From Deltaproteobacteria bacterium (GTDB lineage Bacteria; Myxococcota; Kuafuiibacteriia; Kuafuiibacteriales; Kuafuiibacteriaceae), in contig JAVJQW010000019.1 in NCBI GenBank assembly GCA_040218735.1, positions 352,001 to 416,000 on the forward strand: DNA of 64,000 nucleotides, written 5' to 3'. Below, in pieces: positions 1 to 64,000 of this stretch. The translations under genes were made by a program, and so were the position numbers. Numbering within the stretch: the stretch's first letter is position 1; every line of letters begins with the position of its first letter. Under the pieces are notes generated by a model that worked only from the letters and a program-made list of their open reading frames with translations, ran no database searches and was not told where the DNA came from.

Positions 1-1189
1 TCGTCGAGATCGCCGAGTTCGCGCCCGTCTGCGAGCCGATGTCCACGGACGCCACGTTCGACAGCGTGGACGAGGTCCCCGCGAGGAGCGACGCATCCGC
101 GGCATCGATCGAGAACGACGCCGAAGAGCTCAGCGAGACCGAGCCGCCGACGACGCCGGAGGTGTTGCCACCTTCCGTCAGGGTCGCGGCACCACCGGTC
201 GCCCCGGTGATCGACATCGAATCGTTGCCTGCGGTCGCGTTGGCGAAGGTGTCGATCGCGATGTCGTAGCCTTCTTCCTGAACGAGCGAGATCGTCGAGC
301 CGTTGGACGTCGCGGTGATGCCCGTCGAAGCCGCCTGGCCGTTGATCGCGTCCGCGAGCGACTGCAGGTCGCTGGCCGAAGCCACCGACGCAGAAATCGC
401 CACCGCCGAGCCGTTGCCCGTGAGGTTGAACGAGACGTTGCCGGTCGAGACGGCGCTGAGCGTCGCCGTGGTCCGCGCGTCCGCCTCCACACCCGTCGAC
501 GAGCTGACCGCGTTGACCGCCGCCGCGATGGTGTAGGCGCTATCGTTCGCCGCGATCGCCGCGGTGGTGCCGGAGCCGAGCTCACCCGAAATCACCAGAC
601 CGTTCGCGTCCGCCGCAGCGCCGTTGTTGGTCGAGCCCGCGACGGCCGTCGACATCGTGCCACCGGCGACCGCGTGGTTGCCGAGCGACGTCGAACGGGT
701 GCTCGAGAGCGAGATGGTGAGGTTCTGGTTGGCTTCGGAGCCGATGTGGAACGACTGGCCGCTGAACGTACCGTTCAAGAGATCCTTGCCGTTGAACTGC
801 GTGGTGTTGGCGATTCGATCGAGCTCCGCCTGAAGCTGCACGACCTCCTTCTGCAGGTTCGCCCGGTCCGCGGACGAGTTCGTGTCGTTCGCGGCCTGGA
901 CGGAGAGGTCACGCATGCGCTGCAGGATGTTGGTCGACTCCTGCATCGCGCCTTCCGCCGTCTGCGCCAGGGAGATGGCGTCGTTCGCGTTTCGCGCCGC
1001 CTGGTTGAGGCCGCGGATCTGCGAGTTCATGCGGTTGGCGATCGCGAGACCGGCCGCGTCGTCCTTGGCGCCGTTGATGCGCAGACCGCTGGACAGCCGC
1101 TCCATCGCGGTGCCGAGGGTCTTCTGCGAATTGTTCAACGAGCGCTGCGCCCGAAGCGACATGATGTTGGTGTTGATGGTCATGGCCAT
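1..1189 (-). CDS. fliC: Flagellin (second copy; 3' end runs off the window)
   Basis: Not in the ORF track because it is truncated. Manual translation from the ATG at 1189 gives [84 protein letters not shown], a canonical flagellin N-terminus. A GGAGG RBS lies just upstream. Confidence 0.95.
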
Positions 1190-1481
1190 GGTCGAATTCC
1201 TCCGTGAAGCCACGCCCGACCCGTGAAGACGGATCGGTGCGTCCACTCGTCTGTGAGTGCACGGTCCGCGGCGCCTTCCCACACGTGGGATCGACGCCGC
1301 GTCCGCGGCAGTTTCAAAGGCGGGTGTTCAACTGCTGAACGTCCGCGTGTTCACGGGGGGAGTTCGGGCCGAAGCGCGGAACCGAATAGAGGGTCTCAGC
1401 CGATTCTCAACTGGTGACGCACGCTGCCTCGCGGCGATCCGCGGTGCGCCCCTCGGCGAGACATGTTTCGTGGCTTCTGTA

Positions 1482-1790
1482 TCAGGCCGTTTCGGCGTAG
1501 CAGGACATGGCCTGCGCGGACGCCTTGGATTGGGACAGCTGATCTTCCAGCCGCAGGCGGTCCGTCTTCACGAGGTTTGCGAGCTCGTGGTCGGTGCGAA
1601 GGATCGTGTCGATGCCTTCGGCGATCGTGGAGGCGATGTCGGTGACGGTGTAGTCCGCGAAGAACTTCTCGAGGCGGACGTGACGCTCGTGATGCTGCTC
1701 AGCGACCTCGACCCAGCGACCCTGCCGAGCCATCTCGAGCATGTTCGACGACTGCTCGAGGATCGAGTCCCAATCGGCGGAGCGCGTCAC
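1482..1790 (-). CDS. fliT: FliT-like flagellar chaperone
   Basis: 102-aa helical protein (LEMARQGRWVEVAEQHHERHVRLEKFF...ILRTDHEL...AMSCY). Its GTG start overlaps the fliD stop (GTGA). Size, position and motif fit FliT. Confidence 0.7.
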   Translation of the reverse strand: MTRSADWDSILEQSSNMLEMARQGRWVEVAEQHHERHVRLEKFFADYTVTDIASTIAEGIDTILRTDHELANLVKTDRLRLEDQLSQSKASAQAMSCYAETA

Positions 1791-3199
1791 CGGTTGCTCC
1801 TCCGCGTGAAGCCGGGGAGGTTCGCGAGCTGCTGCCCGAGGTACTCGCTGGTGGTGGAGAGCTGGGCGACGAGCTCGTCCATCGCGAAGAACTGGGCGCG
1901 GGTGCGTGCCTCGAACGCCTCGAGGCGGAGCTCGAGGCGCTCCCGCTGCTCGCCGACGCGGTCGATCCGCGACTCGAGGCCGTCGACGCGCGCGTCGAGC
2001 AGCCCGTTGGTCTCGACGTAGGGCTCGACCGCCGCGGAGAGCCGCGAAGCGTAGCCCTCGGCCGAGGCGAAGATGTCGCCGATCGCGTCGGGGTCGGCGG
2101 CGAAGGCGGCGTCGATCGTCCCGCTGTCGAGCGAGAGCTTGCCGAACTCATCGCGCGTGACGCCGATGTCGGCGAGCGTGCGGTAGGTGAGCGTCGTGTC
2201 CGACAACCCCGTCGCGAACTCGTTACGGATGCGGCTCGCGATGCTGCGGAGCGTCGCGTCGCCGAGGAGGGGGCCGCCCGAGCCCGAAGCGGCGTCGTAC
2301 CGGCCGAGGTCGGTGAAGGTCTCTTGGAGGCTGTTGTACGCTTTGACGAACGAGTTCACGCGCGAGATGACGGCGGCCTTGTTGTAGGTCACGGCGACGG
2401 TCTCGGTGGTGCCGACTTGGGCCTCCTTGAGCGTGAGCGTGACGCCGGTGATCGCGCCGGAGATCGTGTTCGTCGCGCTGGTGATGTCCTGATTGAAGAC
2501 GCGCACGAGCGCGTCCTCGGCCGGGACGAGCTCGACCATGTTGTCGGTCACGCCGTCGTAGCTGAGCTGCGAGAGTCCGGCGTTGTCGGTGTCGACCCCG
2601 TCGGTGTCGGCCACGGAGACGGAGATGGCGTTGGAGAGGCCGGTGTCGCTCGAGGAGAGCACGAGGCGCGAGACCGTGCCGCCGACGCCGTCGTCGACGT
2701 TGATGATCGTGGCGCTGACGCCGGTGTTGTCGGTGGCGTCGTTGATGGCGTCGCGAATGCCGGCGAGGGTGCTGTTGGTCGAGTCGATGTCGACGTCGAA
2801 GCTCGCGGAACCCATGCTGACGGTGAGCGTGCCTTCGCCGACGACGGTGGTCTCGGCCGCGAAGTCCTGCGAACGGACGCGGTGTGCGGCCGCGAGGCGA
2901 ACGACCTCGACGTCGTAGGAGCCGGGGGTCGCGGTGTCGTCCGCGGACGCCGTGATGACGTCTGCGTTGGTGGTGGTCGTGGTCCTCAGTCGGAAGTCGT
3001 CGATGTCGTCGAGGTTGCCGACGGCGGTCGAGAACTCGGAGAGGGCTGATTTCAGCGAGCCGATCGCGGAGATCTCCGCCGTGTAGGCGGCTTCGCGCTG
3101 GTTGAGACGAAACGACGCCGTCGCCCCCTCGGCCTGCACCAGTTGGGAGACCAGGCTGTTGATGTCGAGTCCCGATCCGATTCCCGGAGAAGTCAGCAT
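1787..3199 (-). CDS. fliD: Flagellar filament cap protein FliD
   Basis: N-terminal GIGSGLDINSLVSQLV, internal TLAGIRDAIN and GPLLGDATLRSI, C-terminal RAQFFAMDELVAQL. Lies downstream of flagellin. Confidence 0.95.
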   Translation of the reverse strand: MLTSPGIGSGLDINSLVSQLVQAEGATASFRLNQREAAYTAEISAIGSLKSALSEFSTAVGNLDDIDDFRLRTTTTTNADVITASADDTATPGSYDVEVVRLAAAHRVRSQDFAAETTVVGEGTLTVSMGSASFDVDIDSTNSTLAGIRDAINDATDNTGVSATIINVDDGVGGTVSRLVLSSSDTGLSNAISVSVADTDGVDTDNAGLSQLSYDGVTDNMVELVPAEDALVRVFNQDITSATNTISGAITGVTLTLKEAQVGTTETVAVTYNKAAVISRVNSFVKAYNSLQETFTDLGRYDAASGSGGPLLGDATLRSIASRIRNEFATGLSDTTLTYRTLADIGVTRDEFGKLSLDSGTIDAAFAADPDAIGDIFASAEGYASRLSAAVEPYVETNGLLDARVDGLESRIDRVGEQRERLELRLEAFEARTRAQFFAMDELVAQLSTTSEYLGQQLANLPGFTRRSNR

Positions 3200-3247
3200 G
3201 TCCTCAGCTCACTCGGTCAACTTCATCTGCGCATGAGCGCGTGTGCG

Positions 3248-3298
3248 AAAAAGAAACGGGATCGCCCCCGGAGCTCCCTCGGATCCCCGAGGGCGATC
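3248..3298 (-). terminator. Probable intrinsic terminator after flagellin
   Basis: Minus-strand stem GATCGCCCTCGG...CCGGGGGCGATC followed by CCGTTTCTTTTT, just after the flagellin stop codon. Confidence 0.7.
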
Positions 3299-3311
3299 TT
3301 CAGACCGCGTC

Positions 3312-4766
3312 TTAGCCCTGCAGCAGCTGGAGCGCCGCCTGCGGCAGCTGATTGGCCTGAGCCATCATCGCCGTGCCGGCCTGCTGGAGGATCTGAGCCT
3401 TGGTCAACGCCGCCGTTTCCGCGGCGAAATCAGCGTCGACGATTCGCGACTTCGCGGCCGTGAGATTCTCGGCCACGTTGGTCAAGTTGCTGATCGTCGA
3501 TTCCAGACGGTTCTGGATCGCACCCAGGTCTGCGCGTGTGTCGTCCACGAAGGTGAGCGCCGCGTCGATCGTGTCGAGGGCCGAGTTCGCCAGCGTTGCC
3601 GAGGCGATCGAGACCGAGGACACGCTCGTGAGCGAGCTCGAGTTGGCCGCGCCGATCGACGCGTCGATCGCGTCGATCGAGAACGCCGAGGACGACTGGT
3701 ACGTCACCGCACCGCCGACCACGCCGCTGACGTTGCCACCTTCCGTGAGGGTCGCCGCGGCGCCGCTCGCACCGGTGAGGTCCATCGAATCATTGCCCGC
3801 CGTCGCGTTCGCGAAGCCGGTGATTGCGATGTCGTAGCCTTCCCCGTTGATGAGCTCGACGCTGTTCCCGTTCGACACGGCCGTGATGCCGGTCGTTGCG
3901 GCCTGCGCGTTGATCGCCGAAGCGAGCCCCTGCAGGTCGTTGACCGAAGCCACGTTCGCGCTGATCGCGACCGGAGAACCCGCGTTCGCACCGGCCAGGT
4001 TGAACGAGACCGTGCCCGCCGCCGAGAGGTTGTCGAGCGTCGCGACCGTGCGCGCGCTCGCCGAAACTCCGGTCTGGTTGGTCACGGCGTTCACCGCCGA
4101 CGCGATCGTGAACGCACTGTCGTTCGCCGCGATCGCCGCCGTCGTACCCGAACCGAGAGAACCCGAGATCACCAGCCCGTTCGCGTCCGCCGCCACGCCG
4201 TTGTTCGTGGAGCCCGCCACCGCCGTCGTCATCGTGCCCGACGCCACGGTGTGGTTGCCGATCGCCGTCGTCCGCGTGCTCTGGAGCGACACGGAGACGT
4301 TCTGATTGGCTTGCGCACCGATGTGGAAGGTCATCCCGTTGAACGTGCCGTCCAGGAGGTTGCGCCCGTTGAACTGCGTGGTCGTCGCGATGCGATCGAG
4401 CTCGCTGAGCAACTGGGTCACTTCCTTCTGAAGGTTGGCGCGGTCCGCATCGGAGTTCGTGTCGTTCGCCGCCTGGACGGCGAGGTCACGCATCCGCTGC
4501 AGGATCGTCGTTGCCTCTGACATCGCCCCTTCCGCGGTCTGCGAGAGCGAGATCGCGTCGTTGGCGTTGCGCGCCGCGATGTTGAGGCCGCGGATCTGCG
4601 AACCCATGCGGTTCGCAATCGCGAGCCCGGCCGCGTCGTCCTTCGCGCTGTTGACGCGAAGGCCGGACGACAGCCGCTCCATCGAGGTGCTCAGGGACAT
4701 CTGCGAACCATTGAGCGAACGCTGCGCGCGCAGAGCCGAGATGTTGGTGTTGATCACGAGTGCCAT
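3312..4766 (-). CDS. fliC: Flagellin
   Basis: MALVINTNISALRAQRSL...[22 protein letters not shown] at the N-terminus and RADLGAIQNRLE...SRIVDADFAAETAALTKAQILQQAG...ANQLPQ at the C-terminus. AAGGAGG RBS upstream. Confidence 0.98.
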   Translation of the reverse strand: MALVINTNISALRAQRSLNGSQMSLSTSMERLSSGLRVNSAKDDAAGLAIANRMGSQIRGLNIAARNANDAISLSQTAEGAMSEATTILQRMRDLAVQAANDTNSDADRANLQKEVTQLLSELDRIATTTQFNGRNLLDGTFNGMTFHIGAQANQNVSVSLQSTRTTAIGNHTVASGTMTTAVAGSTNNGVAADANGLVISGSLGSGTTAAIAANDSAFTIASAVNAVTNQTGVSASARTVATLDNLSAAGTVSFNLAGANAGSPVAISANVASVNDLQGLASAINAQAATTGITAVSNGNSVELINGEGYDIAITGFANATAGNDSMDLTGASGAAATLTEGGNVSGVVGGAVTYQSSSAFSIDAIDASIGAANSSSLTSVSSVSIASATLANSALDTIDAALTFVDDTRADLGAIQNRLESTISNLTNVAENLTAAKSRIVDADFAAETAALTKAQILQQAGTAMMAQANQLPQAALQLLQG

Positions 4767-4892
4767 CTGTTTCCTCCTTGGAAACCGAGCCGCCCTCGCG
4801 GACGGCCTCTTCTTCTCGTCCGTGAGTCGAAGTCAGTGTCGCTCGTACCCTGCGGCGTACTGCCGTGAGCCGGTCGCGTCGTTTCACTGGTC

Positions 4893-4919
4893 CAATCGGA
4901 GGCGGGAGGATCAGGTTGA
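4893..4919 (-). promoter_or_regulatory. Putative sigma28 (FliA) promoter of flagellin
   Basis: Minus strand reads TCAA-N15-TCCGATTG; the consensus is TAAA-N15-GCCGATAA. It lies about 125 bp upstream of the flagellin start. Confidence 0.6.
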
Positions 4920-5220
4920 GGCGTTCCTTGCGGATCAGCTTGGGCCAGTGGTTCGTGCTGAGACGCCCGACGTGGCGAGGGATGGAACGTGCTGGGCTGA
5001 GGCGGATCAGGTTGGGCCAAGGTCCCCCGGTCCGGGTCCCGGTTCCGGTCCCGGTCCCGCTTCGGCGCTCCAGGCGCGCGGAGGAGGTGGGCTGGCCTCA
5101 GCCTGTGCGGCGACCGCCGTTCTCCTCCGCGCTCGATCGCGCGTGAGAAACGCGTGCGGGGGATGCTTGCTCGGTGGGGTTCGCCCTAGAACCTCGTAGG
5201 GGACAGCGGCCGCCCCCGAT

Positions 5221-6000
5221 CTCGCCGGAGCGCGAGGAGCCAGGACCATCGTCGGCGAGCGCGTCGGCCCGGGACCGGACCGGGCATCTCGCCGAACCGC
5301 GAGGAGCCAGGACCATCGTCGGCGATTGCGTCGGACCGGTCATCTCGCCGAACCGCGAGGCGTCAGGACCATCGTCGGGCGATTGTTGTCGGCCCGGGCC
5401 CCGGGACCGAGGCCCGGCATACCGCCGGAGAGCGAGGCGTCAGGACCATCGTCGGGCGATTGCGGTCGGCCCGGGCCCCGGGACCGAGGCCCGGCGTCCC
5501 GCCGGAGAGCGAGGAGCCAGGGACCATCGTCGGCGACTGCGGTCGGCCCGGGTCCGGGACCCGGCGTCTCGCCGGAGCGCGAGGAGCCAGGACCATCGTC
5601 GGCGAGCGCGGTCGGCCCGGGACCGGGACCGGCGTCCCGCCGGAGCGCGAGGAGCCAGACCATCGTCGGCGCTTGCGGACGGCGCTGGACTTGGACCGGG
5701 ACCGCGCTCGGACTCGGGCGTCTCGCTGGAGCGCGAGGGCGTCAGCGATTTCGTCGGCCCGAGACCGGGGGCCTCGCCGGAGCGCGCGGAGCCAGGACCG
5801 TCGTCGGCGATTGCGGTCGGCCCGGGACCCGGACCTGGACCGCGCTCGGACTCGGGCGTCTCGCTGGAGCGCGAGGCGTCAGCGATTGCGTCGGTCCGAG
5901 ACCGGGGGCCTCGCCGGAGCGCGCGGAGCCAGGATTATTGTCGGCGATTGCGGTCGGCCCGGGACCCGGACCGGGACCGGGACCGGGCGTCTCGCGGAGC
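5221..6000. repeat. Degenerate non-coding tandem repeat array (11 units plus a partial unit)
   Basis: Core CTCGCCGGAGCGCGAGGAGCCAGGACCATCGTCGGCGATTGCGGTCGG with starts near 5221, 5288, 5344, 5421, 5498, 5568, 5636, 5722, 5773, 5860, 5910 and 5991. Periods are 50-87 bp and mostly not multiples of 3. Confidence 0.9.
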
Positions 6001-6010
6001 TCGACGAGGG

Positions 6011-6565
6011 CTAGAACGGGATGTCGGAGTCGTCGAGCGGGGGCGGATCGTCGTTGCGGCCGCCACCGCCGCCGCCGCCGCCGCGGTCGTAGTCGCCGCC
6101 GCCGCCGCCGCCGCCGTAGCCACCACCGCCGCCGCCGCCGTAGCCGCCGCCGCCACCGCCGCCGCGGTCGTAGCCACCGCCACCACCGCCGCCGCCGCCG
6201 CCGTAGCCGCCGCCTCCGCCGCCGCCGCCTTCACCGCGGCCGCCGAGGAACTGGACGCGATCGGCGTTGATCTCGGTGGTCCACCGCTTGTTGCCGTCTC
6301 GGTCCTCCCACTCGCGCGTCTGGATGCGGCCTTCGATGTACACCGACCGACCTTTGCGCAGGTACTCGCCGCACGTCTCGGCCTGACGACCCCAGACGAC
6401 GATGCGGTGCCATTCGGTCTTCTCCTGGCGCTCGCCGCTCTTGTCGTTCCAGACCTCCGTCGTCGCGATGCGGAAGTTCGCGACCGCCGTGCTGCTGGCC
6501 GTATAACGCACCTCGGGATCAGCCCCGAGGTTTCCAATCAACATTACCTTGTTCAAGCTGGCCAT
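6011..6565 (-). CDS. ssb: Single-stranded DNA-binding protein
   Basis: [24 protein letters not shown] fold, Gly-rich linker and acidic tip DDSDIPF. Start moved to the ATG at 6565, which has a GGAGG RBS. Confidence 0.98.
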
Positions 6566-6713
6566 GAGCCCTCCAAAAAGCGGCGCCTGATTCGCTTCTT
6601 GCTCGCGCCGCCGAACGCGAGTTGTGTTCCGTCGGATCGGGCGAGTCAAACCCGAACGCTTCGAAAATCGTTCGCGTTGTGTTCCGCGCGCGCGCCGCCC
6701 ATGCTCGCCGCCC

Positions 6714-7964
6714 GTGTCCTCGCGCCGCGACCGTCGCCGTCTCCTCCGCGCGCTCGCGCGCCTCGAGCGCACCGTGTTCCTCGACGACGGCGAAGTGCCC
6801 CCACGGCGCGAAGTCGTCGACCGACACCGCGCCCAAGTCGACGACGTCGAGCTACAAGAACGCACCGCCGCACTCCTCGCGCTCGTCGATGATCCCGCGG
6901 GGGATCGGCGCGTTGCCTACCGGGATCGCTACGGCGTCGCCGGCGTTCGTCGCTTCACGAGCGACGCCGGCGATCGCATCTATCAAATGCGCGCCGAGAC
7001 GTTCCCCGGGCACGTGAACTGGGTCTACTTCGTCGCGGGTCAGACGCCGTCCGGCGAGGACATCGCGCTCCTGTGGGACGTCGGCTCCGGCGTCGAGAGC
7101 ACCAACGACGAGATCGAAGAGGACCTCGAAGTCGTACACCGCGTCTTCGAAGAGAAGAACGCGACACTCGACCGACTCACGCAGCTCGTCATCAGCCACG
7201 CGCACATCGATCACTTCGGCGGCGCTGTGCACTTCACCGAGCGCGCACCGCAGGCCCCGCTCGCCGTGCACGAGCTCGACGCGCGCGTCCTCGAGAACTT
7301 CGAGGAGCGCCTCGTCGTCGCGTCGAAGGACCTCGGCGTCTACATGAAACGCAGCGGCCTGCCGCGCGAGAAGATCGACGAGCTCGAAGCGATGCACCGC
7401 CTCAGCAAGGAGCTGTTCCGTTCGGTGCGCGTCGACCGACGACTCCGCCACGGGCAACGCGTCGCCGAGCGCTACGAAGTCATCCACACGCCCGGCCACT
7501 GCCCGGGGCACATCTGCCTGCGCGTCGGCGACCACCTCCTCGTCGGGGATCAGGTGCTCGATCCGATCACGCCGAACATCCCGCCGCAGTCGATCACCCC
7601 GTTCACCGGCCTCGAGAACTACATCAACGGGCTGGTGCGATTGCGAAAGGTCGAAGGCATCACCGTGGCGCTCCCCGCGCACGCGGAGGTCATCACGGAT
7701 CTGGGCGCACGCATCGACGCGATCCTCGACCATCACCGCGCTCGCCTCGACGCAGCGCTCGCCGGCGCGGAAGCACCGGCGACGGTGGCCCAGATCGCGG
7801 AGGTGCTCTACGGCCAGCGCGAGGGGTACGACGTGTTGCTCGCGATCCTCGAGGCGGGCGCGCACGTGGAGTACTTGAACGAGATGGGGCGGTTGAGGAT
7901 CGCGAACCTCGACGAGGTCCAGGCGGAGCGGGATCCGGTGATGAGGTACGAGGCCTCATCGTAG
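6714..7964 (+). CDS. Metallo-beta-lactamase fold hydrolase
   Basis: [10 protein letters not shown] (HxHxDH), [16 protein letters not shown] and PAH motifs, plus a C-terminal wHTH-like tail. Start uncertain (in-frame GTG at 6714). Confidence 0.85.
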
Positions 7965-7974
7965 GCACCAGGAA

Positions 7975-8211
7975 CCCTTGAACTTGAACTTGAACTTGCC
8001 CTTGCCCTCCGGAGCGATGCGGTCGCGCCGAGGGAAGGGAAGGTTGGACGGCGTCGGCTCGAGCGATCTTCTACTGCGTGGAGTCGAATCCTGGCCCTGA
8101 GTCGCGGAAGGGGAGGTTGAACGACTCGGGGTGTCGATCGGCTGTTCTACTGAGTGGATTCGGACGGCCTTGCCCTCAGGGCAAGTTCAAGGGCAAGTTC
8201 AAGTTCAAGGG
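7975..8211. repeat. Small element with inverted hexamer-run termini and two internal ~79-bp direct repeats
   Basis: Left end CCCTTGAACTTGAACTTGAACTTGCCCTTGCCCT; right end AGGGCAAGTTCAAGGGCAAGTTCAAGTTCAAGGG. Internal copies start near 8022 and 8101. Lies between convergent genes. Confidence 0.8.
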
Positions 8212-8238
8212 TGATGTCGTCGCTCGCTTCGCTCGCGA

Positions 8239-11200
8239 CTACATCAGGAGCAACTCCAGATCCTCCAGCGTCAGTGCCCCCGTCAGGTGGTTCGACGCGT
8301 CGATCACCGCGTCGGCCAGCGCGCGCTTCTTCGCGTGCAGCTCCAGGATCTTCTCCTCCACCGTCCCCGCGGTGATCAGCCGGTACGCGAACACCGGGCG
8401 CTCCTGGCCGATGCGGTGCGCGCGGTCGATCGCCTGCGTTTCGACGGCCGGGTTCCACCACGGATCGAGGATGAAGACGTAGTCGGCCGCCGTGAGGTTC
8501 AGGCCGAAGCCGCCGGCTTTGAGGCTGATGAGGAAGACCTCGCAGGCTTCGTCGTTCTGGAACGTCGACACTACTTCGGCGCGGTTCTTCGTGCTGCCGT
8601 CGAGGTAGGCGTAGCGGATCGACTCCTTGTCGAGGCGCTGCTTCACCAGCTGCAGCAGCTGTACGAACTGCGAGAAGACGAGCGCCTTGTGCCCCTCTTC
8701 GGTGACCTCGCGGAGCTGCTCGACCAGCGTGTCGAGCTTCGCGCTGCCCTTCTTCTTGCGTTTGTCGTCCAGGAGCCCCGGGTGACACGCGGCCTGGCGC
8801 AGGCGGAGCAGCGCCTCGAGCACGTGGATGCGCGACTTGTCGAAGCCGTGCGTCTCGATGCGCTGCTTGAGGCTGGAGCGGTAGTGCCCGAGGAGCTCGT
8901 CGTAGAGGCGGCGCTCGTCTTCGTCCTGCTGCACGTACAGCGTGAGCTCCGTCTTCTCGGGGAGCTCCGCGAGGACCTGGTTCTTCGTGCGTCGGAGGAT
9001 CATCGGGCGCAGCCCGCGCGCGATGAGCTCGAGCCCCCGTCCATCCTTGTCCTTCACGAGGCGGCCGAACTCGCGGCGCGAGCCGAGCATCTTCGGGTTG
9101 AGGAACTCGAAGATCGACCACAGCTCGAGCAGGTGGTTCTCGACCGGTGTGCCCGACAACGCGAGGCGATGATCCGCCTGCAACACGCGGCACGCCTTGC
9201 TCGCGAGTGAGCTGGCGTTCTTGATCGCCTGCGCCTCGTCCAGGACGACGTAGTCGAAGCGGTGCTCGCGCAGCCGTTCGATGTCGCGGCGCACGGTGCC
9301 GTACGTCGTGATGATGATGTCGTACGCGTCGATGTCCTCCGCGACCTGCCAGCGATCCGGACCGGTGTAGTCGCCGATCTTCAGCGACGGCGTGAAGCGA
9401 CGCGTCTCCGCGATCCAGTTGTGCACCAGGCTGCGCGGCGCGACGACGAGCGACGCGCGCCCCTCACCCGTTCGTTTCCGCAGCCTCCGCCGCGCTTCGA
9501 GCATCGCGAGGACCTGGACCGTCTTGCCGAGACCCATGTCGTCCGCGAGGCAGCCGCCGAGTCCCGTGCGCTGCAGGAAGTAGAGCCAACCGAGCCCTTC
9601 GCGTTGGTACTGGCGCAGCTCGCCCTCGAACGAACGTGCCTCCCGGCGCGCGCGGAACCCCGTCGCCGACTTCAGGCGACGACGAAGCGCATCGAAGCGC
9701 GCGTCGACCGTGATGGCGTCGTCCTCGAGGAGCAGATCCAGGAGCGCCGCCTGGCTCGACGCGAACTGCAGCTTCCCCTTCTTCTTCGACCCGAGTTTGT
9801 CGAGCGCGCTGAAGCGCACGAGCCACTCCTCGGGGAGCATCCCGTCGGTCCCGTCGCCGAGCTTCACGAAGCCGTCGCGATCGCGAATCGCACGCAGCAG
9901 ATCCGGAAGCTCCACCGTGTGCTCGCCGAACTGGAACGAGCCGGTGAGATCGAACCAGTCCTGCCCGGACGTCAGCCGAACGTCGCTCCCGGTGAGCGAG
10001 AGCAGACGTTTGCCCTTCGCCTCGACCGAGAAGCCGCGCGTCAGGAGCGCACGCGCGACGCGCGGGACGTCGGCCGTGTCGCAGTAGATCTGATGGTCCT
10101 CGAAGCTCGCCGCCGCGTTCACGCCGAGGCCGCCAAGCTGTTCGAGGATCGCGAGCTCGCCGTCGCGGTCGCGGCGCACGAACGCACGCGCGTCTTCATC
10201 GATCCAGCCGCTGTCCGTGGAGCGCGCGTCGAAGCGCGTCGCGCCGTAGTGGAACGTGATGAGCCCGCGCGTGATGCGACCACGCTTGTCGGGCTCGAGG
10301 AACGCGACCTCGCAGCGCGGCTCGCCGACGGTCGTGTGCCAGGGTTCGGGGAGCTCGATGGGCGGTAGTTGCGGGACCTCGACCAGGCCGTCGAGGAACG
10401 CGGGGAGCGCCTCTTCGCCGAAGCGTATCGCTTCGTTGTGCGTCAGGAAGCGGACGACGTCGAACGCCGTCGCGTCCCAGCGCGCGATGCGGTCGTCGAT
10501 TACGACGAAGCCGCTCGGCAACGCGAGGCGCACCGCGGAGAGCGGCACGACCTCGTCGCCGCGGACCAGGTCGGCGGTCAGGTGGAGCTCGCGCGCGGCG
10601 TGGGGGGCGCTCGGCCGTCCGACTCCGTTGTCGCTCCCGTCATCGTCGCCGCGAGCCGCGGCGCTCGCGTCGTCGCCGTCGGTGGCTCCGGCGTCGCCAT
10701 CGCGGTGGGGGGTCGCGCTCGCGGCTCGCGCGTCGCCACGGGGGGTTGCGCTCGCGGTTCCGCCGTCGCCGTCGCGGTGGCCGGTCGCGCCCGCGGCGTG
10801 CGCGTCGCCGCTTCCATCGCGGCTCGGTGCGCCGCCTTCGACGCCGCACGCTCGCCCGTGCCCGTCCGCGTCGCCGGCGTGCGGTCGTCCGTCGTGGTTC
10901 GTGGCGTCGCTTGCGTCGGCGCGCGCTCGCCCGTCGTGGTTCGTGGCTGCGCTCGCGTCGTCGCGCGCTTGCCGGTCGCGGTTCGTGGTTCCGCTCGCGT
11001 CGCTGCTCGACCGCCCGTCGCGATTTGCCGCGGCGTCGCCGCGCGCGCGTCCGCCGTGGCTCGTCGCGGCGTCGCCGCCTGCTCGCCCGTCGCGATTCGT
11101 CGCGGCGTCGCCGTGCGCTCGCTCGGCACCGTCATCGCGGTTCGTCGCCGGCGCGTCGCTTCGCGCTCGCGCTTCCAGGGGAGATGCGCTCGCGATTCGC

Positions 11201-12258
11201 ACCTCGCGCCGCGCGCCCTCGGCGTCGTCGTCCCCGCGTGGCGACAGCGCTTCCCCAAGCAGGGTCGCGGACGCATCGTTCGGCGGCTCCTCCGGTTCCG
11301 CGTCCGGCTCCTCGAACGCGCTGATCCGCACGCGCACGCCGTACGCTACGCCCTCGTCGACGCCCAGCGTGACGAACCGCTGGCCCTCGGCGATCTGCAG
11401 CCGCCCCGTGCGCGCGAGCGCGAGGAGGGCCGCTTCGTGGTAGCCGGGCGGGACGAGGCTCGCGGTCGGCGCGTCTTGCCCGCCCGAGTTGGCGCCGGGC
11501 TCCGCGGCGGCCGACGAGGTCAGCGGGCTCGCCGCGAGCATCTGCGCGAGGCGCCGATCTTCTTCGTCGCCGAGGGTCTGCGTCTCGCGGGTGACCAGCG
11601 GCACCGGGCGCGCCTCGTCCGGTTCCGGTCCCAGCTCGTAGGCGCTCAGCACCAGGCTCGAGAGGCTCGTGCTCTGCGCGGCGTCGATCCGGTAGGCGAT
11701 GCGTCGCCGCTGGCTCCGCTCGATCGCGACCTCCACCGACGACAACCCACGCCAGTCCCCCGACGCGCGCCGGAGCGTCGTGAGCTTGCGCTCCCACTCC
11801 GGCCGTTCGTTCGTCTGCGGTAGCGGCGCCGCGTGGGCACCGGTGAAGAACCAATCGTCTTCCTTGGACAGGTTCGCTTCGTAGCTGACGACGTCGAGCC
11901 GCGACTCCAACGCGCTCGACGGCACGAGCTCGATCCCGCCCGCGTCGATCGCGAGGAGCGACGCGTACAGGTGCTTGCACTTGTGCCCCTCGAAGAAGTG
12001 CGGGCACGTGCACTCGACCTGCAACCGCGTGCGCGTCTCCACCTGCGAAAAGTCGATCGCGCAGATGTACGGCTTCTCGCGCGAGCCCTGCACCGCGGCG
12101 ACGATCGTGCGCGGGTCGGCACCCTCGATCCGGACCGCGCCGCCGCTGAAGTACTCCACCCCTCGGGAGCGGGTCCGCGTCGTGAAGGCGTGGGACACCG
12201 CGGGGATGAGTCCGGCGCTGGTGCGCACGGTCGCGGGGTTGGTGCGTGGATCCATCAA
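8239..12258 (-). CDS. SWIM zinc finger + SNF2-family ATPase/helicase
   Basis: CTCPHF...CKH SWIM motif; LADDMGLGKT (Walker A), LDEAQAIKN, LSGTPVENH, SLKAGGFGLNL and QAIDRAHRIGQ. Contains a long low-complexity insertion. Confidence 0.95.
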   Translation of the reverse strand: MMDPRTNPATVRTSAGLIPAVSHAFTTRTRSRGVEYFSGGAVRIEGADPRTIVAAVQGSREKPYICAIDFSQVETRTRLQVECTCPHFFEGHKCKHLYASLLAIDAGGIELVPSSALESRLDVVSYEANLSKEDDWFFTGAHAAPLPQTNERPEWERKLTTLRRASGDWRGLSSVEVAIERSQRRRIAYRIDAAQSTSLSSLVLSAYELGPEPDEARPVPLVTRETQTLGDEEDRRLAQMLAASPLTSSAAAEPGANSGGQDAPTASLVPPGYHEAALLALARTGRLQIAEGQRFVTLGVDEGVAYGVRVRISAFEEPDAEPEEPPNDASATLLGEALSPRGDDDAEGARREVRIASASPLEARARSDAPATNRDDGAERAHGDAATNRDGRAGGDAATSHGGRARGDAAANRDGRSSSDASGTTNRDRQARDDASAATNHDGRARADASDATNHDGRPHAGDADGHGRACGVEGGAPSRDGSGDAHAAGATGHRDGDGGTASATPRGDARAASATPHRDGDAGATDGDDASAAARGDDDGSDNGVGRPSAPHAARELHLTADLVRGDEVVPLSAVRLALPSGFVVIDDRIARWDATAFDVVRFLTHNEAIRFGEEALPAFLDGLVEVPQLPPIELPEPWHTTVGEPRCEVAFLEPDKRGRITRGLITFHYGATRFDARSTDSGWIDEDARAFVRRDRDGELAILEQLGGLGVNAAASFEDHQIYCDTADVPRVARALLTRGFSVEAKGKRLLSLTGSDVRLTSGQDWFDLTGSFQFGEHTVELPDLLRAIRDRDGFVKLGDGTDGMLPEEWLVRFSALDKLGSKKKGKLQFASSQAALLDLLLEDDAITVDARFDALRRRLKSATGFRARREARSFEGELRQYQREGLGWLYFLQRTGLGGCLADDMGLGKTVQVLAMLEARRRLRKRTGEGRASLVVAPRSLVHNWIAETRRFTPSLKIGDYTGPDRWQVAEDIDAYDIIITTYGTVRRDIERLREHRFDYVVLDEAQAIKNASSLASKACRVLQADHRLALSGTPVENHLLELWSIFEFLNPKMLGSRREFGRLVKDKDGRGLELIARGLRPMILRRTKNQVLAELPEKTELTLYVQQDEDERRLYDELLGHYRSSLKQRIETHGFDKSRIHVLEALLRLRQAACHPGLLDDKRKKKGSAKLDTLVEQLREVTEEGHKALVFSQFVQLLQLVKQRLDKESIRYAYLDGSTKNRAEVVSTFQNDEACEVFLISLKAGGFGLNLTAADYVFILDPWWNPAVETQAIDRAHRIGQERPVFAYRLITAGTVEEKILELHAKKRALADAVIDASNHLTGALTLEDLELLLM

Positions 12259-12347
12259 GGGGAGGCTCGCGGTGAAACGGAGATCTTAGTGCCCGACCGA
12301 GACATCGGCTACCGCGGGGATCAATTGAATGCGTTTGGCGCGGGGGC

Positions 12348-13811
12348 TCAGCGCGAGCGGCGACGGAGGACGAACAGCGCGAACAGCACCAGCGCGCCCC
12401 ACCTGGACGTGCGGCCGGTGTCGGAGCAGCCGCACCCCGACGCATCTTCCATCGGCGCTTCGCCGGCATCGTTGAATCCCGCGTCGCGCGGGCGTGGAAC
12501 ACCGCCTTCGCCCGCGTCGCGTTGGGGAGTCACCTCACCGCCGTCGCGCTCGACGCCGGCGTCGGGCATTCCGCAGTCCTCGGGGTTGGCGGGACGAATG
12601 CGCCAGATTTCTCCGTCGGCGAGCGTCGTGAAGTAGATCGCCCCCGTCGGTCCCACGAAGTAGTGCACCGGCCCGCCACCTGCGCCGTGGCGGACGACGC
12701 GCACACGATCGCCGTCCACACCGTCGCGCGCGGCGTTCGGCTGCAGGTACCAGGTGCGGTTCTGCACGTAGCCGCCGAAGAAGTAGCGCCCGCGCCACGG
12801 CTCCGGCCACGAGCAGTGGTTCGCGAACACGCCGCCGGTGACGCTCCCCTGGCCGGGGTACTGGAGCGCGGGGTCTTTGCAGTCGCCGGACTGGGGCGTC
12901 GCCGTCCCGCACGCGGTGACCGGCTGGCCGTCGGCGCCTTCGCGGTAGGGCCAGCCGTGGTGTTGGTTCGGGCCGGTGGAGACGGTGATCTCCTCCCACG
13001 TGATCTCCCCGACGTCGCCGATCCACATGAACCCGGTCTGCGCGTCGAACGAGAAGCGCCACGGGTTCCGAAAGCCCCAGTTGTAGATCTCGGTGCGCGG
13101 CGTCCCGGTCGGCGTCGGCGCGACGCTCTGCCGGCACGAATTGGCGACGCAGTCGGCGACGTTGGTCTCGCCGATCAGCGCGTTCATCCCGTCGTTCGGC
13201 ACGTTGCCGTCGGGGCCCACGCGCAGGATCTTGCCGTTGAAGTTCGTGAGGCACGTTCCGAAGTAGTTGTCGGTGTTCGTGCCGGGTGAGCAGTTGCAGT
13301 TGCAACCCGTGTCGCCGACGCCGATGTAGAGCATCCCGTCGGGCCCGAACTGGATCCCTCCGCCGTTGTGGTTCGCGTTGCTCGCCATGCCGTCGAGCAC
13401 GAGCTGCGTGTTGTTGACGTCGAGCGTGTTCGCCTGCGGATCGAACTGGGCCCACACCACGCGCTGCGTGTTGTTGAGCGAGAGGTAGAAGTAGACGCGC
13501 CCGGTCGCCGCGAAGTCGGGATCGATCGCCATCCCGAGGAGCCCACGCTCGCTCCCCGCGCTCTGGATCGTGAGCCGCCCGACGTTCACCGGCGGCAGGT
13601 CCGTCACCTCGTCGTAGACGAACACGTCGCCGCTGTTCTGCGCGACGAAGAGGATGCGCCCGTCCGGCAGGAACTCCGCGGCGGTGGGGCGGTCGAGCCC
13701 GGTGAGGACGTTCTCGAGGACGAGGTCCGTCTCGAGGCCGGCCTCGAGCGTGTCCTGTGCGAGCGCGGGGGTCGTGACGAAGGTGAGGAGCAGAGCGGCG
13801 CGCCGAAACAT
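12348..13811 (-). CDS. PQQ-dependent sugar dehydrogenase (GSDH beta-propeller) with MYXO-CTERM tail
   Basis: Signal peptide MFRRAALLLTFVTTPALAQD; ERGLLGMAIDPDF, NHNGGGIQFGPDGMLY, WGFRNPWRFSFD and GDVG motifs; C-terminal GCGCS...ALVLFALFVLRRRSR. Start moved to 13811. Confidence 0.88.
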   Translation of the reverse strand: MFRRAALLLTFVTTPALAQDTLEAGLETDLVLENVLTGLDRPTAAEFLPDGRILFVAQNSGDVFVYDEVTDLPPVNVGRLTIQSAGSERGLLGMAIDPDFAATGRVYFYLSLNNTQRVVWAQFDPQANTLDVNNTQLVLDGMASNANHNGGGIQFGPDGMLYIGVGDTGCNCNCSPGTNTDNYFGTCLTNFNGKILRVGPDGNVPNDGMNALIGETNVADCVANSCRQSVAPTPTGTPRTEIYNWGFRNPWRFSFDAQTGFMWIGDVGEITWEEITVSTGPNQHHGWPYREGADGQPVTACGTATPQSGDCKDPALQYPGQGSVTGGVFANHCSWPEPWRGRYFFGGYVQNRTWYLQPNAARDGVDGDRVRVVRHGAGGGPVHYFVGPTGAIYFTTLADGEIWRIRPANPEDCGMPDAGVERDGGEVTPQRDAGEGGVPRPRDAGFNDAGEAPMEDASGCGCSDTGRTSRWGALVLFALFVLRRRSR

Positions 13812-13837
13812 GGGCGCCGAGCATACCAGCGTTGGGC

Positions 13838-15643
13838 TCACGGTCTCGTGCAGGGCGCGTTGGTGCCGATCCCAATCTGTTCGATCCCATCGCGCGCCAG
13901 GACCTGATCCCGGAGCGCGTCGATCTCGCAGTCCTCCCATGACGTGTTGTTGAATGCTGTCAGGCTGAACAGCCCGCGGAGCGCAGGAAGCTCCACGGTG
14001 TGCAGATCGGAGTTGTTCGTGACGGAGAGTGCGTTCGCCGTCTCCAGGATTGGCGCCGAGAACGACTCGATGTTCTCCGTGTCGCGGAGGAAGACGGCCC
14101 TCGCGGACGTCAGGCTCGGCGTAGAGAACGTTACGACGCCCGTCGTCTCGAACAAGCTGAGCACGCCCGCCGACTCGAGCGCAGGCAGGTCGATCTGCTC
14201 CGGTCCTCGACCGTCCACGGTGAAGTTCTCGATGATCTCCAAGGCGTCGGCGTTCAGCGGCGCCCACGTGTTGCTCAACCCGATCCGCTTCGCCTCGACG
14301 AGCGACGAGAGGTCCACCGAGGCGAGCGACTCGCAGCTCGAGAACGAGATGTTCCCGATCCGCCGCAGGTTCCGGGTGACGTCGAACGAACGCAGTCGCG
14401 GGCAGTCCTGCACGTTGATCACCTCGACCGTACCCTCGATCGGCGGAGCGACGACGCGTTCCAAGGCGTTGTTGCTCGCGAATGCGAGACCGTAGTGCAC
14501 GGTCCCGAGTCGCGGGAGCCGGACCTCGACGAGCTGCGGATTGAGATGGACGACCAGCGAGCCGACCTCGGCGAGCGCGGGGAGATCGATCCGCTCCATC
14601 GTCAGGCTCTCGCCGACGCCGAGGAGCGTGCCCACGCGCGCCAGGTTGGGTATCTCGAGCGTCCGCGTCGCGTGCGCGCGAACGAGCACGAAGCGCCCCT
14701 CGACCCGCACGAGACGCTCCAAGCTCACCGATTCGACGCCTTGAAGCACCAGCGAATCCTCGACGACCTCGAGCGCGTCCAGTCGAACGCTGGTGCGCCC
14801 CACCTCGTTGCGAACGACGACGCCGCCCGCGGTACGCAACCCTTCCAGCTCGACGCGCTCGATCGCTTCATCGAAGACGGCCAGCGTGGCCGTGACGGTC
14901 TCGAGGGCGGGAAACGAAACGACACGGAGCTCTGGATTCCATTGGACGAAGACCGATTCGGTCTCCACCAGCGCGGGGAACGACGCGGAGCGCAGTTGCT
15001 CGTTGCTCATCAACACGATGGAACCCGCGTGCGTGAGCCCGGGCAGCGCGAGCTTGACCAAGTCCGAGGTCGCGCGGACGGCTCCGCCCACCGAGGTCAG
15101 CGCGTCCAGCCCCAATGTACCGCTCCCGTGGAGGAAGACGTCGCCACCGACCGTACGGAGCGCCGGGAGTGACAGCTCGGAGTCCGGCGGCGCCGACCCG
15201 AGGTTCCCGCCGACCATCTCGAGCACCGGCAGCGGCGAACCTCCGAGCGGTCGCGCTTGGACGAAGAGGCTGCCCCGAATCGTGCGGAGGGCGACAAACG
15301 CGTCTTCCTCCAACGCGATGCCATGCTGCAGCTCCACGCGACCGCCGACTTCGACCAGACAGCCTGCGAGGCCGGCCGTGACCGTTCCGGTCACCACCCC
15401 CCACTCCGCCCCTTCGAGCTCCAAGGATCCCGAGATGGTCCTCAGGGACCCGAGCCTCTCGAGCTCGCTTCCGGCGAGCGTGAGATCTCCGACGTAGTCC
15501 TCCGCGTCCGCGCACGGCTCGGGCGTGGGACGCCCTGCGTCGTTTGCGTTGGTCCCCGCGTCGCGGTCCGTGGCGACCAGGGGCTCGACGCCTCCGCAGG
15601 CGAAGAGGACGAGGCTCGCCGACAGCAGCAGGGCACGTTTCAT
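13838..15643 (-). CDS. Lipoprotein with receptor L-domain-like leucine-rich repeats
   Basis: Lipobox LVLFAC; many LPxLxxVGGxL-type repeats (LPALRTVGGDV, FPALETV, LPALAEVGSL). Confidence 0.75.
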   Translation of the reverse strand: MKRALLLSASLVLFACGGVEPLVATDRDAGTNANDAGRPTPEPCADAEDYVGDLTLAGSELERLGSLRTISGSLELEGAEWGVVTGTVTAGLAGCLVEVGGRVELQHGIALEEDAFVALRTIRGSLFVQARPLGGSPLPVLEMVGGNLGSAPPDSELSLPALRTVGGDVFLHGSGTLGLDALTSVGGAVRATSDLVKLALPGLTHAGSIVLMSNEQLRSASFPALVETESVFVQWNPELRVVSFPALETVTATLAVFDEAIERVELEGLRTAGGVVVRNEVGRTSVRLDALEVVEDSLVLQGVESVSLERLVRVEGRFVLVRAHATRTLEIPNLARVGTLLGVGESLTMERIDLPALAEVGSLVVHLNPQLVEVRLPRLGTVHYGLAFASNNALERVVAPPIEGTVEVINVQDCPRLRSFDVTRNLRRIGNISFSSCESLASVDLSSLVEAKRIGLSNTWAPLNADALEIIENFTVDGRGPEQIDLPALESAGVLSLFETTGVVTFSTPSLTSARAVFLRDTENIESFSAPILETANALSVTNNSDLHTVELPALRGLFSLTAFNNTSWEDCEIDALRDQVLARDGIEQIGIGTNAPCTRP

Positions 15644-15717
15644 CCCGAACAGGACAGCACAACGTCGCTGCGCGCTCCAAACGGCTGCTCGCCGTCACAC
15701 GGCGAGACGGTGCGCAT

Positions 15718-16530
15718 CTATTGCTGGTTCAGGGTCCAGTTGTAGTCGATGTACGAGACCTTCGGCGCGTCGCCGGCCTTCGTGGCCTGGGCCTCGGGGA
15801 GGTGTTTCTTCACGAACGCGACCACACCCGCGTCGCCGCCGAAGTCGGCCTTGTACCAGTTGAAGATCTGACTGAGCTTCAGCGCGCCGTCTTCGACGAC
15901 CGCGCCGGCCGGCGACGTCACGTAGCGTCGCGTCGCCGCGTCCATGCGTGCGTTCACGTCCGAGCCCTCGTAGGGCGTCGACTCCAGGATGGGGCAGCCG
16001 ATCGCGCCGCACACCAGCACGAAGTGCGTGCGCGGGTCCTTCGCGAACGGGTTGAGCACTTCCTTCTCGAGCTGGTCGAGCGTGACCTCCTGGCCGGCGA
16101 CGTTGTACTTCGCCTCCTTGAAGAAGCCCTTCACGTCGAGCACGGAGCGCGGCCGGTCGTTCTTCAGGACGGCGTACAGGACGATCGCGTTGTAGGCGTC
16201 GATGTAGAAGCCGATCTTTGCGTCGCGCGCTTCGGGGAGCGTCTTGGCGCCGATCGCCGCGATGACGCCGTCGAGCTTCGCCATGTCGTTCGCGCCCAGG
16301 CCCTTGTAGTCGACGAGCCCGTCCTTCACGTAGGTGTCGAGCAGCTCGGCGTACGCGTTGGACGCGGGCGGAGCGCTCGGCTTCTCGCCGGGGGCCGCCT
16401 CCTTCGCGGGGGCCTCCTTCGCGGGGGCCTCCTTCTGCGGTTGCGACGTCGCCTGCGTCTTGGCCGTCTTGTCGCCGTTCGACGTGCAGGCCGCGAGGCC
16501 GAGGATCAACACAGGTGCGAGCGCCTTCAT
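15718..16530 (-). CDS. DUF547 domain lipoprotein
   Basis: MKALAPVLILGLAAC lipobox; GLVDY, FYIDAYNA, DPRTHFVLVCGAIGCP, LSQIFNWYKADF and YDWxLN-like (YNWTLN) motifs. Confidence 0.85.
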   Translation of the reverse strand: MKALAPVLILGLAACTSNGDKTAKTQATSQPQKEAPAKEAPAKEAAPGEKPSAPPASNAYAELLDTYVKDGLVDYKGLGANDMAKLDGVIAAIGAKTLPEARDAKIGFYIDAYNAIVLYAVLKNDRPRSVLDVKGFFKEAKYNVAGQEVTLDQLEKEVLNPFAKDPRTHFVLVCGAIGCPILESTPYEGSDVNARMDAATRRYVTSPAGAVVEDGALKLSQIFNWYKADFGGDAGVVAFVKKHLPEAQATKAGDAPKVSYIDYNWTLNQQ

Positions 16531-16562
16531 GCGCCCCGTCTTCGGCCGGACGGACCCGACCG

Positions 16563-17405
16563 TCAACCCCCGCCCGTCGACGGTCGGCGCGGCGTCCACG
16601 GGAAGAGGTCCTTCAGCGGCGCGTCGCCGAGCGTGCGCGACTCGACGAACTGCGCGTAGAGCTCGGCTTCGTACGCGCCGAGCTTCGCGTCGTAGCTCGG
16701 TTCGTTGCGAACGAGCAGCTCGCTCGATTCGAGGAACGCGAGCGTCGCAAACGCAAACGGTACGGCGTACGCGGAGTCGGGGAGGTCGTAGAAGATCGTG
16801 TCGACGGTGCGCACCGCGAGGCCGCGGGGGATCTGCACCGTGGCGTCGAGGCGCTTCGCGAGGTTGTAGAAGACCTTCGCTCCGCGTTCGAGCGCCGCGT
16901 GGAAGCGGTCGCGGAGATCTTCGTCGGTGCCCGTCGCAGCGGTGAGCATCGCGAAGCCCACCGCGATCTCGAACGGCGCGCTGCTCTGCGTGATGAGCTG
17001 CGCGATGTCCTCCATCGCCGGCTCCTCCGGCGGATCGGCGGAGACGAACTGGTTGATGTTCTTGAGGAAGCCCTCGATGCCCTCGGGATCCTCCATCTGC
17101 TTGAAGACGTCCGGCTGCACGCCCGCCGTCGGGCGCATCGGGTCGATCGCGTCGCCCTTCTTCTTGCCCTGGTTCGCGCGCTCGCGGAGCTTGCGCTTCT
17201 TCTTGGCGGTCCCCATCACCCACTCGGTGGCGGGGCCCTCACCCGGTCCGTGCCCGCCGGGCGGACGCACGCCGCGCACGCCGCTCGCGGACCACCGCGT
17301 CGCACGCGCATCGCCGGACAGACGCCGGCCCGGAGGCACGATGCCCTTCACCCCCGGTACACCCTTCAGCCAGGGCGAGCCGCCGTCGTCGTCCTTCTTG
17401 TTCAC
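16563..17405 (-). CDS. Hypothetical protein, translationally coupled to dacB
   Basis: GTG start overlaps the dacB TGA. Basic, disordered N-terminus followed by a helical globular region (PEGIEGFLKNINQF...). No family recognised. Confidence 0.6.
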   Translation of the reverse strand: MNKKDDDGGSPWLKGVPGVKGIVPPGRRLSGDARATRWSASGVRGVRPPGGHGPGEGPATEWVMGTAKKKRKLRERANQGKKKGDAIDPMRPTAGVQPDVFKQMEDPEGIEGFLKNINQFVSADPPEEPAMEDIAQLITQSSAPFEIAVGFAMLTAATGTDEDLRDRFHAALERGAKVFYNLAKRLDATVQIPRGLAVRTVDTIFYDLPDSAYAVPFAFATLAFLESSELLVRNEPSYDAKLGAYEAELYAQFVESRTLGDAPLKDLFPWTPRRPSTGGG

Positions 17406-18910
17406 TGCACGCCGGCGGCCGGTTCCGTCTTCGACGCGGCGACCGCGTTGCTCGAGCGGAAGCGCGCGAGCGCGATACCTATGCGGTCCTGGATGCGCCA
17501 CATCGTGCGCGCGCGGCCCGCGTAGTCGTTCATCATCACGCTGAACACGAGGATGTCGTTCGTCGGCGTGGTGACGTAACCCGACAGCGCGCTGACGCCG
17601 GTGAGGGAGCCGGTCTTCGCGCGCAAGCGAAGTTGCGCGGGGGAGTTTTCGAAGCGCCCGTTGATCGTCCCGGAGCGTCCGGCGACCGCGAGCGACGACA
17701 CGAACTCGGGGCGCAGGTCGAAGCGCTCGTACATCGCTTCGAGCACCTGCCCGATCTGCTGCGGCGTCACGCGGTTGACGTCGTTGAGGCCGGAGCCGTT
17801 CGCGAGCACGAAGGTCTCGTCCTCGACGCCCAGCTCCACGAGGAAGTCGCGGATCGCCTGGTTGCCCTTGTTCCAGGTCCCCGGCGGCTCGGACAGCTCG
17901 GCGCCGACCGTTTTGAGGATCTGCTCCGCCATGAAGTTGTTCGAGTACTTGTTGAGCGTCGAGACGATCTCCGCGAGCGGGCGCGACCAGTGCGTGGCGA
18001 CCGGCAGCGTGCCGCGCGTCGGCATCACGCCGATCTTCACGCGCCCGCGGACGTCGATGCCGCGCATCTCCATCAGGTGGTGGATGAGCCAACCCGCGTA
18101 CGTGGTCGGGTTGTGCACGCGCTTCCGGACGACGAGGCCCTCGTAGTAGTTCGTCGGCAGGCTGCCGCGCACCGTGACGCGCACGCCGTCGCCGACGCGG
18201 GTGGTGCCGGTCCAGATGCGGGAGCGCGCGCCGCGGCCGCGCGTGTACGCGGAGACGACGGCCTCGAGCCCCGGGACGGGCGGCCACACTTCGGCCTTCA
18301 CCGGCGCGCCGATGCGATCGCCGGGCAGGATGCGGACCTCGAACGTGTTGAAGTTCGCGGACAGCGCGCCGATCGGCGCGGCGTAGGCGTGGTCGCCGAT
18401 CTCCTGGTCCCAGCCGGGGCCCTCGGAGACGTCGTCGAAGAACGTCGGGTCGATGATGACGTGTCCGGTGATCTTCTTGATACCGCGCAGCGCGATCTGG
18501 TTGACGAAGCCGAACAGCTCCTCGGTCGTGAGGGTCGGGTCGCCGTACCCCTTGATGTACAGGTTACCGTGCAGGACGCCGTTGTCGAGCGAGCGGTCGC
18601 GGCGCGCTTCGGTGCGGAAGCGGTACGTCGGCCCGAGGTACCACAGCGCGGTGGCCGTGGTGAGGATCTTCATGTTCGAGGCGGGGTTGAACAGCTTGCC
18701 GCCGTTGTGGTCGAACAGGACGCGGTCGTTCTTGATGGAGCGGATGTGCACGCCAGCGAACGCGTTCTCGAGCTCGGGGGCGCGGAGGATCTCTTCGAGC
18801 TCGGCGACGAGCCGCTTCTCGCTGGGATCGTCGGCCCAGGCCGTACCCGGCGCACCGGCGCTTGCGCCCCAGACGACCGTAGACAGCGCGATGATCGGAA
18901 CCCAGCGCAT
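17402..18910 (-). CDS. dacB: D-Ala-D-Ala carboxypeptidase/endopeptidase PBP4 (peptidase S13)
   Basis: PASNMK (SxxK), GYGDPTL, SNN (SxN), NGSGL and AKTGSL (KTG) motifs; signal peptide from the ATG at 18910. Confidence 0.95.
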   Translation of the reverse strand: MRWVPIIALSTVVWGASAGAPGTAWADDPSEKRLVAELEEILRAPELENAFAGVHIRSIKNDRVLFDHNGGKLFNPASNMKILTTATALWYLGPTYRFRTEARRDRSLDNGVLHGNLYIKGYGDPTLTTEELFGFVNQIALRGIKKITGHVIIDPTFFDDVSEGPGWDQEIGDHAYAAPIGALSANFNTFEVRILPGDRIGAPVKAEVWPPVPGLEAVVSAYTRGRGARSRIWTGTTRVGDGVRVTVRGSLPTNYYEGLVVRKRVHNPTTYAGWLIHHLMEMRGIDVRGRVKIGVMPTRGTLPVATHWSRPLAEIVSTLNKYSNNFMAEQILKTVGAELSEPPGTWNKGNQAIRDFLVELGVEDETFVLANGSGLNDVNRVTPQQIGQVLEAMYERFDLRPEFVSSLAVAGRSGTINGRFENSPAQLRLRAKTGSLTGVSALSGYVTTPTNDILVFSVMMNDYAGRARTMWRIQDRIGIALARFRSSNAVAASKTEPAAGVQ

Positions 18911-19021
18911 GACGCGACCCGACGAGGATAACATCCACGCCGACCAAAACGACAGCAACGGACCGCGAAGAAACCATCTTCGTTCGGCCGCGCGCGAACG
19001 TTCCGTGTACGAGGAGCATCC

Positions 19022-20218
19022 ATGACACCCAGCGACCTCTCCACCCGCGTCGGCCAGCTCCTCGTGGGCGGCTTCGACGGCCTCACCGTCGACGACGACT
19101 TCGCCGACCTCGTCCGCACCGGTCGCGTCGGTGGCGCGATCCTCTTCGCGCGAAACCTCGGCAAGGTCGCCCGCGACGACGGCACCGAGGCGTGGGACCC
19201 CGAGCAGACCGCGTCGCTCCTCGCGTCGCTCGCGTCGCTCCCCGCGCCGGCGCCGCTGCTGTTCTCCATCGACCAGGAGGGCGGTCGCGTGCAGCGGCTG
19301 CGTGATCCGTTCCCCGAGCTCCCCCCGATGCGGAAGGTCGGGGAGGCCAACCGCAAGACGCTGGCCCTCGGGGCGGGTGCGTTGCTCGCGGAGATGTTGT
19401 CGGCGGTCGGATTCCACCAGGACTACGCGCCGGTCCTCGACGTCGACAGCAACCCGGACAACCCGATCATCGGGGATCGCGCGTTCTCGAGCGACCCCAA
19501 CCAGGTCGCGCGCCTCGCTTCGGCGTTCATCGAGGGCCTGCAGTCGGGCGGTGTCGCGGCGTGCGGCAAACACTTCCCGGGCCATGGTGATACCAACGTC
19601 GACAGTCACCTCGCGCTTCCCCGACTCGATCACGATCACGAACGTCTGCACGCGATCGAGCTCGTGCCGTTCGTCGCGGCGGCGCGGGTGGACGTGGCGG
19701 CGATCATGACCGCGCACATCCTGTTCCCGGCGCTCGACCCGGACCACCCGGCGACGCTCTCGGAGCGTGTGCTCGTCCCCTTGCTGAGAGAACGGATCGG
19801 CTACCGCGGCATTATCGTAAGTGACGATCTCGAGATGAAGGCCATCGCGGATCACTACGGCGTGGAGGACGCCGCGGTGCGTGCCGTGCGGGCGGGGTGC
19901 GACCAGCTCCTGATCTGCTCCAAGCCCGACTGGATCGCGCGCGCGCACGAGGCGCTGGTGAAGGCCGTCGAGGGGGGCGCGCTCTCCGCGGACCGCGTCG
20001 AGGAGGCGGCGGGGCGCGTGGAGGCCTTCAAGGCGCGCTGGGTCGCGGGCCGCCCGAGGCCGGATCCGTCGCGCGTGGCGTCTGCGTTTCCGACGCACAA
20101 GATCGAAGCGCTCCTCGTGGACCTCGCCCACCCGCCGGCGCCGCTCGCCGACGGGGAGGAGCTGGTCGAGTACGAGTTCGAGGGGGATCCGGACGTCTCG
20201 TTGGAATTGGAGACCTGA
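19022..20218 (+). CDS. nagZ: Beta-N-acetylhexosaminidase (GH3)
   Basis: SIDQEGGRVQR, KHFPGHGDTNVDSH (NagZ signature) and SDDLEM. Confidence 0.93.
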   Translation: MTPSDLSTRVGQLLVGGFDGLTVDDDFADLVRTGRVGGAILFARNLGKVARDDGTEAWDPEQTASLLASLASLPAPAPLLFSIDQEGGRVQRLRDPFPELPPMRKVGEANRKTLALGAGALLAEMLSAVGFHQDYAPVLDVDSNPDNPIIGDRAFSSDPNQVARLASAFIEGLQSGGVAACGKHFPGHGDTNVDSHLALPRLDHDHERLHAIELVPFVAAARVDVAAIMTAHILFPALDPDHPATLSERVLVPLLRERIGYRGIIVSDDLEMKAIADHYGVEDAAVRAVRAGCDQLLICSKPDWIARAHEALVKAVEGGALSADRVEEAAGRVEAFKARWVAGRPRPDPSRVASAFPTHKIEALLVDLAHPPAPLADGEELVEYEFEGDPDVSLELET

Positions 20219-20266
20219 TGGGCCGATCGTCGTTGACCGGGCGGGGGGAGTTCCTAGTCTGAGATC

Positions 20267-20611
20267 ATGTCGATCGTCGTCGGACTCCTCCTCAAGGCCT
20301 TCTTCATCCTGGTCATCGCCAAGGCGATCCCGGGGGTCCGCATCCAGGGGTTCGGCTCGGCGCTCGGTGTTGCGGTCGTGTACGCAGTCTTGAGCTACCT
20401 GCTCAAGGGCTTGCTCGTGACGCTCTCGCTCCCCTTCATCATCGTGACGTTCGGTCTGTTCATGCTGGTGGTGAACGGGTTCCTGCTGTGGATCACCGAC
20501 AAGCTCCTCGCGAGCTTCGAGATCAAGAACCTCCCGGCGCACATCCTCGCGACCGTCGGCATCACGGTCAGCACCATGGGTGTCGACCACATCGTCGCCC
20601 GCCTGTTCTAG
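20267..20611 (+). CDS. Four-TM membrane protein (YvlD/DUF360 'phage holin 4_2' family)
   Basis: 114 aa, hydrophobic; LSLPFIIVTFGLFMLVVNGFLLW motif. Confidence 0.8.
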   Translation: MSIVVGLLLKAFFILVIAKAIPGVRIQGFGSALGVAVVYAVLSYLLKGLLVTLSLPFIIVTFGLFMLVVNGFLLWITDKLLASFEIKNLPAHILATVGITVSTMGVDHIVARLF

Positions 20612-20760
20612 GCCGAAGCCCGCCGCGAATGCGGCGGATCTGAGGACTGTGCCAAGGTCACTCGCGAAGCGAGGGACCGTTATGGCCTGGTTGGCTGAGG
20701 CCCCCTGCTGATCGCCCGGGCGTTGTGGTGTCGGCCCCGCAGGGTTGGTAGCTTCCCCAC

Positions 20761-21795
20761 GTGGCGTGGCGGGGAGGGTGGTTCGTCGTCCTGACGATCG
20801 CGGCGTGTAAGACGACGCCAGCGCCTCCACCGCCTCCTCCACCGCCGCCGCCTCCGCCGCCCGCGGTGAACCACTGCGCGCCGACCGTCGCGTCGTGCCT
20901 CGACGCCGCGGAGCGGATGGCCGACGACGCGCTCGCCGAAGGTCTGACCCACGCGCGGATCTGTGCGGCGTGCCCGGGTGCGCCGCCGACGGCGTATCGG
21001 CTCCTCGCTTCGCTCGAGAGTGACAGCGGTGACGACGCCGCGGCGCTCGCGACGCTCCGCTCGGGCGCCGAGCGGTTCGAGCACAACGGCACCCTGTGGC
21101 TCGCGCTCGCGCGCGCGGAGATGGAGGCGAAGCACGCGCGCCGCGGCATCCGTGCGTACGCGAAGGCGCAGCAGCTCGCGCCGAACGACGACAACGTCGC
21201 GCGCGAGTACGAGTACGCGCTCACGCAGCACGGCACCGAGTCCGAGAAGATCGAAGCGAAGGTCGCGCCGCTGCTCCTCGAAGCCGTCGGGCGCTACGAG
21301 CTCGACGACGTGAAGGGCGCCGCCGCCACCCTCGCGGTCGCGCTGAAGACCGCGAAGGGGGCACCCAAGCTGGAGGCGAAGGTGCACCACCGGCTCGCGC
21401 TGCTCGCGATGTCGCAGGGCGATTCGAAGGGCGCGCACAAACACTTCGCGTCGGCGCTCGCGTTGGTCCCCGACGCGAGGCCCCCGCGCGCGGACCTGTT
21501 GCTCGGGTACGCGGAGCTGTTGGTGCTCGACGGGCGCATCGAGGACGCGATCAAGGCCGCGAAGGAGTCCGTGAAGATCGATCCCGCGCAGCCGCTCGCG
21601 CACACCAACCTCGCGGTGGCCTACGCGGAGCTCGGCAAGATCGACGAGGCGCTCACGTCGTTGAAGCGTGCGTCCGAGTCCGGGCTGTCTCGGCGCCTGT
21701 CGCGCGACGCGCTCCTGCAGATCGGCGGGCTGTCGAAGCTCGCCGAGGATCCGCGCTTCACGAAGTGGCTGGATCGGACGTGGCCGAAGCCGTGA
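20761..21795 (+). CDS. TPR-repeat lipoprotein
   Basis: LTIAAC lipobox, poly-Pro linker and TPR-like helices (AHTNLAVAYAELGKIDEALTSL). Confidence 0.75.
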   Translation: MAWRGGWFVVLTIAACKTTPAPPPPPPPPPPPPPAVNHCAPTVASCLDAAERMADDALAEGLTHARICAACPGAPPTAYRLLASLESDSGDDAAALATLRSGAERFEHNGTLWLALARAEMEAKHARRGIRAYAKAQQLAPNDDNVAREYEYALTQHGTESEKIEAKVAPLLLEAVGRYELDDVKGAAATLAVALKTAKGAPKLEAKVHHRLALLAMSQGDSKGAHKHFASALALVPDARPPRADLLLGYAELLVLDGRIEDAIKAAKESVKIDPAQPLAHTNLAVAYAELGKIDEALTSLKRASESGLSRRLSRDALLQIGGLSKLAEDPRFTKWLDRTWPKP

Positions 21796-22642
21796 GCACG
21801 AAACACGCCGGGTAGACGCTGCGCTCCGGCGTCAGGTACCGGCGCTGCAGCTCGCTCGGGTCCGCGAGGTCGTCGACGACGAAGCCCTGGCGCTCCAGGA
21901 ACGACGGCGCGTCCTCGGGGTGGATGCCGAACGTGATCGGCTCGCCGAGGAGGTGCAGCAGGCTCGCCGATGCGCGGCGGAGGGTGGAGAGCCAGTCCGT
22001 CGAGTCGAGCAGGAACCAGAAGTCCATCGCGACCTGCGAGCCCGGGCCGCCGAGCGCGCGGAGGGTGTCGAGCGTCGATTTCACGGCGTCTCGGGTGAGG
22101 TACATCGAGACCCCCTCCCAGACGAAGAACGTTCGGCGCCCGAGCGCGAAGCCGACGCCGGTGAGGACGTCCTCGATGCGCTCGCGCAGAAAGTCGATCT
22201 CCACCGCCGTCACCGCGACGCTCGGCAGCTCGTCGCGGTGCGCTTGGACGATCTCCTGCTTGCGACGGCTCGTCGCGAAGAAGTCGAGCTCGTACACCGG
22301 CCGTTCGCCGAGCTGATCGGCGAACCGATACGCGCGGGTGTCGTAGCCGGCGCCCAGGAGGACGACCTGCTCGGCGCCCGCGGCGAGCGCCTTCGTGAGG
22401 GCGTCGTCGATGAAGCGGTGGCGCGCGACGATGTACGTCGACAGCCCGGTCGGCGTCTTGTCCTCCGCGAGGCGTCCGAGGCGCCCCGTCGCCTCGAGCG
22501 TCGCGAGCGCCGTGCGGGTGAGCGGCCCGAGGAACCACTTCGCGAAGGGATCGTCGAGCGCGCGCTCGGGTTCGGGGCGCCGCCGCTCGGCGGCGCGATA
22601 CAGACACACCATCTCCGCCGTGCGGCTCGGCTCGTCCTTCAC
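21758..22642 (-). CDS. SAM-dependent methyltransferase (LCM family)
   Basis: SRTA...DDPFA, ARHRFID, QVVLLGAGYDTRAYR and WEGVSMYL motifs. Confidence 0.9.
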   Translation of the reverse strand: MKDEPSRTAEMVCLYRAAERRRPEPERALDDPFAKWFLGPLTRTALATLEATGRLGRLAEDKTPTGLSTYIVARHRFIDDALTKALAAGAEQVVLLGAGYDTRAYRFADQLGERPVYELDFFATSRRKQEIVQAHRDELPSVAVTAVEIDFLRERIEDVLTGVGFALGRRTFFVWEGVSMYLTRDAVKSTLDTLRALGGPGSQVAMDFWFLLDSTDWLSTLRRASASLLHLLGEPITFGIHPEDAPSFLERQGFVVDDLADPSELQRRYLTPERSVYPACFVLTASATSDPATS

Positions 22643-22714
22643 GTTGGCAGATATCCTAGCTCAGCTTCGGGTGCGTCTCGACACCTGGCCCGGCGCGGGG
22701 GCCAGGGGTCACGA

Positions 22715-23890
22715 CTAGGCGTGAAGCTCTTCCAGGTCCCTGAAGAGCGACTCCAGCTTCGGCGACGCTCTGCGCTCCTGCCCCACGAATTTCTCAACTT
22801 CAAGCTCTTCGAGCGCGGCGTCGATGATCTCCAGCAGACGCGGCTCACGCGGGTGCGCGGCGAACGCGAGGCTCCGTGTCGGCTTCTGAGGAGCGACGCT
22901 CTTGACCAGATCCACGCGAACCAGTTCGGAGTACTCGGCCTTCAGGTGAAGCGCCTCGATGTCGTCGGTGATGACGACGACCGGTGTCGTACGTGACGCC
23001 GCGCGGAGCTCTCGGATCGGATCGTCGCACTCCTGGACCTCGACCTCCGCGGGCACGGCCGAGGCGACCAACGATCGCACGATAGAACCGCGAGCGATCA
23101 TGACCTGCGTGCCTTCGAGGTCCGTCAGAGTCTTCGAGCGGTGGATCGCGGCGGCCGTCGCTTCCGGGAAGTGATTGCGGTTGCACACTGCGCTCGCCCC
23201 GACCCGCAGCGCTGGGCACTGGATGGGTTTGGAGAAGGACACATGAAACAAGCGACTCGGGTTGCGCAGGACCGTCGCCGCGACGTCAATCGTGCCGTCA
23301 TGAATGGCCGAGATGAAGTCCAATCCGTCCTTCTGCTCCTCGGATATGTCGACGAACTCGACCTCGACCTCCATGATGTCTCGCACCCGCTCCGTCAGCT
23401 TTTGTAGAAGCGCCGTGAAGGCGGGCGCTGAGCTGAAGGGTTGTGCAACCACGAGACGATGCTTCCCTTGGTAGACACGGTCGAGGACGACGTTCTTCGG
23501 GCGTCCGCGGATCGCAGAGAATCCAGCGGATTCGAGGAACTCATTGAGCAGCTCGTCGAGGTCGTCTAGGCCGTAGAGGTAGAGTGCGTCTCGATCCCAC
23601 TCGTCACCACGGCCACGTCGGTTGGGGTTGCAGCGAAACTCGACGCGTTCGCCCTCCCTCCGTTCGATCCGGTCGACGTGTCGGGCGATCGCATGGACGA
23701 CGCGGTTGATCTCACGCCTTGATATCGGCACCCGTGGTTTGTTCGGAGACTTCCAGGCTTGTCTCAGCCAGGCTCCTCCCGCACCAAGTTCGACTAGAAA
23801 TGCCTCCCTATCCAGATCCACAGAGTGCACGTAGGTATCGATGAGATCGATGAAACGGGGGGATGCGAGATGTCGGTTGGACTTGGTCAT
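22715..23890 (-). CDS. Hypothetical protein with C-terminal type-2 periplasmic-binding-fold (SBP_bac_3-like) domain and no signal peptide
   Basis: ATG at 23890 overlaps the HNH gene stop (ATGA). VEVEFVDI...AIHDGTIDVAATVLRNPSRLFHVSFSKP...TLTDLEG...LAFAAHPREPRLLEIIDAALEEL resembles family-3 solute-binding proteins. The N-terminal ~140 aa is unrecognised. Confidence 0.65.
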   Translation of the reverse strand: MTKSNRHLASPRFIDLIDTYVHSVDLDREAFLVELGAGGAWLRQAWKSPNKPRVPISRREINRVVHAIARHVDRIERREGERVEFRCNPNRRGRGDEWDRDALYLYGLDDLDELLNEFLESAGFSAIRGRPKNVVLDRVYQGKHRLVVAQPFSSAPAFTALLQKLTERVRDIMEVEVEFVDISEEQKDGLDFISAIHDGTIDVAATVLRNPSRLFHVSFSKPIQCPALRVGASAVCNRNHFPEATAAAIHRSKTLTDLEGTQVMIARGSIVRSLVASAVPAEVEVQECDDPIRELRAASRTTPVVVITDDIEALHLKAEYSELVRVDLVKSVAPQKPTRSLAFAAHPREPRLLEIIDAALEELEVEKFVGQERRASPKLESLFRDLEELHA

Positions 23891-24504
23891 CGACGTCCTC
23901 CTGAAGAGTTGGAGTCCAGCGTACCCGGTGCGCGCGCGCCCTTCGATAGGTTGTCTGCCCGGGACCGTACTGACGCGTTCCCGTAGCTGTTGGCGCCTCC
24001 TTTCGAACGGGGGACGATGTGATCGACGTGGGCCTCGTTCTTGGGTGGTGTCACGCCCTTGGTATGCTGTTGTGCTTTTCGAAGGGGCGCTCCCGTGGCG
24101 TCGTCCCGCATGCGATGGCCGTTGAGCTGGAGGTTCCGCTGTCGGATGCGTTGCTTTTGACCGTGCGCGAACTCTCGGCCACGCCCCACCTTCGAGCGGC
24201 TCACGATGTCGCCGTAGGGCTTCTTCGTGGCGGGTAGCCCGTAGGTCGTCACGTGAGGACGAGCGTCGGCCTTCGCTTGCGCCGACGTCGTCGAAACCGA
24301 ACCCTTCGACCCGCGACGCACGACGAGGCGCTGCGTGCCGTGTGCCCGAAGCACCGTCCGTGTCGTCTTGGTGGCCTTCGCACCGCGCGTTACGCGCGCG
24401 CCTTTCAGCAGCCGGAATGGGTTGAAGGCGTACGCCTCCGAACTCAAGCCGACGCCGGCCCCGACGAGAAATACACACAATAGGTTGCGCAAGAACATCA
24501 ACAT
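23887..24504 (-). CDS. Secreted HNH nuclease (polymorphic-toxin-type tip with Sec signal peptide)
   Basis: Signal MFLRNLLCVFLVGAGVGLSSEAYA; C-terminal GREFAHGQKQRIRQRN...GVTPPKNEAHVDHIVPRSKGGANSYGNASVRSRADNLSK (DH...N...N). Confidence 0.8.
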   Translation of the reverse strand: MLMFLRNLLCVFLVGAGVGLSSEAYAFNPFRLLKGARVTRGAKATKTTRTVLRAHGTQRLVVRRGSKGSVSTTSAQAKADARPHVTTYGLPATKKPYGDIVSRSKVGRGREFAHGQKQRIRQRNLQLNGHRMRDDATGAPLRKAQQHTKGVTPPKNEAHVDHIVPRSKGGANSYGNASVRSRADNLSKGARAPGTLDSNSSGGRR

Positions 24505-24519
24505 TCCTTTCTCCGTGGG

Positions 24520-25677
24520 TTACCGACGGCGAAGGACGGGCCGCACTTTCGAGAGCGGGCGGACCCGCTTGAGTGCGCGGGCTGCGATGGGTAGGCCTCG
24601 TCCGGCCCGGACACCCTTCAGGAACTTGGGTCCGGGAACGAACCAGCTCAGGAGGTCGCCCTGCATTGCCTCGCGCTTGTGTAAGAGCTGGTGCTCGAGC
24701 AGCTCGAAGTCGAGTCCGCGCGCACATTCGGCGGCGCGGTCGAGTGCGACGCGGGTATCGTAGTCGCGCTCGTCCAGTGATGAGGAGAGCGCTTCGTCGA
24801 CGCCCATCAGCAGGCCGCAACCCAGTTCGTTCAGGAATCCGAACGTCACGCCGTCGAAGAACGACCAAGTCGTGGTTCGCTGCGCGGCTTCGTCCGTGAA
24901 GTTCTTGTGGTTGAACGGGAAGAAGGCCGGCACAAGCTCGCCGTCGAAGACCTCGCCGCTCCGGCGAACGGAGATCGGGAGCGGGGTCGTTCGCGAGAGG
25001 GGGATCTCGTCCAGTGCGGTCACCAGTGTTGAAGAACGCCCGATGGGTATGCCGTCGAACTCGACGATGTAGTCACCGACCTGGAGCCCGAGCTCCTCGC
25101 CGGGCATGCCTGGATGGATGCGTGTGATTTGCAACCCCTGGGCGACGTCTCGGAGGCCGATGCCAATCTGGAACGGCGCTTCGCGCCCCTCCGATTCGAG
25201 CAAAAGGGCTTCGTAGGCCATACGCCCACGGAGGATGCGAGCGACCTCCGGTGCTTCGCTCACCGTGGCTCTTGACGGGCCGAGGAGCGTGAGACGATTC
25301 GATTTCCCGCTGAGTTTCCCTCGGTGAAAGCCGCGTGTGGTTTTGCAGCCGTCGTAGTTGCGCTCGAAGGCCTCACTCGGGTCGACGCACATCTGATGCG
25401 GGCCGCTCCAGACCAACCCCCCGGAGGTCCCTGAGATCCACTTGGCCAGCTCGCTCCGAGATTCCGCGAAGTAGAAGAATGCCTCGCCCTGCACATCCTC
25501 GAAGCGGGTACATGCTCCTGGCTCCATTGCGTACCATCCCCGCGTCCGGAACCCCCGGTCGTCGCGGTATGCGGTGGCGACGTAGCTCTGAACGGGCGCG
25601 GCGTTGCACAACTCGACCTCTGTGCCTTCGGCGGGTGCCGCAACTAGTAAGAATAGATGGGAAAGGGCTTTGGCCAT
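24520..25677 (-). CDS. Exported DUF1036 + PDZ domain protein
   Basis: Signal-like N-terminus; VELCN...YVATAY...TRGWYAMEPGAC...FFYFAES (DUF1036-like); IGIGLRDVAQGLQITRIHPGMPGEELGLQVGDYIVEFDG (PDZ). GGAG RBS upstream. Confidence 0.7.
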   Translation of the reverse strand: MAKALSHLFLLVAAPAEGTEVELCNAAPVQSYVATAYRDDRGFRTRGWYAMEPGACTRFEDVQGEAFFYFAESRSELAKWISGTSGGLVWSGPHQMCVDPSEAFERNYDGCKTTRGFHRGKLSGKSNRLTLLGPSRATVSEAPEVARILRGRMAYEALLLESEGREAPFQIGIGLRDVAQGLQITRIHPGMPGEELGLQVGDYIVEFDGIPIGRSSTLVTALDEIPLSRTTPLPISVRRSGEVFDGELVPAFFPFNHKNFTDEAAQRTTTWSFFDGVTFGFLNELGCGLLMGVDEALSSSLDERDYDTRVALDRAAECARGLDFELLEHQLLHKREAMQGDLLSWFVPGPKFLKGVRAGRGLPIAARALKRVRPLSKVRPVLRRR

Positions 25678-25892
25678 GAAGGACTCCAGGTCGTAGCACT
25701 GAGTCGCCTGGATTGAGCTCCAGCGCGCTTGCTACGTTTCCTCCACTCTAGCGGGCCTCATACGGCCAGCCAGTGGCTCCGGATTCCTTGCGGTCGTTTC
25801 TCGTTTTTACTGGAAAGTCCGAACTCAGCCGGCTTTCCTACGGGCCCGGGTGGGATCGCTAACTCGACAATCGCGGCGCGAAGCGGCCAAGA

Positions 25893-29564
<3,672 letters not shown>

Positions 29565-29709
29565 GAGAGGCCCATCGTAGGGTTGGGTTCGCTGTGAACG
29601 CCAGTCCTCGGCCGCCGGGTGCGCGCGGCCAACCGATGGGGGAATGTGCGGGCATGTCGGATTCGCCAGCGGACGTAAGGAACCGACGCCCGCGGCAACC
29701 CACCCTCCG

Positions 29710-30510
29710 ATGCAGCTCATGCGCTCGGTCGCCCTGGCGATCGCCTCGTTGGCGTTCGCGGGGCCCTCGTACGCCCAGGACGAACCGAAGGAGGGGGATC
29801 CGCCCTTCGCGCGGGTCGCCGACGACGAAGAGACGATCTACGCCGTCCAGCGCAAGGCGTTCTCGGTGGAGGACAAGCTCGAGCTGACGCCGTTCGTCGC
29901 CGCGACGTTCGCGGACCGCTTCGTCCAGAGCTTCGCGATCGCCGGGAGCCTCGGCTACCACCTCCGCGAGACGTTCGCGGTCGAAGTGTTCGGCAGCTAC
30001 ATGTTCCCGACCGAGTCCGGCCTCACGCGAGAGATCCTCGACCGCGGGATGTTGCTCCCCGAGACCGCGAAGCTGACCCAGCTCCTGTGGGCGGCGGGCG
30101 CGGGCGTCAAGTTCAGCCCGCTGTACGGGAAGGTCCAAGTGATGGGCGCCGTGCTCGGCAACCTCGCCTTCTACGTCGGCGCGGGGTTCGCGATCGGCGA
30201 GTCACGGGTGCGGTGCACGTCGGGGCAGCGGCTCGACCCGGCGAAGTTCGGCGATCGCGTGTGCCCGATGCAGCCGAGCGTCGACGAGGAGGCGTACGAG
30301 CCGGCGACGCTCCGACCGCTCGGCGCGATCTCGGGCGGCGTGCGCTTCGACCTGTCGGAGTGGCTCGCGATCGAGTTCGAGGTGAAGGACTACATCTACG
30401 TGGCGCGTGTCTTTCGGCCGGAGGTCGACGCGCCGACGCAGCGCTACACGGACGCGGTGCGCAACGATCTGTTCGCGCAGCTCGGCGTGGGGATCTTGAT
30501 GGGCCCGTAA
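29710..30510 (+). CDS. Myxobacterial-type outer-membrane beta-barrel (GltA/B/H-like family)
   Basis: Signal peptide (SYA-QD); IYAVQRKAF...LELTP, FADRF, LGYHL.ETFAVE and FSPLYGK motifs; alternating beta strands. Confidence 0.75.
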   Translation: MQLMRSVALAIASLAFAGPSYAQDEPKEGDPPFARVADDEETIYAVQRKAFSVEDKLELTPFVAATFADRFVQSFAIAGSLGYHLRETFAVEVFGSYMFPTESGLTREILDRGMLLPETAKLTQLLWAAGAGVKFSPLYGKVQVMGAVLGNLAFYVGAGFAIGESRVRCTSGQRLDPAKFGDRVCPMQPSVDEEAYEPATLRPLGAISGGVRFDLSEWLAIEFEVKDYIYVARVFRPEVDAPTQRYTDAVRNDLFAQLGVGILMGP

Positions 30511-30514
30511 GCGG

Positions 30515-32647
30515 TTACAGCCCGTCGACGAGCGTGGGCTCGAGGAAGCGGGTCGGCACGGCGGTGACCTGCCCGAACCCGTTGGAGCCCCAGCATTCGA
30601 GGTGCCGATCGGTGCGAACGGCGCAGCTGTGGTCCGCACCGATCACGAAGTCGACGGTCGCACTCAAGTGCTCCACGCGGGTCGGACGCAGCTCGTCGCG
30701 GGCGTTACCGTTGGCGAGGTTGTGCGCCTCGTTCTGTCCCCAGCACGACCACGCGCCGCTCCCGAGTCTCGCGCACGGGGAGTGCTGTTTACCGCGGATC
30801 TCGACGGCGCCCGAGAAGTCGTAGACGCGCTCGGGGGCCATGCGGTGGATGCGGTTGTTCGAGCCGAGCGCGCCCTGTTCGTTGTTCCCCCAGCAGTACA
30901 CGTCGCCGTTTTGGAGTCGGGCGCACGAGATGCTGCCGCCTGCGATCACCTCCTCCGCGGGCCCCGGCAGTGGCACGGGAAGGTCGGGCGTCTCCCAGTG
31001 GTCTACGCCGAACAAGTAGGCACCGATACACACGACCGTGTCTTGGAGCGTCACGGCGCACACGTGATGATCGCCGAGGGCGAGCGCGCGGACCTGCCCG
31101 AGCTCGGGCACCGGCGTGACGCCCGCGAAGTAGCGACCCCAACACGTGACCCAGCCTTCACGGTCGATCACGCAGCTCCGATCCCAGTTCGCGCGTAGCG
31201 CGATCGCGTCGGGCGCGTCGACGATCTCCACGGGCGCCCGAATCTCCGCGGGACCTCCGGGCAGCACTTGTCCCCAATCGTTCCTCCCCCAGCAGTGCAC
31301 TCGGTTTTTGGGGTCGAGCGCGCAGGTGTGGTTGGCGCCGGCGGCGAAGTCGCGTGCCTCGTCCAGCTCCACGCGGACGGCGTGGCCGCCGACCAGCGGC
31401 GCCGCGGCCGACCCGAGCTGGCCGGAGGTGTTGTTTCCCCAGCACCACAACCCGCCGGGCTCGTCGAGCGCGCAGGAGTGGGTGCTACCGACGTCGACCG
31501 CTTCGACGCGCGGCAGATCGAGGGGACGTGGAGTCGCGACGAGCGGGGAGATGTCGACGCCGAGCTGGCCGGACGCGGTCGAGCCCCAGCAACGAAGCCG
31601 ACTGTCGTCGTCGAGGAGACACGCAAACGAATGACCGACCTCGATGCGCTTCGCTCCACTGAAACGAAGCGGCGTCGCGAGGTCCACGTGGTTCACGATC
31701 GCCCCCCAACAGACGACCTCGCCGTCCTCGAGCCGGGCGCAGGTCCACGACGCTCCGGCGCGAATCTGAACGGCACGGCCCCCGAGATCCGGAACGTTCG
31801 CCCCGGCCGACGGGCCCCAGCACAGGACGCTCCCGCTCTCTCGTGTCACGCAGGTGTGGTGGTAGCCGGCGGCGATCGAGGTCACGTCGGTGAGCCCCGT
31901 GTCGAACAGCTGCGTGCCGGGGAGCGGCGTCTGGGCGCCGAACATCCCGGCGGCGCCCTCGCCCCAGCAGTACACCCGCCCCTCGGCGACGGCGCAGGTG
32001 TGGTTGGAACCCATCGCGACCGCTTCGATCGGCCCCTCGATACGCGCGAAGTCGTCCGGGTGTCCCAGCTCCTGGCGGTCGTTGGTGCCGAAGCACCGAA
32101 GCTGCCCGTCTTCGAGCACGGCGCAGGTCGTCTCCTGTCCCGCGAACAGCCGGGTCACGCCGGTGAGGTCGCCGCTCGCGAGCTGGTCGTAGTCGTCGTT
32201 GCCCCAGCAGGTGAGCGTCCGGTCGCGGCGTACGACGCAGCAGTGACTCGAACCGCACGCGAGCTCGGTCGCGTCCTCGACGCCCGGGATAGAGTTCGGC
32301 GTGGCGACGATCGGGGTGGACGCGGGCGCGCCCGCCAGCCCCGCGACGTTCGCGCCCCAGCACTTCACGCGACCGCTCGGCTCGAGGACACACCCCGTGG
32401 TGTTGCCCAGCGCGACGTCGACGTACCGCGGGTGGCACATCCCGACGTAGCAGACGTCGCCGCGCTCGCAGTCGGCGTCGACGGCGCACTCCAACAAACA
32501 AGCGCCGGGGTCCCCGGGGGCCACGCAGATGTCGGTCTGACACACGAGCCCGTCGCCGCAGACACCGTCGCACGGCTCGCACAGGATCGGGTCGAGGCCG
32601 CGGCAGGCGAAGAGCGCGAAAGCGGCGAGCCCGACGAAGCGATTCAC
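30515..32647 (-). CDS. RCC1-repeat lipoprotein
   Basis: Lipobox ALFAC and a Cys-rich N-terminus, followed by many GxxHxCA...GxxxCWGxNxxGQLG repeats. Confidence 0.9.
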   Translation of the reverse strand: MNRFVGLAAFALFACRGLDPILCEPCDGVCGDGLVCQTDICVAPGDPGACLLECAVDADCERGDVCYVGMCHPRYVDVALGNTTGCVLEPSGRVKCWGANVAGLAGAPASTPIVATPNSIPGVEDATELACGSSHCCVVRRDRTLTCWGNDDYDQLASGDLTGVTRLFAGQETTCAVLEDGQLRCFGTNDRQELGHPDDFARIEGPIEAVAMGSNHTCAVAEGRVYCWGEGAAGMFGAQTPLPGTQLFDTGLTDVTSIAAGYHHTCVTRESGSVLCWGPSAGANVPDLGGRAVQIRAGASWTCARLEDGEVVCWGAIVNHVDLATPLRFSGAKRIEVGHSFACLLDDDSRLRCWGSTASGQLGVDISPLVATPRPLDLPRVEAVDVGSTHSCALDEPGGLWCWGNNTSGQLGSAAAPLVGGHAVRVELDEARDFAAGANHTCALDPKNRVHCWGRNDWGQVLPGGPAEIRAPVEIVDAPDAIALRANWDRSCVIDREGWVTCWGRYFAGVTPVPELGQVRALALGDHHVCAVTLQDTVVCIGAYLFGVDHWETPDLPVPLPGPAEEVIAGGSISCARLQNGDVYCWGNNEQGALGSNNRIHRMAPERVYDFSGAVEIRGKQHSPCARLGSGAWSCWGQNEAHNLANGNARDELRPTRVEHLSATVDFVIGADHSCAVRTDRHLECWGSNGFGQVTAVPTRFLEPTLVDGL

Positions 32648-34140
32648 GGCGCCGGCTCCGACGCGAAGATCTCGTTGGTGACGATCGCGCGGACCACGGC
32701 GACGATCAGCGCGGTCGCCCCGATCGACAGCGCCGTCACCGCACCGGCGCGCAGCGGGCCGACGCGCTGGCTCGCGTCGATCGCCTTCTGCGTGATGGGT
32801 CGCGCGTTGGCGTCGGCGGTGGCGTCCGCCGCCAGCATCGAGAGCACCGCGCCGCCCCCCGCGATCGCGAGGCCGGATCCGAGGAACGCCAGCGTCGTGT
32901 TGTCGTCGTACCAGGAGACGGCGGGTACGTAGGGCGCATCGAGGGTCGTCGACGTCGTCTGCAGGGCCATCGCTTCGACGCCTGCGACGAACTCCGGCGT
33001 CAGCGCTCTTTTGAATAGACTCCGCCGGAGCTCGTCCGCTATCGGCCCGCGCGACGCGAGTCGATCCGTCGCGTCCGCGAGCGGCGCGCCGAGGACGAGC
33101 CCATCGGGTCGCGGTTCGATCCGATGCACCGACCGCTCCGCGAACAGGTACAGCTCGCGTTCGCGTTCACTCACCAGCGCGAGCGCCATGCCCGCGGGTT
33201 TGTTGGCGTCGAGCACGCGGCGCCCGGCGGCGTCCGAGATGTAGAAGTGGCCGGCCAGCTCGGCGTCGATGTGCAGGCGTCGCTCCGGTTCGACACCGCG
33301 GAGATCGACGAGCGAAGCCCCGCGTGTGTGCGGTCGGCGAACGAAGGGCTGGATGCGGACCTTGGCGTTGTCCACCTCGTGGTTCGCGGCGACGAGGTAC
33401 CCCTGTACCTCCGCGTAGGTGACGATGCCGTCGCCGTCGACGTCGGCCGCGCCCTGCAGCGCGCCGAGCACCTGGTAGCTGAACACCCCGGCCTGGTAGC
33501 CGCTCCACTCTTGGACCTCCTCCTCGGCGCTCGTCGAGAGCAGGAAGCCGGTGTTCGGGTGACGCTCGAGGGTGTCCTCCGTGAGCGCCGCCGGGACGCG
33601 CTGTCCGCGTGAGCTCACGAGGAAGTACGAGTGACACGAGTCGATGATCACGTGTTTGCGGTAGGCGGGGACCTTGCGCAGGACGAGCTCCGCGAGGTCG
33701 GTGCGCGAGAACGGCTCGTCGACGAGGTGCAGGTACGCCTCGGCGGCGGTCACCGTGCCGTGGCCGGAGAAGTAGAAGTACAGCTCCGGGTTGCGGTCCT
33801 CGACGACCTCCATCGCGCGCGTGACGTCTTCGAGCGCCGCCTCCAACGCCTCGCGCGTGGGGACGCGCGCGCGGTTGGCGCGATCGCCGAAGCGCACGGC
33901 GGTCTCCTGGTCGACCCCCGCGAGCAGGTAGACCTGGGTGCCGAGCCCTTCGAGGAAACTCGCGACGCGCATCGCGTCGTCGTCGGCGTAGCGGAGTCGT
34001 TCGTAGTCGCTGCCGGGGAGGGGGTGGTTGTTGCCGATGACGATCGCGAAGGACGGCGGACGGACGCCCGGAGGTCCCCACTGCACGAGCGGCGTCGAGG
34101 TCACGGTCGCCGTGGCGGCGAGCAGCAGCGCTCCGATCAT
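32644..34140 (-). CDS. Caspase-like protease (peptidase C14), exported, with C-terminal TM segments
   Basis: FAIVIGNN, LRYADDDA, FYFSGHG (His), IIDSCHS (Cys) and GAADVDGDGIVT. The ATG at 34140 overlaps the upstream stop. Confidence 0.9.
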   Translation of the reverse strand: MIGALLLAATATVTSTPLVQWGPPGVRPPSFAIVIGNNHPLPGSDYERLRYADDDAMRVASFLEGLGTQVYLLAGVDQETAVRFGDRANRARVPTREALEAALEDVTRAMEVVEDRNPELYFYFSGHGTVTAAEAYLHLVDEPFSRTDLAELVLRKVPAYRKHVIIDSCHSYFLVSSRGQRVPAALTEDTLERHPNTGFLLSTSAEEEVQEWSGYQAGVFSYQVLGALQGAADVDGDGIVTYAEVQGYLVAANHEVDNAKVRIQPFVRRPHTRGASLVDLRGVEPERRLHIDAELAGHFYISDAAGRRVLDANKPAGMALALVSERERELYLFAERSVHRIEPRPDGLVLGAPLADATDRLASRGPIADELRRSLFKRALTPEFVAGVEAMALQTTSTTLDAPYVPAVSWYDDNTTLAFLGSGLAIAGGGAVLSMLAADATADANARPITQKAIDASQRVGPLRAGAVTALSIGATALIVAVVRAIVTNEIFASEPAP

Positions 34141-34901
34141 GGCGCCTCCACCCGGACGTCGAACACTTGCCGGTGTTCGAGGCGGTTCGGATCCTTCGCT
34201 TTCAGCGCCGCCGCGACCTCGGCGGGCGAGGCGTCGAACGCCGCGATGATCCGTAGCGCGCCCGGTTGGTAGTCGTCGTCGACCTTGATGTCGAAGGGGA
34301 GGCGGACGCTCTTGGCGTCGGCGCCGCCGCGGATCACCTCCGCGGCGCCGTCGACCGACTCCGGGTAGTACCAGTGCACGCGTCGGCCGTCCCAGCCCGC
34401 GATCGTGAGGGTCCGGTGCGCGCCCTCGGTGTTGCCGTACTTGAAGCCGATCTGTTCCCCGGGCCGAATCGTGTCGCCGGTGCGCAGGTCGCGTTTGCCG
34501 TCGGGGCCGATCGCCAGGAGCGCGACGTCCGCGGACCGAACCTCGGAGGCCCCCTTCGACCGCAGCTCGTCGCGCGGCGCGAAGACGAGCACGGCGGCGG
34601 TCGCGGCGGCGATCAGCGCGACGGTCGCTCCGCGGCGGGCCCAGTGTGCGGGCCGGCGTCGTCGTTTCGGCGCGGCGCCGTGGGCTTCGAGCAGCTCGCC
34701 GACGATCGCTGCGCACTCGGAGCAGCGCGCGATGTGGGCGCGCTCTTCGTCGGTGAGCGGTGCGCCGCCCTCCGCGATCAGCGCGAAGCGTTCGTCGGTG
34801 ATGTGGCCGGCTTCGACGGAGTCCCCGAGCAACGCGTCGGCGTTGTGGGCCACGAAGGCCTCGAGCTCTTCCGCGGGGTCCTTCACTCGACGGATCATCA
34901 T
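34137..34901 (-). CDS. Zinc-finger (HxxxCxxC) anti-sigma factor with extracytoplasmic DUF4384/ActD-like domain
   Basis: HIARCSEC, a TM helix (VALIAAATAAVLVF), RSKG, and LRTGDTIRPGEQIGF...DGRRVHWYYP. Confidence 0.75.
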   Translation of the reverse strand: MMIRRVKDPAEELEAFVAHNADALLGDSVEAGHITDERFALIAEGGAPLTDEERAHIARCSECAAIVGELLEAHGAAPKRRRRPAHWARRGATVALIAAATAAVLVFAPRDELRSKGASEVRSADVALLAIGPDGKRDLRTGDTIRPGEQIGFKYGNTEGAHRTLTIAGWDGRRVHWYYPESVDGAAEVIRGGADAKSVRLPFDIKVDDDYQPGALRIIAAFDASPAEVAAALKAKDPNRLEHRQVFDVRVEAP

Positions 34902-35497
34902 AGCGCATCACCTCCAAGCTTCGCGGCGAGGCGGGCGAAGAGCCGCTTCTTCTTCATGCGGACGGCCGGCGCGCTGAGCGAGAGCACTTCGCCGACGACG
35001 GTCGTCGAGGCCTCCTGCTCGTACATCAGCTTGAGCATCACGCGGTCGTCGTCCGGCAGTCCGTCGAGCAGCGCGCGGACGGCCGTGACGCGCGCGGTGG
35101 TCAGGGTCGCTTCCTCGGGGTTCGGCGAGTCCGTCGGGAGCTCCTTCGCGGCGGTTTCGTCGATGGGTGCGTGAACACGACGTTCGATGCGCGCCGTCTG
35201 TCGGAAGAAGAACCGAATCGCGACGCTGTGCATCCAGGTCGTGAGGGCCGCGCGCCCCGAGTAAGTGGTGAGGACGCGGCAGTCGTCCTGGAGCAGGAAC
35301 AGGTAGAACGACTGCAACAGGTCGTCGCGGTCCGGCCTCGACGCGGGGCGTTTCGTGATCGCGCGGCCCAGGCAGCTCATCACGATCCCCGCGGTGTCCT
35401 GTTTCAGGCGCTCGAAGGCCCCTTGCTCACCGCGGATGACGGCACGGACGCGTGCCAGGTCATCTTCACGCTCGGGCACGTCGGGTCGAGGCGTCAC
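34898..35497 (-). CDS. ECF RNA polymerase sigma factor
   Basis: Region 2 (DDLLQSFYLFLLQDD...YSGRAALTTWMHSVAIR) and region 4 (LPDDDRVMLKL...EVLSLSAPAVRMKKKRL). Start uncertain (GTG 35497 or 35527). Confidence 0.85.
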   Translation of the reverse strand: MTPRPDVPEREDDLARVRAVIRGEQGAFERLKQDTAGIVMSCLGRAITKRPASRPDRDDLLQSFYLFLLQDDCRVLTTYSGRAALTTWMHSVAIRFFFRQTARIERRVHAPIDETAAKELPTDSPNPEEATLTTARVTAVRALLDGLPDDDRVMLKLMYEQEASTTVVGEVLSLSAPAVRMKKKRLFARLAAKLGGDAL

Positions 35498-35589
35498 CCA
35501 TGCGGTTCGGGGCGTCAATACGTTCACGTCTCGGGGGGTGAGAGACGGACCGCCGCGCGACCGTAACGAAGAAAATGACGTGCCGATTC

Positions 35590-35769
35590 TCAGTGACAGT
35601 CGCGTTTGTTCGCGTTCTTCAGGCCGCGCTCGAGGCGTGAGCCCATCACGACGTTCGCGGTCGGCTTCTTGCGGCGCGGCCACCCGGTGATCTTGTGGAC
35701 CATGTACACAAACGCGAGCCCCGCGATGACAAGGGCGACGAGCTCCTGCACCCAGGCGTCGCTGAACAT
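35590..35769 (-). CDS. Small FeoB-associated membrane protein
   Basis: 59 aa (MFSDAWVQELVALVIAGLAFVYMVHKI...DCH) with one TM helix. The ATG overlaps the feoB stop (TGATG). Confidence 0.6.
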   Translation of the reverse strand: MFSDAWVQELVALVIAGLAFVYMVHKITGWPRRKKPTANVVMGSRLERGLKNANKRDCH

Positions 35770-37922
35770 CACGTGAACCCGAGCAACTTCCCGCCCTGGT
35801 AGACGACGAGCGCGGCGACCCACGCGAGGACGTTCATGTAGACGAGCATGAAGATCGGCCACTTCCAGGAGCTCGTCTCGCGTTTCACCACCGCGATGGT
35901 GCTCATGCACTGCGCGGCGAGGAGGAAGAAGATCATCAGCGACAGGCCGACGAGTGGTGTGTGCTCCGCCGCGATGCGTTCGCGGAGCGTGGTGTTCTCT
36001 TCGTCCGCGTCCTCACCCGCGCCGTAGACGAGGCCCATCGTGGAGACGAAGACCTCGCGCGCTGCGAACGACGCGAGCAGACCGATGCCGATCTTCCAGT
36101 CGTAGCCGAGCGGCGCGATGATCGGCTCCATCGCGTGCCCGATGCGGCCCGCGTAGCTCGCGCCGAGGCGGTGCTCCTCCGCGCGCTGCTGGAGCCGTTC
36201 GAACGCGACCTCCGCCTTCTCGCGGACCTGCTCCTTCTGCTTCGGAGTCTGCGCGTAGGACATCGCAGTGTTCGTCGCGTCGCGGAGGCTGACCGCCTCC
36301 TGCGCGGGATCGAACTCACCGAGGTCCGGGTCGCGCGGGAAGTAGACGAGCGCCCACAGGACGATCGAGCAGGCGAGGATGATCGTGCCCGCGTCGCGGA
36401 TGAACACCTTGCAGCGCTCGTAGACCTGGCGCGCGACGGAGCCGATCTCCGGCGCGCGATACGGCGGGAGCTCGAGCACGAGCGGGGGCGTCGGGCTCTT
36501 CAGGAGCGTGCGCTTGAAGACAAACGCGACCGCGACCGTGAACACGACCGACAGCACGTACATCGCCAGCATCAGCAGGCCGCCGAGCGAGAGGATGCCG
36601 AGCACCTTCTCGTCGGACGCGAAGAGCGCGCTGATGATGAGGATGTAGACCGGGAGGCGCGCCGAGCAGGAGATCAGCGGCGTCACCAGGACCGTGACGA
36701 GGCGATCCTTCGGGGACTCGATGGAACGCGCCGCCATGATCGCCGGAACCGCGCACGCGAAGCCGGACATCAGCGGCACGAACGCACGACCGTGCAGACC
36801 GATGCGGGCCATCAAGCGGTCCGAGATGAACGCCGCGCGGGCCAGGTAGCCGGAGTCTTCGAGGATCGCGATGAACAGGAACAGGATCCCGATCTGCGGG
36901 ACGAAGACGATCACGTTGCCGACGCCGCCCACGACGCCGTCCACGAGCAGGTCGCGGATCGCACCTTCGGGGAGCGTGTCGGTGACGAAGCCCTGCGTCG
37001 CGCCGACCGCGCCTTCGATGAGATCCATCAGCGGCTCCGCCCAGGCGAAGATGCTCTGGAACACGATCGCCATGACGACCGCGAAGATCACGATGCCGAA
37101 GACGGGGTGCAGGAGGACGGCGTCGAGTTTGTCGCTCTTGGATTCGGCCGTGCGTTGGCTGCGATCGATCGAGGCCTCGGCGGCGGCGTTCGCGACTTCG
37201 TAGCGGCGCTCGATGATCGCTTCGGCGAGGTCGACGTGCGCGCGTGCGGCGTCGAGGAGCTTGGGGTCGACGGGGCTCTCGTCGTGCCGTGACGTCGCGG
37301 CGATCGACGTGATCGCCCACAGCGCGGTGCCTTCGTGGCCGGAGGCTTCGGTGACCTTCGCGAGGCGGGCTTCGGCTTCGTCGTCGAGGCGCCACTTGCG
37401 TTCATAGGTCGCGGGGAGGTCGGCGAGGGCGGCTTCGATCGTGCGGGTGAGGTCGTCGAGGCCTTCGCCGCGCTTCGCGACGATCGGGACGACCGGGACG
37501 CCGAGCTGCTCCGCGAGGCGCTTCGCGTCGACCGGGCGCCCGGCTTCGGAGGCGGCGTCGGTCATGTTCAACGCGACGACACACGGGGAGCCGAGCTCGA
37601 GGATCGACAACGCGAGGTAGAGGTTGCGGTCCAGGTTCGAGGCGTCGACGACGATCACCGTGAGCGTCGGCGTGGGGTCGTCGGTGCGCCCGGTGATGAC
37701 CTCGAAGGCGACGGCTTCGTCGCGGCTCTGCGCGGCGAGGGAGTAGGTGCCGGGGAGATCGATCAGCGTGACGTCGTCGCCGAAGTTCGCCTTCGCGAGG
37801 CGCCGCTCGACCGTGATGCCCGGGTAGTTGCCGACCCGCTGACGGAGGCCGGTGAGTTTGTTGAAGAGCGTCGTCTTGCCGGAGTTCGGGTTGCCGGCGA
37901 GCGCGACGAGGGCACCCGTCAC
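35769..37922 (-). CDS. feoB: Ferrous iron transporter B
   Basis: GNPNSGKT, VGNYPGITVE, DLPGTYSL, NMTD, EDSGY, SCSARLPVY and ELPPY motifs. Confidence 0.98.
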   Translation of the reverse strand: MTGALVALAGNPNSGKTTLFNKLTGLRQRVGNYPGITVERRLAKANFGDDVTLIDLPGTYSLAAQSRDEAVAFEVITGRTDDPTPTLTVIVVDASNLDRNLYLALSILELGSPCVVALNMTDAASEAGRPVDAKRLAEQLGVPVVPIVAKRGEGLDDLTRTIEAALADLPATYERKWRLDDEAEARLAKVTEASGHEGTALWAITSIAATSRHDESPVDPKLLDAARAHVDLAEAIIERRYEVANAAAEASIDRSQRTAESKSDKLDAVLLHPVFGIVIFAVVMAIVFQSIFAWAEPLMDLIEGAVGATQGFVTDTLPEGAIRDLLVDGVVGGVGNVIVFVPQIGILFLFIAILEDSGYLARAAFISDRLMARIGLHGRAFVPLMSGFACAVPAIMAARSIESPKDRLVTVLVTPLISCSARLPVYILIISALFASDEKVLGILSLGGLLMLAMYVLSVVFTVAVAFVFKRTLLKSPTPPLVLELPPYRAPEIGSVARQVYERCKVFIRDAGTIILACSIVLWALVYFPRDPDLGEFDPAQEAVSLRDATNTAMSYAQTPKQKEQVREKAEVAFERLQQRAEEHRLGASYAGRIGHAMEPIIAPLGYDWKIGIGLLASFAAREVFVSTMGLVYGAGEDADEENTTLRERIAAEHTPLVGLSLMIFFLLAAQCMSTIAVVKRETSSWKWPIFMLVYMNVLAWVAALVVYQGGKLLGFT

Positions 37923-38149
37923 GCGGCCACCTCCACGACGAACCGCTTCGCCTCCGACCGCCGAATCGACAGCACGTAGTCGCGCACCCGCAGCTCGAGC
38001 GGCCCGCCGAGCGGCGCCCGCTTGCGCACCGACACCGACGCGCCGCGCACCATGCCCATCTCCATGAGCCGCAGGACGACCGGGCTGCGGTCACCCTCGA
38101 TCGCGCGGATGGTCGCAGGACGATCCGTGGGGAGCTGATCCAGCGTCAC
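37919..38149 (-). CDS. feoA: Ferrous iron transport protein A
   Basis: RLMEMGMVRG...APLGGPLELRVR...SIRRSEA; overlaps the feoB start. Confidence 0.95.
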   Translation of the reverse strand: MTLDQLPTDRPATIRAIEGDRSPVVLRLMEMGMVRGASVSVRKRAPLGGPLELRVRDYVLSIRRSEAKRFVVEVAA

Positions 38150-38170
38150 GACGAGGACGATCCGGCGTTC

Positions 38171-38185
38171 TGAGAACGAAAGTCA
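38171..38185. promoter_or_regulatory. Possible Fur-type iron box upstream of feoA
   Basis: AT-rich imperfect 7-1-7 palindrome TGAGAAC-G-AAAGTCA (canonical TGATAATNATTATCA), about 20 bp upstream of feoA and overlapping a TTGACT -35-like hexamer. Confidence 0.45.
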
Positions 38186-38188
38186 ATC

Positions 38189-40174
38189 TCAACGAGGTTG
38201 GACCTGGTCGGGGAGGTCCACGAACGGTTCGTCGGCGTAGAAGAAGCGGTACAGGCCCCACGTCTCCGTCACGCGCTTCACGTAGCGGCGGGTCTCTTTG
38301 ACGGGGATCGTCTCGACCCAGAGGTCGAAGTCGGTGGGGGTCTTGGGGAGCACCCGCGCGGTGAGCCCGGGGCCGCCGTTGTACGCCGCGAGCGCGAGCG
38401 GCTCGGTCCCGAAGCGGCGCAGCCCGGACTTCAGGACGTGCGCGCCGAGGCGGAGGTTGAGGACGGGGTCGGTGAGGCGCTGCGTGTCCTCGATGTCGAG
38501 GCGCCCCTTGAAGACCTCCGCGTACGCGCCGACCGCGGTGGGCGGCATCAGCTGCGCGAGGCCGACGGCGCCGGCCCAGCTGACGATCTCGGGGTCGAAG
38601 GTGCTCTCCTCGCGGACGAGGCCCATGAGGAACCACGGCTCCACCTTCGCCTGCTTCGCGGCCTCGTCGATCTCCGCTTCGAACGCACGCGAGTATGCGA
38701 GGCGCCAGACCGCGGCGTTGTCGGGCGTGAGCGCGTCGAAGAGATCGTGACGGCGGCGCAAGACACCTTGCGCTTCGGGGTAGGCGCCGTACCCGTGGTA
38801 GGCGCGCGCGAGGTCATGCGCCTGGGCGTGGTCGAGGTCCCAGCACTCGAGGATCGCGAGCTCCGCGACGGCGAGCTCCGTCGCGCCGCGGGCGTGCAGG
38901 GCCGCGGCGCGCGCGAGGGTGGTGGCCCAGCGGTCGCCGCTCGGGGAGGGGGAGGCGCCGGCGCCGCCGTTCGCGTTGCCGCTGGCGCTGCCGTTCGCGT
39001 TGCCGCTGGCGCCCGCCTCACCGCCCCCTGCGCCTCGGTTCGCGAGCAGCGCGGCGCGCAGGGTCTTCGCGCGTTTCTCGTCCTCGCGGCCGAGTCGATC
39101 CAGCGCCAGCCACGTATAGAACGACGGTCGCGCGGTCAGCGCGGCGAGGGCGGCCTTGCGGCCCTTCGGATCGAGTCGGTACGTCCAGTAGTGCGCGCGC
39201 GCGGTCTCGACCGCGCGCGGCGGATCCGATTCGACGATCTGCGCGAGGAGCGGCAGCGCGGTCTTGGCGTCGTTCGCTCGAATGGAATCGAAGGCCAGCC
39301 GCCACGCCGCCATCGAGACCTGGTCGCCGCCCATCGTGCGGATCCGGTCGTAGATCTTCTTGGCTTCGGCCGGCTGCCCGCGACGGTCGAGGACCTCCGC
39401 GACGATCATCCACGCGTCGTCCACGTACGAGTGCTTCGGGTGCTTCGACTCCAACCACGAAGCGACCTTCCGCGTGCCGATCGTCTGCCCGCGGATCCCA
39501 CGCACCTGGATCTCCAGCAGCGCCGACCGCCGCGCGAAGTCGTCGTTCTTCGCGGCGTCGCACCGCTTCCGCGCGTCCGCCAGCGCGGCGATCGCCGGCT
39601 TGTACCGGCGCATCTTCCGCTCCGTCTTCCCCACGACGTACGCGATCTCGCAGGCGTACGCGTGCTTCGGTCCGACGGCGCTCCCGAGCCGCCGCGCCTC
39701 GACGTTGGCCTCGCGGCTCTCGTGCAGGTCGAGCAACGCGCGCACGCGCTTCATGCGCCCGTCGACGTCCAACCGCTCCGCGATCCCCTCCCCGCCGAGC
39801 GCCTTCGCGAGCGCGCGCGCCTCGGGCGTGTCGACGACCGTCGTCAGCAGCGTCGCCTCCGCGGCCTTCGCGCGGGTCTCCTCCTCCGCCGCGCGGAGCA
39901 GGTCGATCGCGCGCCGCAGCCGCGCGCCGTCGGGCGGCAGCGCCAACAGCCGTTCGGCCGCGGCGGCGGGCCGAGTCTTCGCGAGCAGCTTCGGCGCGAG
40001 CAGCGAGGCCTCCTCGAACATCAAGTCCGGCGCGCATACCTTCCGCGGCGCGATCCGGTCGATCGCCGCGATCGCCTTCTTCGCGTCGCCCGCTTCGGCG
40101 GCCGCTCGGGCTTCGACGAGCGCGTCGTAGTCCGCGAGTGGGCCGGCGGCGACGAGCACGAGGAGAAACTGCAC
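38189..40174 (-). CDS. Soluble lytic transglycosylase (Slt domain) with TPR-like superhelix
   Basis: REESTFDP, GAVGLAQLMP, AAYNGG and ETRRYVKRV motifs. Confidence 0.92.
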   Translation of the reverse strand: MQFLLVLVAAGPLADYDALVEARAAAEAGDAKKAIAAIDRIAPRKVCAPDLMFEEASLLAPKLLAKTRPAAAAERLLALPPDGARLRRAIDLLRAAEEETRAKAAEATLLTTVVDTPEARALAKALGGEGIAERLDVDGRMKRVRALLDLHESREANVEARRLGSAVGPKHAYACEIAYVVGKTERKMRRYKPAIAALADARKRCDAAKNDDFARRSALLEIQVRGIRGQTIGTRKVASWLESKHPKHSYVDDAWMIVAEVLDRRGQPAEAKKIYDRIRTMGGDQVSMAAWRLAFDSIRANDAKTALPLLAQIVESDPPRAVETARAHYWTYRLDPKGRKAALAALTARPSFYTWLALDRLGREDEKRAKTLRAALLANRGAGGGEAGASGNANGSASGNANGGAGASPSPSGDRWATTLARAAALHARGATELAVAELAILECWDLDHAQAHDLARAYHGYGAYPEAQGVLRRRHDLFDALTPDNAAVWRLAYSRAFEAEIDEAAKQAKVEPWFLMGLVREESTFDPEIVSWAGAVGLAQLMPPTAVGAYAEVFKGRLDIEDTQRLTDPVLNLRLGAHVLKSGLRRFGTEPLALAAYNGGPGLTARVLPKTPTDFDLWVETIPVKETRRYVKRVTETWGLYRFFYADEPFVDLPDQVQPR

Positions 40175-40336
40175 GGCCCGGGAACATGGCAGACGAACGT
40201 TCGAAATCCCAACGTTGGAATGTGGCTCCCGAGTCGGTTTTCCCCGGGTCGGACGATCGTCGCAACTGTCCGGATTCGCCCGCTTTCAATCTTCCCACCG
40301 CGGGTCGTGCTCCCTATGCTGCCTTCGGTCCCCCAC

Positions 40337-43300
40337 ATGACCAACCGCCGTCGTTCAGAGCGCTTCGAGGTCGCGCTGCCCATCTGGCTCAAGGACGGCC
40401 ACGGCGGAGAGCGCACGACGACGGCCGACGTCTCCGCACACGGGATCGCCGTGTTCTCCCCGAAGGCCCGACCGCTCCGTCAGTACATCGAGCTGGAGAT
40501 CGCGTTGCCCGAGCCGCGGGCGAACATCAACGTCACCGCTGTCGTCGCGCGTCATGCGGATCTGATGAACCGTGACACGCGCGCGCAGACCGCGGGGCTC
40601 GGGCTCGACTTCTTCCTGTTCGACGCGAGCGCGAAGTCGCGGTGGAAGGCTTTCCTCGAGAAGCTCCGCGTCGAAGGCACCGGCTTCCTCGAAGAGGCCG
40701 CGGCGGCCGCGCCCGAGGTCGAGGGCGAGCGCGCGCTCCCGCAGATCGCGAAGGCCCCGGTGGAGCTGGAGCTTCCGTCCGATCTCCCCGAGGACGACGA
40801 GACCCCGACCTTCATCATCAAGCCCCGCGACCTCGGTCGCCTGTGGGCGTTCTACCGCGGCGAGCTCGCGAAGGGGCGCGTGCGCATCGAGACGCCCGTC
40901 GCGCAGGAGGACGGCACCGAGGTCGAGCTCCTCGTCGTGCACCCCGGGTCGCACGCGGAGTGGATCCTCGAAGGGTACGTCGCCGAGACCAAGTCGAAGG
41001 CCGAGCGCGGCAAGCGACCGATCATCGAGATCAACCTGGTCGCCGTGACGTCGGAGTTGAAGACCGCGTTCCGAAACTTCGTCGCGACCGGCCGCGGCAT
41101 GATCGAAGAGGACGTCGAGATCGGCGACGAGCCTTCGCGCTCCACCGAGCCGCCGCGTCTGGAGTCGGTGGTGATCGATCTCGACGCGCTCGACGACAGC
41201 AGCGTCGATCTCCCCACCGGCATTCCGAACCCGCCGCCGCCGTTGCCGGAGTCGACGACGGACGACCTCCCGGAGATCGTCGACGACGAGCCGCTCACGC
41301 CCACCGGCCTGGCGACGACGCCGGAGCCGGACATCGTGGCGGAGCGCGTCGATCCGGACTCGCTGTCGGACATCGCGGCCCCGGAGCCGATCCCGCTCGT
41401 GACGCGGCGACCGTCGCTGCAGATCGTGGATCCGGCCGCGACGAACCAGCAGCGCCCGCAGCGCCCCGAAGAGATCGACGCCCGCCCGCTCGACGGACCG
41501 ACCGAAGAAGATCTCGACGCCGAAGAAGAGCTCGCGGCGGAGCCGCCGCGTCCCAAGACGGACGACCTCGTCGTCGCCGAGCCGGACACCGACGCACCCG
41601 GCGCTTCGACGGAGCCGCCGCGCGGCGTCGACGACACGGACACCTCCCCGAAGGCGCCGTCGTCGCTGCTCGCCGCGCGGAGTGTCGACGATACGGACAC
41701 GTCGCCGAAGGCGTCCGAGCTCGCGCCGGGCCAACCGCGGATCGTCGACACGTCCGCGCACGCCGTCGCGGACGCGGACGAGATCACGTCACCGAAGACG
41801 CCGTCGTCGCGCGTGTCGGCGCGCGACCTCGACCAGACGGAGGCGTCGCCGAAGACGCCGGTGGCCCGCGAAGACCTCGACCCCACGGACACGTCGCCGA
41901 AGACGCCGTCGTCGCGCGTCACCGCGGAGCAGCCCGGCGAGGAACGCGATCAGGGTACGGTCCGCGGCGGCTCGATCGACGAGGCCGTCCGAGTCGCGCC
42001 GACGACGCGCACGAGCTCCGCGCACCCCGGCACGGCGGCGCCGCCGTCGCCGCCGGATCTGCCGACGCTCGACGAACGTCAGGTCGATGCGCCGTCGTCC
42101 GAAGAGGTCTGGCGCCGCATTCGATCGAACGAGGGTTGGCGCGCGGCGTTCGAGGACGACGAGGACGCGTCGACCGCCGACGAAGAAGAGCCACGAGCCT
42201 CCTTCGACGAGGACGAGGATCCGACGTACACGCAGGCGCCCCCCGCGCCCGAGCCGGCGGGGACGAAGAGTGTGTTTGCTTCGTTCTTCGAAGAGGCCGC
42301 CGCGAGTCAGCTCCCCGAGCCGGCGCCGAGCGACGGACCGCGCGCCGTCGAAGAAGACCGCCCGCCCATCCTCGACATCGGCAGCCACGAGCTCCGGGCG
42401 CTGCGCGAGGAGGTCGACGCGCCCCAGATCGCCGAGCACCGCGCCGCATCCAACGAGGGTCGCAGCGGCAGCGTCGCCCGCGCTGAACCGCCGAGTGCTC
42501 CGAGTGTTTCGAACGCACCGAGCGTCGCCCGCGCGCAGCCGCCGAGCCTCCCGCGCTCCGCCCCGCCGAGCCCTCCGCGTACCGCCCCGCCGAGCCCCCC
42601 GCGCGCCGCCCCGCCGAGCCTCCCGCGCCCCGCCCCGCCGACCGCACCGAGCGTCGCGCGCGCCGATGCGCCGCAGAGAGAACGCGCCGACGCGCCGAAC
42701 GTCGCGCGGGATGCGCCGCGGAACGCACGGGATGACGCACCGCAGGTGATGCGTGCGGCGACGCCCGACGCACGCCGCACCGATCAGCATGACGGCGATG
42801 AAGGGGCGATCCTCCGGCTCCCCACTTCGGCGATCGTGACGGACGGGATCGCGCGCGCGCCGAGCAAGTCGCCGGTGGAGGGGAGCCAGCGCTTCTTCAC
42901 GACCGGAACGAGCTCCGACATCATCGCGGCGCGTTCCGTTCACGCGTCGCCGCCGAAAGCCCCCGTCGTGCAGGGGACGCCGGAGCCGCAACCCGAGGCC
43001 GCGCCGGAGCGCGCGAAGCCGGAGCTCCCGGACTGGGTCGTGCCGCGCAACGAGGCGCTCGCGAATCCGCCGCGCCCGCCGTCTGACATGTTGAAGCCGA
43101 AGCGCCCCGGCGTGAGCACGCCGCGCGGCGCCGGACCGCAGCACGCGCCGCCGAAGAACACGCCGGTGCCGCCCGGCTCGATGTACGACTTCGAGGAGGA
43201 AGAGGCGGAGGACCACGAGCTCCCGGTGAAGCCGGCGCCCTCCGGTCCAAATCAGGTCGCGCCCGCGAACCGCCCGATTCGCCAGAACCGCCCCGCGCGT

Positions 43301-43720
43301 ACGACGCCTCCGCCGCCGCCGCCGAGCGCGCGCCGAGGGCTGCCGCCCGAGGATCGCGAGCACGCTGGACACAAGAACGTGTCCACCGAGAGCGGGAACC
43401 CGGATCTGGATCGCGACATCGGCCTCGCGCGTGCGCGTGTCGTCCGCAGCCCGCACAGCGTGACCGCGTGTTACCGCCTGAGCATGTTGCTCATGCAGCG
43501 CGGCGAAGGGACGCACGTGGGTGAAGCGCTGGAGTCGTTGAAGCGGGTCATGACGCTCGAGCCGAACCACCCCGGCGCGCACCACAAACTCGCCGAGCTG
43601 CTCGCGCGCAAGGGGGACTACGCCCTCGCCGCCGAGCACCTCAGCCGCGCGCGTCGCCTCGGGTATCGAATCGATCCGGACCTGGAGCGAATCGTCACTT
43701 CCGGTGCGAAGAGCACCTGA
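40337..43720 (+). CDS. PilZ-domain protein with long disordered linker and C-terminal TPR
   Basis: ATG at 40337; RRSER and DVSAHG (c-di-GMP-binding RxxxR and DxSxxG); a second PilZ-like beta domain; Pro/acidic repeats; TPR LEPNHPGAHHKLAELL. Confidence 0.8.
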   Translation: MTNRRRSERFEVALPIWLKDGHGGERTTTADVSAHGIAVFSPKARPLRQYIELEIALPEPRANINVTAVVARHADLMNRDTRAQTAGLGLDFFLFDASAKSRWKAFLEKLRVEGTGFLEEAAAAAPEVEGERALPQIAKAPVELELPSDLPEDDETPTFIIKPRDLGRLWAFYRGELAKGRVRIETPVAQEDGTEVELLVVHPGSHAEWILEGYVAETKSKAERGKRPIIEINLVAVTSELKTAFRNFVATGRGMIEEDVEIGDEPSRSTEPPRLESVVIDLDALDDSSVDLPTGIPNPPPPLPESTTDDLPEIVDDEPLTPTGLATTPEPDIVAERVDPDSLSDIAAPEPIPLVTRRPSLQIVDPAATNQQRPQRPEEIDARPLDGPTEEDLDAEEELAAEPPRPKTDDLVVAEPDTDAPGASTEPPRGVDDTDTSPKAPSSLLAARSVDDTDTSPKASELAPGQPRIVDTSAHAVADADEITSPKTPSSRVSARDLDQTEASPKTPVAREDLDPTDTSPKTPSSRVTAEQPGEERDQGTVRGGSIDEAVRVAPTTRTSSAHPGTAAPPSPPDLPTLDERQVDAPSSEEVWRRIRSNEGWRAAFEDDEDASTADEEEPRASFDEDEDPTYTQAPPAPEPAGTKSVFASFFEEAAASQLPEPAPSDGPRAVEEDRPPILDIGSHELRALREEVDAPQIAEHRAASNEGRSGSVARAEPPSAPSVSNAPSVARAQPPSLPRSAPPSPPRTAPPSPPRAAPPSLPRPAPPTAPSVARADAPQRERADAPNVARDAPRNARDDAPQVMRAATPDARRTDQHDGDEGAILRLPTSAIVTDGIARAPSKSPVEGSQRFFTTGTSSDIIAARSVHASPPKAPVVQGTPEPQPEAAPERAKPELPDWVVPRNEALANPPRPPSDMLKPKRPGVSTPRGAGPQHAPPKNTPVPPGSMYDFEEEEAEDHELPVKPAPSGPNQVAPANRPIRQNRPARTTPPPPPPSARRGLPPEDREHAGHKNVSTESGNPDLDRDIGLARARVVRSPHSVTACYRLSMLLMQRGEGTHVGEALESLKRVMTLEPNHPGAHHKLAELLARKGDYALAAEHLSRARRLGYRIDPDLERIVTSGAKST

Positions 43721-43784
43721 CCCCTAAGCCTTCGAAGACAAAGGGGACTTGCGCGTACGCCGCGCGCGCACGAGGATATTTTTC

Positions 43785-46058
43785 GTGCGTCGCCCCATCG
43801 TGTTGATCGGCCTCGCCGTCGTGGCTTGCAAGAGCGAAGTCACGACGACGTCGCCCGGGCCGGAGTTCGTTGCCGCCCCGCAGCCGTACCAACCCCCGCA
43901 GAACTGCGCGCCCTGCCACCAGCGCCAGTTCGACGAGACCCAGCAGAGCGTCATGTCCGGCTACCGCTCGGTCAGCCCGCTGATGAACTCCCTCGAGCTT
44001 GCAGGCAACTTCGCCGCGCAGGCGGCGCTCGAGGACGGCGCCATCGGCAACAACCTACGCCCGGTCTATCCGCAGGAGGGTGAAGAGGGCGGCACGAACG
44101 TGCTCAACAGCGTCCCGCCGACGGGCGGCGATCAGATCCGCTCCGCGTTCTGCATCGGGTGCCACGCGTCGGCCGCGGTGCTCGTCGGCGACGACCCGGA
44201 CCGCCGCGAGATTCCGGAGTGGCAGGGCGTGCTCGAGCCCGAGGATCCCAACTGCACGCAGACATCGACCGTCGCGTGTTTCCGTCGCATCACGAACGTG
44301 CGTCCGCTGCGCGACTATCACCTCGTCGACGCCAACGGCGAGCAGGTGCTCCCGGAGGTCCCGGGCGGTCCGCCGCCGGCCGGCTCCGGCCCGTCGCTCG
44401 GCGCGCATGCGATCACCTGCGACGTCTGCCACAACGTGCAGGGCCCCGCGTTCGAGCGCAGCCTCGCGAAGGACGGCTTCGCGAACAACGCGCTGGAGTA
44501 CGACGCCACGTATCTGAAGGTCGGTCCGTTCGCGGACGCGCGACCGGCGGGGCCGTTCGGCGAAGAGGGCGTCGCGTTCCACGAGTCGAGCTCGGACCCG
44601 GCGAAGATCGACTTCTTGCGCAGCTCGGAGTTCTGCATCGCGTGTCACGACGTGCGGGTGCCGAGCGGTAACGTCATCGCGCCGGAGGACGAGACGCTCC
44701 CGTACTTCCGCCTCGAGAACCTCGGCACGGAGTGGAGCCAGCAGGCGTACGCCGACCCGGAGGCGAACCCGTTCGGGCAGGTCGTGCGCTGTCAGGACTG
44801 CCACATGTCGCTGTACCCGTACACGGACGACGCGACGTACCAGGTCGTCGACGAGACCACCGGCGACACCCTCACCGTGACGGGTCCGACGCCCGGAGTG
44901 TTCGCGATGGGCAAGGCCGCGGTGGGGATCGACGATCCGACGGGCCGCGGCATCGAGCTGCCGGACCGCCCGATCGTCACGCACCAGTTCACCGGAGTGG
45001 ACGTACCGCTGCTGTCGGACGAAGAGCTGCGCGCGCGGCTCGGTCCCGATCGCCCCGACACGTACCGCGAGGGGGAGGACGAGTTCGGCGTCCCGCACTC
45101 ACTCGAGACGCGGCGCAAGGATCTGCTCGACGCGAGTGTGCGCATCGATCTGTCGCGCACGGATGCGTCGGCGACGTTCGGCGAGCCCTTCGACGTGCGG
45201 GTCACGGCGGTCGCGCTGACCGGGCACAACTTCCCGTCCGGCTTCTCGCAGGAGCGGACGACGTGGATCGAGCTGACGGTGAGCGCGCCGGACGCGAACG
45301 GCGACGACTTCGTGCTCTACCAATCCGGTTACCTCACGGACAAAGCGCACCCGGAGACGGGTGAGCTGACGCCGGACGGCAACCTCGACGATGAGGACCT
45401 CGGACACCTCCTCGTGACGATCAACCCGTTCACCCACGACAACGAGATCTTCGAGCGCGGTCCGGACGCCGGGCCGCTCGCGCGCATCTTCGAGGGCGAG
45501 GCGACGGGGCTCGTGTTGTTCCGCAACGAGCTGATTCGTTTGTACGGACCGGAGATGTTCAACGATGCGCCGACCGGCATCCCGGCGTCGAACCGGCGGC
45601 ACCCGCGCACCGGGGAGCTGCTGACTCAGATCGTCGAGGAAGAGACGTTCTCCGCCGGCTTGGCGAACGCGGTCGACAACTGGCGCGCGCTGCAGCCGCT
45701 CGTGCCGCGGACGTACCGCTACGAGGTGATGCTGCCGACGCGCGCGAAGCTCGCGTCGCTTGGTGTCGACATCGTGGGGCCGATCAAGGTGCAGGCGAAG
45801 GTGCACTTCCAGCACTTCCCGCCGCTGTTCATGCGCTTCCTCGCGCGCACGTCCGGGTCGGTGCCGTACCAGCTGCCGCCGACGGACGCGCGGGTCGCGG
45901 GCTTCGACGTCGCGCGGTTCGGTTACCAGGGCGCCGAGGGTCGCCGCGGTCCGGCCGACCACGACTTCACTTTGATGGACGAGGCGCGGATCGACCGCCA
46001 CCTGAAGATCGTGCGGGACATCGCGACCGCCGAAACCATGGTCTCGGTGACCCCGTGA
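43785..46058 (+). CDS. Multiheme (5 CxxCH) c-type cytochrome lipoprotein
   Basis: CAPCH, CIGCH, CDVCH, CIACH and CQDCH; lipobox LAVVAC; GHNFPSG. Start uncertain (GTG 43785). Confidence 0.88.
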   Translation: MRRPIVLIGLAVVACKSEVTTTSPGPEFVAAPQPYQPPQNCAPCHQRQFDETQQSVMSGYRSVSPLMNSLELAGNFAAQAALEDGAIGNNLRPVYPQEGEEGGTNVLNSVPPTGGDQIRSAFCIGCHASAAVLVGDDPDRREIPEWQGVLEPEDPNCTQTSTVACFRRITNVRPLRDYHLVDANGEQVLPEVPGGPPPAGSGPSLGAHAITCDVCHNVQGPAFERSLAKDGFANNALEYDATYLKVGPFADARPAGPFGEEGVAFHESSSDPAKIDFLRSSEFCIACHDVRVPSGNVIAPEDETLPYFRLENLGTEWSQQAYADPEANPFGQVVRCQDCHMSLYPYTDDATYQVVDETTGDTLTVTGPTPGVFAMGKAAVGIDDPTGRGIELPDRPIVTHQFTGVDVPLLSDEELRARLGPDRPDTYREGEDEFGVPHSLETRRKDLLDASVRIDLSRTDASATFGEPFDVRVTAVALTGHNFPSGFSQERTTWIELTVSAPDANGDDFVLYQSGYLTDKAHPETGELTPDGNLDDEDLGHLLVTINPFTHDNEIFERGPDAGPLARIFEGEATGLVLFRNELIRLYGPEMFNDAPTGIPASNRRHPRTGELLTQIVEEETFSAGLANAVDNWRALQPLVPRTYRYEVMLPTRAKLASLGVDIVGPIKVQAKVHFQHFPPLFMRFLARTSGSVPYQLPPTDARVAGFDVARFGYQGAEGRRGPADHDFTLMDEARIDRHLKIVRDIATAETMVSVTP

Positions 46059-46765
46059 GGACGACGATGAAACGCGCACTCATCATCCTGCTGTTCGCTC
46101 CCGCCGTCGCGACGGCGCAGGAGCCGTACTACTCCGGCGTCGACAGCATCGGCGCGAAGCCGATCGCGCAGCGCGAAAAGCCGGCGTTGTTCTTCGAGGC
46201 GAAGGTGCACTGGCCCTCGCTGAAGATCGATCAGCCGCGCAGCGCGTGGGAGTTCGCGCAGCGCGGGATGTACCGGCAGGACGACCTCGAGGACGTCGCC
46301 GCGGCCGAGGCGGACTACCGCGAGGCGATCGGACTGGACGGGCACCTCCTCATCGCGCGCGCGCGGCTCGGGACGATTCTACTGAAGCGAGCGCGGACGG
46401 AGACGTCGACCACGACGCGGCTGTACCAGACCGCCGAGGCGGTCGCGCAGTTCGACGAGGTGCTGCACGAGCAGCCATTCAGGCCGGGGATGCACAAGAA
46501 GATCGCGCAGGCGTACGTGATCGAGTACGAGACCACCGGCGACGGCGTGAAGGCCGACATGGCGGTCACCGCGTACCGCGCCGAGCTCGCGCAGGCGCCG
46601 CGCAACCAGTCGGTGCACTTCGAGCTCGCGTTTCTACTGAATGGACTCGGGCGTAGCACCGAGGCGCGCGAGCACATCGACCGGTACCTCGCGCTGGCCG
46701 CGGTGCACGGGGATCCGTACCCGTACAAGATCCTCGAGGCCGAACAGCTGCGTCAGGGCCTCTGA
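46055..46765 (+). CDS. Exported TPR protein
   Basis: Signal MKRALIILLFAPAVATA and TPR-like helices; overlaps the cytochrome stop. Confidence 0.7.
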   Translation: MRTTMKRALIILLFAPAVATAQEPYYSGVDSIGAKPIAQREKPALFFEAKVHWPSLKIDQPRSAWEFAQRGMYRQDDLEDVAAAEADYREAIGLDGHLLIARARLGTILLKRARTETSTTTRLYQTAEAVAQFDEVLHEQPFRPGMHKKIAQAYVIEYETTGDGVKADMAVTAYRAELAQAPRNQSVHFELAFLLNGLGRSTEAREHIDRYLALAAVHGDPYPYKILEAEQLRQGL

Positions 46766-46803
46766 GATCGCCAACTCGCCAGCGTGAGTTGTAGGTCGTG
46801 TCG

Positions 46804-47871
46804 ATGCGTCGTCTCGTCCTCGTCTGGCTCCTCGTGAGCGCCTGCGGTGGGGAAGCCGTGGAGGTGCGTGCGGTATCCGACCTCGGCCTGGTCACGCAGG
46901 ACCCCAACATTCGCGGGCGAGACGGCGCGCTCAGCTCGACGGTCTTCGGGCGCTCGGTGTGGACGTTCGGAGACACGGTGTTGGAGGCGCCCGACGCGCG
47001 CGGGGAGAACTGGCACCACAACTCCTACGCGACGGGCTCGAAGGACGGCTTCACGCTGACGGACCCCGTCGACGCTTCGGGCGCGCCGAGGTACGTGTTG
47101 CCGCCGACCCTCGCGGAGCAGACGTTCATCGATGCCCACGCGGGTGATGACTGCGAGGTCGAGCCGTGCCGCGCGCGCTACGCGGCGTGGCCGGGGCGCG
47201 CGGTCGAGCTCCCCGACGGCGACGCGGTGGTGTTCTACGAGCTGATCTACGCCGAGCCGGGGGAGTTCAGCTTCGAGGGCGTCGGCTCGTCGCTCGCGCG
47301 TTGGCGTGACTACGACGCGCCGGCGGAGCGGCTCTGGGTCGATCGTGTCGAGGGACACCCGGACCTGTTGTGGACGGCCGACGAAGGGCCCTGGCTGCAC
47401 GCGCCGGTGGTGGAGGGTGACTTCCTCCACGTCTTCTCTTGCCCCGTCTCGCTCGGGACACACGCGTGTCGCCTCGCGCGGGCGCCGCTCGATCACTTCG
47501 AGGCGTTCGAGGACTGGCGGTACTTCGACGGGGACCAGTGGGTCGCCAACCCCGGCGACGCGAAGGACCTCTTCGACGCCGGTTCGATTCTGGAGGTCGC
47601 CTACGACGAGACGCTCGACGCGTGGCTCGCGATCTACTCGGCGCCGTTCTCCCACGACGTGAAGGCCCGGACCGCCCCGTCCCTCACGGGCCCGTGGTCG
47701 GACGCGACGACGTTGTTCGAGGCCCCCGAGGACCACGCGCCCTACGACGCCGTGCACCACCCGGAGTGGTCGGACGGCGCGGCGCACTACGTGACGTACT
47801 CGACGCCGACGGAGGCGTTCCTCGGGAGCGAGCTGAGGCTGTGGCGGGTGGAGCTGGGGCCCGTCCCGTAG
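46804..47871 (+). CDS. DUF4185-like beta-propeller lipoprotein
   Basis: Lipobox LVSAC; GRDG, WTFGDT, LARAP...WRYFDG and RTAPSLTGPWS motifs. Confidence 0.7.
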   Translation: MRRLVLVWLLVSACGGEAVEVRAVSDLGLVTQDPNIRGRDGALSSTVFGRSVWTFGDTVLEAPDARGENWHHNSYATGSKDGFTLTDPVDASGAPRYVLPPTLAEQTFIDAHAGDDCEVEPCRARYAAWPGRAVELPDGDAVVFYELIYAEPGEFSFEGVGSSLARWRDYDAPAERLWVDRVEGHPDLLWTADEGPWLHAPVVEGDFLHVFSCPVSLGTHACRLARAPLDHFEAFEDWRYFDGDQWVANPGDAKDLFDAGSILEVAYDETLDAWLAIYSAPFSHDVKARTAPSLTGPWSDATTLFEAPEDHAPYDAVHHPEWSDGAAHYVTYSTPTEAFLGSELRLWRVELGPVP

Positions 47872-47909
47872 CCGGCGGAGCACCGGCTACGAGATTCGAG
47901 GCCCGCCGA

Positions 47910-49310
47910 TCAGAAGCTGACTTCGGCGCGCGTCGAGGCGCTCGAGAGGGACTCCTCTTCCAGCGACTCGAAGGCGACGTCGTTCAGGTTCGTGGCGCCA
48001 AAGTCGAGGACCGTGGCTTCGAGGATTCGGCCGCCCGTGAGGGGGTCGTTGATGCCGTCGGGGACGGCGGGGAGCGCGACCGTCGGGTCGGTGCCGCCGA
48101 AGACGACGATGTTCCACAGCGACTTGTCGTCCTCGGCCGTGCGCAGATCCATGATGGTCACCGAGGCGCCCGTCACCGCGCTCGTGCCGACCATGCGGCC
48201 GGTGGCCGTGGGAGCGTTCGGCGGGGAGAGGACGCTGTCGAACGTGAACGACGTGTCGGTGCCGCGCGCGATGGCGAACGCGGTCGACGCGGCGACGTCG
48301 CCGACCTCGTCGTCCGAGAAGAACTGCAGGAGCGCGACGTAGCGCGCGCTCGCGAAGTCACCCGAGAGGGCCGGGCCGTTCCCGGTGCGCATCCCGTTGT
48401 CGAGCGCGCCGCCGGAGAGCGGGACGAGGAGGCCGTCGAGCTCGGCGGCGAACAGCGCGTTGTCGTTGGCGAGCATCGGGAGGTTCGACGCGGTGATCGT
48501 CAGCTCGGTGTCGAGCGCGTTCGACAGCGCGAGGTTCGCGCTCACCGTGGCGCCCGCGGTCAGGGCGGCGTCGGCGATGCCGATGTGCGTGATGTCGAAG
48601 GTCTGCGTGGGGACGTCGAACAGACCGGAGACCGCGAGGATCTTCTCGGCGCGTGTGTCGGCGCGGAGCGCGTAGTCCGTCCACATCGGGAAGGGGTCGT
48701 TGCCGTTGATGACCAGGTTCGTGGGCGTGCCCTCGGGGTCCATCAGCGTCGCGGTGCCGGGGCGCGGCGCCTGCATGAAGTCGGCGAGGTCGTCGCCGAG
48801 CGCCGAGATCTGCGCGACGCGCGCGGCGGTCGCCGAGTTGGCGGGGAGGTTCTCCCAGCCGGTGATCGTGCCGGTCACGGTGCCGACCTGGCCCATCGGG
48901 GGCTCCACGTCGGCGCCGTCGTCGAGGACGATCGTCACGACGGAGGCGTCGAAGCCAAACGCCGAGGAGAACTCGAAGCCGTCCTTGAAGATGTGGACGG
49001 AGACACCCTTGGCGAGCGCGGCGTCGTTGAAGTCGACGCGCCCTTCGGCGTCCGTGCGTGCGGAGAGGTCGACGCCGTCGGCGACGAGCACGGTCGCGTC
49101 GGCGATGGGTGCGTCGTCTTCGTCGAGGACGAAGATCGTGAGCACGCCGTCGATGCTTCCGCCGGCGGTGCCGCCGCCCGCGATCGGGTCTACGTTGCGC
49201 GGCTGCGGTGTGTTGTTCGTGTTGTCGTCACCGCCGTCGTCGTCGCCGCCGCCCGTGCAGGCGACGAAACCGGAAGCGAACAGGGCAAGACCTAGAGCAC
49301 GGAGCTTCAT
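47910..49310 (-). CDS. Hypothetical lipoprotein with carboxypeptidase-regulatory-like domain
   Basis: Lipobox FVAC; VLDEDDAPIADATV...RTDAEGRVDF. Confidence 0.7.
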   Translation of the reverse strand: MKLRALGLALFASGFVACTGGGDDDGGDDNTNNTPQPRNVDPIAGGGTAGGSIDGVLTIFVLDEDDAPIADATVLVADGVDLSARTDAEGRVDFNDAALAKGVSVHIFKDGFEFSSAFGFDASVVTIVLDDGADVEPPMGQVGTVTGTITGWENLPANSATAARVAQISALGDDLADFMQAPRPGTATLMDPEGTPTNLVINGNDPFPMWTDYALRADTRAEKILAVSGLFDVPTQTFDITHIGIADAALTAGATVSANLALSNALDTELTITASNLPMLANDNALFAAELDGLLVPLSGGALDNGMRTGNGPALSGDFASARYVALLQFFSDDEVGDVAASTAFAIARGTDTSFTFDSVLSPPNAPTATGRMVGTSAVTGASVTIMDLRTAEDDKSLWNIVVFGGTDPTVALPAVPDGINDPLTGGRILEATVLDFGATNLNDVAFESLEEESLSSASTRAEVSF

Positions 49311-49358
49311 GAGGACTTGATACCGCGACGGCGCCGAGTTGGCGCGATGTGGTCGCTC

Positions 49359-50717
49359 TCACAGGTACTGCAGGAAGAACAGCGATACGAATGTGTAGAT
49401 GGTGACGCCGGAGATGTCGTTGAGCGACGTGATCAGGGGACCGGCCGCGACCGCGGGATCGATGCCGAAGCGCTGAAGGATCGCCGGCTCGGTGGAGCCC
49501 AGGAACGACGCGGTGATCATCGAGAGCCCCAGCGCGACGCCGACGCAGAGGCCGAGCGCGACGCGGCTCTGCCACAACGTGACGATGCCGGTGACGCAGA
49601 CCGCGCAGACGATCGCCATGATCGACGCGACCGCGAGGTCCTTGATGATCTCGCGGCCGAGGTCCTCCTTCTCGATATGCCCGACGGCCATACCGCGGAT
49701 CATGATCATCGCGGACTGGGTCCCGACGTTGCCGCTCATGCCGGTGATGACCGGGACGAACATGAGGAGGATGACCGCGGTCTCGAACACCACGCTCGCG
49801 CGGTGGAGGATCCAGGTCGCGAGCAGCCCGGCGAGGAAGGTCGACCCGAGCCACGGGAGGCGCTGGCCGACGATGCGCGTGATCTTGTCCGAGTAGATGA
49901 CCTCCGGCTCCGCCGCCGTACCCGCCATCTTGAGCATGTCCTCTTCGGCCTCTTCGACGAGGACCTCGTGCACGTCGTCGGCGGTGATACGTCCGATCAG
50001 CCGGCCGTCGTCGTCGACCACGCCGAGCTCGACCAGCGAGTAGTGGTCGAAGATCCGCGCGACCTCCTCCTGGTCGACGTCCGGTTTCACCTCGACGATC
50101 TTCGGCTCCATCACCCGCTCGATTGGCGTGTTGGGTTTGGAGAGGACGAGGTCCTGCAGAGCGAGGTGGCCGCAATAGTGGCCAACGTCGTCGACGACGA
50201 AACAGGAGATGATGTCGATGTCGTCGGCGACCTGTCGGACCTGCTCGAGCGCCGAGCCGATGGTGGAGTCGATCGGGATCGACACCAGCTCGGTCTGCAT
50301 GATGCCGCCCGCGCTCTCCGGGTCGTACGCGAGGAGCTGTTCGACGTCGCCGCGGTCCTCGACCGGGAGCGCCGCGAGCACCTGCGACGCGGTCAGCTCG
50401 TCCAGGTCCTGGATGAGGTCGGCCGCATCGTCCGTCTCCATCTCCGCGAGGATCGGGCGGAGCTCGTCGGGGACGATGAGGCGGAGGATGCGTTCCGCGT
50501 CTTCGCCATCGAGCTCGGAGACGAGGTTGGCGGCGCGCTCGGCGTCGAGGTGGCGGAGGATCGCGACGGCGGTGCGTTCGTCGACGTCCTCGACCAGCTC
50601 CGCGACGTCCGCGGGGTGCAGCAACAACAGGAACGTGCGGAGGTCTTCCTCTCGACCCGGACGGGTCAGCAGCTCGAGCTCGTCGACATCGTCGGTGCTG
50701 CGTCCCGGCTCCGCCAT
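49359..50717 (-). CDS. mgtE: Magnesium transporter MgtE
   Basis: LHPADVA, YDPESAGGIM, a CBS pair, RLPWL, GNVGTQ and DPAVAAGPLITSLND. Confidence 0.96.
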   Translation of the reverse strand: MAEPGRSTDDVDELELLTRPGREEDLRTFLLLLHPADVAELVEDVDERTAVAILRHLDAERAANLVSELDGEDAERILRLIVPDELRPILAEMETDDAADLIQDLDELTASQVLAALPVEDRGDVEQLLAYDPESAGGIMQTELVSIPIDSTIGSALEQVRQVADDIDIISCFVVDDVGHYCGHLALQDLVLSKPNTPIERVMEPKIVEVKPDVDQEEVARIFDHYSLVELGVVDDDGRLIGRITADDVHEVLVEEAEEDMLKMAGTAAEPEVIYSDKITRIVGQRLPWLGSTFLAGLLATWILHRASVVFETAVILLMFVPVITGMSGNVGTQSAMIMIRGMAVGHIEKEDLGREIIKDLAVASIMAIVCAVCVTGIVTLWQSRVALGLCVGVALGLSMITASFLGSTEPAILQRFGIDPAVAAGPLITSLNDISGVTIYTFVSLFFLQYL

Positions 50718-50814
50718 GCGATGGGTGCTACGGGTCCGGCCGGGGGCCGTCAAGCGGGGAGTGCCCGCGAGCAAGTTCCGCCTTTTTACCGAAAGCGTGG
50801 TAATCCAACACGCT

Positions 50815-52239
50815 ATGTCGGAAGGGCAGGACCAGTACGGGCAGCGGATCGCGGTCGTCGACGACGAGCGCAACATCCGCCGCACGCTCTCCATGGTGCT
50901 GGAGGGTGAGGGCTACACGGTCGAGACGTTCGAATCGGCCGAGGCGTTCGAGCCGCGCCTGTCGCAGGGTCGCATCGACTGCATCCTGCTCGACGTCCGC
51001 CTGCCGGGGATCGACGGGCTGACGATGCTCCAGAAGATCAAGGACGACTACGCGGCGATCCCCGTCGTGATGATCAGCGGGCACGCGTCCATCGAGGACG
51101 CGATGAGCGCGCGCGACATCGGCGCGGCGAACTTCCTCGAAAAACCCCTGTCGCGTGAGCGGGTCCTCGTGACCGTCGCGGACGCGATCGAAAAGCGCGC
51201 GCAGACCGCCACCATCCAGGCCTTCCAGGCGCTGGAGGGCGGCGACGAGGAGATGCTCGGTGAGTCCGGCGCGATAGACAAAGTACGGGAGCAGATCGCG
51301 AAGGTCGCCGGCACCGGCGTGCGCGTCTTGGTCACCGGCGAGTCGGGCACCGGCAAGGAGCTGATCGCGCGCGCGATCCACCGCGCGTCGAAGCGCGCGA
51401 AGGGGCCGTTCGTGAAGGTGAACTGCGCGGCGATTCCGTCGGAGCTGATCGAGTCGGAGCTGTTCGGTCACGAGCGCGGTGCGTTCTCGGGTGCGGTGCA
51501 GAAGAAGCGCGGCCGCTTCGAGCTCGCGGACGGCGGCACGCTGTTCCTGGACGAGATTGGCGACATGAGCATGGACGCGCAGGCGAAGGTGCTGCGCGCG
51601 CTGCAGACCGGCGAGGTGATTCGCGTCGGCGGCGAGAAGGCGTTCGTGGTCGACGTGCGGGTGGTCGCGGCGACGAACAAGGACCTCGAGGAGGAGGTGA
51701 AGGCGGGCAACTTCCGCGAGGACCTCTACTTCAGGTTGTCGGTGGTGCCGATCATCTCGCCGCCGCTCCGCGACCGCGGGGACGACGTCCTGATCATCAT
51801 GAAGTCGTACCTCGACCAGTTCTCCGGCGAGCACGCGGTGTCCCCGTCGGTGACGCTCACGCCAGAGGCGGAGAAGGCGATCCGCGGCTACGCGTTCCCG
51901 GGCAACGTGCGTGAGCTCCGGAACCTGGCCGAGCGTCTGGTGATCCTCGCCGACAACCCGGTGCGCCTCTCGGATCTCCCCCCGCAGATCGCGGGCCAGG
52001 ACGGCAGCGCCCGCCCCCCGACCCTCGGCGCCGACGGTGACAGCCCCGGCATCATCAACCTCGAAGCCTACGGCAACCCCACGCTCCGCGAGCTCCGCGA
52101 AGCGGTCGAGCGCGACTACATCCTCCGCAAGCTGGAGGAGACCGGCTGGAACGTCACGCGCACCGCCGAGGTGCTGGGGATCGAGCGCACGAACCTGCAC
52201 AAGAAGCTGAAGCAGCTGGGCCTGAAGAAGAAGAGCTGA
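50815..52239 (+). CDS. Sigma54-dependent response regulator (NtrC/NtrX family)
   Basis: Receiver domain (VVDDE, LLDVRLP, SGH, EKP); AAA+ domain (GESGTGKE, GAFSGA, FLDEIG, PGNVREL); Fis-type HTH. Confidence 0.95.
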   Translation: MSEGQDQYGQRIAVVDDERNIRRTLSMVLEGEGYTVETFESAEAFEPRLSQGRIDCILLDVRLPGIDGLTMLQKIKDDYAAIPVVMISGHASIEDAMSARDIGAANFLEKPLSRERVLVTVADAIEKRAQTATIQAFQALEGGDEEMLGESGAIDKVREQIAKVAGTGVRVLVTGESGTGKELIARAIHRASKRAKGPFVKVNCAAIPSELIESELFGHERGAFSGAVQKKRGRFELADGGTLFLDEIGDMSMDAQAKVLRALQTGEVIRVGGEKAFVVDVRVVAATNKDLEEEVKAGNFREDLYFRLSVVPIISPPLRDRGDDVLIIMKSYLDQFSGEHAVSPSVTLTPEAEKAIRGYAFPGNVRELRNLAERLVILADNPVRLSDLPPQIAGQDGSARPPTLGADGDSPGIINLEAYGNPTLRELREAVERDYILRKLEETGWNVTRTAEVLGIERTNLHKKLKQLGLKKKS

Positions 52240-52262
52240 CGTCAGGCGCGAGGAGTCTGAGG

Positions 52263-52724
52263 TCAGCTACGCTTCGCGACCGCCGCCAAAGGGTGCTCGA
52301 GAATGAAGCGGTACCGATCTTCCTCCGACATCGCGCGAATATCGATGCCGTGTCGTCGCTCGTAGAGGAACGCAATCTCACCGCTTATCGCGTGAGCTCG
52401 TCGAAGTGTCTCCAGATCGAGGGTGACACTCTCGGCGCGCTCGATACGACCGTTCATGAACACGATTTCGGCCCATTGAGGCAGTTCGTGTCTGTTCACG
52501 CAGCTGAAGTCCATGACGACCCGCAGCGACTCGCTATCCTTGGGCATGCGGAGCACGAAGTACACGCCGTCCAGGCAGTCGAGCTCGGGTTCGAGCGCGT
52601 CGCCCACCTGGAACGTGCTGCCGATCTCGACATCGCGCACGTCGAGAGGAACCAAGACAGGAACGCTTTCGCCGCACTCCCGACATTGAAGCGTTGCTTT
52701 TAGATAGTCACAGTCGTGAGACAT
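52263..52724 (-). CDS. Hypothetical Cys-containing protein, candidate immunity protein
   Basis: 153 aa with CRECG and SCVNRH, lower GC, 20 bp downstream of the putative toxin. Confidence 0.6.
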   Translation of the reverse strand: MSHDCDYLKATLQCRECGESVPVLVPLDVRDVEIGSTFQVGDALEPELDCLDGVYFVLRMPKDSESLRVVMDFSCVNRHELPQWAEIVFMNGRIERAESVTLDLETLRRAHAISGEIAFLYERRHGIDIRAMSEEDRYRFILEHPLAAVAKRS

Positions 52725-52744
52725 CGTCGTGGCTCCTCTTGATC

Positions 52745-55390
52745 CTATTCGACCGTGACCTTCGCGGCCACCGGCAGTACGCGGAGGCGTCGACGGCCAA
52801 CCTCGATGATGAATCCAGTAGGGTGGTTCGCAAGAAACTCACTTGCATCACGGAGCGTCGGATCGACACCGACACCGAAGTTCTGAGCGAGACGACGGAA
52901 CACGCGCGTGTCTTGCACCGCGAACGTAGCAGCGGCCCCATCTGCCGTCTCGGCAAAAAGAAGATCGGCCACGATGGATCGGTCAGCGCTGCCCTTCGGC
53001 GTCCCCACATCCTTGTCACACAGCGCCTTCATCACCGCCCCATACTCCTCGCTGCTTCTGGACACGGACATTGAGAAGCCAGGGAGATCCGAACCACGGC
53101 GTGCCTCGATCGTGGCAGCGTCGGTCACGCGCACGCGCTCCGGCTCAATCTGTCGCATGAAGGCAACAGCTGCCTTCTGTCCGTCCTGGAGCCCTTCGTA
53201 CCCGCTCTCATCCATGATCCGCCGCGAGATCAGCATCTGCGAGTCCACCACCACCGCGTCCGCGGGGAGGGGCTTCTTGTTCGCGTCGAACGCGCCCAGC
53301 CTCGCGCCGTCCACCAGCGCCTGACGCGCGATCGCGTCTCCCGCGGTGCCCTTGGCCCTGCTTGCGCGCTTCAGCTCCGCCGCGAGTTTCTCGCGCGCCA
53401 CCGGGGTCAGGCCCTCCGGGAGCTTCACGCCGGCGCAGCGGCACGCGTCGGCGAAGTCGAGCAGCTCGGGGATCGTCGCGGCGGCGAGGCCGCCGTTCGC
53501 TTGAATGGACTTCGAGACTTCGGCGAGCTGGGCCATCGCGCGCGGGTCTGCGGCGGCGCGGCGCGCGAAGTCGGTGACTTGCACGAGGCCCTCGATCTCG
53601 ACGCGGTCGCCGACGACCGCGAGCTGGATGTCCGCGAGCGCCGACCCCATCGCCTGGTGCACCCGAGCGACCGCTTCGCCTCCGAGCGGGGCGAGCGCCT
53701 GCACGTTCGTGATGCCCAAGTCCCGGACCGCGAGATCCAGCAGTCGCGGGTCCATCCCATCGAACGCGCGCAGCGCGTCGGGGCCGAGCTGCTCCAGGAG
53801 CGACGCCGCGCGCCGGGGCGACAACAGACGCGCGAACGCGCCGAGCCGATCGGCGTGCGCCTCCACCAACGCCGCGATGCGTCGCCCCGACAGCTCGAGG
53901 CCCCACGACTCCAACGCCTCCGCGCCGAGCGCCGCGTACATCGCTTCGACCTCGCGCGCCGACGTCTCGCGGATCAGCTTCTTCGCCACGAATCCGAGCG
54001 CGCGGTTCGAGCGCATCGCCCTCGCCAGCGCCGACAAACCCAGCGCCACACCCGCCGCCGACCCGGCGGCGCCCAACACCGCCATCGACGCGCCGAACGC
54101 CGAGGGCGCCTCCGCGAACGCCTGTCGCTCATCGAAGTCCGTGCCGGCGAACGCCGCCTGCGTCGCGTACAGATCGAGCTCGCGGACGACGTCCACGACA
54201 TCGACGACCGCCGCCGCGCCCGCGGCCAACACGAAGCCCGCCCCGCCCGTGGGGATCGCCGCCGCGATCCCCAGCGCGACGCTGATCGCCGCCATCGCGA
54301 CGTCCGTCAGCACCTTGTCGCGCGCCACACCCGCCGTCGCGTCCTCCACCATCCGCGCGAGGAGCGGGTCCGACGGCACCCCCGCCGCCTCCACGATCCG
54401 CGGCATCGACAACACGACCGCCGGATCCGCGGCGAGCTCCCGCTCCACCGTCGCGAGGTTCTTCTCGATTCGCGCGATCTCGCTCCCCAACACCCGCGCC
54501 GCCTCCGCCGAGGGACCGGCGGCCAGCGCGTCGAGCGCATCGGCGTCGTCGACCGCCTGGAACATCGCCAGCACCGGGTGCGCCTTCATCGCCTTCGCGA
54601 GCGCCGAAGCGTACGCAGCCTCCGCCGCGATCTGCTTCGACTCTGCCTGCGCGACGGTGACGCCTACGTCGTCGTACCGCTCGAACCGATCCCCCGAGTA
54701 CGCGGCGCTGGCCTTCGCCCGCCCTGCGAGCCGACGCGCCGCGAGCACTTCGTCGCGCAGCGCAGCCAAACGCCCGGACGTCTTCGCGAGGTCGCGCGCG
54801 TCGGGGCTGTCCGCCATCGCGTACGTGGTGACGACGACGTCACTCTTCGGCGGACGCGAACGCGTCGCGGTCAGTCCGTAGCGCTGCTTCGCGTCGTCCA
54901 GCTTCGACCGGCTTCGCGCGACCGCGGCGCGCACCACCGCCGACCCACGCGACACGACCGCCGAGACCGCCTTCGTCTCGACACGCTCCAGCGCCGCGGC
55001 CGTGGTCGCGAGCTTGGCGATCAGATCGCGCCCGGCCTCCGCGCGCCGGTCGTGCGCGGCGTTCCCGCGCCCTTCGTACGTGTCCGCGAACGCCTCCACC
55101 GATTCACGCACCCGCCGCAGCTGGGCGCGCACCGCGTCGAGCCCGCCGTCCTGCGCGACCTCCACGAGCGCCGCCATCACCGAGGCGTCGGTGTTGGCGA
55201 CGACGAAGCCGTTGAAGTCGAACCGCTCGACCGGCGGTGGCGCCGGGAGCACGAAGCGGTCGGGCGTCGCGACGACCGATCGATCCAACGGATCCAAGGG
55301 ATCGACGTCGACCTGGGCCTTGGCCACCGCGACGGACTGCGTCCGCACGAAGAGCGTTGGATCGCTACGAACCCCGCCGACACCGCTCAT
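52745..55390 (-). CDS. Putative polymorphic toxin with Ala-rich helical carrier and C-terminal PIN-like nuclease domain
   Basis: Hydrophobic segment VALGIAAAIPTGGAGFVLAAGAAAVV. The C-terminal VVVDSQML...IEARRG...GSADRSIVADLL...FAVQD follows the acidic pattern of PIN domains. Confidence 0.6.
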   Translation of the reverse strand: MSGVGGVRSDPTLFVRTQSVAVAKAQVDVDPLDPLDRSVVATPDRFVLPAPPPVERFDFNGFVVANTDASVMAALVEVAQDGGLDAVRAQLRRVRESVEAFADTYEGRGNAAHDRRAEAGRDLIAKLATTAAALERVETKAVSAVVSRGSAVVRAAVARSRSKLDDAKQRYGLTATRSRPPKSDVVVTTYAMADSPDARDLAKTSGRLAALRDEVLAARRLAGRAKASAAYSGDRFERYDDVGVTVAQAESKQIAAEAAYASALAKAMKAHPVLAMFQAVDDADALDALAAGPSAEAARVLGSEIARIEKNLATVERELAADPAVVLSMPRIVEAAGVPSDPLLARMVEDATAGVARDKVLTDVAMAAISVALGIAAAIPTGGAGFVLAAGAAAVVDVVDVVRELDLYATQAAFAGTDFDERQAFAEAPSAFGASMAVLGAAGSAAGVALGLSALARAMRSNRALGFVAKKLIRETSAREVEAMYAALGAEALESWGLELSGRRIAALVEAHADRLGAFARLLSPRRAASLLEQLGPDALRAFDGMDPRLLDLAVRDLGITNVQALAPLGGEAVARVHQAMGSALADIQLAVVGDRVEIEGLVQVTDFARRAAADPRAMAQLAEVSKSIQANGGLAAATIPELLDFADACRCAGVKLPEGLTPVAREKLAAELKRASRAKGTAGDAIARQALVDGARLGAFDANKKPLPADAVVVDSQMLISRRIMDESGYEGLQDGQKAAVAFMRQIEPERVRVTDAATIEARRGSDLPGFSMSVSRSSEEYGAVMKALCDKDVGTPKGSADRSIVADLLFAETADGAAATFAVQDTRVFRRLAQNFGVGVDPTLRDASEFLANHPTGFIIEVGRRRLRVLPVAAKVTVE

Positions 55391-55404
55391 CGCGACGAGG
55401 CGAG

Positions 55405-55420
55405 TTCAAGCCGCGTACCA
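55405..55420 (-). promoter_or_regulatory. Possible sigma54 -24/-12 promoter of the toxin gene
   Basis: Minus strand TGGTACG-CGGC-TTGAA compared with consensus TGGCACG-N4-TTGC; 14 bp before the ATG. Confidence 0.4.
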
Positions 55421-55501
55421 CGCGTCGCCGACGCGAGAACCGAGGATTCGTCCGACCGCGCGCCGGACGAATCCGGACGAAGTGAACCGTGTCCGTAAGA
55501 G

Positions 55502-56188
55502 TCAGTCGTTGAACACGAAGAACCCGGTGCCGCCCGGGTCCTGCACGATCGCGTTGTCGGCCACGCCCTCCTCGTTGAAACACGTGATCTCTTCGAGGAG
55601 CGGGACGCCGGCTTCGCGGATCTTCGCGAGGTTGTCGAGGTTCTTGCCGCTGTTGAAGTAGGTGAGGCCGGGGCTGAAGAACAGGTGCGGGCACGTGAAC
55701 ATCGGCATGATGCTCAGCCCGAGGCCGCGGCCGTCGTCCATCGTGAGCCACGACTCGCCGCTCTTCTCGGGCACGACCGCGTAGCCGAGCTGCTCCCAGA
55801 ACAAACGCTCGCGCGACAGGTCTGCGGTCTCGACGCTCAGCCCCGCGAACTTGCCGAGCCGCGTGAAAGAGTCACGCGGTTTGCGTTCGGACAACGCCGC
55901 GGGCCGCGCCTTGTCGAGGTAGACGCGCACGCCGCTCGGCGCCGTAGCGACGAACACCCCGTCGCGTTCGACGACGCCGTCGAGCGACTCCGCCTGCTTC
56001 GTCCAGTCGTCCGCAAAGAGCCGAAGGCCGGTCCGTGCGTAGCGGTCGGGATCGATCTCCACCACGACGCCACCGTCGTCGAAGTACGCGCGCGGCTCAC
56101 CGGGGAGGCGCTCGAAGCCGAGGCGTGTGTAGAAGTCGACGCTCGCTTCGAGCTTCGGCGTGGGCGTCGTGACGATCGCGGAGACCAT
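55502..56188 (-). CDS. VOC/glyoxalase-fold protein
   Basis: LEASVDFYTRLGF, FWEQLGY and VQDPGGTGF (duplicated VOC motifs). Confidence 0.7.
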   Translation of the reverse strand: MVSAIVTTPTPKLEASVDFYTRLGFERLPGEPRAYFDDGGVVVEIDPDRYARTGLRLFADDWTKQAESLDGVVERDGVFVATAPSGVRVYLDKARPAALSERKPRDSFTRLGKFAGLSVETADLSRERLFWEQLGYAVVPEKSGESWLTMDDGRGLGLSIMPMFTCPHLFFSPGLTYFNSGKNLDNLAKIREAGVPLLEEITCFNEEGVADNAIVQDPGGTGFFVFND

Positions 56189-56249
56189 CCATCGCGCGTA
56201 GCGCGAAGCGACCTTCGCGGCAATCCGCGGCGCCGGAGCGTCGTTCAGG

Positions 56250-56957
56250 TCAGAGCTGCAGGAAGAGGTTCAGCGCGAGCACGTGATTGATCGCGTCGGT
56301 GGCGCGGTTCAGCACCACGTTGAGGTAACCGACCTCCACGCGCATCCCGGGGTAGCCGACGATCCCGGGTCCCACGAAGATGCGGTTCTGGTCGAACCCG
56401 GCGGCCTGGCCCCAGGCCGCGTCGTTGACCGGAAGGAACACCTCGTCCCAAACGGCGATGAGAAAGGGCGAGTCGCCGAAGCGGTAGTTCGCTCTCAAGA
56501 AGAGTCGCGCGCGGAGCCCGAGCCCGCTTTCGCCCTGAACGAGGCGCTGCTCGAAGCGCGGTCGGACGTTGAGCACCAGGCCTTCGACGGGCTTGGGGAC
56601 CCAGAGGAGCTGCTGCCATACACGATGTTCGTGCCGATTCGGCGCACCGTCGTTGAACGTCGGCACCCACGCGTAGCCGAGGTGCACCGTGAGATCGGAG
56701 GTCAGTCGATAACCGAGCGCCGGACGAATGATCGCGACCGTGTTGTCACCGCCGCGTCGTGCGTGCCCGTCGAACCACAGCGTGAAGTCGCTGTCGCCGA
56801 CGTTCTTGCCGAGGAAGGTCGCCGCCCAGCTCTGGAACTCGGAGGTCGTGCCCTGTGCGGCGGCGTTCGAGGGCGCGACGAGCAAGCCGAGCACCACCAC
56901 TGCGCAAGCGGAGGCCCGACGAAGGGCGGGTGGACCAAGAGGGGATCGCGAGGACAT
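56250..56957 (-). CDS. DUF2490 outer-membrane beta-barrel protein
   Basis: IIRPALGY, EHRVWQQ, RFEQR, DEVF and GFDQNRIFVG motifs. Confidence 0.85.
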   Translation of the reverse strand: MSSRSPLGPPALRRASACAVVVLGLLVAPSNAAAQGTTSEFQSWAATFLGKNVGDSDFTLWFDGHARRGGDNTVAIIRPALGYRLTSDLTVHLGYAWVPTFNDGAPNRHEHRVWQQLLWVPKPVEGLVLNVRPRFEQRLVQGESGLGLRARLFLRANYRFGDSPFLIAVWDEVFLPVNDAAWGQAAGFDQNRIFVGPGIVGYPGMRVEVGYLNVVLNRATDAINHVLALNLFLQL

Positions 56958-57002
56958 CGAAGCGCGGTAGCGCGGACCCGACGGCCTGTCGAGCCGTGAA
57001 AC

Positions 57003-58337
57003 TCACATCGACGCGGTGCTGGTCTTCGTCACCAGGCCCTCGTCCGCGAGCCAACCGTAGATCTGCTTCGCCACGAGCGCGTTGCCCTTCGCGGTGAAGT
57101 GGTCTTGGTCGAAGAAGTACTCGCGGATCTTCCACGCGTAGAACTTGCGGATCGCTTCGTCGTCGTACTTCGTTCGCATCGCGGCGAGCAGCTCCGGGTC
57201 GTCGAAGAGCGCGGACTCGAATTCGGGGAGGACGTCGATCGCGTCCACCCCGTGGCGCTTCGCGTGGTCGAGCACGATGCGCTGCGGCGTCTTCAGCGCG
57301 TCTTCCGCGAGGAGCTGGAAGGTGAACGGGAACACGAGCACGAGCAGCGGTTTCTCTTCTTTCTCGGCGATTGCGTAGATCCGCTCGAGGTCCTGCTCGA
57401 TGAACTTCCACGCCTCCACGAACCGCGGCTCGGTCTCGGAGCCGAGCGCCATCGCGCGCACGTCGTAGCGCTCGTGGCGCTTCTCGGCTTCGAGGGTCTT
57501 GCCGCGCGTCTGCAGCGTCTGGATCACGCGCCCCACGCCGGTCTCGTTGAGGAGCCAACCGAGCGCCGCGCTCGGGGTCTGCTGGACCGCGTGGTAGTCG
57601 ACGCCGGTGCCGCCGAGCTCCGCGTCGACGATGAACGGCTCGGTGACGTCGTTGAGGCAGAAGCCGACCACGATGAAGTCCGGCTGAAACCGCAGCGCGT
57701 CCTCGAGGACCACGCGCTCCTGGAACGTCGAGTACCCGTGGACGCCGGTGTTGATCGCCTGGTGCTGCGCGTGGGTCTTGTCGTGCGCCGCGAGGAGCTT
57801 CTCGAGCTGCGTCGCGTAGGTGGCTTCGTGCGGGACGCCGTACCCCATCGTCACGGAGTCGCCGATCATCAGCCCGCGTAGCTCACCCTCCGGCTTGGCG
57901 ACCGGGAACGCCACGTCGTGCTGCCCGTAGTCGTTGATGTGGTACTGCCCGAGCGACGGGTCTCCCGGGTGGATCCAGCGCGTGACGCCGGGGCGGTGTC
58001 GGTAGCGCAGCACCGGATCGTGCTCCCACAGCGGCAGCCCGAACGACGCGAGCACGTAGCGGTCCGCGAGGATCACGCCCGCGAGCATCAACGTCAGCAT
58101 GACGAGGCCGTCGTGTTTAGGTGATCTCGAGAACAGGCTCCCGAGCACGAAGACCAACACGCCGATCCCGAACGCCCACAGCGAGTAACCGAGGAGGACG
58201 TCCATCCGGTCGAGCGCGCCGGGTCCGCCGAAGCGGCCAGCCACCCACGGGCTGCGGACGACGCCGGAGGCGAGGATGCCGAGACCCATCAACGACAACA
58301 AGCCGCCGCCGATCTCCCGACCCGTGAACGTCCGCAT
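57003..58337 (-). CDS. Membrane-anchored SGNH/GDSL hydrolase
   Basis: N-terminal TM helices; IGDSVTMG, NTGVHGY, FCLND and DQDHF motifs. Confidence 0.85.
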   Translation of the reverse strand: MRTFTGREIGGGLLSLMGLGILASGVVRSPWVAGRFGGPGALDRMDVLLGYSLWAFGIGVLVFVLGSLFSRSPKHDGLVMLTLMLAGVILADRYVLASFGLPLWEHDPVLRYRHRPGVTRWIHPGDPSLGQYHINDYGQHDVAFPVAKPEGELRGLMIGDSVTMGYGVPHEATYATQLEKLLAAHDKTHAQHQAINTGVHGYSTFQERVVLEDALRFQPDFIVVGFCLNDVTEPFIVDAELGGTGVDYHAVQQTPSAALGWLLNETGVGRVIQTLQTRGKTLEAEKRHERYDVRAMALGSETEPRFVEAWKFIEQDLERIYAIAEKEEKPLLVLVFPFTFQLLAEDALKTPQRIVLDHAKRHGVDAIDVLPEFESALFDDPELLAAMRTKYDDEAIRKFYAWKIREYFFDQDHFTAKGNALVAKQIYGWLADEGLVTKTSTASM

Positions 58338-58393
58338 GGCGGCGGGATGGTCGGTGTGATCCAACCGCGGCGCAAGCGCCCGGGCGCCCGTGT

Positions 58394-60850
58394 TCAGTCG
58401 GTGCGCACGGTATAGGCGAAGTCCTGCGCGTCGGGTTCGTCGAGCAGCGGTTGCAGCCGCCCGTCACGGAGGAGCGCGAAGACCCCGTAGTCCCCGTTCA
58501 CCACCGCGCGGACGATCGGATACGGCGCGTCGACCGGATACATCCCGACGACCGACGTCGTCCGGTCCGTCAGCACCTGCGACCAACCGAGGTCGAACGC
58601 GTACCGATACAGCCGCCCGTCCGTGTTCTCGAGGTGGAACAGAGCTTCGTCGCCGTCGCTGAACGCCATGGGCGTCGCGTCGAACCCGATCGCGATCGGC
58701 TCGAACGGGTCCAGCGATCGGACCACGTTCAGCCACCCCGCCACGCGATACGCGAAGCCAGCGCCGCTGCGCGTCGGGAGCTGGTAGACGAAGCCGTCCC
58801 GGGTGATCGGCGTGACCTCGCCCGTGTCGAGGTGCACGAGGTCGGCGGCGCTCCCGTACGTGACGAGCACCCGACGCTGTTCGAGGAAGATGGCTTCGAC
58901 GCGCCCGTCGGCTTCGAGGCGCCGCGGCTCGGTGACCTCGTCCAGCGCGACGAGGTACGGCCCGTTGACGCCGCCGAAGGTCAAGAAGGCGACGTCGTCT
59001 TCCACGCGAAGGTTCAGTGAGAGGCCATCGCGTGGGTTGCGCGGGAACGACGCGTACGTCGTGACCACGCCGGCGGGCGTGACACCGATGATCTCGATCT
59101 GCGCGTCCGAGTACGCGAACACGACGAGCTGGTTCGTCGACGCCGACCACTGGGCGTCGCCGACGAAGAGGCCTTCGAGCACGAGGATCTCCCGCGGTGC
59201 GTCGTAGGTGCCGTCCACGTCGACCACGACGACCCGCGCGGAATCGAGCCCGAACACGTGGGGCGCGGCGATGCGGATGTCGAACGGGAACCCCGGCCAG
59301 ACCTCTTCGGTACCTTCCGCGTGGCGGCCGTCGAGCGCGAAGGCCTCGAGCCCGTAGGCCTCCGTCCCCTGGAGCCCCGCGAGGACGTAGTCGCCAACGG
59401 GGTCGAGTCGCACGGAGAAGCCGCGGTCCGCGATCCTTCGCGACTCTCCCGCGGCGCGCGGCGTCCACCACAAACCTCCCGCGCCGCGGTCGGTCACGAC
59501 GCCGTCCCCGGCCGCGATCCCGAGTGTGTTGTTGGGTTGGAACCAGTCGGAGACGACCTCGGCGCGCCCCGGTCCGTCGACGCGATACATGCGCATCCCG
59601 GTGCCGCGGAGGAGCGCGAAGCCGCCGGTCGACGTGAAGAACGCGCCGTTCACGAACGTGTCGAGCTCGCCGGTCTCGAGGTCCAAGAGCTGCCCGCCGG
59701 AGAGCCGAAGGAACTGTCCGGTGGGGTCGAACTCGAAGCCGTTGCCGTCGGATTCAGCGATGAGCGACCCGTCGGCGCCGTAGACGTGCGTGCGTCCCTC
59801 GACGCGGACGGCGGCGTGCTGCCCGTCTTCGGAGACGGCGCGGATCGACGGGACGACCTCGAAGCCGACCGTCGCCGTCGTGGTCCCGTTCGCGGTCGGT
59901 GCGACGAACAGCCCGGTGTCGAGGACCCACCAGATCCACTCGCCGTCCTTGGAGATCCAGGAGTTCCGGCTGTCCTCGATGACGACGCGCGGGGCGTCGT
60001 AGGTCGAACCGTCCGTGCGGTACGCGGTGACCGCGTCGTCGTCGTCGCAGAAGATCTCGCTGGCGTCCGCCGTGAAGCCGAGCACCTGTCGGCACCGCAG
60101 GGTCGGCGCGACGGCGGTGGTCGCCAGGTTGGTCGGGACGATCCGGACCCAGTCGCTCCCCGAGGTCGCGAGGATCGCGTCGCCGATGACCCGCGCCAGT
60201 CGTACGCCCTGGTTGTCCTGCGGATCGAAGAGGGTGAACGTCAGCCCCCGATCGATGTCGTAAGCGGTGAGCCGCTCCTCCGGGAAACGATCCTCGCGCA
60301 CGATGAACCGCCCGGCGATCGCGATCTGAAAGCCCGAATCTCCGGAGAACGCGACGACCGGCGCGGACGCGCCGTCGATCGGCGCGACCATCGTATCGAG
60401 CCCGAGCTCGAACACGACGTGGGTGTCGGAGACCACCGCGAGCCGGGTGAGGCCTTCGCCCTCGAAGAGGATCGTCGGCGCGGCCTGCGGGCGCGTGGTG
60501 TCGATGACGACGACGCGGTCGAGGCCGTTGCGGTCGTCGTGCCGGTAGACGATGTGCGTGCGATCCGGCGTGAGCTGCGGGAGCGTGAAGCTCCCGCTCG
60601 GGATGCCGTACTCGATCGACCGCAGCGGCAGGAGCGGCGTGCGTTCCAGCGGGGTCTTCAGATCGAACGCGACGAACTCGTCGACGTCGCTCGTCGCCCC
60701 GCAGAGGATCGGATCGAACGCGGGGGGCACCTGCACACCGCCGTCGCGCGGGACGACCTCTGGTCCCCCGTCGCGCGGGAGGGGGAGCGGCGTCTCGGCG
60801 GCGCACCCGACGGCGAGGAAGAGGACGGCCCACCGGCGCACGACCCTCAC
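58394..60850 (-). CDS. Large beta-propeller-like lipoprotein
   Basis: Lipobox LAVGC; repeated propeller-type turns (LTPDRTHIVY, FTADASEIF, ISKDGEWIW, VSEDGQHA, FDPTGQFL). Confidence 0.65.
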   Translation of the reverse strand: MRVVRRWAVLFLAVGCAAETPLPLPRDGGPEVVPRDGGVQVPPAFDPILCGATSDVDEFVAFDLKTPLERTPLLPLRSIEYGIPSGSFTLPQLTPDRTHIVYRHDDRNGLDRVVVIDTTRPQAAPTILFEGEGLTRLAVVSDTHVVFELGLDTMVAPIDGASAPVVAFSGDSGFQIAIAGRFIVREDRFPEERLTAYDIDRGLTFTLFDPQDNQGVRLARVIGDAILATSGSDWVRIVPTNLATTAVAPTLRCRQVLGFTADASEIFCDDDDAVTAYRTDGSTYDAPRVVIEDSRNSWISKDGEWIWWVLDTGLFVAPTANGTTTATVGFEVVPSIRAVSEDGQHAAVRVEGRTHVYGADGSLIAESDGNGFEFDPTGQFLRLSGGQLLDLETGELDTFVNGAFFTSTGGFALLRGTGMRMYRVDGPGRAEVVSDWFQPNNTLGIAAGDGVVTDRGAGGLWWTPRAAGESRRIADRGFSVRLDPVGDYVLAGLQGTEAYGLEAFALDGRHAEGTEEVWPGFPFDIRIAAPHVFGLDSARVVVVDVDGTYDAPREILVLEGLFVGDAQWSASTNQLVVFAYSDAQIEIIGVTPAGVVTTYASFPRNPRDGLSLNLRVEDDVAFLTFGGVNGPYLVALDEVTEPRRLEADGRVEAIFLEQRRVLVTYGSAADLVHLDTGEVTPITRDGFVYQLPTRSGAGFAYRVAGWLNVVRSLDPFEPIAIGFDATPMAFSDGDEALFHLENTDGRLYRYAFDLGWSQVLTDRTTSVVGMYPVDAPYPIVRAVVNGDYGVFALLRDGRLQPLLDEPDAQDFAYTVRTD

Positions 60851-60952
60851 TGTACCAAACGTGATCTACGTCTCGGCGCGAAATTACTTGGCGCGTGTAA
60901 CCAACATCGGGCGGCGGGCTCCGTAGGTCACGGCAAGGAGTCATCCCACGAC

Positions 60953-61795
60953 GTGAACAACCTTCCGATCACCCGAAATTACCTCCCGATCACCGCGACG
61001 GTGGCCACGCCGACGCAGACGCCGCGCGAGCTCACGCTCACGCCGGATCTCGCCACCGCGGACAGCTGGTCGCCCGTCCTGCACCGGCCCGCGTGGGCCC
61101 CCGAGGGACCCTCGGGCGGGAGCGCTGCACGCGATGCGTTCGTCGCCGCGACCGACACCCTCACCGGCGATCTCTACACCGAGCTGCGCAACACCAGCGG
61201 GCAGGTCGAGGGGTCGTTCATCCCGGCGTTCGATGAGCTCGCGCGCATTCGTCACCGCATTCGTCAGGGGGAGGCGGTGCCGCGGCAAGAGCTGGAGGAC
61301 GCGATCGCCGCCGCGCGGAGCGGCCTGCAGGAGGCGATGGCGAACCACGACAGCGACGCCTTTCACGCCGCCGCGCAGCGGGCGATCGGTACCCTCGACG
61401 GGCTGTCCTTCGAGGACGGCGACACCGCGTTGACCGCGCTGCTCGACGGATCGACGAGCGCGTTGTCCGAGGCGTTGGAGGGCGGCGGGCTCGTCTCCGA
61501 CCTCGTGAACACCGCGACGAACGAGACCCCGGATCTGCTGCAGAACGCGATGTACGATCTGCTGACGCGTCTGGAGTCGGGGGACGTGTCGCTGTCGCAG
61601 CTTCGACGCGAGCTGAACGCGTTCCGTCGGGACCTGGCGCCGCTCGCGGCCGGTGGAAGCGACGCCGCGTCCGCGCTGCTGTCGTTCCTGAACGAGCTGC
61701 GGCCGCTCGAGCGCGCGGCGGCGGTCGAGCAGCTCCAAAACGGCGCGCCGATCGCGGCGCACCTGTTGATCCCGCGCGACCGGATCAGCGGCTGA
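60953..61795 (+). CDS. Hypothetical helical protein
   Basis: GTG start after an AAGGAG RBS; Thr/Pro-rich N-terminus followed by amphipathic helices; host-like codon usage. Confidence 0.6.
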   Translation: MNNLPITRNYLPITATVATPTQTPRELTLTPDLATADSWSPVLHRPAWAPEGPSGGSAARDAFVAATDTLTGDLYTELRNTSGQVEGSFIPAFDELARIRHRIRQGEAVPRQELEDAIAAARSGLQEAMANHDSDAFHAAAQRAIGTLDGLSFEDGDTALTALLDGSTSALSEALEGGGLVSDLVNTATNETPDLLQNAMYDLLTRLESGDVSLSQLRRELNAFRRDLAPLAAGGSDAASALLSFLNELRPLERAAAVEQLQNGAPIAAHLLIPRDRISG

Positions 61796-62429
61796 TCACG
61801 TTGCGGCGGACGGCCTGCACCTTGCGGCTGCGGCGCGCCTTCTCGATCCGCGGTCGCCACGCACACCCGTCGAGGTGATCGTTCACGAGCCCCATCGCCT
61901 GCATGAACGCGTACGCGGTGGTGGGGCCCACGAACTTCCAGCCGCGTTTCTTCAGGTCCTTCGACATCGCCTTCGCGGAGGCGGTCGTCGTCATCGCGCG
62001 CATCGCGGCGTAGTCGAACTGCGCCGGGCGTTCGTCGTCGCCGGGCTCCCAGCTCCAGAAGTACGGGGTGAGGCCGCCGCACTCGTCGGCGAGGGCGACG
62101 GCGCGCTTCGCGTTGTTGATCGTCGCTTCGATCTTGCCGCGGTGGCGCACGATGTCGGCGTTCTCAAGGAGGCGGTCGACCTTCGATGCGCGGTACTTCG
62201 CGACGCGCTCGAAGTCGAAGTCGTCGAACGCCTCGCGGAACGCTTCGCGCTTCCTCAGGATCGTCAGCCACGACAGCCCGGACTGGAACCCTTCGAGGCA
62301 GATCTTCTCGAAGAGGCGCGTGTCGTCGAGCGTCGGTTGGCCCCACTCGTCGTCGTGGTACGCGACGTAGTCGGGGAGCTCGCCGCACCACCAGCAGCGG
62401 GTTCGGTCCGTCGTGAGGAGGCCGTCCAT
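61785..62429 (-). CDS. tag: DNA-3-methyladenine glycosylase I
   Basis: RCWWC, YHDDEWG, LEGFQSGLSWLTILRKR, IVRHRGKI and FVGPTTAYAFMQAMGLVNDH...C. Confidence 0.96.
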   Translation of the reverse strand: MDGLLTTDRTRCWWCGELPDYVAYHDDEWGQPTLDDTRLFEKICLEGFQSGLSWLTILRKREAFREAFDDFDFERVAKYRASKVDRLLENADIVRHRGKIEATINNAKRAVALADECGGLTPYFWSWEPGDDERPAQFDYAAMRAMTTTASAKAMSKDLKKRGWKFVGPTTAYAFMQAMGLVNDHLDGCAWRPRIEKARRSRKVQAVRRNVISR

Positions 62430-62507
62430 CGTGGGCGCCCACGAATCACGAAAGGCGTCGGTCGGCCAACGTTTGACTCGGCGCGTCAGGCGCGCCAACC
62501 GTGCCTC

Positions 62508-64000
62508 GTGACGAAAGAGCACGCGGCGTGTGGGGTCGGGTTCGTGGCGGCGACGGACGGCGAGGCGCAGCACGCGTTGCTCGGTAAGGCCATCGGGGCG
62601 CTGTGTCGGGTGGAGCACCGCGGCGGCGTGCTGGCCGACGGGGCGACGGGCGACGGCGCGGGGATCATGGCGGAGGTGCCGTTCGAGCTGCTCGGGGTCG
62701 AGCGGGGCTCGGTGGCGGTGGCGACGTTGTTCCTGCCGCAGCGGTCCTCGCGTAGGCGCGCGGCGCTCGACTGCTTCGAGGCTTCGCTCGACCACCTGGG
62801 GTTGGAGGTCGGCGGGTACCGTGACGTTCCGATCGACACGTCGATCCTCGGGCGTCAGGCGCGCGAGTCGATGCCGAAGATCGTCCACGCGTTCGTGAAG
62901 TGGCCGGCGTTCTGTCGCACGGCGGCGTCGTTCGACCAGCGGCTCTACCTCGCGAAGCAGTCGCTGAGGACGCGCCTGCGTCGCGCCGGGATCAACGACG
63001 AGATGTACTGTGTGTCGCTGTCGACGACGACGATCGTCTACAAGGCGCTCACTCGCGCGGACGCGCTCGCGAAGTTCTATCCGGACCTGTCGGACCCGCG
63101 CTTCGTCACCCGGTTCGCGCTGTTCCACCGGCGCTTCTCCACGAACACGAGCACGTCTTGGGACAAGGCGCAGCCGTTCCGGATGATCGCGCACAACGGG
63201 GAGATCAACACCATCGCCTGCAACCGCGCGTGGTCGTACTCGCGCGAGCAAGCGCTCGGGCTCCCCGTCGACGAGCTGCTCACGCACGAACACATCAGCG
63301 ACTCCGGCAACCTCAACGAGATGGTCGAAGCGCTGCGCTACCGGAGCAGCATTCCGCACGTCTCGGAGATCCTCGCGATCATGGTGCCGCCCGCCGCGAC
63401 GTCGCCGTTCTACGAGTTCTGGAGCCGCGCGGTGGAGCCGTGGGACGGCCCGGCGTTCCTCGCGTACTGCGACGGCGAGGCGGTCGGCGCGCGGCTCGAT
63501 CGCAACGGCTTCCGCCCCGCGCGGTGGGCGCAGACGAAGCGTGCGCTGTACCTCGCTTCGGAGGCGGGGGTGTTCGATCTCGACGAGTCGGAGATCGAAC
63601 GGAAGGGCGCGCTCAACGGTGGTTCGGGCGCGCACGTCGTGCTCGACACCGGCGAGGTGTTCTTCCGCGATCCCGCGTTGTCGCGCGAGAACAAACACGC
63701 GCACTTCGACGCGCGGCTGGAGCCGGTGGGTGCGCTGCCGATCGAGGGCGAGCCGACGACCGACCCCGCGCTGTTCGCGTACACCGAAGAGGACCGAAAG
63801 CTGTTCCTCGAGCCGATGTTCGAGACAGGCAAGGAGCCGATCGGCTCGATGGGTTACACGGCGCGCCCCGCGGTGTTCTCGGATCAGCCGCGCTCGTTCT
63901 TCGACTTCTTCCACCAGACGTTCGCGCAGGTGACGAACCCGCCGCTGGATCACTTGCGCGAGAAGATCGTCACGGACCTCCGCATCGCGCTCGGGCGTCG
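62508..64000 (+). CDS. gltB: Glutamate synthase large subunit (5' part; runs off the window)
   Basis: Not in the ORF track. Manual translation from the GTG at 62508 gives MTKEHAACGVGFVA...EHRGG..DG.TGDGAGI...HRRFSTNT...AQPFRMIAHNGEINT...EPWDGPA...KEPIGSMG...FAQVTNPPLD. Confidence 0.93.
   Translation, partial: MTKEHAACGVGFVAATDGEAQHALLGKAIGALCRVEHRGGVLADGATGDGAGIMAEVPFELLGVERGSVAVATLFLPQRSSRRRAALDCFEASLDHLGLEVGGYRDVPIDTSILGRQARESMPKIVHAFVKWPAFCRTAASFDQRLYLAKQSLRTRLRRAGINDEMYCVSLSTTTIVYKALTRADALAKFYPDLSDPRFVTRFALFHRRFSTNTSTSWDKAQPFRMIAHNGEINTIACNRAWSYSREQALGLPVDELLTHEHISDSGNLNEMVEALRYRSSIPHVSEILAIMVPPAATSPFYEFWSRAVEPWDGPAFLAYCDGEAVGARLDRNGFRPARWAQTKRALYLASEAGVFDLDESEIERKGALNGGSGAHVVLDTGEVFFRDPALSRENKHAHFDARLEPVGALPIEGEPTTDPALFAYTEEDRKLFLEPMFETGKEPIGSMGYTARPAVFSDQPRSFFDFFHQTFAQVTNPPLDHLREKIVTDLRIALGR

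Follow-up and report, generated by a model that had tools for sequence, protein, structure and literature searches.

An apparently acquired three-gene cassette with a predicted sensor-regulator-like protein in the immunity slot of an HNH toxin-clade gene

Results and Discussion

Gene organization and acquisition of the cassette

In the 64,000-nucleotide stretch of DNA that was analysed as a whole (the window), a short cassette encodes a DUF1036-PDZ protein (P0003), a small HNH protein (P0002) and a protein with a solute-binding fold (P0001). As a toxin, P0002 is unremarkable, adding one more member to a well-catalogued HNH polymorphic-toxin clade. What is unusual is that, in this clade member, the immunity slot is taken by a sensor-regulator-like protein and not by Imm33. 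The genes and flanking elements are as follows.

24520..25677, minus strand: P0003 gene, 385 aa, first of three
23887..24504, minus strand: P0002 gene, 205 aa, second of three
22715..23890, minus strand: P0001 gene, 391 aa, third of three
23902-23897, minus strand: AGGAGG Shine-Dalgarno site of P0001, within the 3' end of the HNH gene and 6 nt upstream of the P0001 ATG
25678..25892, minus strand: upstream spacer, 215 bp, GC 0.605, within the insert; presumed promoter region
22643..22714, minus strand: downstream spacer, 72 bp, from P0001 to a conserved LCM-type methyltransferase gene; downstream edge of the insert

The tight linkage and common orientation described in the original prediction were confirmed. 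All three genes lie on the minus strand, P0003 and P0002 are separated by a gap of 15 nt, and the stop of P0002 and the start of P0001 share an ATGA overlap at 23887-23890. A Shine-Dalgarno-like site stands ahead of every one of the three starts, GGAGA preceding the ATG of the HNH gene; the 15-nt gap, the overlap and these sites together led us to read the genes as an operon. The position of AGGAGG inside the HNH gene, combined with the ATGA overlap, suggests that translation of P0001 is coupled to that of the HNH gene. All three frames are intact. A separately assembled contig from the sole public run containing this stretch covers 20659-26285 with zero differences and thus bridges both cassette junctions, although the run is possibly the source sample itself, from which the contig is hence not independent.

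The lower GC content noted before was also found. The cassette has a GC of 0.6315 compared to 0.688 for the genome, a value equally low in just 1.6% of the 22,830 windows of equal length across the genome, and the spot value of 34/60 at 23701-23760 compares with 42.7/60 on average in the methyltransferase gene. GC3 was 0.74-0.77 in the three cassette genes versus 0.90-0.94 in six neighbours. As had been stated, no mobility gene was present, here in a Pfam scan of nine flanking ORFs.

The cassette is flanked by a gene for a large secreted Ig-like/Gly-rich protein and by the methyltransferase gene. None of 40 relatives carried an orthologue of P0001, P0002 or P0003, the partial matches being limited to PDZ-only or HNH-core similarity. 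The empty site that the original prediction proposed to look for was found in a relative from a related genus (G006), where the stop of the large-protein gene directly abuts the start of the methyltransferase gene with no cassette between them; in another relative (G011) a different insert of 3.6 kb occupies the same site. The low GC and GC3, the lack of orthologues in the 40 relatives and the abutting flanks in G006 indicate that the cassette, about 3.25 kb in length (22643-25892), looks like a horizontally acquired three-gene operon, as had been proposed.

P0002, a predicted secreted HNH protein

P0002 was divided into three parts.

24427..24504, minus strand: predicted Sec signal peptide, residues 1-26, with a hydrophobic core and a site between AYA and F, judged from hydropathy
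24220..24426, minus strand: basic linker, residues 27-95, 16 K/R versus 1 D/E, pLDDT about 46-57
23920..24219, minus strand: HNH toxin domain, residues 96-195, from clade alignments, AF2 pLDDT 80-96

The Kyte-Doolittle 19-residue mean reached 2.0 at residues 1-20 of P0002, and the maximum 11-residue N-terminal hydropathy was 2.75 compared to 1.39 for P0001. The only N-terminal cysteine, C10, occurs in the context N-L-L-C, which we take not to fit the lipobox rule, and no delivery domain (Rhs, lipobox or PAAR) was seen on the protein. P0002 would accordingly be a Sec-exported protein by its N-terminus, with a linker at residues 27-95 that is probably disordered.

The HNH motif quoted in the original prediction is present in P0002. 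The Pfam HNH model (PF01844, beta-beta-alpha-metal fold) was passed marginally (21.8 bits, cut-off 21.4), and among the PADLOC defence-protein models the sole match of P0002 was to the Cas9 HNH core (E 0.048), with none for P0001 or P0003. A Foldseek search with the AF2 model gave HNH DNases as top rows, the best E value being 0.19 and none reaching 0.001 or below. VIA-align scores were all in the middling range: Z 6.1 for McrA (rmsd 14.9, 80 residues aligned), Z 6.0 for Gme HNH (rmsd 7.0, 78 aligned) and Z 5.7 for IscB (rmsd 3.3, 59 aligned).

P0002 retains D161-H162, N176, N185 and K188; across 27 aligned clade members, D161-H162, N176 and N185 show little or no variation. It matches 21 of the 25 positions that are at least 80% conserved in the clade and departs at four strongly conserved ones (T113A, G130H, Q178S and L180R). 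Position 130 is glycine in 26/26 other members and histidine in P0002, and Q178S and L180R adjoin the catalytic finger. A tail of 10 aa follows the HNH domain, and most clade members stop short of it. Two CxxC zinc-binding pairs are carried by many HNH proteins and are not required by the fold; they are absent from P0002 and likewise from the whole Cys-less subclade (18 loci). Nuclease activity of P0002 is a prediction, and the four changes at conserved positions together with the bare pass of the Pfam cut-off suggest that the protein may be attenuated.

The HNH clade and its immunity partners

Relatives of the HNH domain are encoded on 92 stretches in species-representative genomes, of which 80 were kept and 53 examined closely. 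Judged by its residues, P0002 is a member of this known polymorphic-toxin clade and of its Cys-less subclade. Members are found at the tips of Rhs-type proteins as well as in small proteins with a signal peptide, other myxobacteria included. At 10 of the 53 loci the HNH domain ends 5'-open frames of 1,534-1,796 aa; an RHS Pfam domain was carried by two database matches, and a third was named RHS repeat-associated by its source. This bears out the view that modules of this kind occur at the C-termini of Rhs and other large toxins. The small size and own signal peptide of P0002, by contrast, were not the peculiarity they had been taken for, since members with hydrophobic N-termini and 151-254 aa were found in Archangium, Corallococcus and at other loci. 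Several of the 53 loci encode proteins of 150-260 aa with such an N-terminus.

The gene directly downstream was an immunity gene at 41 of the 53 loci, either Imm33-type (15) or DUF4265 (26) by Pfam on representatives, at a distance of roughly -52 to +46 nt from the toxin gene. The Cys-less subclade had an Imm33 partner in 15/18 loci, and the zinc-type subclade (CxxC...CxxC) paired with DUF4265 at 26 loci; cross-pairing was never seen among the 53. Such strict pairing supports DUF4265 as an immunity family of the clade. The closest relatives of P0002 (L055-L057, 34-53% identity) have Imm33 downstream of the HNH gene, and the other signal-bearing clade members retain an immunity gene. DUF4265 had no match in the window or the genome; Imm33 had none in either, in a search that also returned none from 14 control genomes and so had no positive control.

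A conserved co-occurrence of the three genes, which the original prediction had set as a test, was not observed: at none of the 80 HNH loci was a P0001- or P0003-like neighbour present. The cassette therefore stands alone and does not represent a conserved module.

P0001, a predicted HTH and SBP_bac_3 protein

Two domains were recognized in the protein that occupies the immunity slot.

23651..23890, minus strand: HTH-like N-terminal domain, residues 1-80, helices at 11-23, 28-35, 40-47 and 58-79, AF2 pLDDT 81-91 (residues 11-80)
22781..23509, minus strand: SBP_bac_3-like ligand-binding domain, residues ~128-370, from Foldseek and Atlas

The Pfam score of P0001 for SBP_bac_3 was 19.9 bits, under the cut-off of 26.4. 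With the AF2 model, Foldseek placed ArgBP and GlnBP on top (E 1.7e-11, TM by target about 0.6), and the Atlas structure rows gave TM values of 0.62-0.71 by target. The best Atlas description was the cluster 'HTH/SBP_bac_3' (score 0.94, 177 shared features). Full-length homologues were limited to 15 distant relatives of 359-621 aa among 1.8 billion representatives. When these were aligned with P0001 (alignment A1), Pfam recognized SBP_bac_3 in 16/16 sequences, HTH_3 in 8/16 and HTH_31 in 5/16, and the N-terminus of P0001 aligned with the HTH_3/HTH_31 region; two sources label members of the family 'transcriptional regulator with XRE-family HTH domain'. The first ~130 residues of P0001 form a polar helical domain with no hydrophobic N-terminus.

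By alignment and structure model, P0001 is thus predicted to be a cytoplasmic protein combining an XRE-type HTH, degenerate in its own sequence, with an SBP_bac_3 domain (type II periplasmic-binding-protein fold). The SBP fold and the lack of an export signal seen in the original prediction stood up to Foldseek, Atlas and hydropathy analysis; the description as an SBP-only protein did not, as the HTH had been overlooked. The family is extremely rare, and a literature search found no paper describing an HTH + SBP_bac_3 architecture. At the only locus of an HTH-SBP relative examined (L024, 5' end missing), no toxin was found downstream.

A role as periplasmic SBP of an ABC transporter was also considered and rejected: P0001 has no signal peptide or lipobox, and the nine neighbouring ORFs scanned contain no permease or ATPase gene of such a transporter.

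The predicted HTH, which the family has in common, makes P0001 look more like a transcription regulator than a dedicated immunity factor, and the architecture as a whole suggests a regulator that senses a ligand, not one of the known immunity proteins. Two observations run against a regulator. Pfam gave no HTH match for P0001 at E<=1, and the 215-bp upstream spacer contained no consensus promoter, no operator-like inverted repeat of at least 8 nt and no Rfam element.

P0003, a DUF1036-PDZ protein

P0003 matched Pfam DUF1036 (PF06282) with 52.1 bits against a cut-off of 23 (E 1.2e-13) at residues 20-119, a region with four cysteines, and PDZ_6 (34.9 versus 27 bits, 1.3e-08) and PDZ_2 (30.9 versus 27 bits, 3.4e-07) at residues ~170-250. 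The Atlas structure rows matched DUF1036 and PDZ clusters weakly. The C-terminal ~130 aa belong to no known family, and their tail is strongly basic. By hydropathy, the short N-terminus resembles a signal peptide, though ambiguously. A search for relatives in the 5.8-billion word index returned P0003 itself only.

Possible functions of the cassette

The reading that we favour, tentatively and at a little under an even chance, is that of an acquired operon with a Sec-exported HNH DNase, P0001 as a sensing regulator and P0003 as an envelope accessory. P0002 would most likely be an effector that works outside the cytoplasm, either against bacteria or by degrading DNA. P0001 would be a one-component regulator of the operon that senses a small molecule, probably amino-acid-like, and may or may not also neutralise toxin remaining in the cytoplasm. 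P0003 would be an exported envelope accessory whose PDZ domain could dock the extra C-terminal tail of P0002. That P0001 regulates the operon, and that any of the three proteins interact, is inferred.

An immunity-free toxin would be unusual, since other signal-bearing clade members keep their immunity gene, and this leaves some room for an immunity function of P0001. P0001 could be the cognate immunity protein and represent a new class, binding the HNH domain inside the cytoplasm and blocking it, with its HTH giving antitoxin-like autoregulation and the whole protein having replaced Imm33; the cassette would in that case form a complete unit of toxin and immunity. It fills the slot exactly, down to the ATGA overlap and the AGGAGG inside the toxin gene, and the same slot holds an immunity gene in the 41 related loci; the genome lacks Imm33 and DUF4265 matches (the former search being blank in the control genomes too), and Q178S and L180R near the catalytic finger could reflect a changed partner. 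However, P0001 shows no match to any known immunity family, is three to four times as large as the immunity proteins of the clade, and belongs to a regulator-like family absent beside HNH genes in 80 loci. We consider this explanation unlikely.

Similarly improbable in our judgement is a nutritional or predatory role, in which P0002 would be a secreted DNase acting on extracellular or prey DNA and P0001 would only switch the operon on at a nutrient signal. A nuclease that never enters sibling cells would need no immunity. Such a role fits a predicted signal peptide with no Rhs, lipobox or PAAR delivery domain, the sensor-regulator architecture of P0001 and the missing immunity family, but the clade is otherwise tied to immunity genes even in its small signal-bearing forms.

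Rather improbable, too, is that P0002 is what is left of an orphan toxin, weakened or inactive, and that the three genes, unrelated and without a shared function, were carried along together on one transferred fragment. The singleton nature of the cassette, the four changes at highly conserved positions with the marginal Pfam score, and the missing canonical immunity gene would agree with a remnant; the three intact, tightly coupled frames with their Shine-Dalgarno sites, the retained catalytic D161-H162, N176, N185 and K188, the similar GC3 of the three genes and the confident model of the HNH domain argue against it.

Very unlikely, finally, is a combined role of P0001 as ligand-gated immunity protein and regulator, in which its binding-protein fold would clamp the HNH toxin and/or repress the operon until a small molecule binds, coupling toxin release to a cue while P0003 docks the toxin tail in the envelope. 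If P0001 does protect against or gate the toxin, this would be a new way to control an interbacterial nuclease.

Comparison with known systems

The closest known systems are the HNH/EndoVII polymorphic toxins Tox-HNH and Tox-DHNNK with Imm33 (DUF2185). P0002 shares the core GVTPPxNEAHVDHIxPxSKGG...N...N..K with large tips, Rhs-annotated proteins and small secreted forms. In the tables of Zhang et al. 2012 (PMC3482391), Sec signal peptides appear as an export route for Tox-HNH and Tox-DHNNK, and Imm33 as a partner of these toxins. The clade-invariant DH161-162, N156/N176/N185 and K188 are consistent with the 'DH, N, N, N, K' signature, the assignment to Tox-DHNNK being made by the motif in those tables alone (PMC3482391). 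The cassette differs in having the 391-aa HTH-SBP gene downstream and no known immunity gene.

Small HNH + DUF4265 pairs of Archangium (L071, L090) and Corallococcus (L075) belong to the same HNH clade and likewise have a hydrophobic N-terminus (151-156 aa) and a tightly linked downstream gene, with a gap of -52 to +12 nt. In contrast to the cassette, they fall into the CxxC...CxxC zinc subclade, have a DUF4265 partner and lack an upstream DUF1036-PDZ gene.

The Myxococcus sitBAI genes, as portrayed by Vassallo et al. 2017 (PMC5562445), show a similar order of exported accessory, exported nuclease toxin and overlapping or adjacent third gene, and both they and the cassette are acquired and strain-specific, a likeness drawn from that description. 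According to the same account (PMC5562445), SitA is a lipobox-bearing lipoprotein delivered by outer-membrane exchange, whereas P0002 has no lipobox; SitB is a predicted beta-barrel instead of a DUF1036-PDZ protein, and the SitI proteins are small immunity proteins, e.g. SUKH.

For P0001, the LysR-type regulators such as OxyR have the same order of an N-terminal DNA-binding domain followed by a type II binding-protein fold, and full-length OxyR appeared at rank 33 of the Foldseek list. Their DNA-binding domain is a winged helix, whereas that predicted for P0001 is of the XRE/Cro type, and the sensor domain of P0001 is closest to the amino-acid SBP_bac_3 proteins.

Organization and composition of the cassette

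The cassette consisted of three co-oriented genes, as had been described from the sequence before and was confirmed here:

24520-25677, minus strand: P0003, DUF1036-PDZ protein of 385 aa
23887-24504, minus strand: P0002, HNH protein of 205 aa
22715-23890, minus strand: P0001, HTH and SBP_bac_3-like protein of 391 aa

P0003 and P0002 were separated by 15 nt, P0002 and P0001 overlapped by ATGA, and an AGGAGG sequence was located 6 nt ahead of the P0001 start, within the HNH gene. When the proteins were compared with Pfam, P0003 matched DUF1036 (52.1 bits) and PDZ, P0002 matched HNH barely above the cut-off (21.8 vs 21.4 bits), and P0001 scored below it for SBP_bac_3 (19.9 vs 26.4 bits). NCBIfam and PADLOC added only generic PDZ and Cas9-HNH-core matches for the three proteins.

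The cassette had a GC content of 0.6315, the genome mean being 0.688 with an sd of 0.021 for windows of equal length; 1.6% of 22,830 such windows were as low. GC3 was 0.74-0.77 across all three genes and 0.90-0.94 in six neighbouring genes; the spot GC counts of the original prediction were correct on recount. One public DNA sequencing run, X1, contained the stretch and may be its source sample; no RNA run containing it was listed among public sequencing runs. Since a separately assembled X1 contig of 5,690 nt spanned 20659-26285 with zero differences, both junctions were bridged and an assembly chimera was rejected. No Rfam match was found in 21000-27000 at E<=0.1. The 215-bp spacer upstream had no consensus promoter and no inverted repeat of at least 8 nt, and the promoter scan detected no promoter-like site. 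The terminator scan gave a single terminator-like site, on the wrong strand, which was fewer than expected by chance.

Acquisition and insertion site

Orthologues of P0001, P0002 and P0003 were found in none of 40 relatives, in which the matches were PDZ-only or HNH-core pieces. The flanks of the cassette were conserved, comprising the gene for a 1,275-aa Gly-rich protein with ASH/HYDIN-type Ig-like domains and an LCM-type methyltransferase gene.

State of the site between the two flanking genes
G000 (genome of the window): three-gene cassette
G006 (another genus of the family): empty, with the stop codon of the large gene lying directly against the methyltransferase start
G011 (also of this family): a 3.6-kb stretch carrying two different genes on the opposite strand
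G001 (same genus): not readable; the contig begins 192 bp ahead of the methyltransferase

The insert in G000 was approximately 3.25 kb (22643-25892). Its counterpart in G011 (locus L035, 9264-12666) contained genes for two proteins, one of 456 aa with a DHH motif and one of 355 aa resembling an MsrB-MsrA fusion, both named by reading the sequences. Because the state of the site differed between genomes, the junction is variable, and since G011 held a different insert and the G006 site was empty, the junction of the methyltransferase and the large gene is a recurrent insertion spot. No mobility genes were seen in the nine neighbouring ORFs, in line with the original observation, and there were no flanking direct repeats of note around the insert. 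In G001 the copy of the large gene was interrupted by the contig end. The 192 bp there (locus L038, 1-192), which end at the contig break, matched neither the 3' end of P0001 nor anything else in G000, and carried two copies of an 18-nt motif.

Other features were observed in this region:

25893-29720, minus strand: the 1,275-aa protein, whose N-terminus resembles that of a lipoprotein
30515-34917, minus strand: adjoining genes, one for an RCC1-repeat protein of 710 aa and one for a protein of 757 aa with a caspase domain (Peptidase_C14)
20761-21795, plus strand: TPR protein with 14 consecutive prolines just past a signal-like start

The 1,275-aa protein was conserved in two other genera at 55-57% identity. 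Its C-terminal third was the Gly-rich part, encoded by DNA with GC up to 0.80 and dense with degenerate 9-nt-phased repeats. The RCC1-repeat and Peptidase_C14 genes may form a conflict or signalling pair. The 3' ends of the TPR gene and the convergent methyltransferase gene overlapped by approximately 38 nt.

The HNH protein and its toxin clade

A word-index search with P0002 returned six other proteins and no more; two contained an RHS domain by Pfam, and one more was named RHS repeat-associated by its source. A pattern scan using one genome per species gave 92 stretches encoding P0002 relatives, of which 80 were kept. The 53 loci examined were L055-L106 and L115, and the 27 omitted had matches restricted to the HNH core. 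The HNH domain terminated a 5'-open frame of 1,534-1,796 aa in 10 of the examined loci, these being partial lengths as the loci stop inside the frames. The nearest relatives of P0002 were encoded in two Phycisphaerales MAGs, with 52-53% identity across the domain, followed by one in a Myxococcales MAG (34% over 185 columns).

A small HNH protein with its own signal peptide had been regarded as unusual. This view was not upheld, since several loci of the clade encode short forms with hydrophobic N-termini, including those of Archangium (151 and 156 aa) and Corallococcus (153 aa); a 254-aa protein of Ilyomonas and a 527-aa verrucomicrobial protein also had such N-termini. For Tox-HNH and Tox-DHNNK, Sec/T2SS signal peptides are a listed export route in the tables of Zhang et al. 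2012 (PMC3482391).

P0002 retained 21 of the 25 positions conserved in at least 80% of 26 relatives, including D161, H162, N176, N185 and K188. The deviations were T113A, G130H (glycine in 26 of 26), Q178S and L180R. In motif comparison, the invariant DH, N, N, N, K pattern agreed with the Tox-DHNNK signature tabulated in Zhang et al. 2012. The AF2 model was confident for residues ~100-195 (pLDDT 80-96), and the basic stretch of residues 27-95 was disordered in it. Foldseek gave no significant match (best E 0.19), with HNH DNases in the top rows, and every top row of VIA-align was an HNH nuclease with middling Z values up to 6.1. P0002 adds a new member to an HNH clade of polymorphic toxins that is already catalogued. 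When viral contigs were searched with the HNH alignment, generic HNH-core matches (residues ~120-205) were the sole result and none belonged to the toxin clade. The one other HNH-core match in G000 (G000:C52:201095-201220, locus L002) lay within a 672-aa open frame also present in G001 and unrelated to the cassette.

Immunity partners of the HNH clade

The gene directly downstream of the HNH gene grouped with Imm33-type (15) or DUF4265 (26) proteins in 41 of the 53 loci, the names being assigned by Pfam on representatives and by grouping for the other loci. A third, unnamed class was found in 3 loci and no partner in 9.

Downstream genes by HNH subclade (Imm33-type; DUF4265; other class; none found)
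Cys-less (LRSDxxG ... NAQVLSRxxN): 15; 0; 1; 2
CxxC: 0; 26; 2; 7

No cross-pairing of subclade and immunity family occurred among the 53 loci, and this strict pairing supports DUF4265 as an immunity family of this HNH clade. P0002 belonged to the Cys-less subclade, and Imm33 directly followed the HNH gene in all three of its closest relatives. Neither Imm33 nor DUF4265 was matched in the window or the whole genome; for Imm33 this is a weak blank, as the search was also silent in control genomes. In the Myxococcales MAG (locus L057, 1650-2761), a gene for a 465-aa HNH toxin was followed by an Imm33 gene and, further downstream, by a second ORF (2396-2761) with the same GGWQF-type motif by eye, so that the locus looks like a small polyimmunity array.

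Architecture and family of P0001

P0001 retrieved itself alone in a word-index search. Exhaustive phmmer against 1.84 billion representatives gave 17 proteins at E<=0.001, two of which were fragments of P0001 itself; the other 15 were 359-621 aa long with 25-38% identity. All aligned with P0001 over the full length, with a conserved N-terminal block (LGWxQxxLA...SxAQxSGW...RxxGRxHxNRIAxAIA) ahead of the binding-protein domain. Counting P0001, Pfam detected SBP_bac_3 in 16/16, HTH_3 in 8/16 and HTH_31 in 5/16 of the aligned proteins; the HTH of P0001 itself matched no Pfam model. Two sources named members of the family "transcriptional regulator with XRE-family HTH domain". In the ESM Atlas, P0001 was nearest to a 52-member HTH/SBP_bac_3 cluster (score 0.94, 177 shared features).

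The AF2 model of P0001 (overall pLDDT 72.6) contained N-terminal helices at 11-23, 28-35, 40-47 and 58-79 (pLDDT 81-91) and, after these, a two-lobed domain. By Foldseek this domain resembled amino-acid binding proteins such as ArgBP and GlnBP (E ~1e-11, TM by target ~0.6), and full-length OxyR ranked 33 in the P0001 list. A PDB sequence search gave no match at E<=10. The N-terminus was not hydrophobic, so the SBP-like fold lacking an export signal, recognized earlier, held up; the alternative of a periplasmic SBP whose signal had been overlooked was rejected, given this N-terminus and the HTH-like domain located there. Based on the family alignment, Pfam, the Atlas, the AF2 and Foldseek results and the N-terminus, P0001 is predicted to be a cytoplasmic HTH and binding-protein-fold protein with a domain layout typical of one-component regulators. 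Set against this are the missing Pfam HTH match of P0001 and the lack of an inverted repeat or consensus promoter in the upstream spacer. Across the family, R213 and D309 were conserved, at what we take to be the positions where amino-acid SBPs hold the carboxylate and amino groups of the ligand. A full-text literature search found no paper on the XRE-HTH and SBP_bac_3 architecture.

Co-occurrence of the three genes

No P0001- or P0003-like gene was detected beside the toxin in the 80 HNH loci by tblastn and profile search, covering about 5 kb on either side where available; the profile matches were two ordinary SBP genes in the same weak locus. When 400 genomes from the phylum of the window and 400 from that of another genome, G401, were searched by profile, they gave SBP-only or HTH-only partials and no full-length HTH-SBP relative. 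Such a member was likewise absent from four genomes holding close HNH relatives, and P0001 had no match in plasmid records. With a second alignment of HTH-SBP relatives, a pattern scan of genome contigs and a search of viral contigs found none, and metagenome contigs gave a single locus, its gene truncated at the 5' end and followed by a convergent phenylalanine-hydroxylase/aminotransferase-like operon. DUF1036 was detected in 17 genomes when 300 others of the phylum were searched; most of the open frames measured 141-188 aa, and weaker matches reached 350 aa. The fetched DUF1036 loci contained no DUF1036-PDZ fusion. The cassette is a singleton.

Proposed function and comparison with known systems

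The interpretation first offered, an acquired three-gene module, survived in part. Acquisition is backed by the low GC and GC3, the absence from 40 relatives and the empty site in G006; no support was obtained for the three genes as a conserved module by the co-occurrence criterion of the original prediction. The toxin is of a known kind, its partner is unusual and of predicted function, and the cassette was found in one genome.

Our favoured but tentative reading, with a probability a little short of even, is an acquired operon in which P0002 would be an exported HNH DNase effector, P0001 a small-molecule-responsive regulator of the operon and P0003 an exported accessory protein. In P0003, a short N-terminus resembled a signal sequence and the DUF1036 domain contained four Cys. 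Its PDZ domain could bind the C-terminal tail of P0002 that extends past the usual end of the clade.

The main alternative, in which P0001 would act as a non-canonical immunity protein, is considered unlikely. It is favoured by the position of P0001, in the slot held by immunity genes in 41 of 53 related loci, and by the retention of immunity in other signal-bearing toxins of the clade. A complex prediction for P0001 and HNH residues 96-205, each with an alignment, gave ipSAE 0.00 in both runs; it was uncontrolled and carries no weight either way. A secreted nutritional or predatory DNase needing no immunity is an equally improbable account of P0002. We doubt still more that the HNH domain is an attenuated remnant.

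Compared with known systems, the proposed operon of effector, regulator and accessory protein resembles the sitBAI cassettes of myxobacteria in its gene order of exported accessory, exported nuclease toxin and downstream partner, as described in PMC5562445. However, P0002 has no lipobox, and P0003 and P0001 are unlike SitB and SitI as these are described there, a comparison by description and not by sequence. The XRE-HTH and SBP_bac_3 architecture would work like LysR-type sensors, although these proteins are not members of the LysR family.
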